DNA from: Setoptus koraiensis
Lineage: Eukaryota > Animalia > Arthropoda
Direction: 5' to 3'
Length of the DNA stretch: 64,000 nt
NCBI GenBank assembly: GCA_048013815.1
Contig: CM106585.1
Coordinates: 21,824,001-21,888,000, forward strand
Part shown: one piece after another, positions 1-64,000 of the stretch
How the letters are laid out: each line of letters starts with the position of its first letter
Position numbering within the stretch: position 1 is the stretch's first letter
The notes under the pieces: model-generated
Told to the model about the DNA's origin: nothing
The model's input: the letters and a program-made list of their open reading frames with translations, nothing else
Database searches by the model: none
Program-made: the position numbers and the translations under genes

Positions 1-1621
1 TCTTGATGAGGACGGTTTGTTGGCGCATTTGACACTCTTGGACAGGCCCAGAGTTATAGATTTTGGGCAATTATATCCAAGTAACGTTATTATTGATGAG
101 TTAGCGTCCAAAGGTAGAAAATATCTTGGAGTAGAGAGTTTAGATAGTTGCTCTCAGTGGTGTCTTTATTATGATTGTTCTCTATTGTCGTACTGTGAAA
201 GCGAAAACTATTGCATTGTACTACCTTATGGTTCTGTGTATATAGATCCGAAAAAGCCACATTATCAAGCGAATCCAGGTTGTGACTCATATAAAATAGA
301 AAGAGCTAATTCCGATTTCATAAGAGATCTACTATCATTGAACAACTTAATTATATCAATCTGTAACAAAACTAGCAATTTGGATAATCGACCATTCCTC
401 TCTATGCAAATTGATGACAAATTGGCGCCGCCTATTCAACTAAACCCCATTGAATGTTTGGAATCGGATGATTCAATTTCGCAAGTTTTTGATCACAGAC
501 AAGATCTTTATGAAATGGATGTACATTTTTCGGAACTTATGCACGGACACAAGCTGTTGAAATCTGATAAGAAAACATTGGAAATAATACCCTCCAGCTA
601 TGATTTATGCAAATCAGCTTGCATAGAAAATCAGTGTCTGGTATTCAGTTACTGTAGTGAGAAATCTCAATGTTTGATTCAAGTGAACGAACTCAAGATG
701 GCACGTGTTGAAGATATTCTATCATTAGTAGAGGAATCTTCTCATTGCAGCATCATACAGATGGAGCCTTTGTCATTGTTCGATAAGTACATTTGGATAG
801 AGGAACCAACTGATTACGATAGATTGGTTTTGGTGAATGATGAGATCGAATGCGCTCAAAATTGTTTAGGTTACATCGAAAAAGATGCAACGACTATTCC
901 TGAACAGAACAACCAGACCAAAAGCAACCGAGAGCGTTGTTATTCGTTTGATTTATGTTGGCACAATACGGTACCGAATCCTGATCAAGATTCTGCTTGG
1001 ATAAAATGTTACCTAAATTATCACTGGAGCAGAATAAAATCTGACCCCATGGAGAAGGATCGAAGTCACGGTAACCCAGTAACTATCGGTGCGCAATCAG
1101 AGCCCAACTCAGAATCTAAGTGTATGAGGTACCAAAGAACAATCTTAAAGAATTTTGAGATATATGAACATAAAACATTTGATCTGGAATCGAGAGAGTT
1201 CTCAGGTAAAGTATCAATATTAGAGTTACATATTAGTGATGTTCATTGTGGTAAAGTGTGCAATGACAATCCAGCTTGCAGTGCATTCGCAAGTTGTTTT
1301 GATGAAACAAGAAAAACCGATAAATGTCTGATTTACGAATCTTCAAACGAGAGATTGCGCCACAAATTGATCCATTCGGACAAATGCATTGTTCACATTT
1401 TAGCCGACAATGGCAACATGAACGTTCATGATAACCAACCCGCAATTGATGAACAAAACAACAACGACAACAGAACAGCAGACAATATAAGTGGATTGGA
1501 CTTGTCGTGGTTTATTGGACTAAATATCTTATTCGTTTGGATAGGTGCAGTGAGTGCATTAACGTTTGTTACGTTTCTCCGGCAAGGTAGCACGAGGAGA
1601 TGCCGAGGCGGCAGCCACTAA
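1..1621 (+). CDS. 3' part of a PAN/apple-like Cys-repeat single-pass membrane protein (frame open beyond the window start)
   Basis: Frame is open from base 2 (CTT GAT GAG GAC...). About four Cys clusters of PAN/apple type (CSQWC...CSLLSYC, CKSAC...CLVFSYC, CAQNC...CYSFDLC, CGKVC...CSAFASC), then a hydrophobic TM (WFIGLNILFVWIGAVSALTFVTFL) and a short basic tail. Confidence 0.6.
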   Translation, partial: LDEDGLLAHLTLLDRPRVIDFGQLYPSNVIIDELASKGRKYLGVESLDSCSQWCLYYDCSLLSYCESENYCIVLPYGSVYIDPKKPHYQANPGCDSYKIERANSDFIRDLLSLNNLIISICNKTSNLDNRPFLSMQIDDKLAPPIQLNPIECLESDDSISQVFDHRQDLYEMDVHFSELMHGHKLLKSDKKTLEIIPSSYDLCKSACIENQCLVFSYCSEKSQCLIQVNELKMARVEDILSLVEESSHCSIIQMEPLSLFDKYIWIEEPTDYDRLVLVNDEIECAQNCLGYIEKDATTIPEQNNQTKSNRERCYSFDLCWHNTVPNPDQDSAWIKCYLNYHWSRIKSDPMEKDRSHGNPVTIGAQSEPNSESKCMRYQRTILKNFEIYEHKTFDLESREFSGKVSILELHISDVHCGKVCNDNPACSAFASCFDETRKTDKCLIYESSNERLRHKLIHSDKCIVHILADNGNMNVHDNQPAIDEQNNNDNRTADNISGLDLSWFIGLNILFVWIGAVSALTFVTFLRQGSTRRCRGGSH

Positions 1622-2241
1622 ACAGATTGCGACACAAATTGCGAAATAAATATCAACCACATTACATAAGAGGTATCAAACAAGATATAAGTGATGAGAT
1701 GATATAGTATGATCAAGGGGTACAGTATGAAGTGATTGGCAGGATATTTTCACATAAGTGTTTGTTGTTCCACAATGCGACAGTGAACTGACAAACGTGA
1801 AAGCAGCGGAACAAAAACAGTGTAGAGTCAGTGAAATGTTGAAAACAACGGTGGCTGTGTCCAGTGTCAGTGTCAGTGTCACTGATTTCACGGTAGAGGG
1901 CAACTCGTCTTGGGCGCATCGGAATTTGTACCGTGTGCGTTTTTGGCAATGTCCCTAAGGAGTTCTTTTTTTCTCTGCCAGGGGCGCAGCAGGCGGACTA
2001 GGGTGCATAGCCAAGGACAGTGTCTCGATATATGTTTATTTATTTTGATTTACAATTTGTTGATGGGACACGTTCACATTCACGTCCCGATTCTGCAGAT
2101 AAGCACTCTGCAAGATCAACTACTATTCGCTCGAATTGCATACAAGAATAGAAGCCGATCTGACAGATCAAAAAAGAATCCTCCTGGCGGACATTGGCAT
2201 AAACGCACACAGCACAGTGGTATGATTGTGGGCAGCGAATA

Positions 2242-2618
2242 TAGGGTGGGAGGCTCAAATGAGCAAGGTCCAAAAGCGCCTGTGCAGCACACAAGCACAG
2301 AGAGTGCAAAGTAGTATTGTGTGCCAGTGTTAAACTGCGGCGCTAAACACGCTCAAAGTCTTGCTTACTCACTAACTGTGCGATTAAAGCAAGCACACGT
2401 TTTTCTGCTGCACCTAAATTAGTTTACAAAAGATCCACGAGAGCGGCGCTGCAAGGCATTCTTCGTTGAACAAAGTGTGAGCAGCGCCTCTGTTGGATAC
2501 TTCATAAAACATCGGTGCACATTGGAAGCAGCGCGCAGTGTTTGTGTGCTGAAAATGCACTGTGGAAGGCAGCGTAGCATAAACTGTAGAAACTTGCCCA
2601 TTTGAGCCTCCCACCCTA
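2242..2618. mobile_element. MITE-like element (377 bp), Tc1/mariner-type termini
   Basis: 26-bp inverted repeats TAGGGTGGGAGGCTCAAATGAGCAAG (2242-2267) and CTTGCCCATTTGAGCCTCCCACCCTA (2593-2618), one mismatch. Flanked by TA on both sides (2240-41, 2619-20). No coding capacity. Confidence 0.8.
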
Positions 2619-3510
2619 TACCAACGGACTCACAAAGAGATGATGCAAATCGAGTGCACTCATATGGAAAAAATAAACTGTTGATTACAGCCACCATGTA
2701 CCACAGTGAAAACAGATTGCTGCCCAACTGCATTATCAATACTGCTATGGCTGCAGCTGTATCGTTGGAACAAGAAAAAATAAACACTAGCAACAGTTTT
2801 TCGATAGCAGACAGAGATTATTTGTGTGCCAATAAGATGAATACAAAGCGGCAAGTGTCCAATATAACGTGAACACTGTGTGATTTAGATTCAATCTTCT
2901 TCATGCAACTGTCTGTGGTCTTCATTGGCATAAAATCTCTGCATCAGCATCAAATGTATCGAATACAAACAGAGGGAAAGAATTCTTCGCCGGACATTCG
3001 AATTCTAATCAAAATGCAAATCTGTATACCATATGTACAGGCATTAGTATTACTATTTTATTAAACCGAACCGCAAATGCAAGTCGCAAATGCTGTTATT
3101 ACTGGTAATCGACGTTTATCTTGTCCACTAGTAAACTGGTTCTATCAGATGTTCCGACACAGGATCTCATGCAAACAATTTTATATATTGTTTATATTGA
3201 CCATAAGATTAAAACTCTGGCCATTTATCCACGCCTTTATCACGATGTCATACATCAGAATGAGGACAATTTCCCGGAATATTATCATAAACGGGCAGTG
3301 TGTTTGCAATTAACGCGTCGCCTATTATAGAGAGGCTGTAACTATTGCATCATGAACATTTAAAAGTATTTCAACAAATTAACAATCAACAAGTTAACAT
3401 AGACACACATAAACACAATTTAAATTATTTATTAGCTTTTGTATTATTAACTATTGCATAGGTGCAAACCCTATACTACTTACTATAATATATTTATTTA
3501 CAATTCGCCT

Positions 3511-6500
3511 ATGCACATCATGAGAAGCAACCAAGATGATCTAGTGGCCAAGGAGATAGTGCAAACTTTGAGAGAATGGCACAGGATATGGCGAACAGTT
3601 TATCTGAGTAATCAGCATGACTTATTGGAGAGAATTTCCGTTGCCATAACAGATCTGTTCGATCTGAGGAAACAATTGTTGCACAATCACCAGAGTCACG
3701 ATCAATTGAAAGAGCTTAAATTTAGAATTGTTAGCAAAATCGATGCTGGCAATAAATTGTTGAATCTTGATCTGGTCCCCAGAATCGATTCACAGATAGT
3801 CAATCCCAGGGACATCTGTCCAATCAAACTACTTCAAATACATTGCGAAGCATCCTGTGATCAAATTTTGCCATACAGTAAATCGAGCTGTACTAATTCA
3901 AACATATCAAGTTCTACTTCAAGCAGTTCTACTTCAACAAATTCTTCTGCAACACATAATTTAAAATTGACTGTTAAAGATATTAATCTCAGTATATTAA
4001 ATCAAGAAGAGTGTACAGAGATGTATATTTCGGTTATTGATGCCACCAATATGAGCCAAATCAAATTTATGACAGAAAAGCATCTTGTCAGGTGTAGAAA
4101 TGACACTCCTTCTAGTCCTGTTAGTACAATTTTCACCGATTTCAGCAATACCGACATCGGCAGGGATCTTTATTTGTTCATACAAATCTATAGAATTGGT
4201 CGAATGAACATAACAGATGGCATGAAAACTTTAGGCAGACACCAAACATCAACAAATACCATTGCAGCTAACAGTAGACCTACTACCAATGGATCTACTA
4301 ATCCATCACAGTCCAACACCAACTCAACTCCTGGTAAGATTATCAACATGTTTAACAATATAGTTTCTATCGGTTTGTCAGAGAATCAGTATAAAAGACC
4401 TTATGGAGGGGCAATAGTGCCAATAACGGAAAGTGTAAGAGGTAGTCATCAAGAAAAAGAATATCAAGTAAAAATCAACGCTTGCAACGAAAATGATTTT
4501 CATCAACTTCACGAGACTTTGCTGAGGAAGCAAACAAGCAAACTTAATCAAACCTCACCGGGTATTGATATGAATATTGCACTCAGGTTTTTCAGAGGTG
4601 ATTATAATCTATTCTTGAAAGATGAATGTGTAACACGCAAACGCGGTTTTCCCGACGTTGTTATGCCTGGTGACTTCAGAAACGATCTTCATTTTGTCTT
4701 AGAAAGCGGTGAATTCGAGAAAGGAGGAAAGTCTATTCCTAAAAACATCGAGGCCTGCATAAGTCTGGTCGATAGCAAAGGAATAACTATCGATAAATGT
4801 ATTTCATACGGAAGTGGTGTTGCTAATGTTACAACTTACAAATCTGGAGTTTATTATCACTCCAACTCTCCGAAGTGGAATGAATCCTTAAAGTTCATTG
4901 TTCCTTTAGACGAATTTGAAGGTGCTCATGTGAGGATCGAATTTAGACATTGTTCCACCAAAGATAAAGGAAAGAGGTTCTTGGGATTCTGCTACATGCC
5001 TTTGAGCGACACGGATGGCACAGTCATTTCTAATAAGCAACACGAACTCTATTTATATCGATATGATGTGCAAAATTTCGAAGACGAAAATCTCAACATG
5101 TTAAGCTACACTCTACTGCCATACGGACCAGGTAGCAAGAATGCTAAAATGAATGGCTCCGTGCTGAATAGTTCCACTAGTCGTTTCTTTAGAAACACTA
5201 AAGAGGTAATCTATGTAAGCACATTCTTGCTTAGCACTAAATTGACACAGAATAGTGATTTACTAACTTTATTAAAATGGCGCGAACTAGATCCTGACGA
5301 TATCAAAGGCGCTCTTGAAAAAGTGCTCTACATGGATGGGGAGGAAATTGTAAAGTTTTTACAGGACATTTTAGATACCTTATTTGATACATTTGCAATA
5401 TTTTCAACAAGCGAAGTTGATCCGAAAAAGAATTGTTCGGGATTTATTTTTAAAGTTCTGGTGCACATATTCTTACTCTTGGACGAACCCAAGTACTCAC
5501 ATTTCAAGCCTGTTTTGGAAACTTACGTATCTGCTCATTTCTCGGCAACTCTAGTTTATAAAGGACTTTTATCATGCGTGAAACAGTGTGCCGATTATTC
5601 TTCGGATGTCGACAAACATGTCCCAATACAAGGATGCTTCAAATCTTTACACTACGTTTTCCAATTTATCATTCAATCTAGACTATTATATATCAAAGCT
5701 ACGGAACATAATAGTGACTCGGATCACTTCTTGGCGTTCGCTACCGACCTGCGTTTATTGTTTAAATCGTTTGATCGAATGTTGATGTTGCCAACCTCAG
5801 ATGTTACAGATGTTTCTGATAGCATTTTCACAATTCAAGCTGTCTTCCTCAAGGCATTTCCTTTTACATTCGATCAATTGTTGAAAGTGATGGAACCCAT
5901 GGACTTGACAGGACGAATAACCAGATTCATCGACGGCGCTTTCGAGAGACCAAATAAGATGGTAAGTAGTCTTTAAATATTCGGAAACTTTTCATCTAAA
6001 CTAATCGTATTTCCCGATCACAAACTAAAGTGATAGAATCTCATGTTTCTATGGAGAAACTCGATATTATTTCTCCCCTTTACTCCATCCTTACTGAATG
6101 ACCACTCGAACATCTTTTTTATTTCAGGGATGTTTCTGCTACTCATTACCTCAGACTATCTTGAAGGCTAGACTCAAATTTATTCAGGATACTTTAGAAA
6201 GCGTTCTTTGTCGAGACATGGAGCCTAGACAAAGAATTATTGAGACTTGTTGCAAACATCTAGAACATCTTATTTCGTCCATGAAAGAGATAAAGCTTTG
6301 TGCAGAGATACTGTCTACCATGCTTATAAAATGTTATGATTTTCACTGGCCGAAAATAAGCGAATTATGTATTCGCGAGGATAACAATACATCAGGAAAT
6401 CACAACCGTTTTGATCAACTCATCACAATCATAGATTTGAGAAAGATTGTCCGTCCTACCAAATATGCCAATTGCGATTTGCTAGCATGTCTATTGACCA

Positions 6501-9500
6501 ATGAACTTAGCCCTATCGTCTTGTTTGTCCTGAACTCCATAGTTGTTCTCCTGGATAAACTTATTAAGGATGCTCAATCGAACAAAATTCTCATTCAGCA
6601 ATATTACGCTTGTCTTTTCACAATTCTTAAACTAATGAATGAGCGAAACTACAATCAGTTCCTTAATAACTTGAGAGTCCACCAAAAAGAATTTCTATTA
6701 AGCTTTTTCAGGATCGTTAAGTATTCAAAAGAAATATATGACAAAGATTGGTTAGTCATGAAAATGTTGGCAGATTCTATCGCCGTGTGTTCGTTGGACC
6801 AGCTTTCAAGACCTCTCAAGATTGAAGTTTCAAATTCGTTATTCGATAAGACTCTTTGGAATTCATACTTCAATTTAACTATCGAAATTCTGATACATCC
6901 AAACCTGCAACTGGAGACGTTTACTGACTACAAGAGAACTTTTATACTTAAAAACTTCGGAGATCTCCGGCTCTGCATGGGAAGACAAATCTTGAACATG
7001 TGGAAAGATCTTGGATCCTTTAAAGTAAGCCTTTCACCGACTATGGTTATGTCTCTTCTAGAAATTACTTTTTTGCCCATTGATGAATTACAAAAGGAAA
7101 CCATGCCAGCATTCTACGATCTTATCGACACTGAATATAAACTGAAAAACGATTTTCGTCAGGTAGAAAAAAGTCTGATGGATAGCATGGAGGTTTCTAT
7201 CTTGAGTGGTAAAGGAGATACTTCGTATGCAGATCTATTTAACTCAATCCTAGTGGAAAACATAGAGTCGAAGTCTCCTGTCTGGAAGGATCAAGGTTTG
7301 AGATTTGCTAGATCTCTGAATCGGCAGATACATCTTTTGCTAGATTTGGGAAACATTCCAGATGTACCAGAGAAGAGGAACAAGCGGATGAATTGTTTGG
7401 TGAAACTTCTTTATTTCTACAAACTCGAATACAAGAGAAATGATATGTATGTGAAGTACATTTACGAATTGTGCGATATGCATCTTCCGTCATCCAATTA
7501 CGTTGAAGCTGCTTTTACCCTGAAGTTATATGCCGATATACTCGATTGGTCAAATAAGATATTGAACTCGTTGGATGGCTATCATTCGAGAGAGGAGGAA
7601 TGGAAAAGAAAAGAAATGTTATACTTGAGAATAATTGATTATTTCGACCAAGGAAAGTGCTGGGAAGAGGCTATATCTTTGTGTAAAGAGTTGGCCTTTT
7701 TTTATGAAACCTGCCTGGTTGACTACAGTAGATTATCCAATATTTTGAAAAGATTGGCAACGTTTATTGATAGTATCCTAAACAATCAAAGACCTGCCAG
7801 AGAATATTTCAGAGTTGGCTTTTATGGTTCCGATTTCCCTTCTTTCATAAAGAATAAAGAATACATTTTTCGTGGAAAGGAGTACGAGGGTTTGCCTGCC
7901 TTTATGCAAAGAATACTTAACGAATACCCCGATGCCACTATATTAAGTTCAGCGAGCAAGCAACAGATAAACTGTGACGCATCTGGCCAAAATATTGTCA
8001 TATCTAATGTGAAGCCTGTACCTTGTTTGGAACCACACCTCAAGTGCGAAGAAAAAAATATATCTGAAAAGATTATTGGATATTATCTGAACAACAGATT
8101 GGATACATTTTTTTACGATAAACCCATCCAGAAAGGTGTCGGAGATAAAGAAAACGAATTTAGAACTCTCTGGGTTGAGCGGACGACATTGAAATTGTAT
8201 GAGGCATTACCTGGGATCTTGCCATGGTTTGAAATTGGGGATAAAACTGTTACAGAAATTTCTCCGATAAACCTTGCGATAGAAACCGTGTCGAACATGA
8301 ACTCAGAAATGAGTAAGTTGATATGCAAATATAGGTATGAGAAAATTACACAGATCCGTCCTCTCACTATGCGACTACAAGGTGTCATAGACGCACCTGT
8401 CAATGGTGGTATCGCAGTTTTCATCGATGCCTTTCTAAGCCCAAAGTATACTCAGATAAGCCCTCATTGTTCTGAATTGGTATTAAAACTTAAGGATTTA
8501 ATCAAACATCAAATCAGAATACTTGAGAGTGGACTTCTTCTGCATGAAAGACTAGCTACTCCAGAATGGCAACCTCTTCATGCAATATTAGTCGAGAGAC
8601 TTAGTTCAATTAAATCTTCCTTGATTGATACACCTAGTCCAAACTCACCTCATCCATCGATGACATGCTCTGGGAGTGAAAGTGGTACAATCTCGCGAGT
8701 TTCTATAGTTAATCAGCCTCTACCTCCAATGCCGACATCAAATAAATCTAATATTCCAACAGACGAAGATGATTTCAGCTCAGATTCCAACTATGATGAT
8801 CAAATCTATTCACTAGTTCCCGACCCACCAGATAGGCCAATACCGAATGATGTTGAGCGACGAGATGATCGCTTGACAGCACTTAAAAGCCCTGAATGCA
8901 CTTCTTCGTTATCATCAATTGCAATAGTTAGCAACTTTCCACAAAATAGGCCAAAGAGTAATTGCTCAAATCTGAAAAGTAATAACAATTCACACGAAGT
9001 ATTTCCCAATAAGAATTTGCATTTGGACTCTCAATCTAGTCTTCAAGATATTGTTAATCATCGATTAGCACAAAACAATAATCTCTTGCAACACAAATCC
9101 TCAGAACAATGTTCATACAATAAGGATGCTAATTTTTCACTTTGGTCAAATCCGTCGTCCAACACCAACTCTTTGATTTTCGACAATGCATCGCCTGACA
9201 ATGCTCCACCTCTTCCCCCGAGAACCATGGATCGTATTGCTAGACACGAGATACTTGCTCATAAAGATAAGATATCGAATAATACCCTACGTACTAGCGA
9301 GCAGTTGGAGAGCGAAAAGGATCAATTGGAAGTAACCTCAGTCGATGAAAGTGCAAAGCTTGTTAAATGTGAGACACTAACTGTAAATAGTATTGCTACT
9401 CCCCCGCCGCTACCCAATCGTCAAGCCAAAGCTGGTTCAGATTCTGAGTTCAAATCAGTATCTAATAACAACACTAAGTGCACAATCAACGATCTGTTGT

Positions 9501-9535
9501 CTGAGGAAACTGAAGACTTTCCAACTGGAGAATGA
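3511..9535 (+). CDS. DOCK3/4 (spg): Dedicator of cytokinesis DOCK3/4 family (sponge-like) Rac GEF; 2 exons, ~1945-1950 aa
   Basis: Motifs TLREWHRIW...GNKLLNLDLVPR, C2/DHR1 (RGFPDVVMPGDFRNDL...GEFEKGGKSIPKNIE), DHR2 (YFRVGFYG, MRLQGVIDAPVNGG), and C-terminal PPLPPR/PPPLPNR. Exon 1 is 3511-5961 with a phase-0 GTAAGT donor at 5962. Acceptor is CAG at 6127 or 6154, both in frame. Start assumed at ATG 3511. Confidence 0.92.
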
Positions 9536-10087
9536 CAGATGTATAACCGTGGCCTACAAAAATGAAAACCTTTTCTATCTCTTTCTTCCACTAATACAAT
9601 CTTTCAATAAATAATTCACCTCTTGGACTGAATCACCTAATATTTTATCGGCTGTTTTTTGATTGTTGATTTTCTAAGTGGATGATCAGCTTACGGTCAT
9701 TTTGTTGGAATCTTTTGCATTATGAATCATCAACTTGAGTTTATCTGTTTCAGTATTTGTTTGTTTGATTATTTATTCGTTAATAAACTTTGTAATGTAT
9801 GTCCTATATGGTACAAATATATTCTGGTATAGAAGGATAAACCTCATCATAAGAGGCGAGAAACAAGTTGCACTATGAGGAGAAGAATTATTTACGCTCC
9901 ACCCTCGCGAAATAAAAACAATGAAAGATGGCGTGCACAGCTGTAGAGAAAATTTAGCACAACTTGACGTTGTATTTCAAGGTGACTGTAAAAAAACTAA
10001 ACTCAATAGACACCGTTAGAAATAATTAGAATCAAGGCGTTATCCATAAGTAAATTTTCTGTCAATTGAATCATAAACATTATAACC

Positions 10088-10564
10088 ATGATTCCCAAGC
10101 TACCCAGCCTCAAGATAATATTGGGTCTGGATAAAGTGGAAAATTTAATCAGAATGGTTCAGCAGAATGGTGGAATCAAGCAATCATTGTATAAAGGATT
10201 TGTAAACGATTATCTCAAAGAGGGCACCCTTGTTGGAGAGGACAAATACGGAAATAAATATTATGAGAATAATAACTACTTTGTTTGCAGAAACCGCTGG
10301 GTCGAATACAATGATAATGTCTACTTGAATTACAACGCCAGCCAGATACCACCGGAGTGGCACAGATGGCTACAGCATATTTGTGACCTGCCGCCTACGA
10401 TAGATAAGCCGGTACATCACAAATGGATGATAGATCATGAGGAAAATCAAACTGGAACCAGATTTGCGTATATGCCCTACAGCACCACAAAACAAAAGAT
10501 AAAGCCTTGGGTTCCGGAAAACTCGAAAAGTCGTCGCCTAGCTGCACAAACTAGTCAGTCTTAA
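10088..10564 (+). CDS. NDUFA12: NADH dehydrogenase 1 alpha subcomplex subunit 12
   Basis: GTLVGEDKYGNKYYEN...RNRWVEY...ASQIPPEWHRWL...NQTGT...YMPYSTTKQKIKPW, the family signature. Intronless. Confidence 0.95.
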   Translation: MIPKLPSLKIILGLDKVENLIRMVQQNGGIKQSLYKGFVNDYLKEGTLVGEDKYGNKYYENNNYFVCRNRWVEYNDNVYLNYNASQIPPEWHRWLQHICDLPPTIDKPVHHKWMIDHEENQTGTRFAYMPYSTTKQKIKPWVPENSKSRRLAAQTSQS

Positions 10565-10741
10565 TTTGTGACGAAAAGCGTTTGAATGTTTTCATCGAGA
10601 AAAAGTCAAAATTCAATTATGATTTCAAAATTAAAGCCCTTAGGAACTAGTTCGATTTTAGGGTTAAAATCAACGTGCCAAAAGTTTCAGAATACTCATT
10701 GATTACTCGACTAAGGGACTACATTCACACACTGCAGCAAT

Positions 10742-11557
10742 TTAATCATTCCGTTTGAAAATGTTGGGACGAGCTCCAGCATCCAAACGTATGCTGGATC
10801 CGTTCAGCATCTGATTCTCCAATATAGTTTGGACTAAATGTGTGAACTCTTCAGGTTCACCAAGTCGGTTTGGCAGAAGATTCACCTCCTTCTCTATATG
10901 ATCTATTACAATTGGGCTGGTCGCTTGTATTAATTTTGTATTGAAATAGCCTAGACTAATAGTATTTGCTCTTATTCCATGAGGAGCTAGTTCCCTTGCC
11001 AACTCGAATGTCATCGAATCTATAGCTCCTCTCGAAGCTGAGTATCCCGATTGGCCTGTGAGGGCGTCCTCTGTAGAAACACAACTAACATTGATAATAC
11101 ATTTTGTTTTGTTTTGAGAATCCAAAGTATCACTATCTCTGAGCATATGTTTTATCGCCCATCTACAAGTGTTGAAAAATCCGATTGTATTGAATGAGAT
11201 GAGATTATCGAAATGATCCAGACCATAAACCAAGCCAGACTTTCGACTGTGCAATTGAAAGGCTGCGCTAACTCCGGCAGCATTGATCAAGTTATCCAGC
11301 CGTCCAAATTTTTTCAAGGCCAGATCCAATGTGGTTTGCATGGCTACTTCATCCTGAGTAGTATGAGCTCGCAGCAACAAGCGTTCATCCTTTTCAAACT
11401 GTTTAAGCAAAGAATCATCTAGGCAGCGATCAATTCCCACAATACCTTTGCTCCCTTTATTGAGTAGATGTTCAAGGGTAGCTTTGCCCAATCCCGAGTT
11501 ACAACCGGTAACAATATTTATTGTATTCCTAATGGAATTAAACAAAGAGGTATTCAT
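10742..11557 (-). CDS. HSD17B10: HSD17B10/scully-like short-chain dehydrogenase (3-hydroxyacyl-CoA dehydrogenase type 2 / MRPP2 family)
   Basis: TGxxSGLG Rossmann motif, FGRLDNLINAAG, GQxxYSAS, ARELAPHGIR, RLGEPEEF...NQMLNGSSIRLDAG. First ATG at 11557; the ORF track starts at TTG 11569. Confidence 0.85.
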   Translation of the reverse strand: MNTSLFNSIRNTINIVTGCNSGLGKATLEHLLNKGSKGIVGIDRCLDDSLLKQFEKDERLLLRAHTTQDEVAMQTTLDLALKKFGRLDNLINAAGVSAAFQLHSRKSGLVYGLDHFDNLISFNTIGFFNTCRWAIKHMLRDSDTLDSQNKTKCIINVSCVSTEDALTGQSGYSASRGAIDSMTFELARELAPHGIRANTISLGYFNTKLIQATSPIVIDHIEKEVNLLPNRLGEPEEFTHLVQTILENQMLNGSSIRLDAGARPNIFKRND

Positions 11558-11746
11558 CAGGTCGAGCAATTAACTGAACAAAAATAAAATGAAGCAATTG
11601 GGTAGATTCGGTGAAATTTAATTAATGCGATCTTTTCAAATGATCAAACATCACCTAAATAAAAAGGACAAATTCATGTCACGTGTATGACTATACGATT
11701 CTTGTCCAAAAATCATTAATGTCTTATGCCAAGTACTTTCATCAAG

Positions 11747-11819
11747 GTCCCATTAGCGCAGTGGATAGCGCGTTGGACTTCTAATCCAAAGGTCGAGGGT
11801 TCGACTCCCTCATGGGATG
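11747..11819 (+). tRNA. tRNA-Arg (anticodon TCT), intronless
   Basis: Full 73-nt cloverleaf: acceptor GTCCCAT/ATGGGAT, D arm GCGC-AGTGGATA-GCGC, anticodon arm TTGGA-CTTCTAA-TCCAA, T arm GAGGG-TTCGACT-CCCTC. Confidence 0.95.
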
Positions 11820-11827
11820 AGACTTAC

Positions 11828-11832
11828 TTTTT
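11828..11832 (+). terminator. Pol III oligo-T terminator of tRNA-Arg
   Basis: T5 run 8 nt after the tRNA 3' end. Confidence 0.6.
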
Positions 11833-12004
11833 GCAATGTTCACCTGGTTCCAATCCATCCATGGAAGGGATCATCTTTTATCTATCAACTTGGATCATCT
11901 TTATTTTTGAGCCTCAGACGCATAATAAATTCAATTTCCCAACATTTATATTCTTCTTAGTATGCATACCGCACTTCATTAACCTATCTCATTTGGACCC
12001 CAAG

Positions 12005-12451
12005 ATGACGTCTACAATTATTCTGAATTCATCTTCAGATAACTCACCCAAGACGGACAACGATGACAAAAAAGATAGGTCTGATAATTCTGTACCTTTA
12101 TGTGACATAAGGCTCAATGAATCGACAGTGCGTAACCTCATGGATTCATCCATTGGGATGATAACTTCAAATTGCGGCTACCACGCAGCCCAGCAGTCGA
12201 CTCTTGATATTTTGAACGATTTGTGTTGCGATTATATTAAAAAGATTGCTAATCTATTGAGAGTTTCGATAGACACAGAGGATTGGAGGGACGAGGACAG
12301 CGATTTCATTGATTCTATGGAAAGAGTATTTCACCAGATGAATGTACCATCACTGGCAATCATTCATCAGTATGTGTGTAAAACGAGAGCAATACAAAGA
12401 CACCAACAAGCTGTAAATGAGAGATCAAATCAAGATCTACCTCAAGTCTGA
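12005..12451 (+). CDS. SUPT7L: SUPT7L (STAGA complex subunit 65-gamma) histone-fold protein, minimal 148 aa
   Basis: RNLMDSSIGMITSNCGYHAAQQSTLDILNDLCCDYIKKIANLLRVSID...DSMERVFHQM resembles the SUPT7L histone fold (GF...ESVLETLTD...LLRFAVD...DVMEQVFHE). Start put at ATG 12005 because the longer ORF reads through the tRNA. Confidence 0.75.
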   Translation: MTSTIILNSSSDNSPKTDNDDKKDRSDNSVPLCDIRLNESTVRNLMDSSIGMITSNCGYHAAQQSTLDILNDLCCDYIKKIANLLRVSIDTEDWRDEDSDFIDSMERVFHQMNVPSLAIIHQYVCKTRAIQRHQQAVNERSNQDLPQV

Positions 12452-12621
12452 TGAAAACACTCTCGATTACTGATAACACTCCATTTATGTGATTTCTGAA
12501 CTATACTATCAAGAACAACAGTACACAATTACGTTATTGTCGTAGTAAGGACACATTAGTAAACCTCTGTAAATTTCTTTTTATTGAATGCTGACGTAGA
12601 ACCTATTCTATTAACGGTAAC

Positions 12622-13284
12622 TTACGTATTCGGAATACCCGACCTTCTGTTAGAGAAGAAGCTCCTCAAAATGAGCACCTGCACAACTCCACCCAAGACA
12701 ACAGCGAATGTCTCTAGGGCTGACCACCAGTTTACGTGTGAGTTAAGATCCTCAGCTCGTTTCCTTCCCTGAGACTCATTCAACCTGTAGTGAGTTTGGG
12801 CGTTCAATATCTGATTCAAGTTTTCATGAATTTGAGCTGCGGTCGCCTCTATCTTTGTCATTGCGGTAGCCGCTTGGTTGGTAGCATTGGGTAATGGATC
12901 CTCTTCCCCAACAGTAAAATCGAAGTAAACTAATTTGTGGCTGAATGTGGAAAATTCGTTGTTGAAACAGAATGTATACTGTCCTGGTATTGATGCAGTC
13001 CATTGGTGTGTATCGAATTGCTTCTTGATTCCTTGATATATAACAGTCTGTCTAGGATCGTACAATGTCATATCGACATCATAATATCCACCGGTAACCA
13101 CTTGAAACTCAATGTTAGCTTTGGTCCCAGCTGGAATATCCTCATGAAAGCATTGCTTAGCATTGTCGGGTAATTCAAAAGTAAGCTCTACCGACTTGCA
13201 TTGCACTAAAGAATTAAATAGTGATGATATGGTGAACAATGTTGCGATAGGTAACAACACCAGATTTTTGTATGTGGCAGCCAT
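12622..13284 (-). CDS. TMED7: p24-gamma GOLD-domain cargo receptor (TMED7/TMED3)
   Basis: Signal peptide, ELTFELPDNAKQCFHEDI...FQVVTGGYYDVD, FCFNNEFSTFSHKLVYFDF, ESQGRKRAEDLN, TM, LRSFF. Confidence 0.92.
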   Translation of the reverse strand: MAATYKNLVLLPIATLFTISSLFNSLVQCKSVELTFELPDNAKQCFHEDIPAGTKANIEFQVVTGGYYDVDMTLYDPRQTVIYQGIKKQFDTHQWTASIPGQYTFCFNNEFSTFSHKLVYFDFTVGEEDPLPNATNQAATAMTKIEATAAQIHENLNQILNAQTHYRLNESQGRKRAEDLNSHVNWWSALETFAVVLGGVVQVLILRSFFSNRRSGIPNT

Positions 13285-13582
13285 AATACTATTTTAACGT
13301 AGGCCTCAAAATTTCGATAATAGATATAATTTGATCCTATTATTGTCTTGAACTTTGATGATGTGGCTTGCTTAAATTTTTTATATATTGATGCCGAGAT
13401 TAACCGTGTATACATTCACTCTTACAATTGATTTTCAACGCTGACATGAAAACGGAGCTCATTCTGACAGCAGGTATTAGGCGGGGCATTCAAATTAATA
13501 GGCTAGCAAAATTGCGCCATGTGTTCTCATCTTCTGAACCCGGTTCGATAGATTATCACCGTAAGATGTGAAACTATAGAAA

Positions 13583-14467
13583 ATGGCTCTTCGAGCAACC
13601 ACATGCCTTAGATTATTCACGGAACATGTCGGAATCGGCAATATAAGCGAAACGTTGGTCAAAAGGAAATCAACCGAGATTCTTACTGCACGGAAGTTAT
13701 CTAGTAAGTCTAGGAAGCGCAATGAGTTCTCGGAGCCGAAGATCGTCATGGAGATAACTCAAGGAGTTGGAGGCCAAGAGGCAATGTTATTCGCAAGGGA
13801 AATGTTCGTCCTTTATTCAAAATACGCACAGTATAAGAGGTGGATATTCGATCTCATAGAAGAAGATAGGACATCCGATATTGGTGGACTGAAGAAAGGA
13901 CGAATTGAGATCGCAGGCCATGAATGTCTGAGGGACTTGATACACGAGCCCGGCGTTCACCGAGTACAGAGGCAACCTGTCAATTCGTCTAGATTGCATA
14001 CCTCCACAATAACCGTCGCAGTCATACCCATGTCTGTTTTGAACATCAAAGTTCTTGACAAAGATGTAGAAGTGCGGACCATGCGATCTCAGGGAGCTGG
14101 AGGGCAACATGTGAACAAAAGAGAGTCAGCTGTTAGAGTAACACACAAACCGACCGGTGTTATAGTCGAGTGTCAGGATAATAGATCGCAGATAGAGAAT
14201 ATGAAGATGGCCAAGGAGAAACTATTCACAAAGTTACAGGATTTAGAGTTTAATAGGATACACGAGAGTATTTCGACTACAAAAAGAAGTCAGGTAGGAA
14301 ATGCCAACAGGAATGAGAAGATTAGAACTTACAACTTCCCACATGATCGGATCACTGACCATAGAATCAAGAAAAGTTACCACAACCTCAGGGCTTTGTT
14401 TGACGGGGAAATGAGGATCTTAGACGAGATAGTGAAAGATCTGTGTGAAGACAGTTTGCAAGAGTGA
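13583..14467 (+). CDS. MTRF1L: Mitochondrial peptide chain release factor 1 (mtRF1a-like)
   Basis: Basic N-terminal presequence, GVGGQEAMLFA, E-GVHRVQR, HTST, GAGGQHVNK (GGQ), RTYNFPHDRITDHRI. Confidence 0.88.
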   Translation: MALRATTCLRLFTEHVGIGNISETLVKRKSTEILTARKLSSKSRKRNEFSEPKIVMEITQGVGGQEAMLFAREMFVLYSKYAQYKRWIFDLIEEDRTSDIGGLKKGRIEIAGHECLRDLIHEPGVHRVQRQPVNSSRLHTSTITVAVIPMSVLNIKVLDKDVEVRTMRSQGAGGQHVNKRESAVRVTHKPTGVIVECQDNRSQIENMKMAKEKLFTKLQDLEFNRIHESISTTKRSQVGNANRNEKIRTYNFPHDRITDHRIKKSYHNLRALFDGEMRILDEIVKDLCEDSLQE

Positions 14468-14653
14468 GAAGATCCTTCATCGGAACAATTGCCATATCTG
14501 TCCGATGCTCAAGTTTGAATCCTGACTATCAGCTCAGGAGATCACAAAATGTACGCCGTTTTAGTCAGCTAGCCTGCCAAACTATTTTCTCCTGTTAACT
14601 TAGTTTAAGCATTAAATTTAGTATTTAGATAATATTTATTAATGTTAATCGCG

Positions 14654-15323
14654 TTATTCCTCATCAGGCACTGTTATCTGACCTGCTTTAACTTTATCTA
14701 TTATATCGTGTGGTCTCATGCCTTCTACTGTGCAACCTACACTTTGCGATGTGCCTAAAACCTCTAGAACTGTTCCTTCCAGCTTTCTAGCCATACTTCT
14801 CGGCCTCATAGTTCGTCCAATGGCAACAATTTCATCGAAGGTAAGATTGCCAGAATGTTTGACATGCTTAACTTTCTTACGATCCCTGGGAGGTTCTTTG
14901 AGGGCTTTAATGATTAGCGAGGCAGCACTCGGAACAACATCTATGGTGGCTTGACGATTGATGATTGTAAGCTTACAGGTAACTTTAAGACCTTTCCAAT
15001 CTTGAGTTGCTTTCGCTATATCGTCACCTACTTTCTTTGGTGAAAGACCGAGAGGACCAATTTTGGGGGCCAACGATGAGGTAGCACCAGCCTCTCCACC
15101 AATAGCTCTTAGATAGACTGGAAATAGATGATGATGAAAAAGCATGGACGTTTCGAGTCAGATCATTAGATAGTTGTTAAGATGTGGATCGCCTTTGGTT
15201 GTTTCTGAGAACTAGATTATTCAGTAGTGATGAGAACAATAATGAATTGTTGATAGAAGACGTAATTGCATTACAACGATACTTACTAACTTTGGTTTCA
15301 GTAGGATCGAATTTTGGAGGCAT
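14654..15323 (-). CDS. RpL12: 60S ribosomal protein L12 (uL11), 2 exons, 166 aa
   Basis: Exon 1 is 15323-15287 ([12 protein letters not shown]), intron 15286-15118 (GTAAGT..CAG, 169 nt), exon 2 is 15117-14654 ([38 protein letters not shown]...). Confidence 0.97.
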
Positions 15324-17466
15324 GTTTGTGATTGTTTGTAATGTCTAAATGTACGTGTAATATATTTATATTGTATGTCCCTCAGGTAGGTCCTATAGAA
15401 ACAGGTTTGTTATCAATGACAAAATTGGAAATTTATCCTCCCTCAATTGGTTTCAATAAATATTGTCGGCCTGGGAAATGGAGTATTTAAATCTTAGAAA
15501 AGTACACTCTGTCGAAGCGCATCGGAGCGTTTTGCACATGAATTACACACAATGATAATATGGTATACAGGCAAACCGGCTTGAATTAGGAATGATTGCT
15601 TGAGTTGCTGCTAGAGAGAAAGCTGAAAAACGGAAACATGTCCATGCTGCGTTGTGTGTTCGCAATAGATTTCCACACTAAAAGTTGCGCGCCAAATTCG
15701 AAGAGGAAAAATTCAAAAAAAATCTCTGGCCGCAAGTTGCCAGCCTCGCATCGAATAGAAAACTAATCGTGATCAGGTATCTAATCATTATTCTCCGGTT
15801 GTTCGCCCTTTGGTAGATATTTGGTAGATATTATCAACATGCAAGCTCATAAATTTGTTGGTAATTTTTCTTTCATTGACGGATATTCTGGTAAGAATCG
15901 GATGCTGTTGCTACTCTCGACTTGATGATAAAATTAATCTAACAGAAAGGTATTCATTTAATGAATCATTTGCGAAATATTTGCTACTGATAAAATAAGA
16001 CGCCGAGATGTGAAAAAAGTACTGTCACTGCTTGCACCTTATTGCACTTGCATGTAAGAGATAATAATAATGTGATCACAAGCTATTTTCCATCATTAAT
16101 CGATTTGTTACTTCGGATCAAGGTCGATCTCATCATGTAATCATTTCCATCGTTATTGGAAGTTCATTGCCACAAACGATGAAATTCTCCCAAGCTAAGA
16201 AACTTCCAAGCATTGAATATATGCGGTATAGATTCAGCTGGACTCAATCAACTCTCTCGCCTATAAAGTAATGATAACAAATAAGTATTATACCTTCTAA
16301 GCGTGTCTAGTATGTGATATCGACAATGTCAGCCCGTCGATCTGTTTAAACCAAACTGGCAAATTATAATATGAGAATTAGTGTTGGTAGAGCCGTAGCC
16401 TTATAGAAGGGCCAACTTTGCATGAACGTTAGGCTAATTTATATTTTTATTGCTGTAGTTGTTGTTTAAACGGATTTCAAACATCATGATCACTGTTAGA
16501 GCTTATCGCAATTTAAGAGAGTACGATGTTATTGCTGGCAATTGATCAATCTAGAAACTCTCTCCATAGTTTCAACAGATAATTCTATTTGAATTTTAAT
16601 TGCCCTTCACCTAGAGCCTATGACCACCTACCTATCGGTGCCTATGTTTATACCGCTCTCTGGTTTGTTCAATAGTAATTGGTTGTAATTATTAACTACT
16701 GAACCGAGCAACGAAAAAGACAGTTCACTATTACAAAAGAAAACAAGAGATTGCTTCGATGCCTATACATACACCTTTCTATTTCCTTTATTATAGATTG
16801 TACATATAAATATATATATGTATGTTTATATATGTATATATAATAGATTGTTTTTGTAGCTCTCATCATCGCCAAGTCTGTTGATTTTCTTTCGTCAACA
16901 ACTAAACAAACACACTAGAGGAGGCTATATAGAAAGTAATACACATGGAAAGAATCAACAAGTATTCCTTTTTCTTCTTCTTTATTAATTTTGTTTGATC
17001 CCGCTCTTGAGGATCTTTCTTCTTGAACAATCAAGCGAGCAAAAGGCAGCAAATCCACCTGATGAGTATGTATATAAACACGGTACAAGATGCTTGTTGA
17101 TTAACTTCAACTGATTTATTTATTTATTGTTGGCACTGAAGACATGGCTTCTTTCACACCCTGCATCACAAAGCATGTTGGAAGGCACCTAGCTATTGTC
17201 CATAATAAACAAAAGAAAAGATGATGGTGTTGGCGTCAATAGTTATGGCCAAAGAGCCTTTACCAGGCTCCAACTTGAAGTTAGGCACTGTGGACTACAG
17301 TTGTCGAGCCCGGCTGTTTGACGACGCTTCTACATGGCTCAAAAGTTTGTTGAATGCACAAATAGAACTTGGCAAAAGTTTGTAGAGCCTAATCTAATCT
17401 GGTCACTGATGTGGATGGATTGCATAAATAAATTGAGAAAATAAGAAATCAAGTTAGCAGAGAGCA

Positions 17467-17469
<3 letters not shown>

Positions 17470-17520
<51 letters not shown>
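17470..17520. repeat. (GA)n microsatellite
   Basis: About 25 perfect GA units. Confidence 0.95.
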
Positions 17521-17524
<4 letters not shown>

Positions 17525-20500
17525 CGAAATTATTCCACGGCCTAGCTAGCGTAAAACATGGCAAACGACACAAAGAGTAGGAGAAGCGCGAAAAATGGTG
17601 ATTGTTTTGCGCCGATGTTTATGCATACAAACTCATGAGATTACACAACAGAATCCGTTCTGTAAAATCTTCGGTAATTCAATCTACATAACCAAGGGCT
17701 GCTATGTGATATAGCAACAATCGGATATTGGTATCTCTAGATAAACTATTCGGTGGAATCGATGATTGCGATTGCTTATATAATGTCTTGTACAATTCCG
17801 TGTCACGGAATCTGTGATAGGTCATGGTCTACCAGCGCTCGTTTTATCACCATGATATCGAACACTAGGTATTTTTCTATGAATCTGCATATGAATCTGA
17901 AGGTTCAGGTAGGTGGCAATAGTGAAAAGTCAGACATTTTGCAATGACATGATACAATATCGTGATTATCTATTCGTAATCATTGATCCACCAATTTACT
18001 GAGAATGCATGGGACTGCTCAACACATTGGATAAGTTTGCTTGCTTTTATGTAGTATAGATGATTGTAAAAATAAAATAAAACAAAGAATTTCGTAAAGA
18101 AAATGCAAAATAGTCGCTTCCGATTGTTGTTAATTGTGGTTGTGATGTTTCCATTTAACTATAGGCAGTCTGTCATTACACATAGCATTCAGTAAAGTGT
18201 ATATATTTGGCTTTTTTCTATATAGCTGAAACAATTAAGACATCATTACATCGGGCGGTGTTTATCGTATATACACAATGAGATATCCGCATGAAATTTT
18301 CGAAGAAACAAAAAAGAATAAGAATACAGAACTCCGCGATGCTTATACAATGCATGCCAACAAGCATATATTGTTGTTTGTGTACTAGTATAAGCTAAAT
18401 TTACAATTTTCTATTTTGCATATAATAGTTCTCAACTGCACAAAAGTTAACTTGTGCTTCTCTCAAACTATTGAATACTAACTAGCATGACTAGTATAGG
18501 TTGTCTACTGTATAACAAGCTTCTTCTAGAGACAAGCTTATGTTGTTTGTGCCTTTTGCAATCTTATTGAAACGATTGCCGTTTCGTCAATTGTTGGACA
18601 ACAAATTGAAGCCATCAATCCATAGATAACTACAGAGAGACGACTCTATGCGAGCCCCAGTCGTTGTCCTTACAACAATCATCATGTTGAAGGTATAAAC
18701 ATAGTTGATGAGCAATCATTAGCTTGACTGTGCATTGGTTAGTACATTGCAAACATCAATACCTTACAATTACTATAGAAATACCTTTAACCCTCTTGTA
18801 GATATAGGATCAGTCAGCTTGCTATTCTTACGGCTTATGAGAAAACGTTAATACTGTCTAATATTAAGGTAGTTTCTACTTTGAGTGTATGTGCACTTGT
18901 ATCTACGGATAGTTTGTAATGCATTTCAAATGGTGCATGCATAGATATAGATGGTTTGGCCGCAACGATTTGATTCAGACATTTTTAATTAGAGTGAGAC
19001 TTTTGACAAGAAAACTAATCCCACGAACCGTATATTCGTGACGCATTTCATCAGCAACGTGCTTATAGGCTAAACTCGTTATCAAGTAGTTACTAGATTA
19101 ACACTAGGCACCCAATGTGGCTTATGAAATACGATGATAGAAGAGGATATAATATGTATGCTGAGATGATTAGACTATTGGTCTCACTCGTTTGTAATGA
19201 CACAAATTTGACACATTATTCGATGTGAGCATTGCCCTATAACATAGTAAGACCACCAATTATCGGTGATGAGAGAAAAGCCATTCTATCGGTATAGTTA
19301 ATGATTAGCATATCCACAACCATACTGATAAAATGCATAACATGTATTGGAGCGGATAAAAAGAAAAGTCAGTTATGTTGAGGTCTATTGTGAGCACATG
19401 TTGCTGCTAGCTGCACTGTCTGAAAAGGGTTTAGTACCATTAGTACCATCACTGCACTGGCCATAGGTTGCTGGCATATACACCAACCATATTTTTGCTG
19501 TTGTTGTTGTTTCCTTTAACGGCATGGTCTGCTCAACTGTTTGCTGTTGTCCAGGTAAATGGTGGGCACTCAAAACAAACACTTTTCTCTAATCTATACT
19601 CATGCGGCCATCGAGAGTGTAGAAGCTGGCACCTTTTAATTGCCAAAGTCTCGACACTTGTTACGATAACACTGGACAAAAGGACATTGGTCAGCATTTG
19701 AGTATTGCACGGCTAAAGCCGTGTGAGGAGAGCTACCTAAAACCAATGGCCAACAAACAAAATAGCAAAGAATAATGTAATATAAAAATTAATGTGTGAC
19801 GTTATTGTTATGTAGTTGTCTCTAGATCATGATCATGATTTTCTCTGTTCGGTTTCTCTCTTGTTCTTATTCTTGCTCCTAACTCTTCATCGAACGCACT
19901 CACACACACACACACAAACATGGACGACACAAATTGTTTCGACATTGATTTGCCTTCTTTTAGCTGCCCTGTAATTTGCAATGTCCATGCATCTTGTTCC
20001 GTTGCAAGACTTTGCAAAAACTTTGCTTACCACACATTTATTGTTGTCTGTCCAGCACAAATACATGCATACACTCCTGCTATGGACCGTGTGTAGTATA
20101 GGGACGATGAGACAACTACAATGGTTTAGTGTAGACAATACTAATAATAATTGGTCAGTTGATTGCTGGCTCGAGTTGGATTGGCTTTAGTTTGTTGATC
20201 AGCTCGAGCAGTTGAGATCAACTTGTTGCAACTAAATACAATCGTACAATAAAACGCACACAGACACTAGATACACTCGTATCCACCAGTACCAATGTGT
20301 GTTTGTGATGTAGATTCTGGAAAAAGATGGTAATAACCATTGGCACCACTATCGGCTCAACTGGTCAACTAACCAAATGGCCGGCATTAACTACCCTTTA
20401 TCTCTTCCTGGGTACCACCATACTTACTCCATGCTCACACCATCAGCCGTAAATAGCTCATTACTCAAGTTGATTTTGTCAGAATTTGCTTGCAGTCCGT

Positions 20501-21775
20501 CACCTTTGAGATTTGCCGCTCAAAATAAAAACAATAATAATAATCTCTAGCCTTAGATTATGATCGTTGCGTTGTAACATGTCCGTTTTCGCAGTCCCCT
20601 TTTACAACAACATCTCTCTATCAGGCCTTCTCTTCTCTTCTATTCGCTCTTCTTCTTGCTTCTCACCGAGCTATCCAACAGCTATGGTGGCAATAATTGA
20701 GTGTTGTTTATTGCACTGTATGTATTCATTTGGTTTATATTTGAGTTTCGGCCGATATTGAGAAAAGCCCATAGAGATACATTGAATTAAGTGGGCGCGC
20801 TCGAACCTATAATGGCAAAAGCTCGAAACCGCTCGCTCACTTGATACGTGTGTTCAACTAGATTTACAAATACACACTCACAGACATCGATTAAATCTAT
20901 CCAAGTCACTCGTGCTGATTTGCAGCACAATCCCCGCGCATATAGATTCCTCACAATTTGCATGGATTCTATTTGGCTCGTTCAATCTGGTTTATTGCTC
21001 CAGTTGATTTAACCCACCAACGAATAGTTGGCTACTCTACTCTCACAAAACTCTAAACCTATCGCGACGACATTTCAAAAAGAAGCCGAAACATGTTCAC
21101 TGCGAAACAGTCTCACAACTACAACAACTGAGACAAAGAAATAAACGACGACGACGACGACGGCCACGACTGAGATGACAAACACAGGGATTCCTTGAGA
21201 TCCTAAATCAATTATATAAGAATATCCCCTCACACTGGCTGTGTTGGTCTGCTAAAGCAAGAAACGCAGATACAAAGTAGATAGCACCATTATAGCCAAG
21301 TGAAAACACCTGTCAGAGTGTCATAAAAATGGTATAGAAAGAGAAATTCTTGTATTGTACAAGGGATTGAAGGAAGAGAAGGATTTTTGACAACTTGCAG
21401 TGTTAGTATTTCTCACAGATGCAGATCTATGATCAACTTGTAGACAAATTTAATAATTTATTATCATTTATAAACCATGAAACCCTAGATTGCGTTATAA
21501 AGACATCATGTGTATTTGTATTTGTTTACAAGCAATTATATATGTATTTGTATGTCTATGTTCTTATGTTTACATGTAGAAATTTACTCTTCTTCTATGG
21601 TTTCGTTGCTTATTTTCTCATTTGTCTATGCATTTTTTTATCATTCTGACGACGCTTTTACAAAATCTGGCTGTGGGACACATGTCAGAAGTAACTCAAG
21701 TTTTAGAGGTAAAACTTGTAAACTAAACGAAAGTCAAGTATTATTTACACAACCAATTTAGTCAATCATGATTTG

Positions 21776-21853
21776 TTATGGTATGTATGGATGATGCTCA
21801 TGATAGTTTTCCTCCAACCTGAACACTGCATGCTGATTGTGATGATGCTGTGG

Positions 21854-21886
<33 letters not shown>

Positions 21887-22967
21887 TTGCTGTTGTTGCT
21901 GCAGTTGCTGGTGATGATGATGTTGTTGTTGTAGTTGTTGCTGGTGATGATGATGTTGTTGTTGTTGTTGGTAATGATAGTGAAAAGGCAAACTAGTCTC
22001 ACATAGACTAAATGGTTGGTGCTGAGACTCTTGTTGGTGCACTTGTGGTTGACCGTGATGATGATGGGCAACAAGATGATTACCGTTGAAGTTGCTCATA
22101 GAAGAAGACGCTTGACTGAAATGATGCTGATGATTGATGTCGGATGGAATGCGCTCTCTAGCGTCTTGGAAAGCTTTGGCGAATGGATTGAACTTAATCT
22201 TTAGCTTGGTAACCTATATCGAATTGATGAGTCAATTATAGGTAAAAAGTGTTCGAAAGAATTAACTTAATTTAAATCTATTGATGCAATGTCAACTAAA
22301 TGAAAAATCATTGATATTAACTTACATTCTCATTCTGGTAGGCAGTTACAGCAATAAATTGTGTCTCGGGAAATTCAAATGTGTCGATCTTGGCACATTT
22401 ATAAGGTTTATCCGCCACGCGAATAATGTGTACTTTCGGATCATATTTGTGCAACGAATTCAACACTACTTGACCCTTCTGATTGCTAGACTTGTTGGTC
22501 AATTTGGCTTTGGAAAAAGATACTGGTTCCTGCATCCAATGTGCACCGAAATTCGGGGAATCTGGATGTGTGTAGAGAGAGTTCTTTGAAGATGGTTCTG
22601 ATTTGCCCCCTGGCACCCATTCTCCATTAACGTACTTCCAGCGATGAGTTTCTCTTTGTACAAATTCTAAAGCTATGGTATACATCGCGCGGGGTTCAAG
22701 TCCATCTATTGACAAACGTACAACTGGAAACATCCGACGTCCACTCTTAGTGACAATCATCTCATTGACTTGCGAGTGAAACGTCTTCCACAGACCGATG
22801 TCTTCGAGACGTGCATCAATTGAGCTTATTTGTGGTGATGGAGGCAAATCTAGTGATGTAACATCTTGATGGTCATGTTGATCGTGGATGCTGCCGATGA
22901 CGTTTCTTCTTCCCGTATGATACATGGAATCTGCATGTATTAAATCAAGAATCTCATTTTTGTCCAT
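21776..22967 (-). CDS. Bra (TBXT/byn): Brachyury T-box transcription factor, 2 exons, ~359 aa
   Basis: Brachyury-specific motifs [46 protein letters not shown]. Intron 22325-22214 (GTAAGT..TAG, 112 nt) joins to [21 protein letters not shown] and a poly-Q/H tail ending TAA at 21776. Confidence 0.93.
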
Positions 22968-23278
22968 TTTTCTAACCAAATCTGGTACAGATACGAACTT
23001 TTAAGGGGCTTGAATTCAAAAATATATATTTAATGAACTTTAATGGGACTAATTTATTACATAGGCGAAGAGGTTACACTTAATTCACTCTATGGTATTT
23101 ATTGAGATAATAACTTGTCGCTAGAGACAATTGCAACTTTTATTTCACGCTTGTATTATCTATGTATGCAAACATGAAACACATATGAAACACATCGGAT
23201 GCTGTGTTATATACAACTGACATGAAATTAAATGATTCAACAGTGATGTTTCTCCGAGAAGGTTGCAGTGGGATAGAA

Positions 23279-26200
23279 TCACGTCTTTTTTTCGACATCT
23301 TCACTAGTCGAGTTAACCATGGTTGTGGGTGGCGCTTCAATTACAGAACCAACAGTGCTATCAAGTACAGTCGGCTTAGTGGGAGATACATTAGTGGTTG
23401 TAGGCGGAGCTTCATCAGGTTTGTTTGGGGGTATCACCGTCCGGTCACTACTAGTAGTAGCATCATGAGGGGGGGCTACAGTAGAAACAGAGTCGTTAGT
23501 AGACGCCGTCTGTACAGGTATTACAGGTGATGCTAGCGCTGGCAGTGGCTGCTGTTGCACGTCTGGTGCCGCTGCAGTTGCATTTGCTGCTGCTGGCCCC
23601 GTGGTATTGGTTGTGACTGCAATTGTTGCAGATGTCATCGGCGTTGTTGTTGTTGTCAATGTTGACGGTGTTGTTGCTGATATCGTCGGAGATGCTGTTG
23701 TTGGTGCTGACGGTGTTGTTGCTGATATCGTCGGTGCTGTTGTTGCTAGCGTTACAGGTGTTGCAATTGGCTGTGGTGTCAATTGGGCTGGTGGTGCCGC
23801 CGTGGTTGGCGCCTGTGTTGGTTGTTGCGACGGCAACAGTGCATGTGGTTGTGAAGGTAATGGAGTTGGTTGTGGGGCCGTTTGTGGTTGTGAGGTTATT
23901 GGTGGCTGGGGCGGTAGTTGGGATGGTTGTGGGGGTATCTGAGATGGTTGTGGGGGTATTTGAGATGGTTGTGGGAGCATCTGAGATGGTTGTGGGAGCA
24001 TCTGAGATGGTTGTGGTGGTATCTGAGATGGTTGTAGGGGTACCTGGGGTGGTTGTAGGGGTACCTGAGATGGTTGTGTTGGTATCTGAGATGGTTGTGG
24101 TGGTATTTGTGGTTGTAGCTGAGATGTTTGTTGGTGTATCTGAGATGGTTGTTGGGGTATCTGAGATGGTTGTTGGGGTATCTGAGATGGTTGTTGGGGT
24201 ATCTGAGATGGTTGTGGTGGTAGCTGAGATGGTTGAGGTGGTAGCTGAGATGGTTGTGGTGGTAGCTGAGATGGTTGTGGTGGTAGCTGAGATGGTTGTA
24301 GGGGTACCTGAGATGGTTGTGGTGGTAGCTGAGTTGGTTGTTGGGGTATCTGAGATGGTTGTGGTGGTATCTGAGATGGTTGCTGCGGTAATTGAGATGG
24401 TTGTGGTGGTAGTACTTGTGGTGGTATTTGTGGTGGTAGCTGAGATGGTTGCGGCGGTAGTTGGGATGGTTGTGGCGGTAGTTGGGATGGTTGAGGTGGT
24501 AGCTGAGACGGTTGTGACGGTAGCTGAGATGGTTGAGGTGGTAATTGAGATGGTTGTAGAGGTATTTGTGATGATTGTGGTGGTATTTGTGGTGGTATCT
24601 GCGGCGACTGTGGTAAATGTGGGGGTAGTTGCGTTTGTGGTGGTAGTTGAGATAGTTGAGGTGCTGCCTGAGATGGTTGAGGTGCTGCCTGAGATGGTTG
24701 TGGTACTGCCTGAGATGGTTGTGGTACTGCCTGAGATGGTTGTGGTACTGCCTGAGATGCTTGGGTTGGTAGATGTGGCTGTGGTTGTGATGGTAGCTGA
24801 GACGGTTGAGGTGGTATTTGTGATGGTTGAGGTGGTATTTGTGATGGTTGTAGTGGTATTTGTGATGATTGTGGCTGCACTAATTGTGGTAGTGCTGACG
24901 GTTGTGGCTGTATTTGTGGTAACTGCGGTTGTGGAGGTGGGAGTTGCGCTTGTGGTTGCTGAGTAGGGGGCGGACGAGCCCTGAGTCCAAAAGCCCGCAC
25001 TTGATCTAGATAAAATTGCTGGCGTTCGCGGAGCAATTGCTGTCGCTGTATTTCAAGACTCTCCCTTTCTTTATCCATCAATGCTTCTAGCTCCTCGAAG
25101 TGTTTCATCTTAAGTTCCAATTTTTTGAGTTGGGTATCTATTAATACAGACACTAATGTCTTGATCTTTTTCTCCTCAATGGAGGCCAAATGTTTGGCCT
25201 TGACGGCAGTTGCCCCCAAAACACATGCGGCTGATGTAGCTAAATTTTGATTCTGGGTCTGGTTTTGGTTCTGATTCTGATTTTGGTTGTGATTTTCGTT
25301 TTCATTTTCATCTCCATCATCATTCGAATATTCATTTAATGCAGCTTTTGCTGCTGCTGAGGCGACTCGAGGCTCTACGACCGATGCTAGAAACGCTACT
25401 GTTGACATAATTGGGTTGCCAGATTTTGAGAATGGTATAGGTTGATAGGCTAAGGGCCCGAGCTCAACGTCTTCAAGGAAGGGGTCTTCAATCGGAAGTC
25501 GAAGAAAATGTAAGATGCACTCCTCTTGCGTCCGACTGCCTACATGCTCGCAAACTCTGTTCCAGTCATCCTTGTAAAGTTCTATGCCTTCTAGTAGAGC
25601 TAAACTCTCAGCCTCGTCCCATTCGCGGGATGCAGTCTTTTTGGCGTACTGGTCTCGTTTGAGACAAAAGTTATTGGATTTGATTACGGCGCTATCTTTA
25701 ACTTGTTGTAGCTCGGTTTCGGGTGTAGATTTAAGTCCAGACGGAGAATCGACAACAAAATGAAAATGACTTGTTGACGGTGGGCCCATCGGTGCGGGGC
25801 GTGCTTCATTGGCTTGATAATTTATTAGGCCCCATTGTTCCAAGAATCCGTGAACTCTCATAATGGCGCAAACGTCGCCTGCAAGATTTCGCCTACATGC
25901 AGTAAGAGTTAAATACTCTGTTGGGTTCAATCGATAAGTATCGATGATAAAATTCCTGTATGCAATATAAACTTCTGGCGTTTTAGATTTATTTTTAAAA
26001 TTGAAAAATTCCGGCAGGGCCCTACGCTCAACGGCGTGTATGCTGTTGTAGTCGAACCATGCCGAATAGCTTGGGACAATAATAAGATTTGTTTGATCCG
26101 TTGCTTGGCCATCTTGATCCTCTTGTTGTGCAGGTGTGATTTTTGGAGAGGATGGTTGAGTGACACTGGCCAGACTACTATGCTGAGAATCGACATTTTC

Positions 26201-26572
26201 ATTGTGATTATTACTATTATTATTGTTGTTGTTGTTATTGTTATTATTGAGATTGATAGATTCGTTTGGAACATCCTGATCAGAATTGTTATGTATCTCC
26301 ATTGTATCTTCTATGTCTTTGGTTGTTGGGTCTTGTTCGGATTCTAAATCGCACGAATTGTGATTGTTAGAGCGTCCTCTCCTCTTTTTCTTTTCACTAT
26401 TTGTTTTACTGCTATTAGTGGCGGCAGCTGTTTTAGCCCTTTTAGCACGCTCCGTCGTATGGCTAGTTCCATTATTATCATTATGATTAGTTACATCATT
26501 GGTAGGTGTTGGGGGAGATTTCCTTTTCTCGGTTGCCACCGAAGCAGCCGGTGATGCTTGATTTTTTGGCAT
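23279..26572 (-). CDS. SMARCC2 (mor): SWI/SNF core subunit SMARCC1/2 (moira, BAF155/170)
   Basis: SWIRM ([16 protein letters not shown]...EQWGLINYQ), SANT (REW...[39 protein letters not shown]), [20 protein letters not shown], leucine zipper (AVKAKHLA...[16 protein letters not shown]), long P/Q tail. Intronless. Confidence 0.95.
23930..24870 (-). repeat. Coding 21-bp minisatellite encoding ~40 PSQ(L/I)PPQ heptads in SMARCC
   Basis: Tandem units such as GAGATGGTTGTGGTGGTAGCT / GAGATGGTTGTTGGGGTATCT on the + strand. Confidence 0.9.
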
Positions 26573-27586
26573 CGTAATAATTGAATGGTTGATTGAATAC
26601 TATTATTCGATTTAGCAAATGATAATAAAAATACCAATGATTCAATATGATAATAATGATAGTGATGTTATTAATAATAATAATATCAATGATTTGATAA
26701 TGTGATAGAATAATTTTCCTGCGAGAAGGATTTTTTCTTTTCTTCTGTTGAAATTTTGTTCTCTTTCTCTCTCTCACAGTGAGTACCAACCAACCTATCG
26801 CATTTGTGCAGGGTGTAACACTCAACTAGCACCAAACGCACTGCCAACACTACAGTGCCCTCTACAATGCATTCTGTCAAATGAATGTTGGAGCCCACGG
26901 AGGCACAGTTTGTGTAAAAGCACACACCAGACGAAGTGAAAAGGCATATTGATGGCACACACAATATACTGAACGAACCTTTCACAAGCAGCACAAACGC
27001 CCGCCACCGAACGTTCTGTGCTCGTGAGTGGCACACGCTCGCTTGTGTGATTGCTAGTTGGCTGTTACACCCTATAGCTCAGAATGCTGAATTGTTCGCG
27101 AACAGTGGATGCTACGCAAGCACAGAGATCGCGCTAAAGCACACACTGCTGCTAATGCATAACGAATTTATCGCAGACACACACACATACAGGCAGCCTG
27201 TGATACAGTCATTTTGTGTGTGTGTGTGTGTGTGAGCGTGAGTGTGTGTGAGTGAGTGTGTGTGTGTGAGTGAGTGTGTGTGAGAGAGCGAGAGAGAGAG
27301 GGAGAGAGACAGCGACAGAAAGAGCAAGGTTTTTCCAATACGTCTACACCTGCTTGGAGGAGAATCCGCAAGAGGCGCTGGCAACGCTCTAGAAATGCAC
27401 AACCAAGCACAGAGTGTTCTCATAAAAGTTTCCAGTTTTGGCTCACGCACAACAGAGACAATCACAACAGCAGCACCACTGTGGTACTGCAGACGGAGAG
27501 AAATCAGTTGGACAATGTGCGCTTTTGGCGCACAGCAGCATTCTCCACGCAGTGACAAGGCAATGGAAATGACTATTGTGCGCGCA

Positions 27587-28260
27587 CCCCCTCCCTCTCC
27601 CCCCTCAATCTCCTAAGTCCTGTGTGCGGATTTTCCAATGTCCCTGCACCGGGTTGAAAAAAAATCCGACAGGGCGGCGCTATTCAGCTCTCTGCAAGCA
27701 GTGTGAGCGAGTATCAGTCGTTCCTGAGGTGTATCTGCCAGGTTTCCAAAAGCCAGGTACAGGGAGTTGTAGGAAAGGCGGCTCGTGCGCACAGTGGCTT
27801 TGGACTGAGCTAAACCAAGCAATCAAGAGAAGAAAATATTTAATGAAACACTCTCAGCTCGGCTGCGCATTTTCGCCAGATGCCAGCGCCTCTGGCGGAT
27901 TTCTTTTTAACCTGGTGTAGGTTCATAGAAAACAGTGCACACAGTACCAACGGCAGGGCCATCCTCAGAGAGAATGCGCTCGAGTGGCACTGTAGCATAT
28001 AGCAGACACACAGAGCACACTGTGAGCGAACGAGATGCCAAAGGCAAAGACCCGGGCCAGCAACGAATAATAGAGCCAATACCGCCGATTTTGAACGACC
28101 TTAAACTCTTATAGTGATCGGGGAGACGCATCTCCCCTATGCCGCCCGTCGCTTCTCTCCCCGCCCGCCGATCATGGACCTCTCGACCATCGTGAGGGGA
28201 GAGCGGCTCCCAATCTCCCCCGAACAGCTAAAACTCTACTCAACAGAGAATGGGAGAGGT
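27587..28260 (-). mobile_element. Possible decayed LTR-retroelement gag fragment with a polypurine tract
   Basis: GC-rich island. Minus-strand peptide SYNSLYLAFGNLADTPQERLILAHTACRELNSAALSDFFSTRCRDIG loosely resembles retrotransposon Gag. It is followed by a 20-nt purine tract (27606-27587) and then TG. No matching second LTR was found. Confidence 0.25.
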
Positions 28261-28600
28261 CCCATATAAAGAATTCTTTTCTTCTTTCTGTTCTCTCTGC
28301 TCTTCACTTTTCGTTCGCCAGCTCGAACATGTCTCAGTTTTAATAGAGATATTATTCGCAGGGATATAGAAGCACCGTGCTTAATCCCAACCTAGATCGC
28401 ACGGTTTTATGTTTACTAATAGAATAATCAATTAGTATTAGTTGACGATGCGTCGATGCAACAGGTATGGTTTCAATTAATTTAGCCTCTGAATGTTTTA
28501 TTGTTTATCAACTATTGTCCAACAAACAAACTATTCACTGCGCATCTACTACTGCTGCACTCTAGGATTATTTATAATCGCACTTAATCGCAAATTAAAA

Positions 28601-28990
28601 ATGAATCTTACCTCAAGCAAACATAGCAAAAGAACTGCCTCGGTCAAACCCATATCCGCCCAAGATCAGCACACTATCGATTCTGCCATATCACTAGCCA
28701 AAGAAATAGCCTCAAAGAGTATGCTTGAAATGGGTGACTCTAGCAGTAATCATGACGACAGTCCACGAACTCCAACATCACCAGACAAGAAGAAAACATT
28801 CCATTTTAGATTCAAGCACTTGTGCAGGAATTTTAGCGAGGCCTCGGCCAACATACCTGATGTGCAATCATCGATCACTAAAGAGGCTAAGCTCGCGTAT
28901 GATTCCCTCGTAGAGAAAGGAATGTTAAATTCTAACAGGACCAATGATCTACTCAAAAATTTTCCAGAAAGAACCGTTACACAGAAATAA
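28601..28990 (+). CDS. 129-aa ORF resembling an internal non-catalytic segment of arthropod Ack-like kinase PR2
   Basis: Protein-like composition. Motifs IDSAISLAKEIASKSMLE, SPRTPTSPDKKKTFHFRF and RNFSEASANIPDVQSSITKEAKLAYDSLVE match my recollection of PR2/Ack-like segments (unverified). Confidence 0.45.
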   Translation: MNLTSSKHSKRTASVKPISAQDQHTIDSAISLAKEIASKSMLEMGDSSSNHDDSPRTPTSPDKKKTFHFRFKHLCRNFSEASANIPDVQSSITKEAKLAYDSLVEKGMLNSNRTNDLLKNFPERTVTQK

Positions 28991-29232
28991 AACTGTCAAT
29001 AACTAATAAAAAAGTAAAATAAAATTTTTTTACATATTTTAAATAACGCGCCAGAGATTTTTTTTTATAGTGTGTATGAAGAATACGGAGTCATCACATC
29101 TGACAAACTACACTATCGATTAGTAATTCAACTACGATAAGCCACAGTTGTTTGTGCTATTGTTTTTGTGGCCTCTTGAATAATTTTTTTATCATTTATA
29201 GATATAATACTATCATTTGAAACTCCTTTAGC

Positions 29233-29850
29233 ATGGCAAATAAAAGTTATGATTATCTATTTAAATTATTATTGATTGGTGACTCTGGCGTGGGGAAAAC
29301 ATGTATACTATTCAAGTTTAGCGAGGATACATTCAGTCCAGCCTTTATATCAACCATCGGAATAGATTTTAAAATTAGGACAATAGAAGTTGATGGAAAA
29401 AAGATAAAATTGCAGGTCTGGGACACAGCCGGACAAGAGAGATTTCGTACAATCACTACTGCCTATTACCGTGGTGCTATGGGCATCATGTTGGTCTATG
29501 ATGTTTCAAATCAAAAGAGTTTTGAGAACATAAGCAATTGGATCCGAAATATAGAGATGCACGCAACTCAAGATGTAGAGATGATGATATTAGGCAACAA
29601 GTGCGATATTTCAGATAAAAGACAAGTGTCAAAAGAAAAAGGTGAACAACTTGCATTACAACACAGTATAAAATTTATGGAGACAAGCGCCAAGGCCAAC
29701 ATAAACATCGAAGAAGCTTTTACTACTCTCGCCAGGGATATCAAGTTGAAGATGGAGAAGAAGATTGAAAACTCTAATCTGAATAGAGGCTATCAGTTAA
29801 GTAAAGATGATCCATCCAAAAGAAAGACAAGGTTTTGTGGTCTATTTTAA
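29233..29850 (+). CDS. Rab8: Rab8 small GTPase
   Basis: [72 protein letters not shown]-terminal CAAX (CGLF). Intronless. Confidence 0.93.
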
Positions 29851-30608
29851 GGTTGAGCAGGTGGAAACCAATATGGCGTCATACCGGTGCTGGGCGAAGG
29901 TACTTGACCTATGGCGTGGTAGCCATGAGGCGCGGTCAACCAGTAACCCAATGGGGCTGCCGCTTGTGGATGGTAAGGTATTGCTGGATGGATATGATAC
30001 GGAAATACTGAACGCGGATTATACTGATGATATGCGTTAGGATTGGGATATGCAAATGCGGGGGCATGGTTGGCACCAGGTCCCAGTCGTTGAAATGTAG
30101 AATTCGTAGCTTGACTTGCTGGAGGAGGCTTCTCGGAGTGTCCAACATTATGGTTTGCTTGATTATAGTTATGGTTGTGTTGTCCATGATGAATTACCGG
30201 CGACATATTGACGTTCATTGATATCGCGGGGCTTGAAGAGGCAATTGCTGGCAATGAAGTGTTTTGTGAGTAGTGAGGCGAACCATTTGATAGACTTTTT
30301 GGCCCATGAGATAGAGTATCAGGAGGACAGTTCTTACCCCATGAACATCTGACTATTTGACCACGAAATTCAGTACTATTAACTTCCATAATTGCTCTAG
30401 TTGCAGAATATTTGTCTAGGAATTTAATAAATCCAAATCCCCTCTCTTTGAATACTCTCATATCTACAATTCTGCCATATTTAGTGAATTTTTGCCTTAG
30501 AACGTCTTCGTTTAAGCCGTTCATAATACCACCAACATAGACTGTACAATTTGTTGGAGCCGATTGATGGTAAACTTCATGGAAGGTCAGTTGTTTCGAT
30601 TGATTCAT
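29847..30608 (-). CDS. TIA1-like: TIA1/TIAR (Rox8)-like protein with RRM3 and a Q/N/Y/P prion-like tail only
   Basis: [23 protein letters not shown]...[13 protein letters not shown]...A.RAIMEVN...[10 protein letters not shown] matches TIA1 RRM3 and its preceding linker. Low-complexity C-terminus. Confidence 0.8.
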
Positions 30609-30808
30609 TATATGACGAGATTTGATCTTAGGTTGATAATTAATCTTACAATATATAAAGCTCTCTCATGAGTACCATATCCGTGACTCAAGATAAATGT
30701 ATATATTTATATAAATTTATTTTTTGTATTTGTGTAAATAATTTAATGTGTAATAATTGTTGTAAGTGTGTCTGTGTTCATGTGTGCAAGTGTGAGTGAA
30801 CGGCTATA

Positions 30809-31193
30809 TAGGGTGGCCGCGTATAAACGGCAACCACACTCAACTAACACACTCTGGCTTCCACAGTGCATTCGTATCAAAATGTGCAGCACAATTTTAA
30901 ATTTTATGAAAGTAAATTCTCGCGTGCTCGAGCAGTCCAGCAAACTCTATCGGGCACAAGTATGAATCTCGTACACTGATTGATGCAGTCTTGCACAACA
31001 TGTACCCAATTTGAGTCTGTGCTTTCGCCGATAGTCACACCAAAATTAGTTTGATGTTTCGGATAGGTGGCAGTGTTGCATTGCAGCCAATATTCGCCTT
31101 GGCAATTGAAGCGACTTCTGCAGGAAAAATTTTACATTGCCAGCAACAATTCACAATTGTCAGTGTAGTTGCCGACTTGACGCGGCCACCCTA
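30809..31193. mobile_element. MITE-like element (385 bp), same family as 2242-2618, opposite orientation
   Basis: Perfect 14-bp TIR TAGGGTGGCCGCGT / ACGCGGCCACCCTA, extending imperfectly to ~32 bp. TA flanks at 30807-08 and 31194-95. Subterminal motif CTTCCACAGTGCAT at 30858-30871. Confidence 0.8.
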
Positions 31194-31361
31194 TATTTGT
31201 TGTGCGTGTGTGTGTGTGTGTGTGTGTGTTTGTGAGCGTTTGCATTTGTGTCTGTTGTGTGTTTTGTTATACATATGAATATGTATATTACATGTATTAC
31301 ATACACTGAAATGTGGTGCGCTGTTTGGCGCTGGTTTGCCACCAATTCCAAATATTTCCTA

Positions 31362-31693
31362 CAGGAGTCGCCTCGGTTACGGATGCGAACGTTTTTGTAA
31401 TACAACAGCGCTCTCTGTTTGTAACATCGAACTAACAACTTGGTGCAACTGTGTCAGCAAGAGCACACACGAAAAGCACAGGCGCATCTCGGGCACAAGT
31501 TGTGCATCGCTAGCCATCAACTGTGGTGACATTAATCAGACCTGTGCCTCATTGAATTTGCCTGACTTTTCAAGCGCATCATATTACACGAGCACGGAAC
31601 TCAAACCTGTGCGGCACAAACTCGTGACTATGCACTGTGGAAGGTACAGCAGAACATTTGAGCGTAGTAACCCTTTCTCAGGCTGCCACCCTG
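31362..31693. mobile_element. Third, more degenerate MITE-like copy (right end clear, left end uncertain)
   Basis: Right end GGCTGCCACCCTG|TA (31681-31695), with ATGCACTGTGGAAGG at 31630-31644, exactly 49 nt inside as in the first element. Putative left end TA|CAGGAG at 31360-31367 is weak. Confidence 0.55.
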
Positions 31694-32929
31694 TACCAGC
31701 ACAATGAGACCAAGTTGTCAACTTCTCGTTGCTGCTCAATTTCTTGCTGACAACACCATTAGTAAATTTGTAAAATACATCCAGATCAAACTAATCTAAT
31801 GAGTGCTCTGCATATCCCCTTATGCTTAAAATTGATTGCTTGCAACCCCTTTGCTGTGTGCATTTAGCTGTGTCTCCTGAGCCGGATCTTCTCGTCTCTG
31901 AGCTTGACGGTGGCGCGCTGCAGGGGATTCGGCTAGACCGGAAGCCAGGGTACGAGCGGGGCCCCGATTGATAGCTGCCACCTGCGAGCCCCCGGATTGT
32001 TTGCTGGATATTTCAGCTTGTGTTGCGATTGACACAGCCTAGGCACGTCGCAATAACCTTGCAACAGGTCTGGATACTATGTGTTCATTGGACAGTATAT
32101 TCATAGTGAATGTCAACGCAGTTATCAACTCCTTGACACAAACTCTGCTCTCAACGACACATTTGGCGTCCTATCGGAAACAAGATGTGTGCAAGAGTGA
32201 ATATCTCACATAAGTTGTGACATAACCCTGCCCTCTGTCATAGTATTGCCTTCTTACAAGCTATAACTGCCCTCTATAGTCAATTCAATATTTCAGAGGT
32301 ACCGGATGATGTTGGGCAAGAGCGGGTGTGATTATCTGCTATTGAATAAAGGGACAGACCAACATAGAGCCTCTAGTGATCAAAGAGATTATCGACACTA
32401 AAAACTCTTTCTGCACCGTTGCATCAACTCTAATCCCTAACTGAAATCATTGACATTATCACAGTATTGCCATTTTTATGGAAGCACTCACTGAACCCCT
32501 AAGCACCAACTAAGCTCGAATTGGACTTGAGAATTGTCGGCCGAAGAAAGGGCCCAATATGTGTGTTATCGACAATCAAATACGTTATATAAGTCTCTCT
32601 ACATGTACCTCATGTGTCGCTCCAAATGAATTCGCTGAAATAAGTTGATAAGTTGAGTGCAATGGATGGGCTGAATAGATAGAACTCCGTAGGTTTGTTT
32701 TCAACGAGATTCTATTTATTGATTTAACTTCTATTATATTAGAAACTCCTGTCATGAAAGTTGAGAATACAATAAAGTTGTCTTCTATCACGCAATCCAC
32801 TACTAATACTATTAATAGCCGCCACTAGCTAGCGCAAAATTTGCTGCTGCAATCATCTCAGGCTCTTATTACATTTTGTTGGTGTCCTCTTTCTTGTTGT
32901 CGCTGGTGCGTCTGCTTATGTGAGCCTAC

Positions 32930-33504
32930 TCAACTGCTGGCTCGTTTCTGCTGATCCTCAATGGGACCTGTTCGCAAACGATTGTCCGCAATTGGTTTCT
33001 GCATGGGAGCCCCAATGAGGAGCGCACTGTATGGTGCTAATGTTGACTCGATCGCCTCTTGTTTACAATCGGCTGGCAACTTGAGCCATCTCACTGTAAT
33101 TCACTCTTGTGATAAGGCTCGTTCTCGGGGGATTCTGGCTTGGCCTTCACTACTAGATTATCATCGTACAATCTAACATCTATCGCCGCTGGTTTGTATT
33201 GAGGCACATAAATGATCATTCGCAGATTGCCTTCCTCTGCGCGAGTTTCTTTCATCCTGGCTGCCACCAGCACGCGCCCCAGTTCAGATTGGTATTGTCA
33301 ATTGGTAGCACTGATACTGTCCATTGCATTCTACAATTCATTGAGGACCTGATCAAATGATAGAATAGTTTGTTTTGGTAGTGATTGAGAGCCACGATGA
33401 ACTCTCCGATTGGTTGGCGGCGGCGATGTAATTGAAGCGATAATAAGTCCAAAACCAATGCCATCGTCGAAAAATGGACCTAGCTCCCTCTCTGGTAGAG
33501 ACAT
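32930..33504 (-). pseudogene. Small heat-shock (alpha-crystallin domain) pseudogene
   Basis: ATG at 33504 reads MSLPERELGPFFDDGIGFGL...NEL*NAMDSISATN*...NLRMIIYVPQYKPAAIDVRLYDDNLVVKAKPE...SELQ*. After a 1-nt frameshift near 33100 it continues RWLKLPADCKQEAIESTLAPYSALLIGAPMQKP...SS*. This is an alpha-crystallin pattern with 2 internal stops and 1 frameshift. Confidence 0.7.
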
Positions 33505-33989
33505 TGTGATTGATGGCTGGCTAGTCCTTAGTGGGATGTTGATTAAATGCTAAACTATGAGTGATAGTGAGTGATTGGCTTGTCTGTTTGGCTTGTCGTT
33601 GTTGTTGTTTGATTTTTGATTGATGCAACTTGTATTGCTTCCAACCATGGCTAGGTTTGTTCGCTCAAAGATGGTTGCTTCATGCTGTTCTTACTGCAAT
33701 TATAATGAACGCGGAAATCGGGCCAATTGTACACTGGATTACGAACAACATGGTGAAAAATATCGCTAACTTTCGCCCTCATCAGAGCAAAATCAGCACA
33801 CACATTTCAAGAGATACCATCCCTTAGCAGTACTATTCATGAATATCTACTTCTGCGTTGGATTCTAAGGAGAAAGGACAGTTTCTCCTTCGAAGACTTT
33901 AAGACACAAAAATTCGAAGAATCTTTGCAAAGTTCACGTAAAATCTTTTTCATGCAGCTTAATCGCGAATATCCGTGAAAATACTAGTT

Positions 33990-34640
33990 AATTCATTCAA
34001 TCATCATGATAAACATCCATGAGGATGTATCTCGAGTTCTTTTTCGGTACCTCAATGCAACCTTCGGGCTCTTTTCCGTGCTCGCTATTCCATTGGTTAT
34101 AGTGCAAAAGGCCCCTCCGCAAGGAGCAGTAGAGTCAGATAAAATTGTAATGAAACACTATCCAAGGTATTCGGTGGCATGTAGTCACGTAACAGCAAAC
34201 ATGGGCAGTTATCTTTCTGAGACTTTTATATGATGTAAAAGTCTGGAGTTTTGTTTTAATTGATCATTATTTGCCAACTTTAGTCTATTCTGCTTGGAAC
34301 AATCGGTTAAAACGGGTCCTCGATCATAGCGGAAATCTCTCTCCTGTACAAATTGAGGACTTTGCCAGTTATGTTGGAAGAGACCCCATTGTAGAATTAG
34401 AGAGTACAAGGCGCAATGTGAAATATCCCAACTCGATGTTCACCAACCTAACGAGGACAATCATTATGTAACACGCCTAACAACGATATTGTGCTGGATG
34501 GCTGCAGAGTGCAGCTTGTTAATAGCACCAAGCTGGCCGGGAGCAACCGAGTAATCAAGCTATCAAGCTCGTTTATTGTAACTCTGTCAGTATAATCAAC
34601 AGAAATTGGACAAGACTTGGCCTCGAGTCCATTAGGCTCA
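33990..34640 (+). mobile_element. Possible highly decayed non-LTR retrotransposon RT remnant
   Basis: Stop-interrupted frames contain PQGAV (cf. RT GxPQGS) and IVLDGCRVQLVNSTKL (cf. post-RT I.L.G..I..V...KYLG). Resemblance is weak. Confidence 0.2.
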
Positions 34641-34828
34641 ACGAGATAAAATGCCAAAACAAATTATGGGTGCTTGTTAATTTGTCTGTTGTTTCAGTTT
34701 AATTTAAAGTTTAATAGTGTCTAGTTTTTCTTGATGGGTGTTGGATGTAAATAAAAGATTTTCATCTCCTGTAGGAAGATTTTCGTTGGTCTTATCATGT
34801 GATCATCAGTATAGTTTGTCTGTTTATC

Positions 34829-37800
34829 CTATTTTCTGTCTGAACAGACTCCATCGTGGCAAGCTTGACATAATGCCCTGAATGAATGATAATGAAAGCA
34901 CTTTATTACTAAATTTGTTTGTTGACAATAGTGCAAACGCATCTTGTAGTTATATATAAACATAATTCGCATTACTATGAATGCGAATGAAATGTGGTTC
35001 TCTTACCCATTGTGAGATGTTTTTGGTTTTCCAGCGCGCCTTTGTTTATCGATGGCTGGCATTTTGAACCCGTAATATAGCTGGCCTATTTTATTGTAGA
35101 AATTGTTTAACACTTTTCCAACTTCCTCCGGATACCACATTGCCCTTTCGAATTTGTTCGCCTGATTACAATGATCGCACTGTTGACCAAATAGTTTGAA
35201 GGCACAATATCCAATCTGATCCCAATTGTCATCGACATCCTTCAAGTCGGTGTCCTCAATAGATTTTTCTTGTACATCAATATCGATTTCCTCAGCATCC
35301 GCCGCTGCTATCTCAATCACAACCTGCTCGCACTTCAGATCTGCTTGCTTCTCGCTTTCGAATGCACAATCTTCATCTTGCTCGCCATTCTCGATTATCA
35401 CATCATTCTCGGTAGCTTGGTCGGCTTCGTTATCGGCGTCGTCATGGCCATGATGGTCGCCATCACCGCTATCATCATCATTTTCATTTTTGTTATCGCT
35501 ATCCGCGCTACAATCTTCACCGCAGCAACCGGATGATGAATGATCGCAATTGTCCGAGCTATCCGATGTGCTGTCCTCTGATATAGTCTGGAACAATTCA
35601 TACCAAAAGATCACTCGGCCCTTCATTGATGTCCAGCCGTGGCCACAATTGTCGCAACAAAAGCGCACCTTGGCCGAATCAACAAACATCTTAAATTTGC
35701 GATTTATACCCTGAATGTTGTTGTATAGCGGTTGTTGAGGCGGTTGTGGCGACCTATAGTGTCCATGATTCAATCTTGTTTGTGCGCGCATTGTTGTTGG
35801 CCTCATTAGCGGCTTAGTGTCTACCTCTTGCAAAAGCCATTTAGCGTTTGAGAATTGTTTAAATAACAATTCAAACTCCTCTTGCCACACTACGCTCATG
35901 CCGCTAATTAGGTTGTAAATAAAGTTTGAAGAGGGAGAGAGATCAAGTAATAAAAACAAATTAATCTCCATTGATTGAAATATAGTGCAATTGTAGTGTG
36001 CAGATTGTAAACAGCAGCGGTGATGATTTTAATATAATGTAACAATAATAACGATGCTGCAAACATCGATTGTTGTGATATAAAATAAAACATTGGACAA
36101 TAAAGATGATGATTTTATTACTTACTATGGTTGCTTTGAGCGAGTTTGCATCACTGTAACAGGTAACAATTGCAACAAATTGTAAGATTCGTCAGATAGG
36201 CAACTCATGGAATCGTCAGTTGTTGTATTGTATTCAATGAAGTCGGAATCATCATCATTAACAGCGTCGTTAAGTATGACTTTGTTTTGTTGTTGCTGTA
36301 GCTTTTGCTGGTAGTGATGAAGCTGATAGTTGGTTTGATTTAAATGGTGGCACGATGATGGTGTACAACTGTTTATTGGCACTATCTGCTGTAAATTAAT
36401 TGGCATGGGCATCACTGATTGGTGATATATCTGTTGATAGTGTTGCGTATGAATAGGATGATGATTATTATAAATAGTTGTGGCTGCCGGATGATGGTGA
36501 GCTGCCATCATGTGACAAGTGCTGGCAGCGGCAGTGGTGGCTATCGTTGGGGCCAGTGTAAAATAGTGGCCACCATGCTCAATGTGATTAGGCAAATAGG
36601 TTTCAAATGGCTGATGCGGCTGACCATTAGCGGTAGCGATATAATGAGCTGGCTGAAAGGAAATGGCCGCTGTTTTCATTGGCGTGGGTGGCGGTGGCGC
36701 AACCGAATAACAGTGGCCGTCATACTGTTTGAAATATTGTTGTTGTGACAATGGGGCCGGCAGCCTAGATGAATGATAACTGGATGATGACTTTTGGCAA
36801 CAATCAAGATCAGATTTCGTTGTTTGTGTCACTGAGTTGCTGTCCGCTGGCGTGCATTTTTCATTTTTTGTTGTCATTTGTTGCCTGTTGTTTGTACGCT
36901 GTCTGTTTCCATCAACTTGCTGACATTTTGCTTCTGTGGTGCTATTATTAATATTATTGTTGTTATTGTTGGCATCCGGATCGGGCACATCTGCGGTGGT
37001 TGCGATTGATTGCTGTTGATTTGTTATCGCAACAAGCGGATTATTATCATCACTATTGGCTGCTGAGCCGACACCAATAGCCAATCCAGCGGCGTTGTGT
37101 TGCTGATAGATATGTTGATTCATTAAATGCTGTTGAGATAACTGATGCTGCTGAGAATAGGCTGACGTTGTTGAGATTATCTGTTGATTTGAGGGCGACT
37201 TGCCACCGTCATTGTGGACGCTATTTCCATTTTGTTGCTGTTGTTGTTGTTGTTGCTGCTGCTGCTGCCCTATCAAAATATTGGCCGCAATGGGGCCGTG
37301 GCTGCCATTTAAATGAGAATGGTTATAATGAGAATGATTGCATGACGCCGTCGCCAATGTATCATTGATAGCCGGCTCAAGTAATATTGGTGCAGGCGTG
37401 GGCGGATGATGATAGGCGGCAAAAGCAGTAATTGGCATTGGCATTGATGCTTGCATTGGCACGGACATGGGCATGGGCATCGCGGCTATTGGCATATTGG
37501 ATATGGACATTGGCGCAAATTGATGATGCTGATATTGCATAATAGCGGCATTGTGTTGCTGTCTGGTCATATTAGCTGGCTGATAATAAATTGTGTGCTG
37601 ATTGGAGCGATGTCGCTGCTGTAAATGATGCTGCTGCTGATGATGATGATGGTGATGTCTCCATGTCTGGTGGTTGTAATAAGATTTGTTGTTGTTGTTA
37701 TTGTTGTTGCTGTTGTTGTTGTTATACAATGATCTGTTGTAGGCTGTCTGATTGCTGCGTATGTTGCCGTTACAATTGTTACTGTTACTGTTATAATGAT

Positions 37801-38980
37801 AATGTGAACTGTTGTTAATGTCCACAAATTGATTATTGCGGCTCTTATTACAGTGATTAACTGAATGACCGCTCAATAACGGTCTAGGTAACGTCGATTG
37901 TTTGCTACTACTAGCTGCTGCTGCTGCTAATTCATCGATTGCATCATCTTTCTTATTGGCCGGCTCTTGTTGCGCCCCTTGAGCAACGTCACTGGCATGT
38001 CGGTTTGACCCGTCGGCCGACTCACCTGTCTGTAGCGTGTCTGTCGTGGTCACATGAGACGACGACGACGACGACGACGACGATGCTGGTGACAATGACA
38101 CAATGGCCCCCTGATGCGTTAATCGGTGTTGAGCGATGCTGCCTTTGTCTATGTTGGTGTCCAATGACGTCGATGACGACAACGACGATGACAGCGAACA
38201 ATCGGTCATTGAGCTCGTCTCGTCATAATTGCCAGAATCCTGTTCGCTGGATTGGCTACTATTTGACACAGAAGGCGACAATTTCTTCACTTTCACCCCA
38301 TCTATATCAGGCACATCTTTTTCCCTATCTGCTGCTGCTACTGCTGAATTGTCGCCAGTAGACTCATGATCGAGTGGCGATAATGATGACGGGTTTTCTC
38401 CATCTTCATTAGGTGCTGCTGACTTTGGGGCACCTAATGAACATTTCTTTGAGTTGTTTCGCTGAGCATCGCAAGCAGTCACCATCTGAGTGGTTCCATC
38501 AACCACTTTGCTGTCACCAATCAAATCATTTGGTGCATCATTTTGGGTTTTGGGGCATTTAATGAGCTTGTTGCAAACCGAGGCAAAAGACAGCGGCAAC
38601 TTGCAATTCAATTTGTCACCAGTCGGCTCATGATTATTGTTGGCCTCGTCGGGCTCGTTTTGTTTGTTTGGCGTGTTGTTGTCATTAAAGACCGTTTGTA
38701 AAATCACATTTGCTTTAGATTTTAATTTGTTTTGCTTGTCAGTTTGCCTAAATAGTTTGCTGCCGGGCGACTGTTGCTGTTTGTTGCTATCTGCTGTCAC
38801 CGTGTGCTTCCGGTCTGCCAGTGTCGCTTGTCGGTTGTTGAATTCAATTTCGGCTGCTTTACTGTGACGACTGTTGTTGTTTATAAGTTGTTGGTGTTTC
38901 ATTCTAGCTTCTTCTTCTTGTTTATGCCTGCTAATGTAATTGTCTAAATGTAGTGTGCAGTCTGTTCGCTTGGGCCCCAT
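34829..38980 (-). CDS. Large low-complexity protein with C-terminal 3CxxC (ZAR1/RTP-type) zinc finger; 3 exons, ~1266 aa
   Basis: Exon 1 is 38980-36126; intron 36125-35904 (GTAAGT..TAG) splits the apparent TAG into TA|C = Tyr. Exon 2 is 35903-35007 (MSVVWQEEF...DSAKVRFCCDNCGHGWTSMKGRVIFW...FKLFGQQCDHC...GKPKTSHN). Intron 35006-34878 (GTAAGA..CAG). Exon 3 is 34877-34829 (GALCQACHDGVCSDRK*), supplying the last CxxC. Total 3801 nt, in frame. The exon 2-3 join is strongly supported; the exon 1-2 join is likely. Confidence 0.78.
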
Positions 38981-38996
38981 CAAATCGGCTAGATCG

Positions 38997-39061
38997 CTGT
39001 TGTTATCTAATAGATGGATGTTGTTATCTAATAGATGGATGTTGTTATCTAACAGATGGAT
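38997..39061. repeat. 21-bp tandem repeat x3 (TGTTGTTATCTAATAGATGGA)
   Basis: Three near-identical units just upstream of the first ATG of the 3CxxC gene. Confidence 0.85.
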
Positions 39062-39569
39062 GGCACTAGTGACACATAGCAGTTGTTCTACTTTGATTAA
39101 ACTTGGTACAAAATAATCATTTGAATGGTTTTCAATCAGCACACACAGCAACTTACACAAAGCCAAGTGATAGATGGATATAGATGATATATGGCATATT
39201 GTTTATATTAGATACAACAGTAGATAGCTGTAAACAAATAAGAGTAGACAAACAGCATAAGTAAGAAGACTTAACAATGTAGTTGTCTATATACGAACAG
39301 ATTGCTACATGTGAATAAGGGTGCCAAAGACAATGTTGATGTCTAGGCTTGTTGATGTTGGTTGCGACGATGATGCTGAGTGGTGGTTGTTGCGGAGTTG
39401 CACTTAATAACTAAACTTAATTGACATATCATATCATGTATTTGTTGTTACCTTATTAATCTAACCAGCTATCTAGATTGACTTTAATGTGCAACAAATG
39501 TGCGTTAATAGAGCAACATTAATGAGTGCATTTGCGACACTATCTACGCTGTATGGCGCTAGTTTATGG

Positions 39570-39570
<1 letters not shown>

Positions 39571-39639
<69 letters not shown>
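39571..39639. repeat. (GT)n microsatellite
   Basis: About 34 perfect TG units. Confidence 0.95.
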
Positions 39640-39640
<1 letters not shown>

Positions 39641-40679
39641 GAACTGGAAAACGCAAATGATGATATAATTATAAATGGAAGATCAACAGCACAACAAGCG
39701 CACTATAAAAAATTAGATTATTATATTATTATCATATTGTTGTTTGGCCGGGTTTCGCGTTGTAGGCTCTGTAGGCGACAAAAGTGTCATCTGGCGCGAC
39801 GTTGAGCATCCTGTTGATTTGTATCTCGCTAGCTCTCACTCGGCTGCAAGAGCCATGTTGCCCTGGCTAGACCCTAGATAGTGGTACAAACAGACAGACA
39901 GACAGGCGGACAAACAGACAGAGGATCTTGCCAAGAGATTTACAATTGTCAGTGATTTAGTTTGGCCTCTATTGTGTTAGTGTTAAACGATGTTAACGCT
40001 TAGCACCAGCGGATTGCGTATGTGCGTTTGTTGCCGTTGACGACCACAGGCCACAGACCATAGACGCAACAGCACCAATGGCAGCCACCAAAACACTAAT
40101 AATAATGCAACGGGAACGCGACAATGTCAGGCCAATGATTGTGATGACGTCAAGCCAAGCATCACGGCGGTGTGGCCAATAATCACAGTAGCAACAACAG
40201 CAGCAACAACAGCAACAGCAACAACAACAGTGGCTCTGATGATTGTCGTTGACAATTCGTGTAGTCAGTGTTTATTGGTGCTCAGTTTTTTAGTCGCTGC
40301 CACTTGTCGCTCTCCTCTGACAGCTACCACCTGTGTAGTGAGAGTAGGTGTGTGTGTGTGTGCTATATGGGCTATACGCTGTGTGCAATGTCACCTCAGC
40401 TCAAACGAACCATCTCCACTGAATTTGACTGTTGAGAGGCTGTGCAAATTGTGAAAAAGATGCCCAATTGAAAAGTGAGTCAGTCTGAATGAAAAGTCAG
40501 TCTCATACGGCACCACAACACTGCACACAAACAAACTGTGGTGTGTATCGCCCTCAATCAGTGCCAGTGTCTAGCCAGCAGCAGACTAGTGTGCGGACCA
40601 TAAACCAATGCTGTGAATCAGCCAGTGAGTCGTTTAAATTCGCTCGTTCTCATCGGAATTCATTCAACGTTGTTCGTGC

Positions 40680-43600
40680 CCGACACACTAGACACACAGC
40701 CGACACACAGCCGACACACAGCCGACACACAACCGACTGACAATAACCGAACAGCGCTAACGAACAACAACAAACAAACAAGCGAGCAGGCAGCCAGACA
40801 TAAACGACAATAGAGAGCGAATAGAGAGCGAATAGAGAGCGAAACAATCATTAGCGGCTGACAGGTTGCAGCTCGCCAGAGCCGGGCAAAAAATGAATTA
40901 ATCCAATGGCTGGCAATTTATTCATTGGCGCACTTTCGCCAATGACAACTGCAAACTCTTTGAGGCCTCTCGAAGCTCGCGAGCTGCAAACTCATCGGAC
41001 TGCAATGATTGGAGTTAGCGCCCGCTCCAAAGTCAGCGCCGTGCCGTAACCGGGTGCGTGAGTTAGCAGAGACACGGCATTGCAGCGAGCGGGCGATACG
41101 ACGACTGTGACACTGTGATCCAATCAGACGGATTGGCGTGAACTGGCAGCGCCCAAATCAACTTATCCACTGCACGCTCACTTAATTTCGATTGCCTGTC
41201 GCCGGCTAGTTGGGGCTGCTTTTTAGCCGGCCTACAGCTCGCTTTTGGTCGGCCTACAGCTCGCTTTTGGTCGGCCTACACGGCTCGCAGTAGGCTAATG
41301 GCTCTCGATATATAAGGCAGCCCGTACATATAGAGTGTGGCAGCCAGACTGTGGCTGCCAGAGGCACAAATTGAATTGGCAGGCGAAATTGAATTGCAAG
41401 CCAGCGAGTCAGCCGGCAAGTCAGCCAGTCGGTGGGTCTCAGTGAGCGGCAGATTTGATGATGGCGGCCAAATCTGGTCGTCAAATTGCAAATCATCACA
41501 TTGCGCAATCATGAGCAACGCTGATGATTATTTTTGTGACGAAAACTGACGAAAACACAACAACCACAACCACAGCAACAACTGCCGACCGACAAGCGTT
41601 CACGCAACCAACCGACAGCATGCAATATTGAATATGATGTTGCGGGCCTGACTTGCTTGGATGGGCCCGTAATTGGAAAACAATAACCAACAGCGAGCAG
41701 CGAGCAACGAATTGCGAATCGCAATAACAACGCCAAGAACAATGCTAAATCGCCAGTAATGATAGCAATAATTGATTATGTGTGCGCACTAATATTGATT
41801 TGCCTCAATGATTATAGAAACAGTGTGTTGTTCGTGACTTTTCGTCGCTCTAGCCAGTCGGGCGCGCTCCACTTTGCAACTTTCGCCGGCAAGCGCCGCC
41901 TGCCTCTGACTTGACGAGCACAGCCACCGGTCGGATGCGAGTCGCTCCCACGGCTCGAAGAGCCGAGCTCGAGCAGTCGAGCTCGAGCAGTCGAGCTCGA
42001 GCAGTCGAGCTCGAGCAGTCGAACGCGGCAGTCGAACGCGGCAGTCGAACGCGACAGTCGAACTGGATGGGTCGGCCAACGTCGGAGGGGAGCCAAGAAG
42101 CCCAAATGTTGCTTTAGTCGCACCAGTCGCATTACTATTCAAGTGGCGCCAAATCATCGGTGCAACGGGGAGCGGGGGAGGCGGAAAATTGTCGGCAGAG
42201 CGCCGAGAAGCGACAGAGCATCGGCCAGCGGTGGCCAGTGATTGCCGGTAGTGGCCCATAGGCCCGGCGAACCACAAACAATGCTGACAACTATATTGAA
42301 TATAGAGAGAGAGCTGCTTGATATGCGACAGGAATGGCAGGAATAGTAAACAAGTGTACACATGTAATTGGCACTGAGCGTGTGTTGCGCAATAGTATTG
42401 AGTAACTATAGTGGCCAGCGCCGGCAAACAAGCCGGCCATCGGTATATACAGTGCATACAGTGCGCAAGTAGTGACAGTTGGCCGCACACAGTCAGTTGG
42501 CCAGTGGTTGTTGTTTTTGTGCCGATGGAATGTCAAAATTGTCAATTAGTGTGTGGCCCTGGTGTGTCGACGCGCCACCGAGATTGAGCAACGATAGTGG
42601 CCAGCGGACCGAGCGGCTTTGGGTCGGGCGTCTCGGGCACGACGGGAGCCGCAATTGGGCCAACAGTGTTGGTGCTGTCGCACAAATCGTGAGTCGCAAC
42701 TTGTGAGTCGCAACTTGTGAGTCACAACTTGTGAGTCACAACTTGTGAGTTACAACTGCGACTCACGCTGCCGTCAGTGGGTGCAGTTTGTCATGAATAA
42801 AAAACAGCCAGCCAGCCAGCCAGCCAGCGACCAGTGAGCAGGTGCCTGCGATGCTGCCGCTGCCGCTGCAAGTGACGCACAACCCCAGAGAGATAAAGTC
42901 AATTAATTCGTCACTCTTACATAACAATGCATAATGGAGGCACCGCGTTTGCGATGCATTGTGGCATCGTGCGAGCTCGTTTCTGGCTGACAATTGCGCC
43001 ACTAAACTAGACACACTTGAGCACACTTGAGCCTATAAGCGACAAGTGCATCGCAAGCAGCCAGCCAGCCCTGACAAGCCTGCACCTGTCACTGTCACCC
43101 ATGTTGGCGTGCCCGTGCTGCCACGATGGCTGCCACGCTGGCTGCCGGGATGCCAGCGGTTGGCTGGCCCCACAATGGCTGCGCTTATTATTTAGCGCGC
43201 TCAATTTGAGGCCCAATGTGCCAATAATGTCATTTGCATTACACGCTCCTAATGGCAGGGGCCGCGCGCCACAGCGGCCCGACAAGTATATCATTGGTGT
43301 ATGCATTGCATAAGGAATGCTCGCACAAAATACACGCGCAATATACGCGCGATATACGCGCGATATACGCGCGATATATGCGAGAATGTTAGTTAGACTG
43401 ATGAGCTAGATGGATTATGTGGCGCGCTAAGGTCGGTCGCGCTCCGCTCGCTCGTGTGCCGCTTGCGAGTCGCACAACTTGTGTGACACAAGCGAGCCAC
43501 GGTGCGATATGGCGCCATCGGTGCCCGTTGGCATAGGTGCGCCACTGCAAGTGTGACATCGCAAGTGTGACATCGCAAGTGTGACATCGCAAGTGTGAAT

Positions 43601-46600
43601 AAGCATGTTTATATCTATCATTTATGCATAATAAACGTAACGATATAAATCGATGATGGGCTCACAATTGCCGCCTGGCGCTACCATTGAGCACACCATT
43701 GACACACACACACACGGATGGGGCCCGCAACCTTATCAATATTGTGAGCGGCGTTGCGATTTATCCGCGATAAGCGCCCCTGGAAACGTCACAAGGGCCG
43801 TCAGAAAGGAGAAACGAACCAGAGACACGAACCAGAGACACAAACCAGAGACACAAACCAGAGCGACGCGACCCACAAAGACGCACAACGGCTTAGATGT
43901 GAGAGGGGTGGCTAGTTTATTTCCATTTTATCATTTTCTGGCGCCACCACTCAGGGCCCCTGAGACAATCTTCATATTGTGTGGCGCCAGCGAGCTCTCA
44001 CAGCGCTCACAAGTTGCGAGTCACGAGTTGCGAGTCACGACGACCATACGATACGACGACCAGTGGGCCTGTCGCGGCTACCGGCTTGGCGACTCGCCAA
44101 GAGGCGCATTCGCGTTGCTCGATGCAGCACTATGCATGCTCTCACACGGCCGTGCTTATAATATAATAATACTAACAATGCTCAATCCGTGCCCTCCAAA
44201 CACTACATACACACACTGTATACACCGATACATATACACCGATAATAACAATGCTATGCGTAATATATGGACATGGTGAGCGCGATGAGGCCATTGTGCC
44301 ATCTTGCCACTCGCCGGCAGCCAGAAATGTCGACTGGACGAGCTGCGAGCGGCCGATTGCGCCAATTGCGACGCGAATTGCGACAATTCATTGCATTCAA
44401 TTAGAATTTTGAATTTTGAATTGGGCGCAAAAGCAAAATTCCGCAAAGCGCACAAGTCTGGCACCATGTACGCGGGCCCCAGCCGACGGCCAGCCAGAGA
44501 TAGCGTCAGTCGGCAGTTGCCTTCAGTCGCTGGCCGATAATATCCGATAACATCCGTCAGCGAGTCAGCGAGCCAGCGTGTCAGCGAGCCAGCGTGTCAG
44601 CGAGTCAGCGCTGAGCGTTGTATGGGCGTTGCATGAGCTCCAAAGAGCCTCGGGCCGGTCATGCTAATCAAGCCGTCACACGGGCGCCCAGGTCGCTCTC
44701 AAATGTATACACTTGCCGCTATTATGTGTAAGTGTGCTCAATGGGGCTCGTTATCGATCTGCCCGCCAGCGTTGGCTCGCCGTCGAGCCGACATGACAGT
44801 TTTATACAATCCTCCCTTTATTATCTCCATTATCTGCCTGGCTCAAACGTTGCCAGGGGACGCGCGCCGGCCAGACAGCCAGCCGACGAGCCAGCCGCCC
44901 GACGAGCCAGCCAGCCGTGCAACAACGAACTCTGATCGGGACATGGGATGCAATTTTGGGGCCCCGGCTGTTAGTTGCGAGCGGGCTCTTAGTTGCAGCG
45001 CGCTTTCTAGGAACGCCGGTTGTGCCAGAGTTACCAAGTTGCAAAAAGAGCCGCACAACCGACGCACAGCCGCATTAGGTAGGAAATGAACGCAATCCAA
45101 TATGAGATTAGGGCCCGCCAGTGACAACTTGCGACTTTAAGCCGTTATTTGGCGTTGCTGTGGCGGTGGCTGTTGTTGTTGCTGTGGCGGTGGCTGTTGT
45201 CGTTGCGGTGGTTGTCATCGTGGACGGTGTTGCGGCGCCAAAGTTGAGTGGGTGAAGCAACGAAAAAGTCATGTTAATAATGTTGCAGTTGTTGCCATGT
45301 TTGCGGTGATAATTGGTACCTTGTGCCAATTTGACTGCGCATAGCGCCGCCATTGCGTAGCCCGGCGTAGATATGTGCAAGTGTCCTCTAAACTCGTCCA
45401 CTGATCTGCCGCAATAGTTAGTGCCGCAATAGTTAGTGCTGCAATAGTTGAGGCTGCAATACTTTAGGCTGCATGTTATCCAATAGCCACGCTATCGGCT
45501 GCCGGCTGTGCGTCATTATAACGGCAATCAAACAATCATTTTCGTCATTCTAATGGATTATTATCATGTGTTTGCTGCGTATCGCGTGTACGTCTGGCGC
45601 GTATCGCGTTGCACTTGCCTCTGTTTGGTTTCAGTTGGTTCCGTTTGGTTCCATTCGGCTCCGTTCGGCTTCGTTCGGCTTCGTTCGGCTTCGTTCGGCT
45701 TCGTTCGGCTCCGTTCGGCTCAATTTCGAACGGGTTGCGCTGGGTTGCGCCAGCGAGAAGCCAAACAAAAAGTCATTCCAATGGCTGGCTATGGCAAACA
45801 AACCGCCCCGTCCGACAGCGTCGCATGTACTGTACGTATAAACGTGTGCACGAGTGCGTGTGTGTGTGTTTATGTGTAACAGGAAGCAATACAACAATAA
45901 TGTTTAGTCTGACAGAGACGTTTGTAGGATCACAAACCGCTATATGAATTCAATGGGGGCGACATTGGCAGCGACACAAAACACAATAACAGACACGGGC
46001 ACCCCTCATGGCCCACAAATGGCTGAGGCACAATGAGAACGCCCCCCGTCTCGATTGCTGGCCGGGCGACTCGCCAATCGGACCGGCAAGCTAACGGCGC
46101 CCGGCGGGCGCATTCTTGGCGCAATCTTGCCAACCGGCGGCTCGCCAGTCGACAGCGAGCGAGCCGTTGGCCGGCAAGATGGGCCGCTGGACGGGCCGAT
46201 TGTTGGCCGGAGGGACGTTGGAGCGAGGCAACCGAAAGCAGCGAGAGCAACGAGGGAGCGCCGAACGGGACGCGGGCCGAAAGGAGTGAGGGTGGCAAAT
46301 GGCTTCGGAGGCGAGCAAAGAAAGATTAATTGAAGTTGCCGGGCGGGCCGGCGCGCGACAAAACTATTCATACTTTGGTCATAGTTTGGTCATAGTTTGG
46401 TCATAGTTTGGTGTAACTGGCAACTAAACTGGTGATAGTTGTAGCGACTGTTGTTTGTGCGCGCAATGTCGCTACTCAAATCGTATTTACAGTGTGCGTT
46501 TCGCATATAAACAGTTGCAAAGCGGTTTGCATATCCATATTTGCACACACATTGTCCGCGTCTTGGCGCATCTCGTCGGGGCCTCATGCGGGCACATGCG

Positions 46601-48000
46601 GATATGCGAGCATGTATGCGGATGTATGCGGACGTATGCGGACGCACGAGCATGTACGCCCAAAGGACAGACGATGTTGTCGGCACGAGATGCGCCAAGA
46701 CGAGAGGCGAGGGGGCAGCTCCAGTAATTGGAGGGTGACAGTGTAAAAGTGGAGCTCGAAAGTTATACCAAGCGCAAGATATACGCCCGCTCATTGGGCC
46801 GTCGGCGAGCTTATGGAGATCGATCAAAATATGCCTTTGTTGTCTTGTTGTTGTTGTTCTCGACACTTGCCGTTGCACACGCCAGCTCTGGCCCGCCTAG
46901 CCCGGCTATTTTGGGTTCTTTGGGGCCGGCTCGTTTGGCTCGCGGGGCTCGTTTGGCTCGTTGGGCCCGCTTGGCTCGTTTGGCGCGCACTTACGCTGGC
47001 TCGCTTGAGAGCGAGCGCAGCCAGCAGAACGGCAGTATGACGACGGCGGTGCGGCGACCGTCACACAGTGGTCAGCGAACGAGAAAGATGGCCAACAGAC
47101 AAGACACGGCAATAGCCGCTTAAGCAAGCCTGACAGCTCTTTAAGTGGGCCCCCGCGTGCGCCCAAAATAGCGAACGTGAGCGCTTGTCGGTGATGATGG
47201 TTCCAGTTGAGTTGCATTTCTAGTTATAGTGATAGCATTTTTAGTGACTAGGTCATACTGATATCGTTGGCTCGCCGAGTGATTGCCCGCGAGATAGACG
47301 CACGCGGTTCAGTGTCTCGCCAACAGCGGCCGACAGCGGCCAACAGCGGCCAACAGAGACAGACAGCGGCCAAGACACGGCTCTGGCGGCAAGTGACGCC
47401 AGCGAGAGATTGTTGCCTACCTATGCTTACGTAACCGTAATGTCAGCGACAGCAGTGGCGCACAGGGCGCTTTTATAGGTTGCTGCTGGCGGTGTTATTG
47501 TTGAGGCGAGCTTGTTTCTTTTGTATTTCATTATCCAGCCACCAGAGAGTCGGTGTTGCCGCCAGAGCTCAAGTACGCTGCTGTCCGTGCGCTGCCTTGG
47601 TGCGCTCAAGTGAGTTTCTCCAGGCATGTGTGTGTGTGTGTGTTCGTATTCCAACGGTGTGTGCGTGTCTGTGCTCTGGGACAAGAGGGCAACTATCCGA
47701 GCGAGCAACTTGAACAGTAAATAGTGGTTGCCATCATTAGGGTTATTACATTTACTGCTGCACCCGCTGGCAGGATCTTTTGGGGCCCGTATAGCTCGGC
47801 GGGGCTGGCTCGGAGATAGCGAACGATTTGTAAGCGGATACCGCGCTCGTGAAACCCAAGCAGGTCGCCAGTGTAGTGTGCACTGGCAACACACACACAC
47901 ACACACTACACTACACACATGCTATGCGCACTCACATGACAACATAACATCACAACAATGCGATGGGGCCCCCACGATCGGGGCCCACACGATCGCGCAC

Positions 48001-48034
<34 letters not shown>

Positions 48035-48580
48035 CAGGCTTCGTCGTGCAGCTTCTGGCTGGACCCGAGTGCGCCTGTGCGTGCTGCTGCAACTTGCCAC
48101 CGAACCAGGCGCGCGTTGGCCGCCGACTCAAGCTTCGCCTCAGCGCCCGACTCACTCGGCTGAGTCTGGCTGAGCGCTCAGGCTGTGCTGGCGTGCTCGG
48201 CAGCCGGATTATAATCGTGCCGCACAGTCACTGTGCCACAGCGACAACTTTGTCGCCACCGACTGTACACGAGGCCAGCTCGCCAGGCTTGCGTGTCCGT
48301 GCTAGCGCGCAATACTGTGCCACAGCTATGGCATAATACGCGCTATAGCGCATTCATGGTGCAAGCCAAGTTGTGGCGCTGCCGCCATTGGACACACACG
48401 CTGACAAAGAGCTCTTGTGCACAATCAATACGCGCTAGCCAAACAGTTCGATTGCTCAAGCTGGCTGGTATCCTGTTTTTGGCCTTAAGCCCGTGCGATA
48501 GTTCGACGGCGCCATAGTTCGACGCGCGATAGTTCGACAGCGCCATAGTTCGACGCGCCATAGTTCGATTGTGTGTGCGT
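40680..48580. repeat. GC-rich non-coding block with ~20 different short tandem arrays (10-22 bp units, 2-6 copies each)
   Basis: Examples with approximate positions: GACACACAGCC 40681, AATAGAGAGCG 40809, GGCCTACAGCTCGCTTTTGGTC 41229, GAGCTCGAGCAGTC 41965, GTGAGTCGCAACTT 42690, GATATACGCGC 43345, GCAAGTGTGACATC 43547, GTCAGCGAGCCAGCGT 44560, GGCTTCGTTC 45665, TTGGTCATAGT 46375, CAGCGGCCAA 47325, GCCATAGTTCGACGC 48510. Confidence 0.85.
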
Positions 48581-49652
48581 GGCCCACTGGTGGCTGCGCA
48601 CCAGATTGTGTGGCCCACAAAATCCCCTCTATCCGCGATTCCCTCGCTCGGTGCGTACTGGTGCGAGCACGTCTTTTCGTGCCCCCCCCCCCCACCGTGC
48701 TACTATCTTCGTGCAGGCGAGTGTATGTGAGACTGGTGTGTGTGTGCGTGCGTGGCATAGAGGGCCCACGTATAGACAGTTGTGGTGGCTTGTTGTCGTC
48801 GTGGCCGTTGTTGTTTTGGTCGCTCCAAATTCGCTCGTTATTATAGAATGCTGGTTGTCGTGTGTGCGTGTGTGTGTGTGTTTGTGTGTGAGTGCCAGCG
48901 CCAGTGTATGCATTGAGATTATTCTATTCCGAACAAAAATTATTCTGAACATGACAAAACTGAGAGAATAAATATTGTTTCGTTCGTTCGTTACATGAAC
49001 AGCAATATCCTTTGCAGGCCAATATTAACATTCAATTATTCAATTACATCATACACAGACAAATAGTATAGAATAGTCTCTCTTTTCTCATCGCATCAAC
49101 ATTAACATTAACATTCAAATCTAGATTTAGATTTAGATTTAGTTTTGGAGAACAGCAAGATCGAGGATTTGAATTGCATCAGCAGCAGCAGCAGCATCAG
49201 CATCCGACATAAACGGCATCATCTGCTATAACAATCTAAAACAGGCTGCACTGTTTGCTCGCGTTCGCAGTTCGTGTGACAAGACATTAGTGCCAGTGAC
49301 AACACAATCTGAGTCTAGCCACCAAACACTCATAACAATTGCGTCAACACTGACCCACCACACAACAATTGGCGACATTGGACAAGACGCTTATCAGACA
49401 CAGTCGCAATAGGTGACATTGGCCAGAATATTTGTTCAAAATATCAGCAAACATATTTTATCAGCAAGATATTTTCCGTTCGCTTGTAGTGGCCAACACA
49501 AACAAACAGTTTTCGCACAGCATCTGCCATCAGCATCATAAGTTAAAAACACACACACTTGCACTTATCATACATATGCGCTTTTATTTTCTTCAACCTG
49601 AACAACCTGTGCAATAGTTCTAGTCTAGTGCCCCACCATCAACGCCTCTCTA

Positions 49653-49654
<2 letters not shown>

Positions 49655-49694
<40 letters not shown>
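49655..49694. repeat. (CA)n microsatellite
   Basis: About 19 CA units. Confidence 0.9.
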
Positions 49695-49699
<5 letters not shown>

Positions 49700-50332
49700 C
49701 TACACATACATTGACTAAACTCGACCACAAACCGAGCTCAAATTTAAGCCTCTTCTTCCACCTCCGCACACTCAACTCAAGTTTCGCTGCTAAATAGTGA
49801 CTGCATCTTAGTAAGACACATAAAACATCGTCATATCAAACAAGGATAAGAAGCCATAGGTTCGACGCCACCTGTATCAGGTATTCCTTCAACTTAGTGG
49901 TAGGTTTTACTTTCAACTGTCTCTTATATATATATACTTAAGTTTGCCTTTATGTATCTGTGTGTCTGTTTGTGTGTATCTCTACCTGTGTGTGTAACGT
50001 GGCTGCCGTCGATAAACAACCAGACTTACAGTCGACAAACAACAAGATTATTTTAAGTTAACTTTTGAGATATTGGTGCGCGCCATACAAATGCGACCGC
50101 CAGCAACTGTTAATAACAGTCAGTATTTCTCTAACTATAAATTGCATTTACAAATATATGATCACCGTTGGACATTGGCACAACGCAAAATAGAAACATC
50201 CACGCCAGAAAGTGGTCAGAGATTTTCAAAGAAATCGAATGATAGATTTCATTGCAAACAAGAGCGGGATTGTGTTTGTTTGTCCAGTTGGGCAGCTCTA
50301 GTTCACGGCGCTGAAAACTAAGTCCGCGTATA

Positions 50333-50337
<5 letters not shown>

Positions 50338-50382
<45 letters not shown>

Positions 50383-50395
50383 CACATATGCATAG
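50338..50395. repeat. (CA)n microsatellite
   Basis: About 25 CA units with one interruption. Confidence 0.9.
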
Positions 50396-50905
50396 ACGCA
50401 CATCGAAACACCTAAAACACACCTAAAATCTGTTTTATTGATTGTCTATTAATTGTTTATTCAGTGGTCAGTGTGATTCTAAGCAGAACTTTCAAACAAT
50501 ATTGTGGAGAAATAACACCACTGTGGCGGTAGGTTCATGAAATTATCACCAGGCTTCATACCTTGCACCATATTCAAGGAATAACGTTCGCATCACATTC
50601 GGCCTGCAAACGCTAACTTGAGACCAGTTGAGAAAACAACTTGCACCAACCTGCACATCAAAATAGGAAAAACAAAACAAAAAAACGAGCGAATTATTAG
50701 TACCGCCTTTCGCAAGCATATACGAGACTTGCGGACTTAACGCGAAGAAGCATCTGGTTCGAATTCCGTGGTCATCGCTACCCATTTAGCAATTCGTTGC
50801 ATGCATAATTATTGATTATTATTAACATTTTATTATACATGCATTTACAAACATAATTATCATCACCACATTGTTTCGAACCAAGAATACATCAAAAACA
50901 AAATC

Positions 50906-53624
50906 ATGCTGCCACTAAACAGCCATTTCAAATGTGGCAGTGACTTCACGATTAATTCCCCAATGGCTATTCTCATGGCAACAACCATCATCACTCTGAT
51001 GTCTGCATGGATACAACCAACACACTCAGAGGTAAGTGACCAACGGATGTTATCCATCTCGGATTTTTTCACTTCCATCAAACCATTGTTTCTAGATTTT
51101 ATACCTGAACAGAAGAGAACGGAGAGTTCTTTGAGCAAGCCAAGATCTCAGATGAACAACAGACTAAATCACTCTTTGTATTGTCTCGGGTTAACTCAAT
51201 TTATCTTATTATTGTTTTCGATTACAACTAATGTCATCATTATGATTCAATCCTCTTTCAATTCTTTAGATTTTAAGACCTGGTACAGATTCCTATGCTC
51301 ATAACCAGTTGATGGTGGCTATATATTGCGGACCCAAGGCTCTTTATCATAATCAATATCTGAATGAGAGCAAGAAATGGAAATCAGACCATGACTCAAG
51401 GGCCATATGCACCAAAGATAAACAGAAAATCTTAGATTATTGTAGAAAAGTAAGTATTTGTTAGGTAACAATATTCCGAGTGCGATGACTCCAGAATGCT
51501 TCACTAATACTTGAATCTATTTCAAATATCGCCCCCGTTTTACAGGTTTATCCAAACAAAGATATCAGAAATATAGTTGAGTCCAGCAAAACTTACAAAA
51601 TAGACAATTGGTGCAGAGTGGGTCAAAAGAAATGTAAATCAAGATTGAGTGTCAAGCCATATAGATGTTTAGAAGGAGCGTTCCAAAGTGATGCTTTGTT
51701 GGTTCCAGAGCGATGCATGTTTGATCACGTTCACAACAAATCGATTTGCGAAAGTTGGGAGCAATGGAATCTTACAGCTACCTCAAACTGTTTCAAGAGA
51801 GAGATGAAGCTACAAAGTTATGCAATGTTGCAACCTTGTGGAGTTGGTATCTTCTCAGGAGTTGAATTTGTTTGTTGTCCTCTAACTTTCGCTGATTCAA
51901 CAACTGCAGCTACTTCGCACAAACCTAATGCAACCTCGGAGACTGATAAGCATTCCTATGCTGAGTCTAGCCAAGGAATACTGTCGTGGCCGAAATCAAA
52001 GTTCCACCATAACTCGAAGCTTAACGAAATCAAAACCGATGGAGAATTTATGAAGAATTCATTCAAAGTAAGCCACAACGACGAGGCGGGTGATGGCGAT
52101 GATGACTCTGCAGGCGAGGATGAATATGAGGAGGATGAATACGAAGAAGACGATGATGATGAGTATGACGATGACAGTTCATCGTGGTCTGGACCGAGTG
52201 GTTCCTCATCAACTACAAGTACCACAACGACAACAACAACTACAACTACAGAAAGACCAATCGACTTCTATCTTGGACACTTCGATTTAGTGCACGAACA
52301 TGATGAATTCAGGCGAGCTGAAAAAGCGGTGGAGAATGACTATAGAGATAAAATAACTCAAGTAATGAAGGAATGGAGCGAACTTGAGGAACATTATCAA
52401 GACATGAAATTAAAAGATCCGTCAGCCGCTGAGGAATTCAAAAAGAAAATGACACAACGTTTCCAGAGGACTGTCGAGGCGCTTGAGGAGGAGGGAGCAG
52501 CTGAAAGACGTCAATTGATATCGATGCACTCTCAAAGAGTTATGACCATAATAAACAGACGCAAGAAAGCAGCTATGGACTGCTTGACTCAAGCTCTCGA
52601 TAGAATACCCCCTAAAACACGTCAAGTTGAGAAATGTATTGTTCGACTACTGAAGGCGTTGGAGAAAGACAGAACGCACACTCTTCATCAATACAAGCAT
52701 TTGTTAAATGCAAACACCAGAGATGCTCTAAGAGAGAAGAACATTATACTGGAGCATTTGGTGACTTTGAACAGAGCGGCAAATCAGAGCATAGCTATGT
52801 TAGATAGATCACCGGTATTGGTTGACAAGCTGAAGAGTAAGATCATCCTGTTGTGGCATAATCTCAGGAATATGGCTTCAGACGAGACAATTTCCAGAGA
52901 ATCCGAACTCAAACTCATGGAAAGATATGAAGAAGAAGTAGCTCAGCGCAAGATGGAGCGCGAACGCCAGAAGCTAATCGAGCAAGAGGCAATCCAAGAT
53001 GCACCTCAAGAGTCTCCGGCAGACAAGTCAAAACAACAAACCGATAAACATCAGCAAATAGAATCAGACGATGTTGATGATGAGCAACCTCAACCTGCTC
53101 AACAACAAAAAGAGCAAGAAAAGCCTATTACAAAGGTTAACAAAGTAATTGAAGCACCTACAACACCTGTCGTCGAGACGAAAAAAGTTGATTCAATCCC
53201 GAAGACACCGAAACCTATTGAGCAGCAAAAACTACCTCAACCCAAAATATCATCGACGAATGTAGCACAGTCAAGAGACGATTTCGATAATGAAATCCAC
53301 TACGAGATGAATCCTACGTTCGCCCACATAAAAGCGGATGCGGCTCATCATGATCTCACTTACTCAGTAAAGCGAGAACCATATCACAAACAATTTAGAT
53401 GGGGAAATAGCGCGTATCTAGCTGGCGGAGCCGTGGCCGTGGCATTGATAGCGCTGGCAATACTGGGAGTTACATTTTATCGAAAGAATTCCAATCGAAC
53501 TTACAGGAATCAAGGATTCTTCGAAGTTGGTCAAAGCGCAAACACTGAGGAGAAAAATGTAACAAATATGCAAATCAATGGATACGAGAATCCCACTTAC
53601 AAGTATTATGAGGCTCAAGCATGA
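50906..53624 (+). CDS. Appl: Amyloid precursor protein-like; 3 exons, ~781 aa
   Basis: Exon 1 is 50906-51031 (signal peptide; alternative ATG at 50963), GTAAGT donor at 51032. Exon 2 is 51309-51449 (VAIYCG...KW..D...C..DK..IL.YCRK), GTAAGT donor at 51450. Exon 3 is 51546-53624: VYP...NWC, CuBD (FQSDALLVPERC...LQPCG...FSGVEFVCCP), acidic and Thr stretches, E2, TM, GYENPTYKYYE. Confidence 0.93.
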
Positions 53625-54061
53625 TTTGTTGTAGCCGATCATCTGACACAGAGATCTACATTGATTAACTTAAGCCCGGCTTAGCAGATACTGAAGCAGA
53701 ATCTCAACAACAACAAAAACCTTAACCTTGATGACAATAGATACAGAGTCTTGCGTTGATTTATAGAATCTATCAAAGGTTACATCAAGAATAGTCATTA
53801 ACAACATCCCTTCCTCCCTATGTAAACCATATAATACTATGAAAAAATATCTGCCATACATTCGACTAGTAATTGTACGTTACCAAGATGCTGATGAACG
53901 AGGGAACACGTACTATTGTTTAAATTCTAATTTACTGATATAAGTGAAAATAAAATCCTCATTATGTTGTATATATACCAATAATACTATGTAGCCTTGG
54001 AGTCATGTTTTATTGTAGTCTTGTTTGATACTGTATGAAATAAGAGGGAATGTGAACTTTA

Positions 54062-54715
54062 TTAGATAGAGTTTTCTGCCCACCAACTTGGCGGCACAGT
54101 GGATTCTATTTTTTCGATTATATCATTTACTGACGAACATAGATTTTGAACACGATCATCAAAGGTAGGTAGAACTTCTTTTCCTTCAAAATGTATGTTT
54201 CTGTCAACTTGATCTATGTGGCCGTTCATTCTTCCCTCGCCAATCATTTCGGAGGCAATTTTTTCCGCGCGTCTGGAGTCTATCTCAAGTAGTTCTGCCA
54301 GGCCGTCGAAAGTGATGTTGCTGTACATCTTTGAGGCTGACAATAGATTGTGCTCCAACACAGCACGATCTAGTATTGTAAGTCCATCTGACATGACGGC
54401 TTTTTGGTGTGGGGCCAAGGATGAGGCAAACTCTGTCAGCTCGTTCCGTTTTATGATTTTACAATAATGCATCCTTTCAAGTATCTGAAACTCCGGAAAC
54501 TGTTGGCATCGTTCATCTTTGTATAGGGTGGACAACATACGAGTTTTATGTTGGCCGGCTGAAGCTAAAATGGTACCGATAATGGCGTGTTTGAGAGCAT
54601 CCGACTGATCTTTAGTTGATAGCTCATAGTATTTTTGTGCGGCATAAATAAACTTGCCTTGCGAATCAAATTGTTGGGCCAGTTTTAGAGGAGACACGGG
54701 TTGTGGTAGAGCCAT
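54062..54715 (-). CDS. COPS4: COP9 signalosome subunit 4, C-terminal/PCI half only (217 aa)
   Basis: [13 protein letters not shown]...[19 protein letters not shown]...PHQKA...[30 protein letters not shown]...[18 protein letters not shown] matches CSN4 from about residue 190 onward. Confidence 0.88.
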
Positions 54716-55009
54716 ATTCCGGTTGACTCAAGAAGAATCCGAATGATTTTGTATTGAATTTGTACGAGTAGACGGACAGAGACAAGCGAACCATAGAGCT
54801 ATGATTTTTTAAATGAATATCAGTCGACAGAAAAATCTGCACATGTTTTTGAGTGCGCGTTGCTCATATGTTGAGAACACATGGTTGGTGTTTTTATTCA
54901 TCTGCATGTCGTCAACTATTGAATCATATAGAACCACTATACATTGGTGTGCTTGCCGATCCTTCGCTCGATAATCTAGACCGATTAAAGTAGAAATTCA
55001 GCCAACGAA

Positions 55010-55288
55010 ATGATTCGCTTAATATCAAAGATACGAAGGCAGCTGTTTCCCAAGCAGTATCCCACATTGTTGGTATTCCAAGACGGATCTACCGTTACTA
55101 TTCGTCACCATGAGCCCAGAGAAATCATTAAGTTACCCGTGACTTATGCCTCGTGTCTTACCACAGTAAGCAAATCAGCCTGGCAATTGAGACGGCGCCC
55201 ACTCGAAGCAGTAAAGGAAACGATCAAAAAAGACAAGATAACAATAGATCCCCAGCAATACATAAAGAATATGAAAAAGAGAAAGTAG
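55010..55288 (+). CDS. mRpL55: Mitochondrial ribosomal protein L55 (bL31m)
   Basis: QYPTLLVFQDGSTVTIRHHEPREIIKLP matches YP.LLV..DGSTI.IRY.EPR..L.MP. Confidence 0.85.
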   Translation: MIRLISKIRRQLFPKQYPTLLVFQDGSTVTIRHHEPREIIKLPVTYASCLTTVSKSAWQLRRRPLEAVKETIKKDKITIDPQQYIKNMKKRK

Positions 55289-55591
55289 CGTGGACAATTT
55301 TTGGACAGCTTGTGTCTTGGACTATTTATTCAGACATATAATGTGTATCATATGATGATGAACTAATATTATTAGACATATTGTTATTATAGTTATTTAG
55401 ATATTAAAGAAAAGAAACTTCTAAGAAAACGATGAAAACAAACGCCTATATGAGTGGTCGTAGTATTAGCAGCTAACACCCAAACATAACATTGGCTACA
55501 ATTGATTGATTATTAGAAAGTGTCTGCGTGACTCGAGATTGAATAGAATGGGTCTTGCAAAGCTATTTGAGATTTAAACACTGTGTGCAAA

Positions 55592-57253
55592 CTATATAAG
55601 AGATTTTCCGTCCATCTCTTCTGGCTTAGCGATGCCCATCAGGTGTAGAACTGTTGGTGCAACGTCGCAAAGTGCAGCGTTGTGATTGACCTTGGCAAAT
55701 ACCTTGTCAGTATTGAACATGATAAAAGGTACACGATTTGTGGTATGAGATGTAACAGGACCTCCTTTTTCATCTATCATCCTTTCGGCATTTCCGTGGT
55801 CCGCGGTGACCAACATAATGTATCCGTTTTTCTCACAAGCCTCAGATACTCGTCCTATGGCTGTATCAGTGGCCTCTACGGCCTTGATTGTGGGCTCGTA
55901 TTTTCCTGTGTGACCAACCATATCGGGAGGTGCGAAATTACACATCACGAAGTGATATTCTTTGGATTGTATTGCTTTGCACATTTCATCTGCTACTCCA
56001 GCACAATTCATTACAGGGTCCAAATCATATGTTGCTACTTTGGGGGATGGCACCATTTTACGAACTTCATTGGCAAACTCAGCCTCTTGGCCACCATTAA
56101 AAAAGAATGTAACGTGAGCATACTTTTCGGTTTCAGCACAATGAAATTGTTTAGCGTTAGCCTTACTTATTGCCTCAGCTAATACATTCGTAGGCTTGAC
56201 TGGAGGGTATAGCATCTTGAAAGGGAACTCTTTTTTATATTGATTCATTGAAAAAACTTCTGTATTGTTGAGTTTAGTACCCTCGAAATTCAGCTTGCAA
56301 CCGAATGTCAAAGCAATTTGTCTCATTCTGTCCGATCTGAAGTTGAAGAACATTATAGTATCATTGTCTTTAACGGTGCCTTCCTTATCTACAATTATAG
56401 GTTTCAGAAATTCGTCAGTTTCTCCAGCAGCGTGTCGTTCTGCGATTTTGGAAAACATTTTTTCATAATCTTTTTCCACTGTCTCTCCTATTCCATCAAC
56501 CAATCCGTCGTATGCAATTTTAATTCGTTCCCAACGATTGTCTCGATCCATGGCGTAATAACGGCCCATAATAGTAGCGATTTGACCATAATTCAGTTCT
56601 TTCAGCTTATCTACCAGTTGTTTGGCGTACTTGACCGCACTCTTCGGTTGTGTATCACGACCATCAGCAAAGAAATGGATATATACGTGAGGAACTTTGT
56701 TTTGCTGGGCGCCGACCAACATTGCACATAAGTGATCTATGTGAGAATGAACACCACCGTCCGATACAAGCCCCATGAGATGAAGACGGCCTCCGTTGGC
56801 GATCGCCCTGTTACAAGCATCAACGAAGTTTGGATTTTGACCAATTTTCTAAGTGAGCACAACAATAAATTAGAAACAAAGGTTTTGAAATGTTAATATC
56901 AGTTGTGAGGTACAGAAGAGTATATAGATTATAGGCACTAGAAAGTGACATTGAATAAATGTCCTCTGGAGTGTTGCGAAAGTACTTACTCCAGACCTGC
57001 AATCTTTATTTATCCGCAGAATGTCCTGATACATGACTCTTCCAGCGCCTATATTGAGATGGCCCACTTCAGAATTGCCCATGAGGCCCGCAGGTAAACC
57101 AACGGACTCACCACTTGCATCTAAAGTTAAATATTTTCCTGTCTCCTGAGCTAATTTGTTCATCACCGGAGTTTGTGCGTTGGCGATGGCATTGCCCTTC
57201 TGTTCAATCGACACACCCCAACCATCGATCACGATGAGGCAGACTTTAGCCAT
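55592..57253 (-). CDS. gpmI/ipgm-1: Cofactor-independent phosphoglycerate mutase (iPGM); 2 exons, 506 aa
   Basis: LIVIDGWG, GLMGNSEVGHLNIGAGR (phospho-Ser), HLMGLVSDGGVHSH, GRYYAMDRDNRW, AETEKYAHVTFFFNGG, NFAPPDMVGHTG, TADHGNAE, SHT. Intron 56989-56849 (GTAAGT..TAG, 141 nt). Confidence 0.95.
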
Positions 57254-57806
57254 TTTGTGATGGATATTTTTTTTAAGTTTCGATGATCCAGATCGGGATT
57301 TATATTCTAAGCTACTAGGAGGTTTTTTCCTATTAGGTGAGGTTGCTGATTTTAGAATCGACTTAATAGATTTTGTTGGCGGAATCTTGAATTAAATAAC
57401 AGTAGCTCAGCCTAGTGACAAAGAGAAAATGACAATGTGCGTAGCAATATGCGCTAGACAACTATCAAACTATGGTTACTTGAAGGATGGTACAGTGAGC
57501 AAAGGCTGCGTGAAAGCTTCTATAGTGGTATTATGTAATGTTAGTTAGCTGCAGTTGACATGTGGCCTATACTGGAGGAGATAGACGAGCTAAAAAACTT
57601 TCACGCTCTTATCTAGTGATTGGGGCGCGAGATTCGAAACAATCTGGGATCACGTGACAGACCTCTAAAACAGCATAACCTTTGAATCGTTGTGAGCGAG
57701 TGCGAGAAAATAACATCAAATTCAATACCAAGTTCGAGTGTAGCAAGGCAAACGTTTAATTAGTCACATAATTATTTACATGTAGATTTCTGTCATTAAA
57801 TTAAAT

Positions 57807-58484
57807 CTAGCTTCTTCCTCCGCGGCCTCCACGTCCTCCGAAGCCGCCGCCGCCACGGCCACCACCAAATCCTCCACCTCCTCGGCCACCTCCGCGGCCG
57901 CCTCCACCGCCTCTGTTGCCAAATCCGCCCCCGCGGCCTCCTCCGCCGCCTCGACCACCACCGCGGCCTCCAAAACCACCTCTTCCTCCGCGGCCTCCTC
58001 TTCCTCCACCACCGCCTCCTTGGCCTGGTTTTCTTTTGGGTTTGGGGGCCAACGGGTCGGGCGGATCTCTTGGAATGAAACGGGCTTTTGGCAGTATCTT
58101 GGCCGGATCGATAAACAGCTGCTGTTTCTTAGTAAGTGAGTCTGCTTTGATAGTCTCCAACAACTCTACTGAGAGCATGTAGTCGTTCAATGGTCCAAAT
58201 ATTTCGTCTATTTTACCTATAGGGGTCTTATTCTCCAGAAAAACGGGAGCGTTAAACATGGGCACTCCTTCAGTGGTAGCTTTGCAGACTGCTTGATTTT
58301 CACAAGTATGGGTCACTTTCGCTAAAGGAACTACCGTGTCTGGAATGACATCTTGCTGGAAACGGCCCCGCTTGTTTCCGAATCCTCCTCCTCTTCCACC
58401 ACCTCTTCCACCTCCTCCCCCTCTGTCTCCTCCGAACGACCTCTTTACGCCGCCACCTCCCCCGCCGCGACCATAATTGGACAT
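57807..58484 (-). CDS. GAR1: H/ACA snoRNP subunit GAR1
   Basis: RGG boxes at both ends; core VPMFNAPVFLENK..IGKIDEIFGP, IDPAKILP..RF.P. Confidence 0.95.
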   Translation of the reverse strand: MSNYGRGGGGGGVKRSFGGDRGGGGGRGGGRGGGFGNKRGRFQQDVIPDTVVPLAKVTHTCENQAVCKATTEGVPMFNAPVFLENKTPIGKIDEIFGPLNDYMLSVELLETIKADSLTKKQQLFIDPAKILPKARFIPRDPPDPLAPKPKRKPGQGGGGGGRGGRGGRGGFGGRGGGRGGGGGRGGGFGNRGGGGGRGGGRGGGGFGGGRGGGGFGGRGGRGGRS

Positions 58485-59033
58485 GTTATGTACTTGTTGG
58501 ATTGATAAAGTTGATGCGAATTTCCTAATTCATGTGTTATAATTTATAAATCGGAGCCGGCTATCTAATAAATTATTCTGGTCAAAATGTACAGTTGCAA
58601 CGATTTAGCTAGACTTCAATACACGCACGCATGCTCGCAACCAACGTGCCATTGGACATTCGTGAAAACGTGCTTTTATTTTGTGAACCATGTGTACTTC
58701 GGTTTTCAGCGAACGCGAATAAAAGTCCGCAAGGGCGGCGCTCTCTGCTTTCTTTCCAGCATGCGAATCTAATGCGTCGCACCGCTACATGTGATGATCT
58801 GGGAAAAAATAGCGTTATTTTTCTAATTGAAAGCGCCCCTCACGGATATTTTACACACCGATGTCTACACGTAGTATCGGCAATCAGGGATTGTGATTAC
58901 ATAAAATTGCGCCTATGATCCCTCTTTTCTCGGTCCCTCGACTGAGATAAACCTCTTGGTGTATATCTAACTTGACTAATTAAGAGAGAGTAGAACTCTT
59001 TGATTGTCGACGAACAGAAAAGCAGTAAAAAAT

Positions 59034-59435
59034 ATGGTTAGACTAACGCAAACTCTATGCAAATATATACCAGATTGGTATAAATTAAACCCAACCACCA
59101 ATGGCTACTTTGAGAAACAGAAAATCTTCAAATTGACCAGATACGCCAGAGGAAGAGCCTGGAACTGCCACAAAGTGGCTGTCAACCGATTCGAATATAA
59201 TACCAAAGTGGAGAACTATAATTTCAAGATAGAATCGAGACTAAAGATAGATATCATGTGTGCTAGAATAGCCGCTGCTTGTGAGGAGCACGGATATAAA
59301 TATTCTTACATGATGTCCACACTACCCAAATTCGATATATTACTCAATAGAAAAATGCTGTCCCAGTTGGCTATATATCAGCCTAGGACTTTCGCCAGCT
59401 TGGTCGACATATCTAAAGAGCTTGCGAAAGAATAA
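59034..59435 (+). CDS. mRpL20: Mitochondrial ribosomal protein L20 (bL20m)
   Basis: MVRLT...RGR..NC..VAV, RIAAACEEHG.KY, LNRKMLSQLAIYQPRTF.SL. Start at ATG 59034. Confidence 0.85.
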   Translation: MVRLTQTLCKYIPDWYKLNPTTNGYFEKQKIFKLTRYARGRAWNCHKVAVNRFEYNTKVENYNFKIESRLKIDIMCARIAAACEEHGYKYSYMMSTLPKFDILLNRKMLSQLAIYQPRTFASLVDISKELAKE

Positions 59436-59533
59436 ACACAAACGAGCCAAAAAGCAAGATCGTCGAGGGAAAACAAACACACCTGGGGTCAATTCAAGAA
59501 TCTAGGTCCACTAACTTTATTGTTGCTGCAAAT

Positions 59534-61834
59534 CTAACGCCTATTATTAGTATTTAATAAAGGATCATTTTCGGTTTGAGATCTTTGCATCCCGAAAGTC
59601 ACAGACCGACCGAGATTGATCTCTGATGTTGTTGATGGTATTCTAGCGTGCTCATGAAGAAATAAAGTACTCAGGCCAACTGCTGTAGATGAGTCTATGT
59701 CTAGTCCTGCATGAGGCGTTAAACTGCTTTCAGGAAATGGGCCTCCCAATCGGGTAGAGTCTTGATTGCTGGCTGACTGTTTCATTATTGCTTGTTCTGT
59801 AGCTTGGCTAGTGATTTGATCTATAAAATTCCTTTGCCTATCATCGTATGGTTTCCAGGAAGGGTTCTTTAGCTTGAAATTAATCAATGATTTCTCCAAC
59901 TTTCCAAACTCTGTCTGAGACCCATGAGCTGCGTTCATGGGAGGATGCATCTCGTGAATGATACGCTGACTGTTATTTGCATCACCAGAGACTATTGCGT
60001 GGGATGTCGCTGGAAAGTTCTCAGGAGGCGGAGTATCTGCTAACTCTGGATTGTCTTCGTTGTTAAGGTCTCTAACACGACAAAAGGCCTGCAACTGATA
60101 TTCAGACCTTTCTTGATGATGATCTATGATATGACTACGCCCAGACTGATTGGAAGACCTAGAATGAGTAGAAATAACATTCTCTTCATCAAGATTTTTG
60201 TTTATGGCGCTGGTCACTGAGGTGAGTACATTTACATTGGGCTGCCAGGCAGGATTTCCATTTTCTTTTAGGTTCATCATTGAGAAAACACACACGTCAC
60301 CTGTTCCGGCCACTTCCACGGTGAAGTTTCTGAAAAAATCAACTATCTCCAATGACTTTGGTCTCAAGTGTTTGATTAGAATATATGGAGTCATTATAGT
60401 GCCGGCTAAATCTTCCATCAGTCTCACTAGCTTATACTGGAATAAATTTGACATTGATGCGCGGGCTTGTGGAGTGAAAGGTGGGTGGTTGTGAGGAACA
60501 TAATGAATATGCTTCAGTATTTGATCATGTAATTCGGCTTTGGTAAACTTTGGCGGTATCACTGGAGGTATAAATCCATGAGCGACGGCTATCATTACCG
60601 TCAAAGCAGTTATAACTGTCAAAGCATGATCCAGTGTCAAGACGTCTTCATCATAAACAGTTAGGGCAATAAAAATAGCCACCGGAGCACCAGATAGAAA
60701 TATCACAAATCTGGCAATGATCTCCAAGAAAGGAGAAGTGAACGCGTTCATATAGCTGTGTGCTGATTTGTACCCATGATTCAGTCTGTCGTTGAGTTCG
60801 TGATCGAGCTCATTAAAATGACGACAAAACCACCTTGCGTAAAGCGACCAATTCCTTGCACCAAATAGTATGGCTGGATCCCTTTTGACCAGAGCAGCAT
60901 TAGAGTAGAAGAAGTAAAGTATTTGCTGCACCAGTATAACCGGCGATAATATTAGATTTATTATTGCCAATCTCAAGCAATTCTTTGCTAGTATCTGAGC
61001 ACATATTTGCCGTTGAGATGGGGTTTTAATGTCGTCATTCAATTTCCAGTTTTCTTCAAATATGCACTTGAAAGGTCCCCTAAAGAATAGAAGTTGACAA
61101 TTGTATATCAAGCCTTGAGTAAAATATGTTATCTCGCCTATTAGTGGTAGCCTGAAGTAAACAGGTAGGACCCCTCTATTAATCATGGCTATCATGTAGT
61201 TTGCGTGTCTCAATATTCTGTTATGCACATCTAACTCATTGAATTGAACATCATCTTGAGCCATACAAAGATGTTTAGCCCCTATGAGTTTAGTCTGCAC
61301 ATCTTGCCAAGATAGAGATGAGCAATCTGTAATATGAAGCACCTGTTTACAGAATTGTTTGATAGTTAAGTTAACCATTATTGAGTGTATGGTCTTAACT
61401 AGTTTCCACAGCCAAAATATGATGGCCAATATTATTGCTATAATTTGTGTTGGTGGTATAGAGACTGATGAAAGTGGCCGAACAACGTCATAGATGTGTA
61501 CTTTGGCAGTTGGATTAGCAGCTGTAGAGCTGTCTGGGATAGCTTTGTTTTTGAATAGTATATCGTAATCGATGTAATTGAGTAAGAATACGGGCAACAC
61601 AACTGAGTAAATAATCAGTATTAGATCTAACAATTGTGAGCAAACCAGACAAGTGAACCCATGTTTCTGGTGATATTTGTACAGTCTTATAAAAAAGTCA
61701 TCGAGGTCCTGCATGTAATGTTGCCAGGGTTGTGGCCCGTCCTTACGATCTGTAGGTAAAACATGAATAAGTACGTGATTTTCGTCACCAATTTCGGCAA
61801 AGCTCCTGTAGGTCGAATGTGCATTAGTTGACAT
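59534..61834 (-). CDS. ATG9: Autophagy-related protein 9 lipid scramblase
   Basis: WQHYMQDLDDFF.RLYKYHQKHGF, ELDVHNRILR..NYMIAMIN, R.WSLYARW..RHFNEL.HEL..RL, FQYK...LMEDL...P.IL...LRP....IVDFFRNFTVEV.G.GDVC.F, GKLEKSL.NF...NPSWKP. Intronless. Confidence 0.95.
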   Translation of the reverse strand: MSTNAHSTYRSFAEIGDENHVLIHVLPTDRKDGPQPWQHYMQDLDDFFIRLYKYHQKHGFTCLVCSQLLDLILIIYSVVLPVFLLNYIDYDILFKNKAIPDSSTAANPTAKVHIYDVVRPLSSVSIPPTQIIAIILAIIFWLWKLVKTIHSIMVNLTIKQFCKQVLHITDCSSLSWQDVQTKLIGAKHLCMAQDDVQFNELDVHNRILRHANYMIAMINRGVLPVYFRLPLIGEITYFTQGLIYNCQLLFFRGPFKCIFEENWKLNDDIKTPSQRQICAQILAKNCLRLAIINLILSPVILVQQILYFFYSNAALVKRDPAILFGARNWSLYARWFCRHFNELDHELNDRLNHGYKSAHSYMNAFTSPFLEIIARFVIFLSGAPVAIFIALTVYDEDVLTLDHALTVITALTVMIAVAHGFIPPVIPPKFTKAELHDQILKHIHYVPHNHPPFTPQARASMSNLFQYKLVRLMEDLAGTIMTPYILIKHLRPKSLEIVDFFRNFTVEVAGTGDVCVFSMMNLKENGNPAWQPNVNVLTSVTSAINKNLDEENVISTHSRSSNQSGRSHIIDHHQERSEYQLQAFCRVRDLNNEDNPELADTPPPENFPATSHAIVSGDANNSQRIIHEMHPPMNAAHGSQTEFGKLEKSLINFKLKNPSWKPYDDRQRNFIDQITSQATEQAIMKQSASNQDSTRLGGPFPESSLTPHAGLDIDSSTAVGLSTLFLHEHARIPSTTSEINLGRSVTFGMQRSQTENDPLLNTNNRR

Positions 61835-63780
61835 GATTGAAGTTGTTGTCGTCAGTTAGAGCTAATACGTTTATGCTAATTATTTATATGCTAGATAATA
61901 AATAATAATGATTGTTGTTGTAATATATGTTGTTGTTTGTGTATTCAATTGTGCATAGATTCAATGTATTGCTAAATTTCTTGTTTGCGTATTTTCCATG
62001 TGATATTTTTCTGGCAAGTTATACTAGTACTATCAGGTTTGCTAACTGCGTCTCATCCGTATTGTCCGAGGGGTCATGGTGTTTTTTGTCGTTTATGGGA
62101 GCCCCTTCTCTCTTCAGTTGAGCAACATTGAAAACAATAATAAAATGACTAAAATACATAAACAAACAAAACTGTATCCCAGTTTCTATATAATATGTAA
62201 GCGGCCAGTGGAAACAGTAACAGTGTTTGTAACTGTGGTTTTCAAGGGATAATGTTGTAATGTCATAATAATTGTTGCAACATGTCCACAGTAGACTTTC
62301 TGCATCTATACATTTATTGATTTTTGTTTGTTGTTTGTCTGTTTCTCGACTGCGATGTCTTAATTTGAATGTCGAAAACACACAGTACGTATCGCACTAC
62401 GCAAAGTGCGTGATACTCCCAAAAAACATTCCAATGATAACTGACACACGCTGTACAGAGTGCGTTTTTGTCAATGGCTTTGCTGCTACCTTTTTTCTGA
62501 ACCGCCAGGGCGGCGCTCGCATGATTTCATGCACGCTTAATTCGAGCCCAAATAAATAAACATTTATCGAGACACCCTGCCGTCGGCTGTGCGGCCCTTC
62601 GTGCTCTCTGCGCCTCTGGCGGAGAAACAAAAAGCAGCTGAAAAGCCATTGGCAAAAGTGCACACAGTTCTCTAACAACAAACAGCCAGTAGGTGAGTTT
62701 ATGTAGTTGTTGTTGTTTTTGTGAAAATCATTGCACGATACTGTAACAAGAACATTTGCTTGCAAGGTAACCTGACCGACTGTTTTAGGCAATTCTCTCT
62801 AGACTCTAGAGTCTAGACTCACCTGTGAGGGTACAACTTGTATGTAAGCTTATTATATGGTGAAGTTTTAAAAACAAGTGCGACAATTCACTCAAAATTC
62901 CACTCTTGTTTTCATGATATTCACCAGCGTAGTGAGACGATATTCCTAAATTAAAGAACGCTTGTCGCCTGTTTATTCTCATGACGAGCGCGCTAATTTG
63001 TACAACAAGAAAAAGACAAAATTGCAAAAAATGTTCGCCTGCCCCTTAACCAGCATACGGTGTGGTGAGCATTAATTTTGCAAAGTTGAGTAGACAAAAT
63101 CTCGAAGATGTAAGGAAACCAATTCGAAAAATTGTCGTCTAATATAGTCAGTTCTTGTCAGTCTTTGCTGTCTTCGTGTCATAGATCATCACCAAGAGAA
63201 TTGCCCGCCTACTGTCTTTTCCAGAGGCCTCAACACTGTCGATGCTCAGGAGTTCATACTTCCGTTCGCATAGTTTCCGGTGATCCAAACAAAAGCCAGC
63301 TTGCAACAAGAATATTTCGAGTGTCTGCTCAACACCATCACATGAGGGTGATTGCACGGAGGAAATCATCGATCAAGTCATGCAGTGTTTTCGATTTGCC
63401 CTCGACTGTCATCGGCAGCATCAGATGCGGACATCTAAAATCCAAGAAGCTCGGTGCTCATGAGCTCGATAGTAAAATATACAACCACTGCCATATGAAA
63501 CATAGATGCTAGCACCACATAGTTACCTACATGATGATATTTTCACTAACTCGATCCAAAAACTCAAAGGTTTGACTAGGGCTCGCAGTCTAAATATATT
63601 ACGACTCAAGATGGCATTCGAGTTTAAAAACGAAGAAACAAGGTATAGATGAAGTTTATTTGATTATCACAGACAATAGTAACTTAGAGAATTCGTTGAG
63701 TTGTCTCGACTAACTCATTTCCGCTTGATCGCATATACATTTTTGTTTCTTAGAGCTTAGGTATCATTTCTAATCCATTT

Positions 63781-64000
63781 TCACTTTAAATTAGGGGACA
63801 TCGAAGCCAAATGTCGAGGGGATAACCCAATGTCATCTAGATTCGAATATTCGTGGATGAGATCTGGTGTTTTACTATTTAATTTCAGCGATCCACTCGC
63901 GCTTCTTTCATGCTTTATTATGTCAAAATTAAATTCACCCATTGAGGTCTCCAATTGTTCTAATTGATGCGCTGCGCTAAGTGCCTCTAATCGGCTATCA
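63781..64000 (-). CDS. 3' end of an unidentified protein entering from the right edge
   Basis: Minus frame is open from the window end: DSRLEALSAAHQLEQLETSMGEFNFDIIKHERSASGSLKLNSKTPDLIHEYSNLDDIGLSPRHLASMSPNLK* (TGA 63783-63781). Protein-like, no family recognised. Confidence 0.45.
   Translation of the reverse strand, partial: DSRLEALSAAHQLEQLETSMGEFNFDIIKHERSASGSLKLNSKTPDLIHEYSNLDDIGLSPRHLASMSPNLK

Follow-up and report, generated by a model that had tools for sequence, protein, structure and literature searches.

A three-exon gene model for a conserved 3CxxC zinc-ribbon protein with an inflated N-terminal region, probably from an eriophyoid mite

The minus strand of the window, i.e. of the whole stretch of 64,000 nucleotides that was analysed, very probably carries one gene of three exons, whose protein of about 1266 residues joins the 3CxxC finger of a conserved family to an inflated N-terminus. 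The parts of the gene model are the following:

38990..39062, no strand assigned: tandem array of 21-nt units (3.5 copies), shortly before the ATG in what is putatively the 5' leader (Tandem Repeats Finder)
36126..38980, minus strand: coding part of exon 1, with the ATG, 951 codons and the TA of a split Tyr codon (ORF list and sequence)
35904..36125, minus strand: intron 1, 222 nt, phase 2, GTAAGT...TTAG, the first G of which gives an in-frame TAG (sequence)
35007..35903, minus strand: exon 2, with the third Tyr base, 298 codons and the GG of a split Gly codon (PF13695 and homologues)
34878..35006, minus strand: intron 2, 129 nt, phase 2, GTAAGA...CAG, leading directly to TAA if unspliced (sequence)
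34829..34877, minus strand: coding part of exon 3, with the third Gly base, 15 codons (ALCQACHDGVCSDRK) and the TAG at 34831-34829 (sequence)

Exon 1 starts with the ATG at 38980 and runs for 951 codons without a stop to 36128. Next comes the TA at 36127-36126, and with the GTAAGT at 36125-36120 behind it the unspliced frame reads TAG. Intron 1 is pyrimidine-rich at its 3' end and its acceptor AG lies at 35905-35904; C35903 completes TAC (Tyr), after which the frame continues with G-M-S-V-V-W. Exon 2 encodes an N-terminal helix (VWQEEF..LF), the first and second CxxC and the greater part of the Zn_ribbon_3CxxC domain, and terminates at GG (35008-35007) directly before GTAAGA. At the acceptor of intron 2, cag at 34880-34878, G34877 completes Gly and is followed by the 15 codons of exon 3, which agree with the C-terminus ..LCQACxDGVCxDRK of contiguous homologues. 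Summed along the minus strand, the exons give 951+1+298+1+15 = 1266 residues. The preliminary description had proposed three exons that rejoin in frame to about 1266 residues, a TAG overlapping a GTAAGT donor with an acceptor 222 nt further on that leads in frame into the 3CxxC exon, and a third exon with the final LCQACHDGVC. All of this is found in the sequence, the junctions are backed by homologues and the third exon matches their C-termini. An open frame of 1013 codons at ~ 42% GC is not attainable by chance. The locus was found in three sequencing runs, none of them an RNA run, and their genomic contigs are colinear with it without joints (4601 bases compared). The depth over the locus is uneven in the genomic runs X2 and X3; contig k-mer depth is sensitive to repeats. 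The 21-nt repeat upstream of the ATG has a Tandem Repeats Finder score of 125 with 94% matches.

The first junction can be followed through the relatives with two further features:

36128..36184, minus strand: conserved 'LLP...TRxRQ' motif, the last 19 residues of exon 1, YNLLQLLPVTVMQTRSKQP (PSSM, BLAST)
35897..35899, minus strand: invariant Met codon, four bases inside exon 2 (alignment A2, column M2)

In the relatives this motif, also written YNLxxLLP...TRxxQ, adjoins an invariant Tyr-Gly-Met, and 'Q[SA]YGM' is conserved across chelicerates. With an ungapped PSSM built from 19 relatives, the end of exon 1 ranked first among 55,079 six-frame positions of the window, with 17.5 bits as compared with 4.3 bits for the next. 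In BLAST, the last 19 residues of exon 1 formed the top HSP against the relatives P0133, P0121, P0130 and P0123, and the match to P0133 (E 0.007) lies exactly at the ORF end. A bias-corrected hmmsearch of six-frame pieces with a 24-column junction profile was not significant and placed the exon-1 piece 12th; we took the ungapped PSSM as the informative test of the junction over hmmsearch. The corresponding locus of the sister species (L001) has both introns as well, in unchanged phases. Its intron 1, with a length of 309 nt versus 222 nt here, has the donor TA/GTAAGT (slash, exon boundary) and the acceptor cag/T four bases ahead of the ATG. The identical TA/GTAAGT at the same position and in the same phase occurs in Limulus (L006) and in Panonychus citri (L005), and all four loci share the donor pattern CAA-NNN-TA/GTAAGT and the acceptor pattern AG/Y-GGN-ATG. 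Intron 2 is present in L001 and absent from the related contigs L002-L004, from Limulus and from Panonychus. Both splice junctions are confirmed by homology at the level of sequence comparison, which also gives good support to a great age of intron 1 within the chelicerates and to its phase-2 position inside a Tyr codon. Related mites have lost intron 1 and read straight through.

The 222 nt between the two reading frames might alternatively separate two genes, a 951-codon ORF that ends with the TAG at 36127-36125 and a 3CxxC protein that is translated from the ATG at 35899 and has an own promoter in the gap, be it as the only state or as the source of an extra short isoform. Such an arrangement would fit with the Met being invariant in 13/13 aligned family members and being the annotated start of several relatives, and with an AATAAA at 36118-36113 right behind the TAG. 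However, the conserved motif and the Tyr before this Met derive from the 3' end of the upstream ORF together with the split codon, relatives encode both parts in one ORF, and donor, phase and acceptor position are kept in the sister species, in Limulus and in Panonychus. The AATAAA is not conserved in L001, and the proteins from Logan contigs that seem to 'start' at the Met do so because the gene caller chose an internal ATG inside longer open frames; in the related contigs L002 and L004 the caller began at such an internal Met. We consider two genes quite improbable and retain the single three-exon gene. The Met at 35899 could start a short isoform; it is also kept where the ORF of relatives clearly runs through it. 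This Met and the AATAAA at the start of intron 1 leave room for separate short products.

The long ORF seems to stop because the donor of intron 1 creates a TAG after TA, and the TAG lies over the donor due to a phase-2 intron with a GT donor in a conserved Tyr codon. The preliminary description had seen in this arrangement a possible switch. According to this explanation, regulated retention of intron 1 would yield a finger-less protein of 951 residues with a function of its own, and in an unspliced transcript the frame indeed ends immediately at the TAG with a defined truncated product. However, a TAG arises wherever a GT donor interrupts a TAY codon in phase 2, the same arrangement occurs in Limulus, Panonychus and the sister species with an upstream exon as short as 48 residues, and the intron-less mites are unable to make a finger-less product. 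There is no sign of selection on the stop. As the same TA/GTAAGT is found in Limulus and Panonychus, the TAG is no evidence of regulation and is an inherited by-product of intron phase; a switch is improbable. In the three-exon model, the stop codon overlapping the splice donor illustrates that such an overlap can be very old and a trivial consequence of intron phase.

The C-terminal module is spread over exons 2 and 3 with the following elements:

35645..35656, minus strand: first CxxC (CDNC), exon-2 residues 83-86, with C83 and C86 invariant in alignment A2
35213..35602, minus strand: acidic insert of 130 residues between the first and the second CxxC, within the zinc ribbon (alignment)
35168..35179, minus strand: second CxxC (CDHC), exon-2 residues 242-245, with C242 and C245 invariant in alignment A2
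34870-34859, minus strand: third CxxC (CQAC), exon 3 (sequence)

Exon 2 alone matched the Pfam family PF13695 (Zn_ribbon_3CxxC) with 47.8 bits and an E-value of 2.2e-12, above the gathering threshold (cut-off 23), which bears out the earlier assignment of a 3CxxC finger. The match falls into two stretches that are parted by the acidic insert, in which 46 of the 130 residues are D+E and 5 are K+R; a comparable insert was found only in the sister species (P0001). With the exons read separately, all three CxxC motifs stand in invariant or nearly invariant columns of the alignments A2 and A3. Homologues of exon 2 numbered 129 in a word search and 190 in a HMMER search. An alignment of 13 bilaterian sequences, from mite to amphioxus, has 58 invariant columns, the family blocks DSAKVRFxCxxCGHGWTSMKGR, KLxGQQCxxC, MWYPEEV and GKPxxxHN are all present in the window protein, and its identity to family members is 54-60% over aligned columns. 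These comparisons give good support to full membership of the C-terminal 315 residues in a strongly conserved family of invertebrate 3CxxC zinc-ribbon proteins (PF13695). The closest named relatives belong to the eriophyoid mites Fragariocoptes and Aceria, and no insect was found among the matches listed. The arthropod origin proposed earlier holds, with an eriophyoid mite, not an insect, as the probable source; a Drosophila-like dipteran was discarded on account of these relatives, of the lack of insects among the listed matches and of a compact genome with few introns.

The named members of this family are mostly labelled automatically as RTP3/4-like, and the nearest named vertebrate match is an RTP3-like protein of hagfish (E ~ 1e-5). 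The N-terminal W..F..L helix before the first CxxC resembles the RTP layout. The automatic names and the hagfish match would be in line with a membrane-anchored protein that escorts chemoreceptors or other receptors, similar to RTP1-4. However, no transmembrane segment was found, the maximum Kyte-Doolittle mean over 19 residues being 0.99, 0.52 and -0.28 for exons 1, 2 and 3, and the protein ends with ..GVCSDRK, five residues beyond the last Cys. The hydropathy values agree with the absence of a transmembrane segment noted in the preliminary description. RTP4 has the order finger, disordered region and transmembrane segment (PMC12431671), and in the window protein the finger is C-terminal, not N-terminal. 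An escort function is highly unlikely for the zinc-ribbon protein described here. As a membrane anchor is missing, we infer that the protein is soluble.

The N-terminal region has a strongly biased composition. Exon 1 contains 11.5% S, 10.7% N, 10.0% Q and 6.4% H; its Q+N-rich stretches have 40-47% of these two residues, and 60-residue windows reach 47% Q+N. No Pfam family matched exon 1, and a Q/H/N/S-rich N-terminus without a folded domain, as previously described, is in agreement with both the composition and the blank Pfam result. For the N-terminal 930 residues no homologue was detectable in word searches or by BLAST against the N-termini of relatives. The word searches, with the whole of exon 1 and with residues 1-380, were blank and carry little weight because low-complexity candidates swamped both of them. 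When exon 1 was compared by BLAST with the N-termini of L002, L003, P0133, P0129 and 23 long relatives, only the terminal motif and compositional matches came up. The region is considered coding because of the length of its ORF and because of analogous regions in relatives. Uninterrupted ORFs with a Q/H/P/A-rich N-terminus and the finger are present in L002 (918 aa), L004 (658 aa) and L003 (381 aa), and a HMMER search of public assemblies revealed about 20 relatives, 590-1205 aa long, in which the finger occupies the extreme C-terminus. UniRef contains A0A6G1SQL7, an uncharacterised protein of 1147 aa from Aceria tosichella, in which a long N-terminus and the finger are encoded in one ORF. Due to this entry and the about 20 long relatives, the protein can no longer be called undescribed, as it had been at first.

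The preliminary description had suggested a comparison of the N-terminal lengths of orthologues. The N-terminus of the window protein is the longest found with 952 residues, and those of the other eriophyoid-like members have 200-844 residues versus 59-238 in other chelicerates and other animals, of which a few are annotated without an extension. An inflated N-terminus in every sampled eriophyoid-like member is well supported by these lengths, and so is a fast-evolving Q/N/S/H-rich character of the region. The N-terminal 952 residues are probably disordered.

The preliminary description had also called the protein ZAR1-like. An AF2 model was obtained for the natural homologue P0004 (pLDDT 79.5), and its best match in the PDB is the RNA-binding domain of human ZAR1 (9jko_A), with a weak score (Z 4.9, VIA; Foldseek E 0.08). 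The alignment of 9jko_A with this model, which is that of the homologue and not of the window protein, has an rmsd of 4.0 with 84/98 residues aligned and 23% identity; it covers the model range 85-217 only and leaves the extra N-terminal helix-strand unit of the family unaligned. To our knowledge, the ZAR1 RNA-binding domain is the only solved member of PF13695. Neither phmmer nor the A3 profile matched the ZAR1 domain in searches of all PDB sequences including 9jko (E up to 1 and up to 10), and there was no ZAR1-named match among the named relatives examined. Of the earlier assignment, the order of N-terminus and C-terminal finger stands; the fold match is weak, and similarity by sequence or profile was not found.

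In ZAR1 a disordered N-terminus precedes a 3CxxC domain that lies at the C-terminus and binds RNA; formation of the storage compartment in oocytes is driven by the N-terminal part (PMC12799850). The mite protein could be the counterpart of ZAR1, i.e. a germline RNA-binding protein whose N-terminus drives a storage condensate of maternal mRNA. The same order of parts, the best fold match in the PDB and the Q/N-rich stretches of 40-47% point in this direction. However, the solved ZAR1 domain is unmatched by sequence or profile at E up to 10, the named relatives are mostly RTP3/4-like, with no ZAR1 label among those examined, the extra helix-strand unit lies outside the ZAR1 alignment, and the long N-terminus is confined to the eriophyoid-like members, with 59-238 residues or none in the others. 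A ZAR1 counterpart of this kind is improbable.

Literature searches found no functional study of invertebrate family members. The finger of RTP4 binds nucleic acids (PMC12431671), and by analogy with ZAR1 and RTP4, the two branches of the superfamily that have been studied, the zinc ribbon of the mite protein would probably bind nucleic acid, most likely RNA, and the disordered regions would probably give multivalent, granule-type behaviour. A role in binding nucleic acid, combined with a disordered region of the granule type, is plausible for the protein, and a function in condensates or mRNA storage may be suggested by analogy. We speculate, with considerable doubt, that the invertebrate 3CxxC family represents an ancient bilaterian RNA-granule protein from which ZAR1 and the RTPs diverged in vertebrates, which insects have apparently lost, and of which eriophyoids inflated the disordered regions 5- to 15-fold. 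If this were true, inflation in the most streamlined animal genomes known would point to positive selection for condensate-forming capacity, with the germline and the sensing of RNA in antiviral defence as examples.

In conclusion, the locus provides a sound gene model within a known invertebrate family and no new kind of system. The model is verified by comparison and concerns a gene that ORF-based callers split or truncate. The family is among the most conserved 3CxxC proteins outside vertebrates, and genome-reduced mites have gained hundreds of low-complexity residues in it, although streamlining is the general trend there. Should the finger bind RNA, disordered regions of naturally graded length (200-950 residues), all with a constant binding module, would be available in these mites.

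Compared with the invertebrate 3CxxC or RTP3/4-like family, with A0A6G1SQL7, Fragariocoptes setiger GZH46_02479 and proteins of Limulus, Ixodes, sea urchin and amphioxus as examples, the window protein aligns over the whole C-terminal module and shares the Q[SA/P]-Y-G-M junction, the phase-2 intron and the LCQACxDGxC ending. With the eriophyoid-like members it further has in common the long low-complexity N-terminus and the LLP...TRxRQ motif. These members carry a long insert (167-297 residues) behind the N-terminal helix and ahead of the first strand, whereas the acidic insert of 130 residues in the window protein sits between the first and the second CxxC. Eriophyoid genomes are >80% intronless (PMC7738191); unlike its close relatives, which are intronless, the window gene keeps intron 1 and has the extra intron 2. 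RTP1-4 share the 3CxxC zinc-finger domain, but their finger is N-terminal, with a variable region behind it and a transmembrane anchor at the C-terminus, whereas here the finger is C-terminal behind 952 residues and there is no anchor. ZAR1 and ZAR1L belong to the same PF13695 superfamily and also carry a C-terminal finger behind a disordered N-terminus; they differ in that sequence similarity is not detectable, the N-termini are unrelated and the fold match is weak and covers part of the module.

The gene on the minus strand at 34829-38980 is read here as three exons, a model that we regard as very probably correct on comparative grounds, and these exons sum to the 1266 residues predicted in the preliminary description. 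Its elements are the following:

38980-36128, minus strand: exon 1 open reading frame, ATG at 38980 followed through 951 stop-free codons
36127-36126, minus strand: TA, then a GTAAGT donor; the unspliced frame terminates here as TAG
36125-35904, minus strand: intron 1, 222 nt; acceptor AG (35905-35904) preceded by a pyrimidine-rich tract
35903-35007, minus strand: exon 2, 298 codons; C35903 and TA form Tyr, followed by G-M-S-V-V-W-Q-E-E-F; ends in GG before a GTAAGA donor
35006-34878, minus strand: intron 2, 129 nt; acceptor CAG (34880-34878)
34877-34829, minus strand: exon 3; G34877 finishes the split Gly codon, then 15 codons ALCQACHDGVCSDRK with the third CxxC, and a TAG stop

No sequencing run recorded as RNA contained the locus; contigs from the three runs that cover it follow the genome colinearly and show no joints. 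Two of these runs, X2 and X3, are probably a single data set filed twice and hence not independent: both comprise 55.7 Mb, their contigs are identical, and they share two C>T differences (35408, 35440) under different organism labels. Upstream of ATG 38980 the frame is open, and 38990-39062 holds 3.5 copies of a 21-nt unit (94% matches) translating as HLLDNNI three times. Contig depth over this repeat is raised 4- to 17-fold in X2 and X3, so the unit may recur elsewhere in the genome. Genes are dense in the window and include long single ORFs; on the plus strand (3454-9535) two adjoining long ORFs represent one DOCK-family exchange factor (DOCK_N, C2, TPR, DHR-2 lobes A-C), the gap of ~120 nt between them presumably being one short intron.

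Exon 2 alone matched Pfam Zn_ribbon_3CxxC with 47.8 bits (E 2.2e-12; gathering score 23), which bears out the 3CxxC finger first recognized by eye. The match falls into two stretches because an acidic insert of 130 residues (46 D+E, 5 K+R) parts the first from the second CxxC. No Pfam family was found in exon 1, in which S, N, Q, A, T and H are abundant and Q+N reaches up to 47% in 60-residue windows, and a word search with its residues 1-380, a low-complexity query, gave no matches. No 19-residue stretch in any of the three exons has the hydrophobicity required of a membrane span, in agreement with the transmembrane segment having been described as absent.

The comparative case for splicing is strong. 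In the sister species, a 1.85-kb genomic contig (L001) with 48% identity across exon 2 carries an upstream ORF ending in ..SRTKQA, followed by TA/GTAAGT (the slash marks the splice site), and its acceptor cag/T lies four bases ahead of ATG, again yielding Tyr-Gly-Met. Intron 1 measures 309 nt there versus 222 nt in the window with the arrangement unchanged, and the second intron is present in identical phase. In three related contigs lacking intron 1, the low-complexity N-terminus and the finger form one unbroken ORF (L002, 918 aa; L004, 658 aa; L003, 381 aa). An exhaustive HMMER search with exon 2 retrieved ~20 relatives, 590-1205 aa long, whose finger lies at the very C-terminal end; one, of 1147 aa, is a UniRef entry of Aceria tosichella, an eriophyoid mite. 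Such read-through relatives are explained by eriophyoid genomes being >80% intronless and having a median intron length of 170 bp (PMC7738191). In public assemblies, the homologues on these contigs had been begun by gene callers at an internal Met (3480 in L002, 1274 in L004, 3594 in L003); the open frames run 100-459 codons further upstream, and the database proteins P0002, P0003 and P0005 are therefore N-terminally truncated.

The exon junction itself carries a motif. Before the invariant Gly-Met, long relatives read ..YNLIxLLPIxAxPTRTRQA-Y and other chelicerates ..PWKQS-Y. An ungapped position matrix from 19 long relatives, scored at 55,079 positions across the six reading frames of the window, gave as top match precisely the 19 residues that close exon 1 (17.5 bits; runner-up 4.3 bits). 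Pairwise BLAST returned modest E-values (0.007 to 0.7), and hmmsearch with this short profile, corrected for bias, did not reach significance; the weight of the motif therefore lies in its rank, in its falling exactly in register with the donor, and in the Tyr that the split codon provides.

The donor CAA-NNN-TA/GTAAGT of the window recurs in the annotated genes of Limulus polyphemus and Panonychus citri, whose acceptor reads AG/T-GGN-ATG; intron 1, which interrupts a conserved Tyr codon in phase 2, is thus an old chelicerate intron. The split stop codon is no device, since a TAY codon cut after TA by a GT donor always reads TAG. Retention of intron 1 had been proposed as a switch towards a finger-less protein. 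We consider this idea unlikely: the TAG follows from the phase, it also arises in horseshoe crabs behind an upstream exon of just 48 residues, and intron-less mites cannot make a finger-less product. No sign of regulated retention was found at the locus or in the comparisons. An AATAAA immediately past the TAG/donor (36113-36118, minus strand) could permit a polyadenylated finger-less transcript; however, this hexamer is common in AT-rich introns, and the sister locus has not kept it. A short isoform could likewise begin at the invariant Met that lies four bases inside exon 2, but all relatives whose frame clearly passes through retain this Met, which is therefore conserved as a residue and need not be a start codon. 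Intron 2 (L001 1322-1419), in phase 2 of the Gly before ALCQAC, is common to the window and the sister species only; Limulus, Panonychus and the mites without introns lack it. It may represent an intron gain, in a lineage that otherwise stands out for losing introns.

Read as spliced, the protein has an N-terminus of 952 residues, the longest among the compared relatives. The lengths in orthologues, suggested earlier as a check, are 200-844 residues in the eriophyoid-like group versus 59-238 in other chelicerates and animals, a few non-eriophyoid relatives being annotated without any extension; the N-terminus is inflated in every eriophyoid-like protein sampled. In other eriophyoid-like proteins an insert of 167-297 residues separates the N-terminal helix from the first strand, whereas the window and the sister species have a short linker there and the acidic insert (35213-35602) instead. 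These expansions go against the general streamlining of eriophyoid genomes.

Judged by its sequence, the C-terminal module is part of an invertebrate 3CxxC family of striking conservation: an alignment of 13 members, drawn from mites, ticks, Limulus, Lingula, echinoderms and amphioxus, has 58 invariant columns. Its closest named relatives come from the eriophyoid mites Fragariocoptes and Aceria, which speaks for a mite genome and against a dipteran one, and most named members carry the NCBI automatic label RTP3-like or RTP4-like. Two database entries are probably artefacts: P0011 of Halotydeus destructor ('Serine proteinase stubble'), combining PF13695 with a trypsin domain, a fused gene model, and P0008 of Ixodes scapularis, whose N-terminal 70 residues recur at its C-terminus, a mis-joined tandem copy. 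Crustacean, nematode, cestode and hagfish matches are distant. The very divergent crustacean members, together with the lack of insects among the named matches listed (120 from word search, 150 from HMMER), suggest a possible loss in Hexapoda of an otherwise pan-bilaterian family. Our literature search turned up no functional study of an invertebrate member. The gene adds a new member to a family that is known but unstudied, its disordered sequence marking a lineage-specific extreme.

The likeness to ZAR1 holds only in part. By sequence it fails, as the human ZAR1 domain of known structure was detected neither by phmmer nor by a 63-sequence profile at E up to 10. The fold was read from a good AlphaFold model of a natural contiguous homologue, P0004 (pLDDT 79.5), the window exons being handled separately; its best PDB match is the human ZAR1 domain 9jko_A, a weak match (Foldseek E 0.08, VIA Z 4.9) over 84/98 residues with 23% identity that omits the family's N-terminal helix and strand. 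Compared with RTP proteins, the window protein lacks the defining membrane anchor. It combines a very strongly constrained zinc-ribbon module with long low-complexity regions. In ZAR1 the finger binds RNA and the N-terminus builds a storage compartment (PMC12799850), and the finger of RTP4 binds nucleic acids (PMC12431671). By analogy with both, we hypothesize that the zinc-ribbon binds nucleic acid, probably RNA, and that the disordered regions would confer multivalent, granule-type behaviour.
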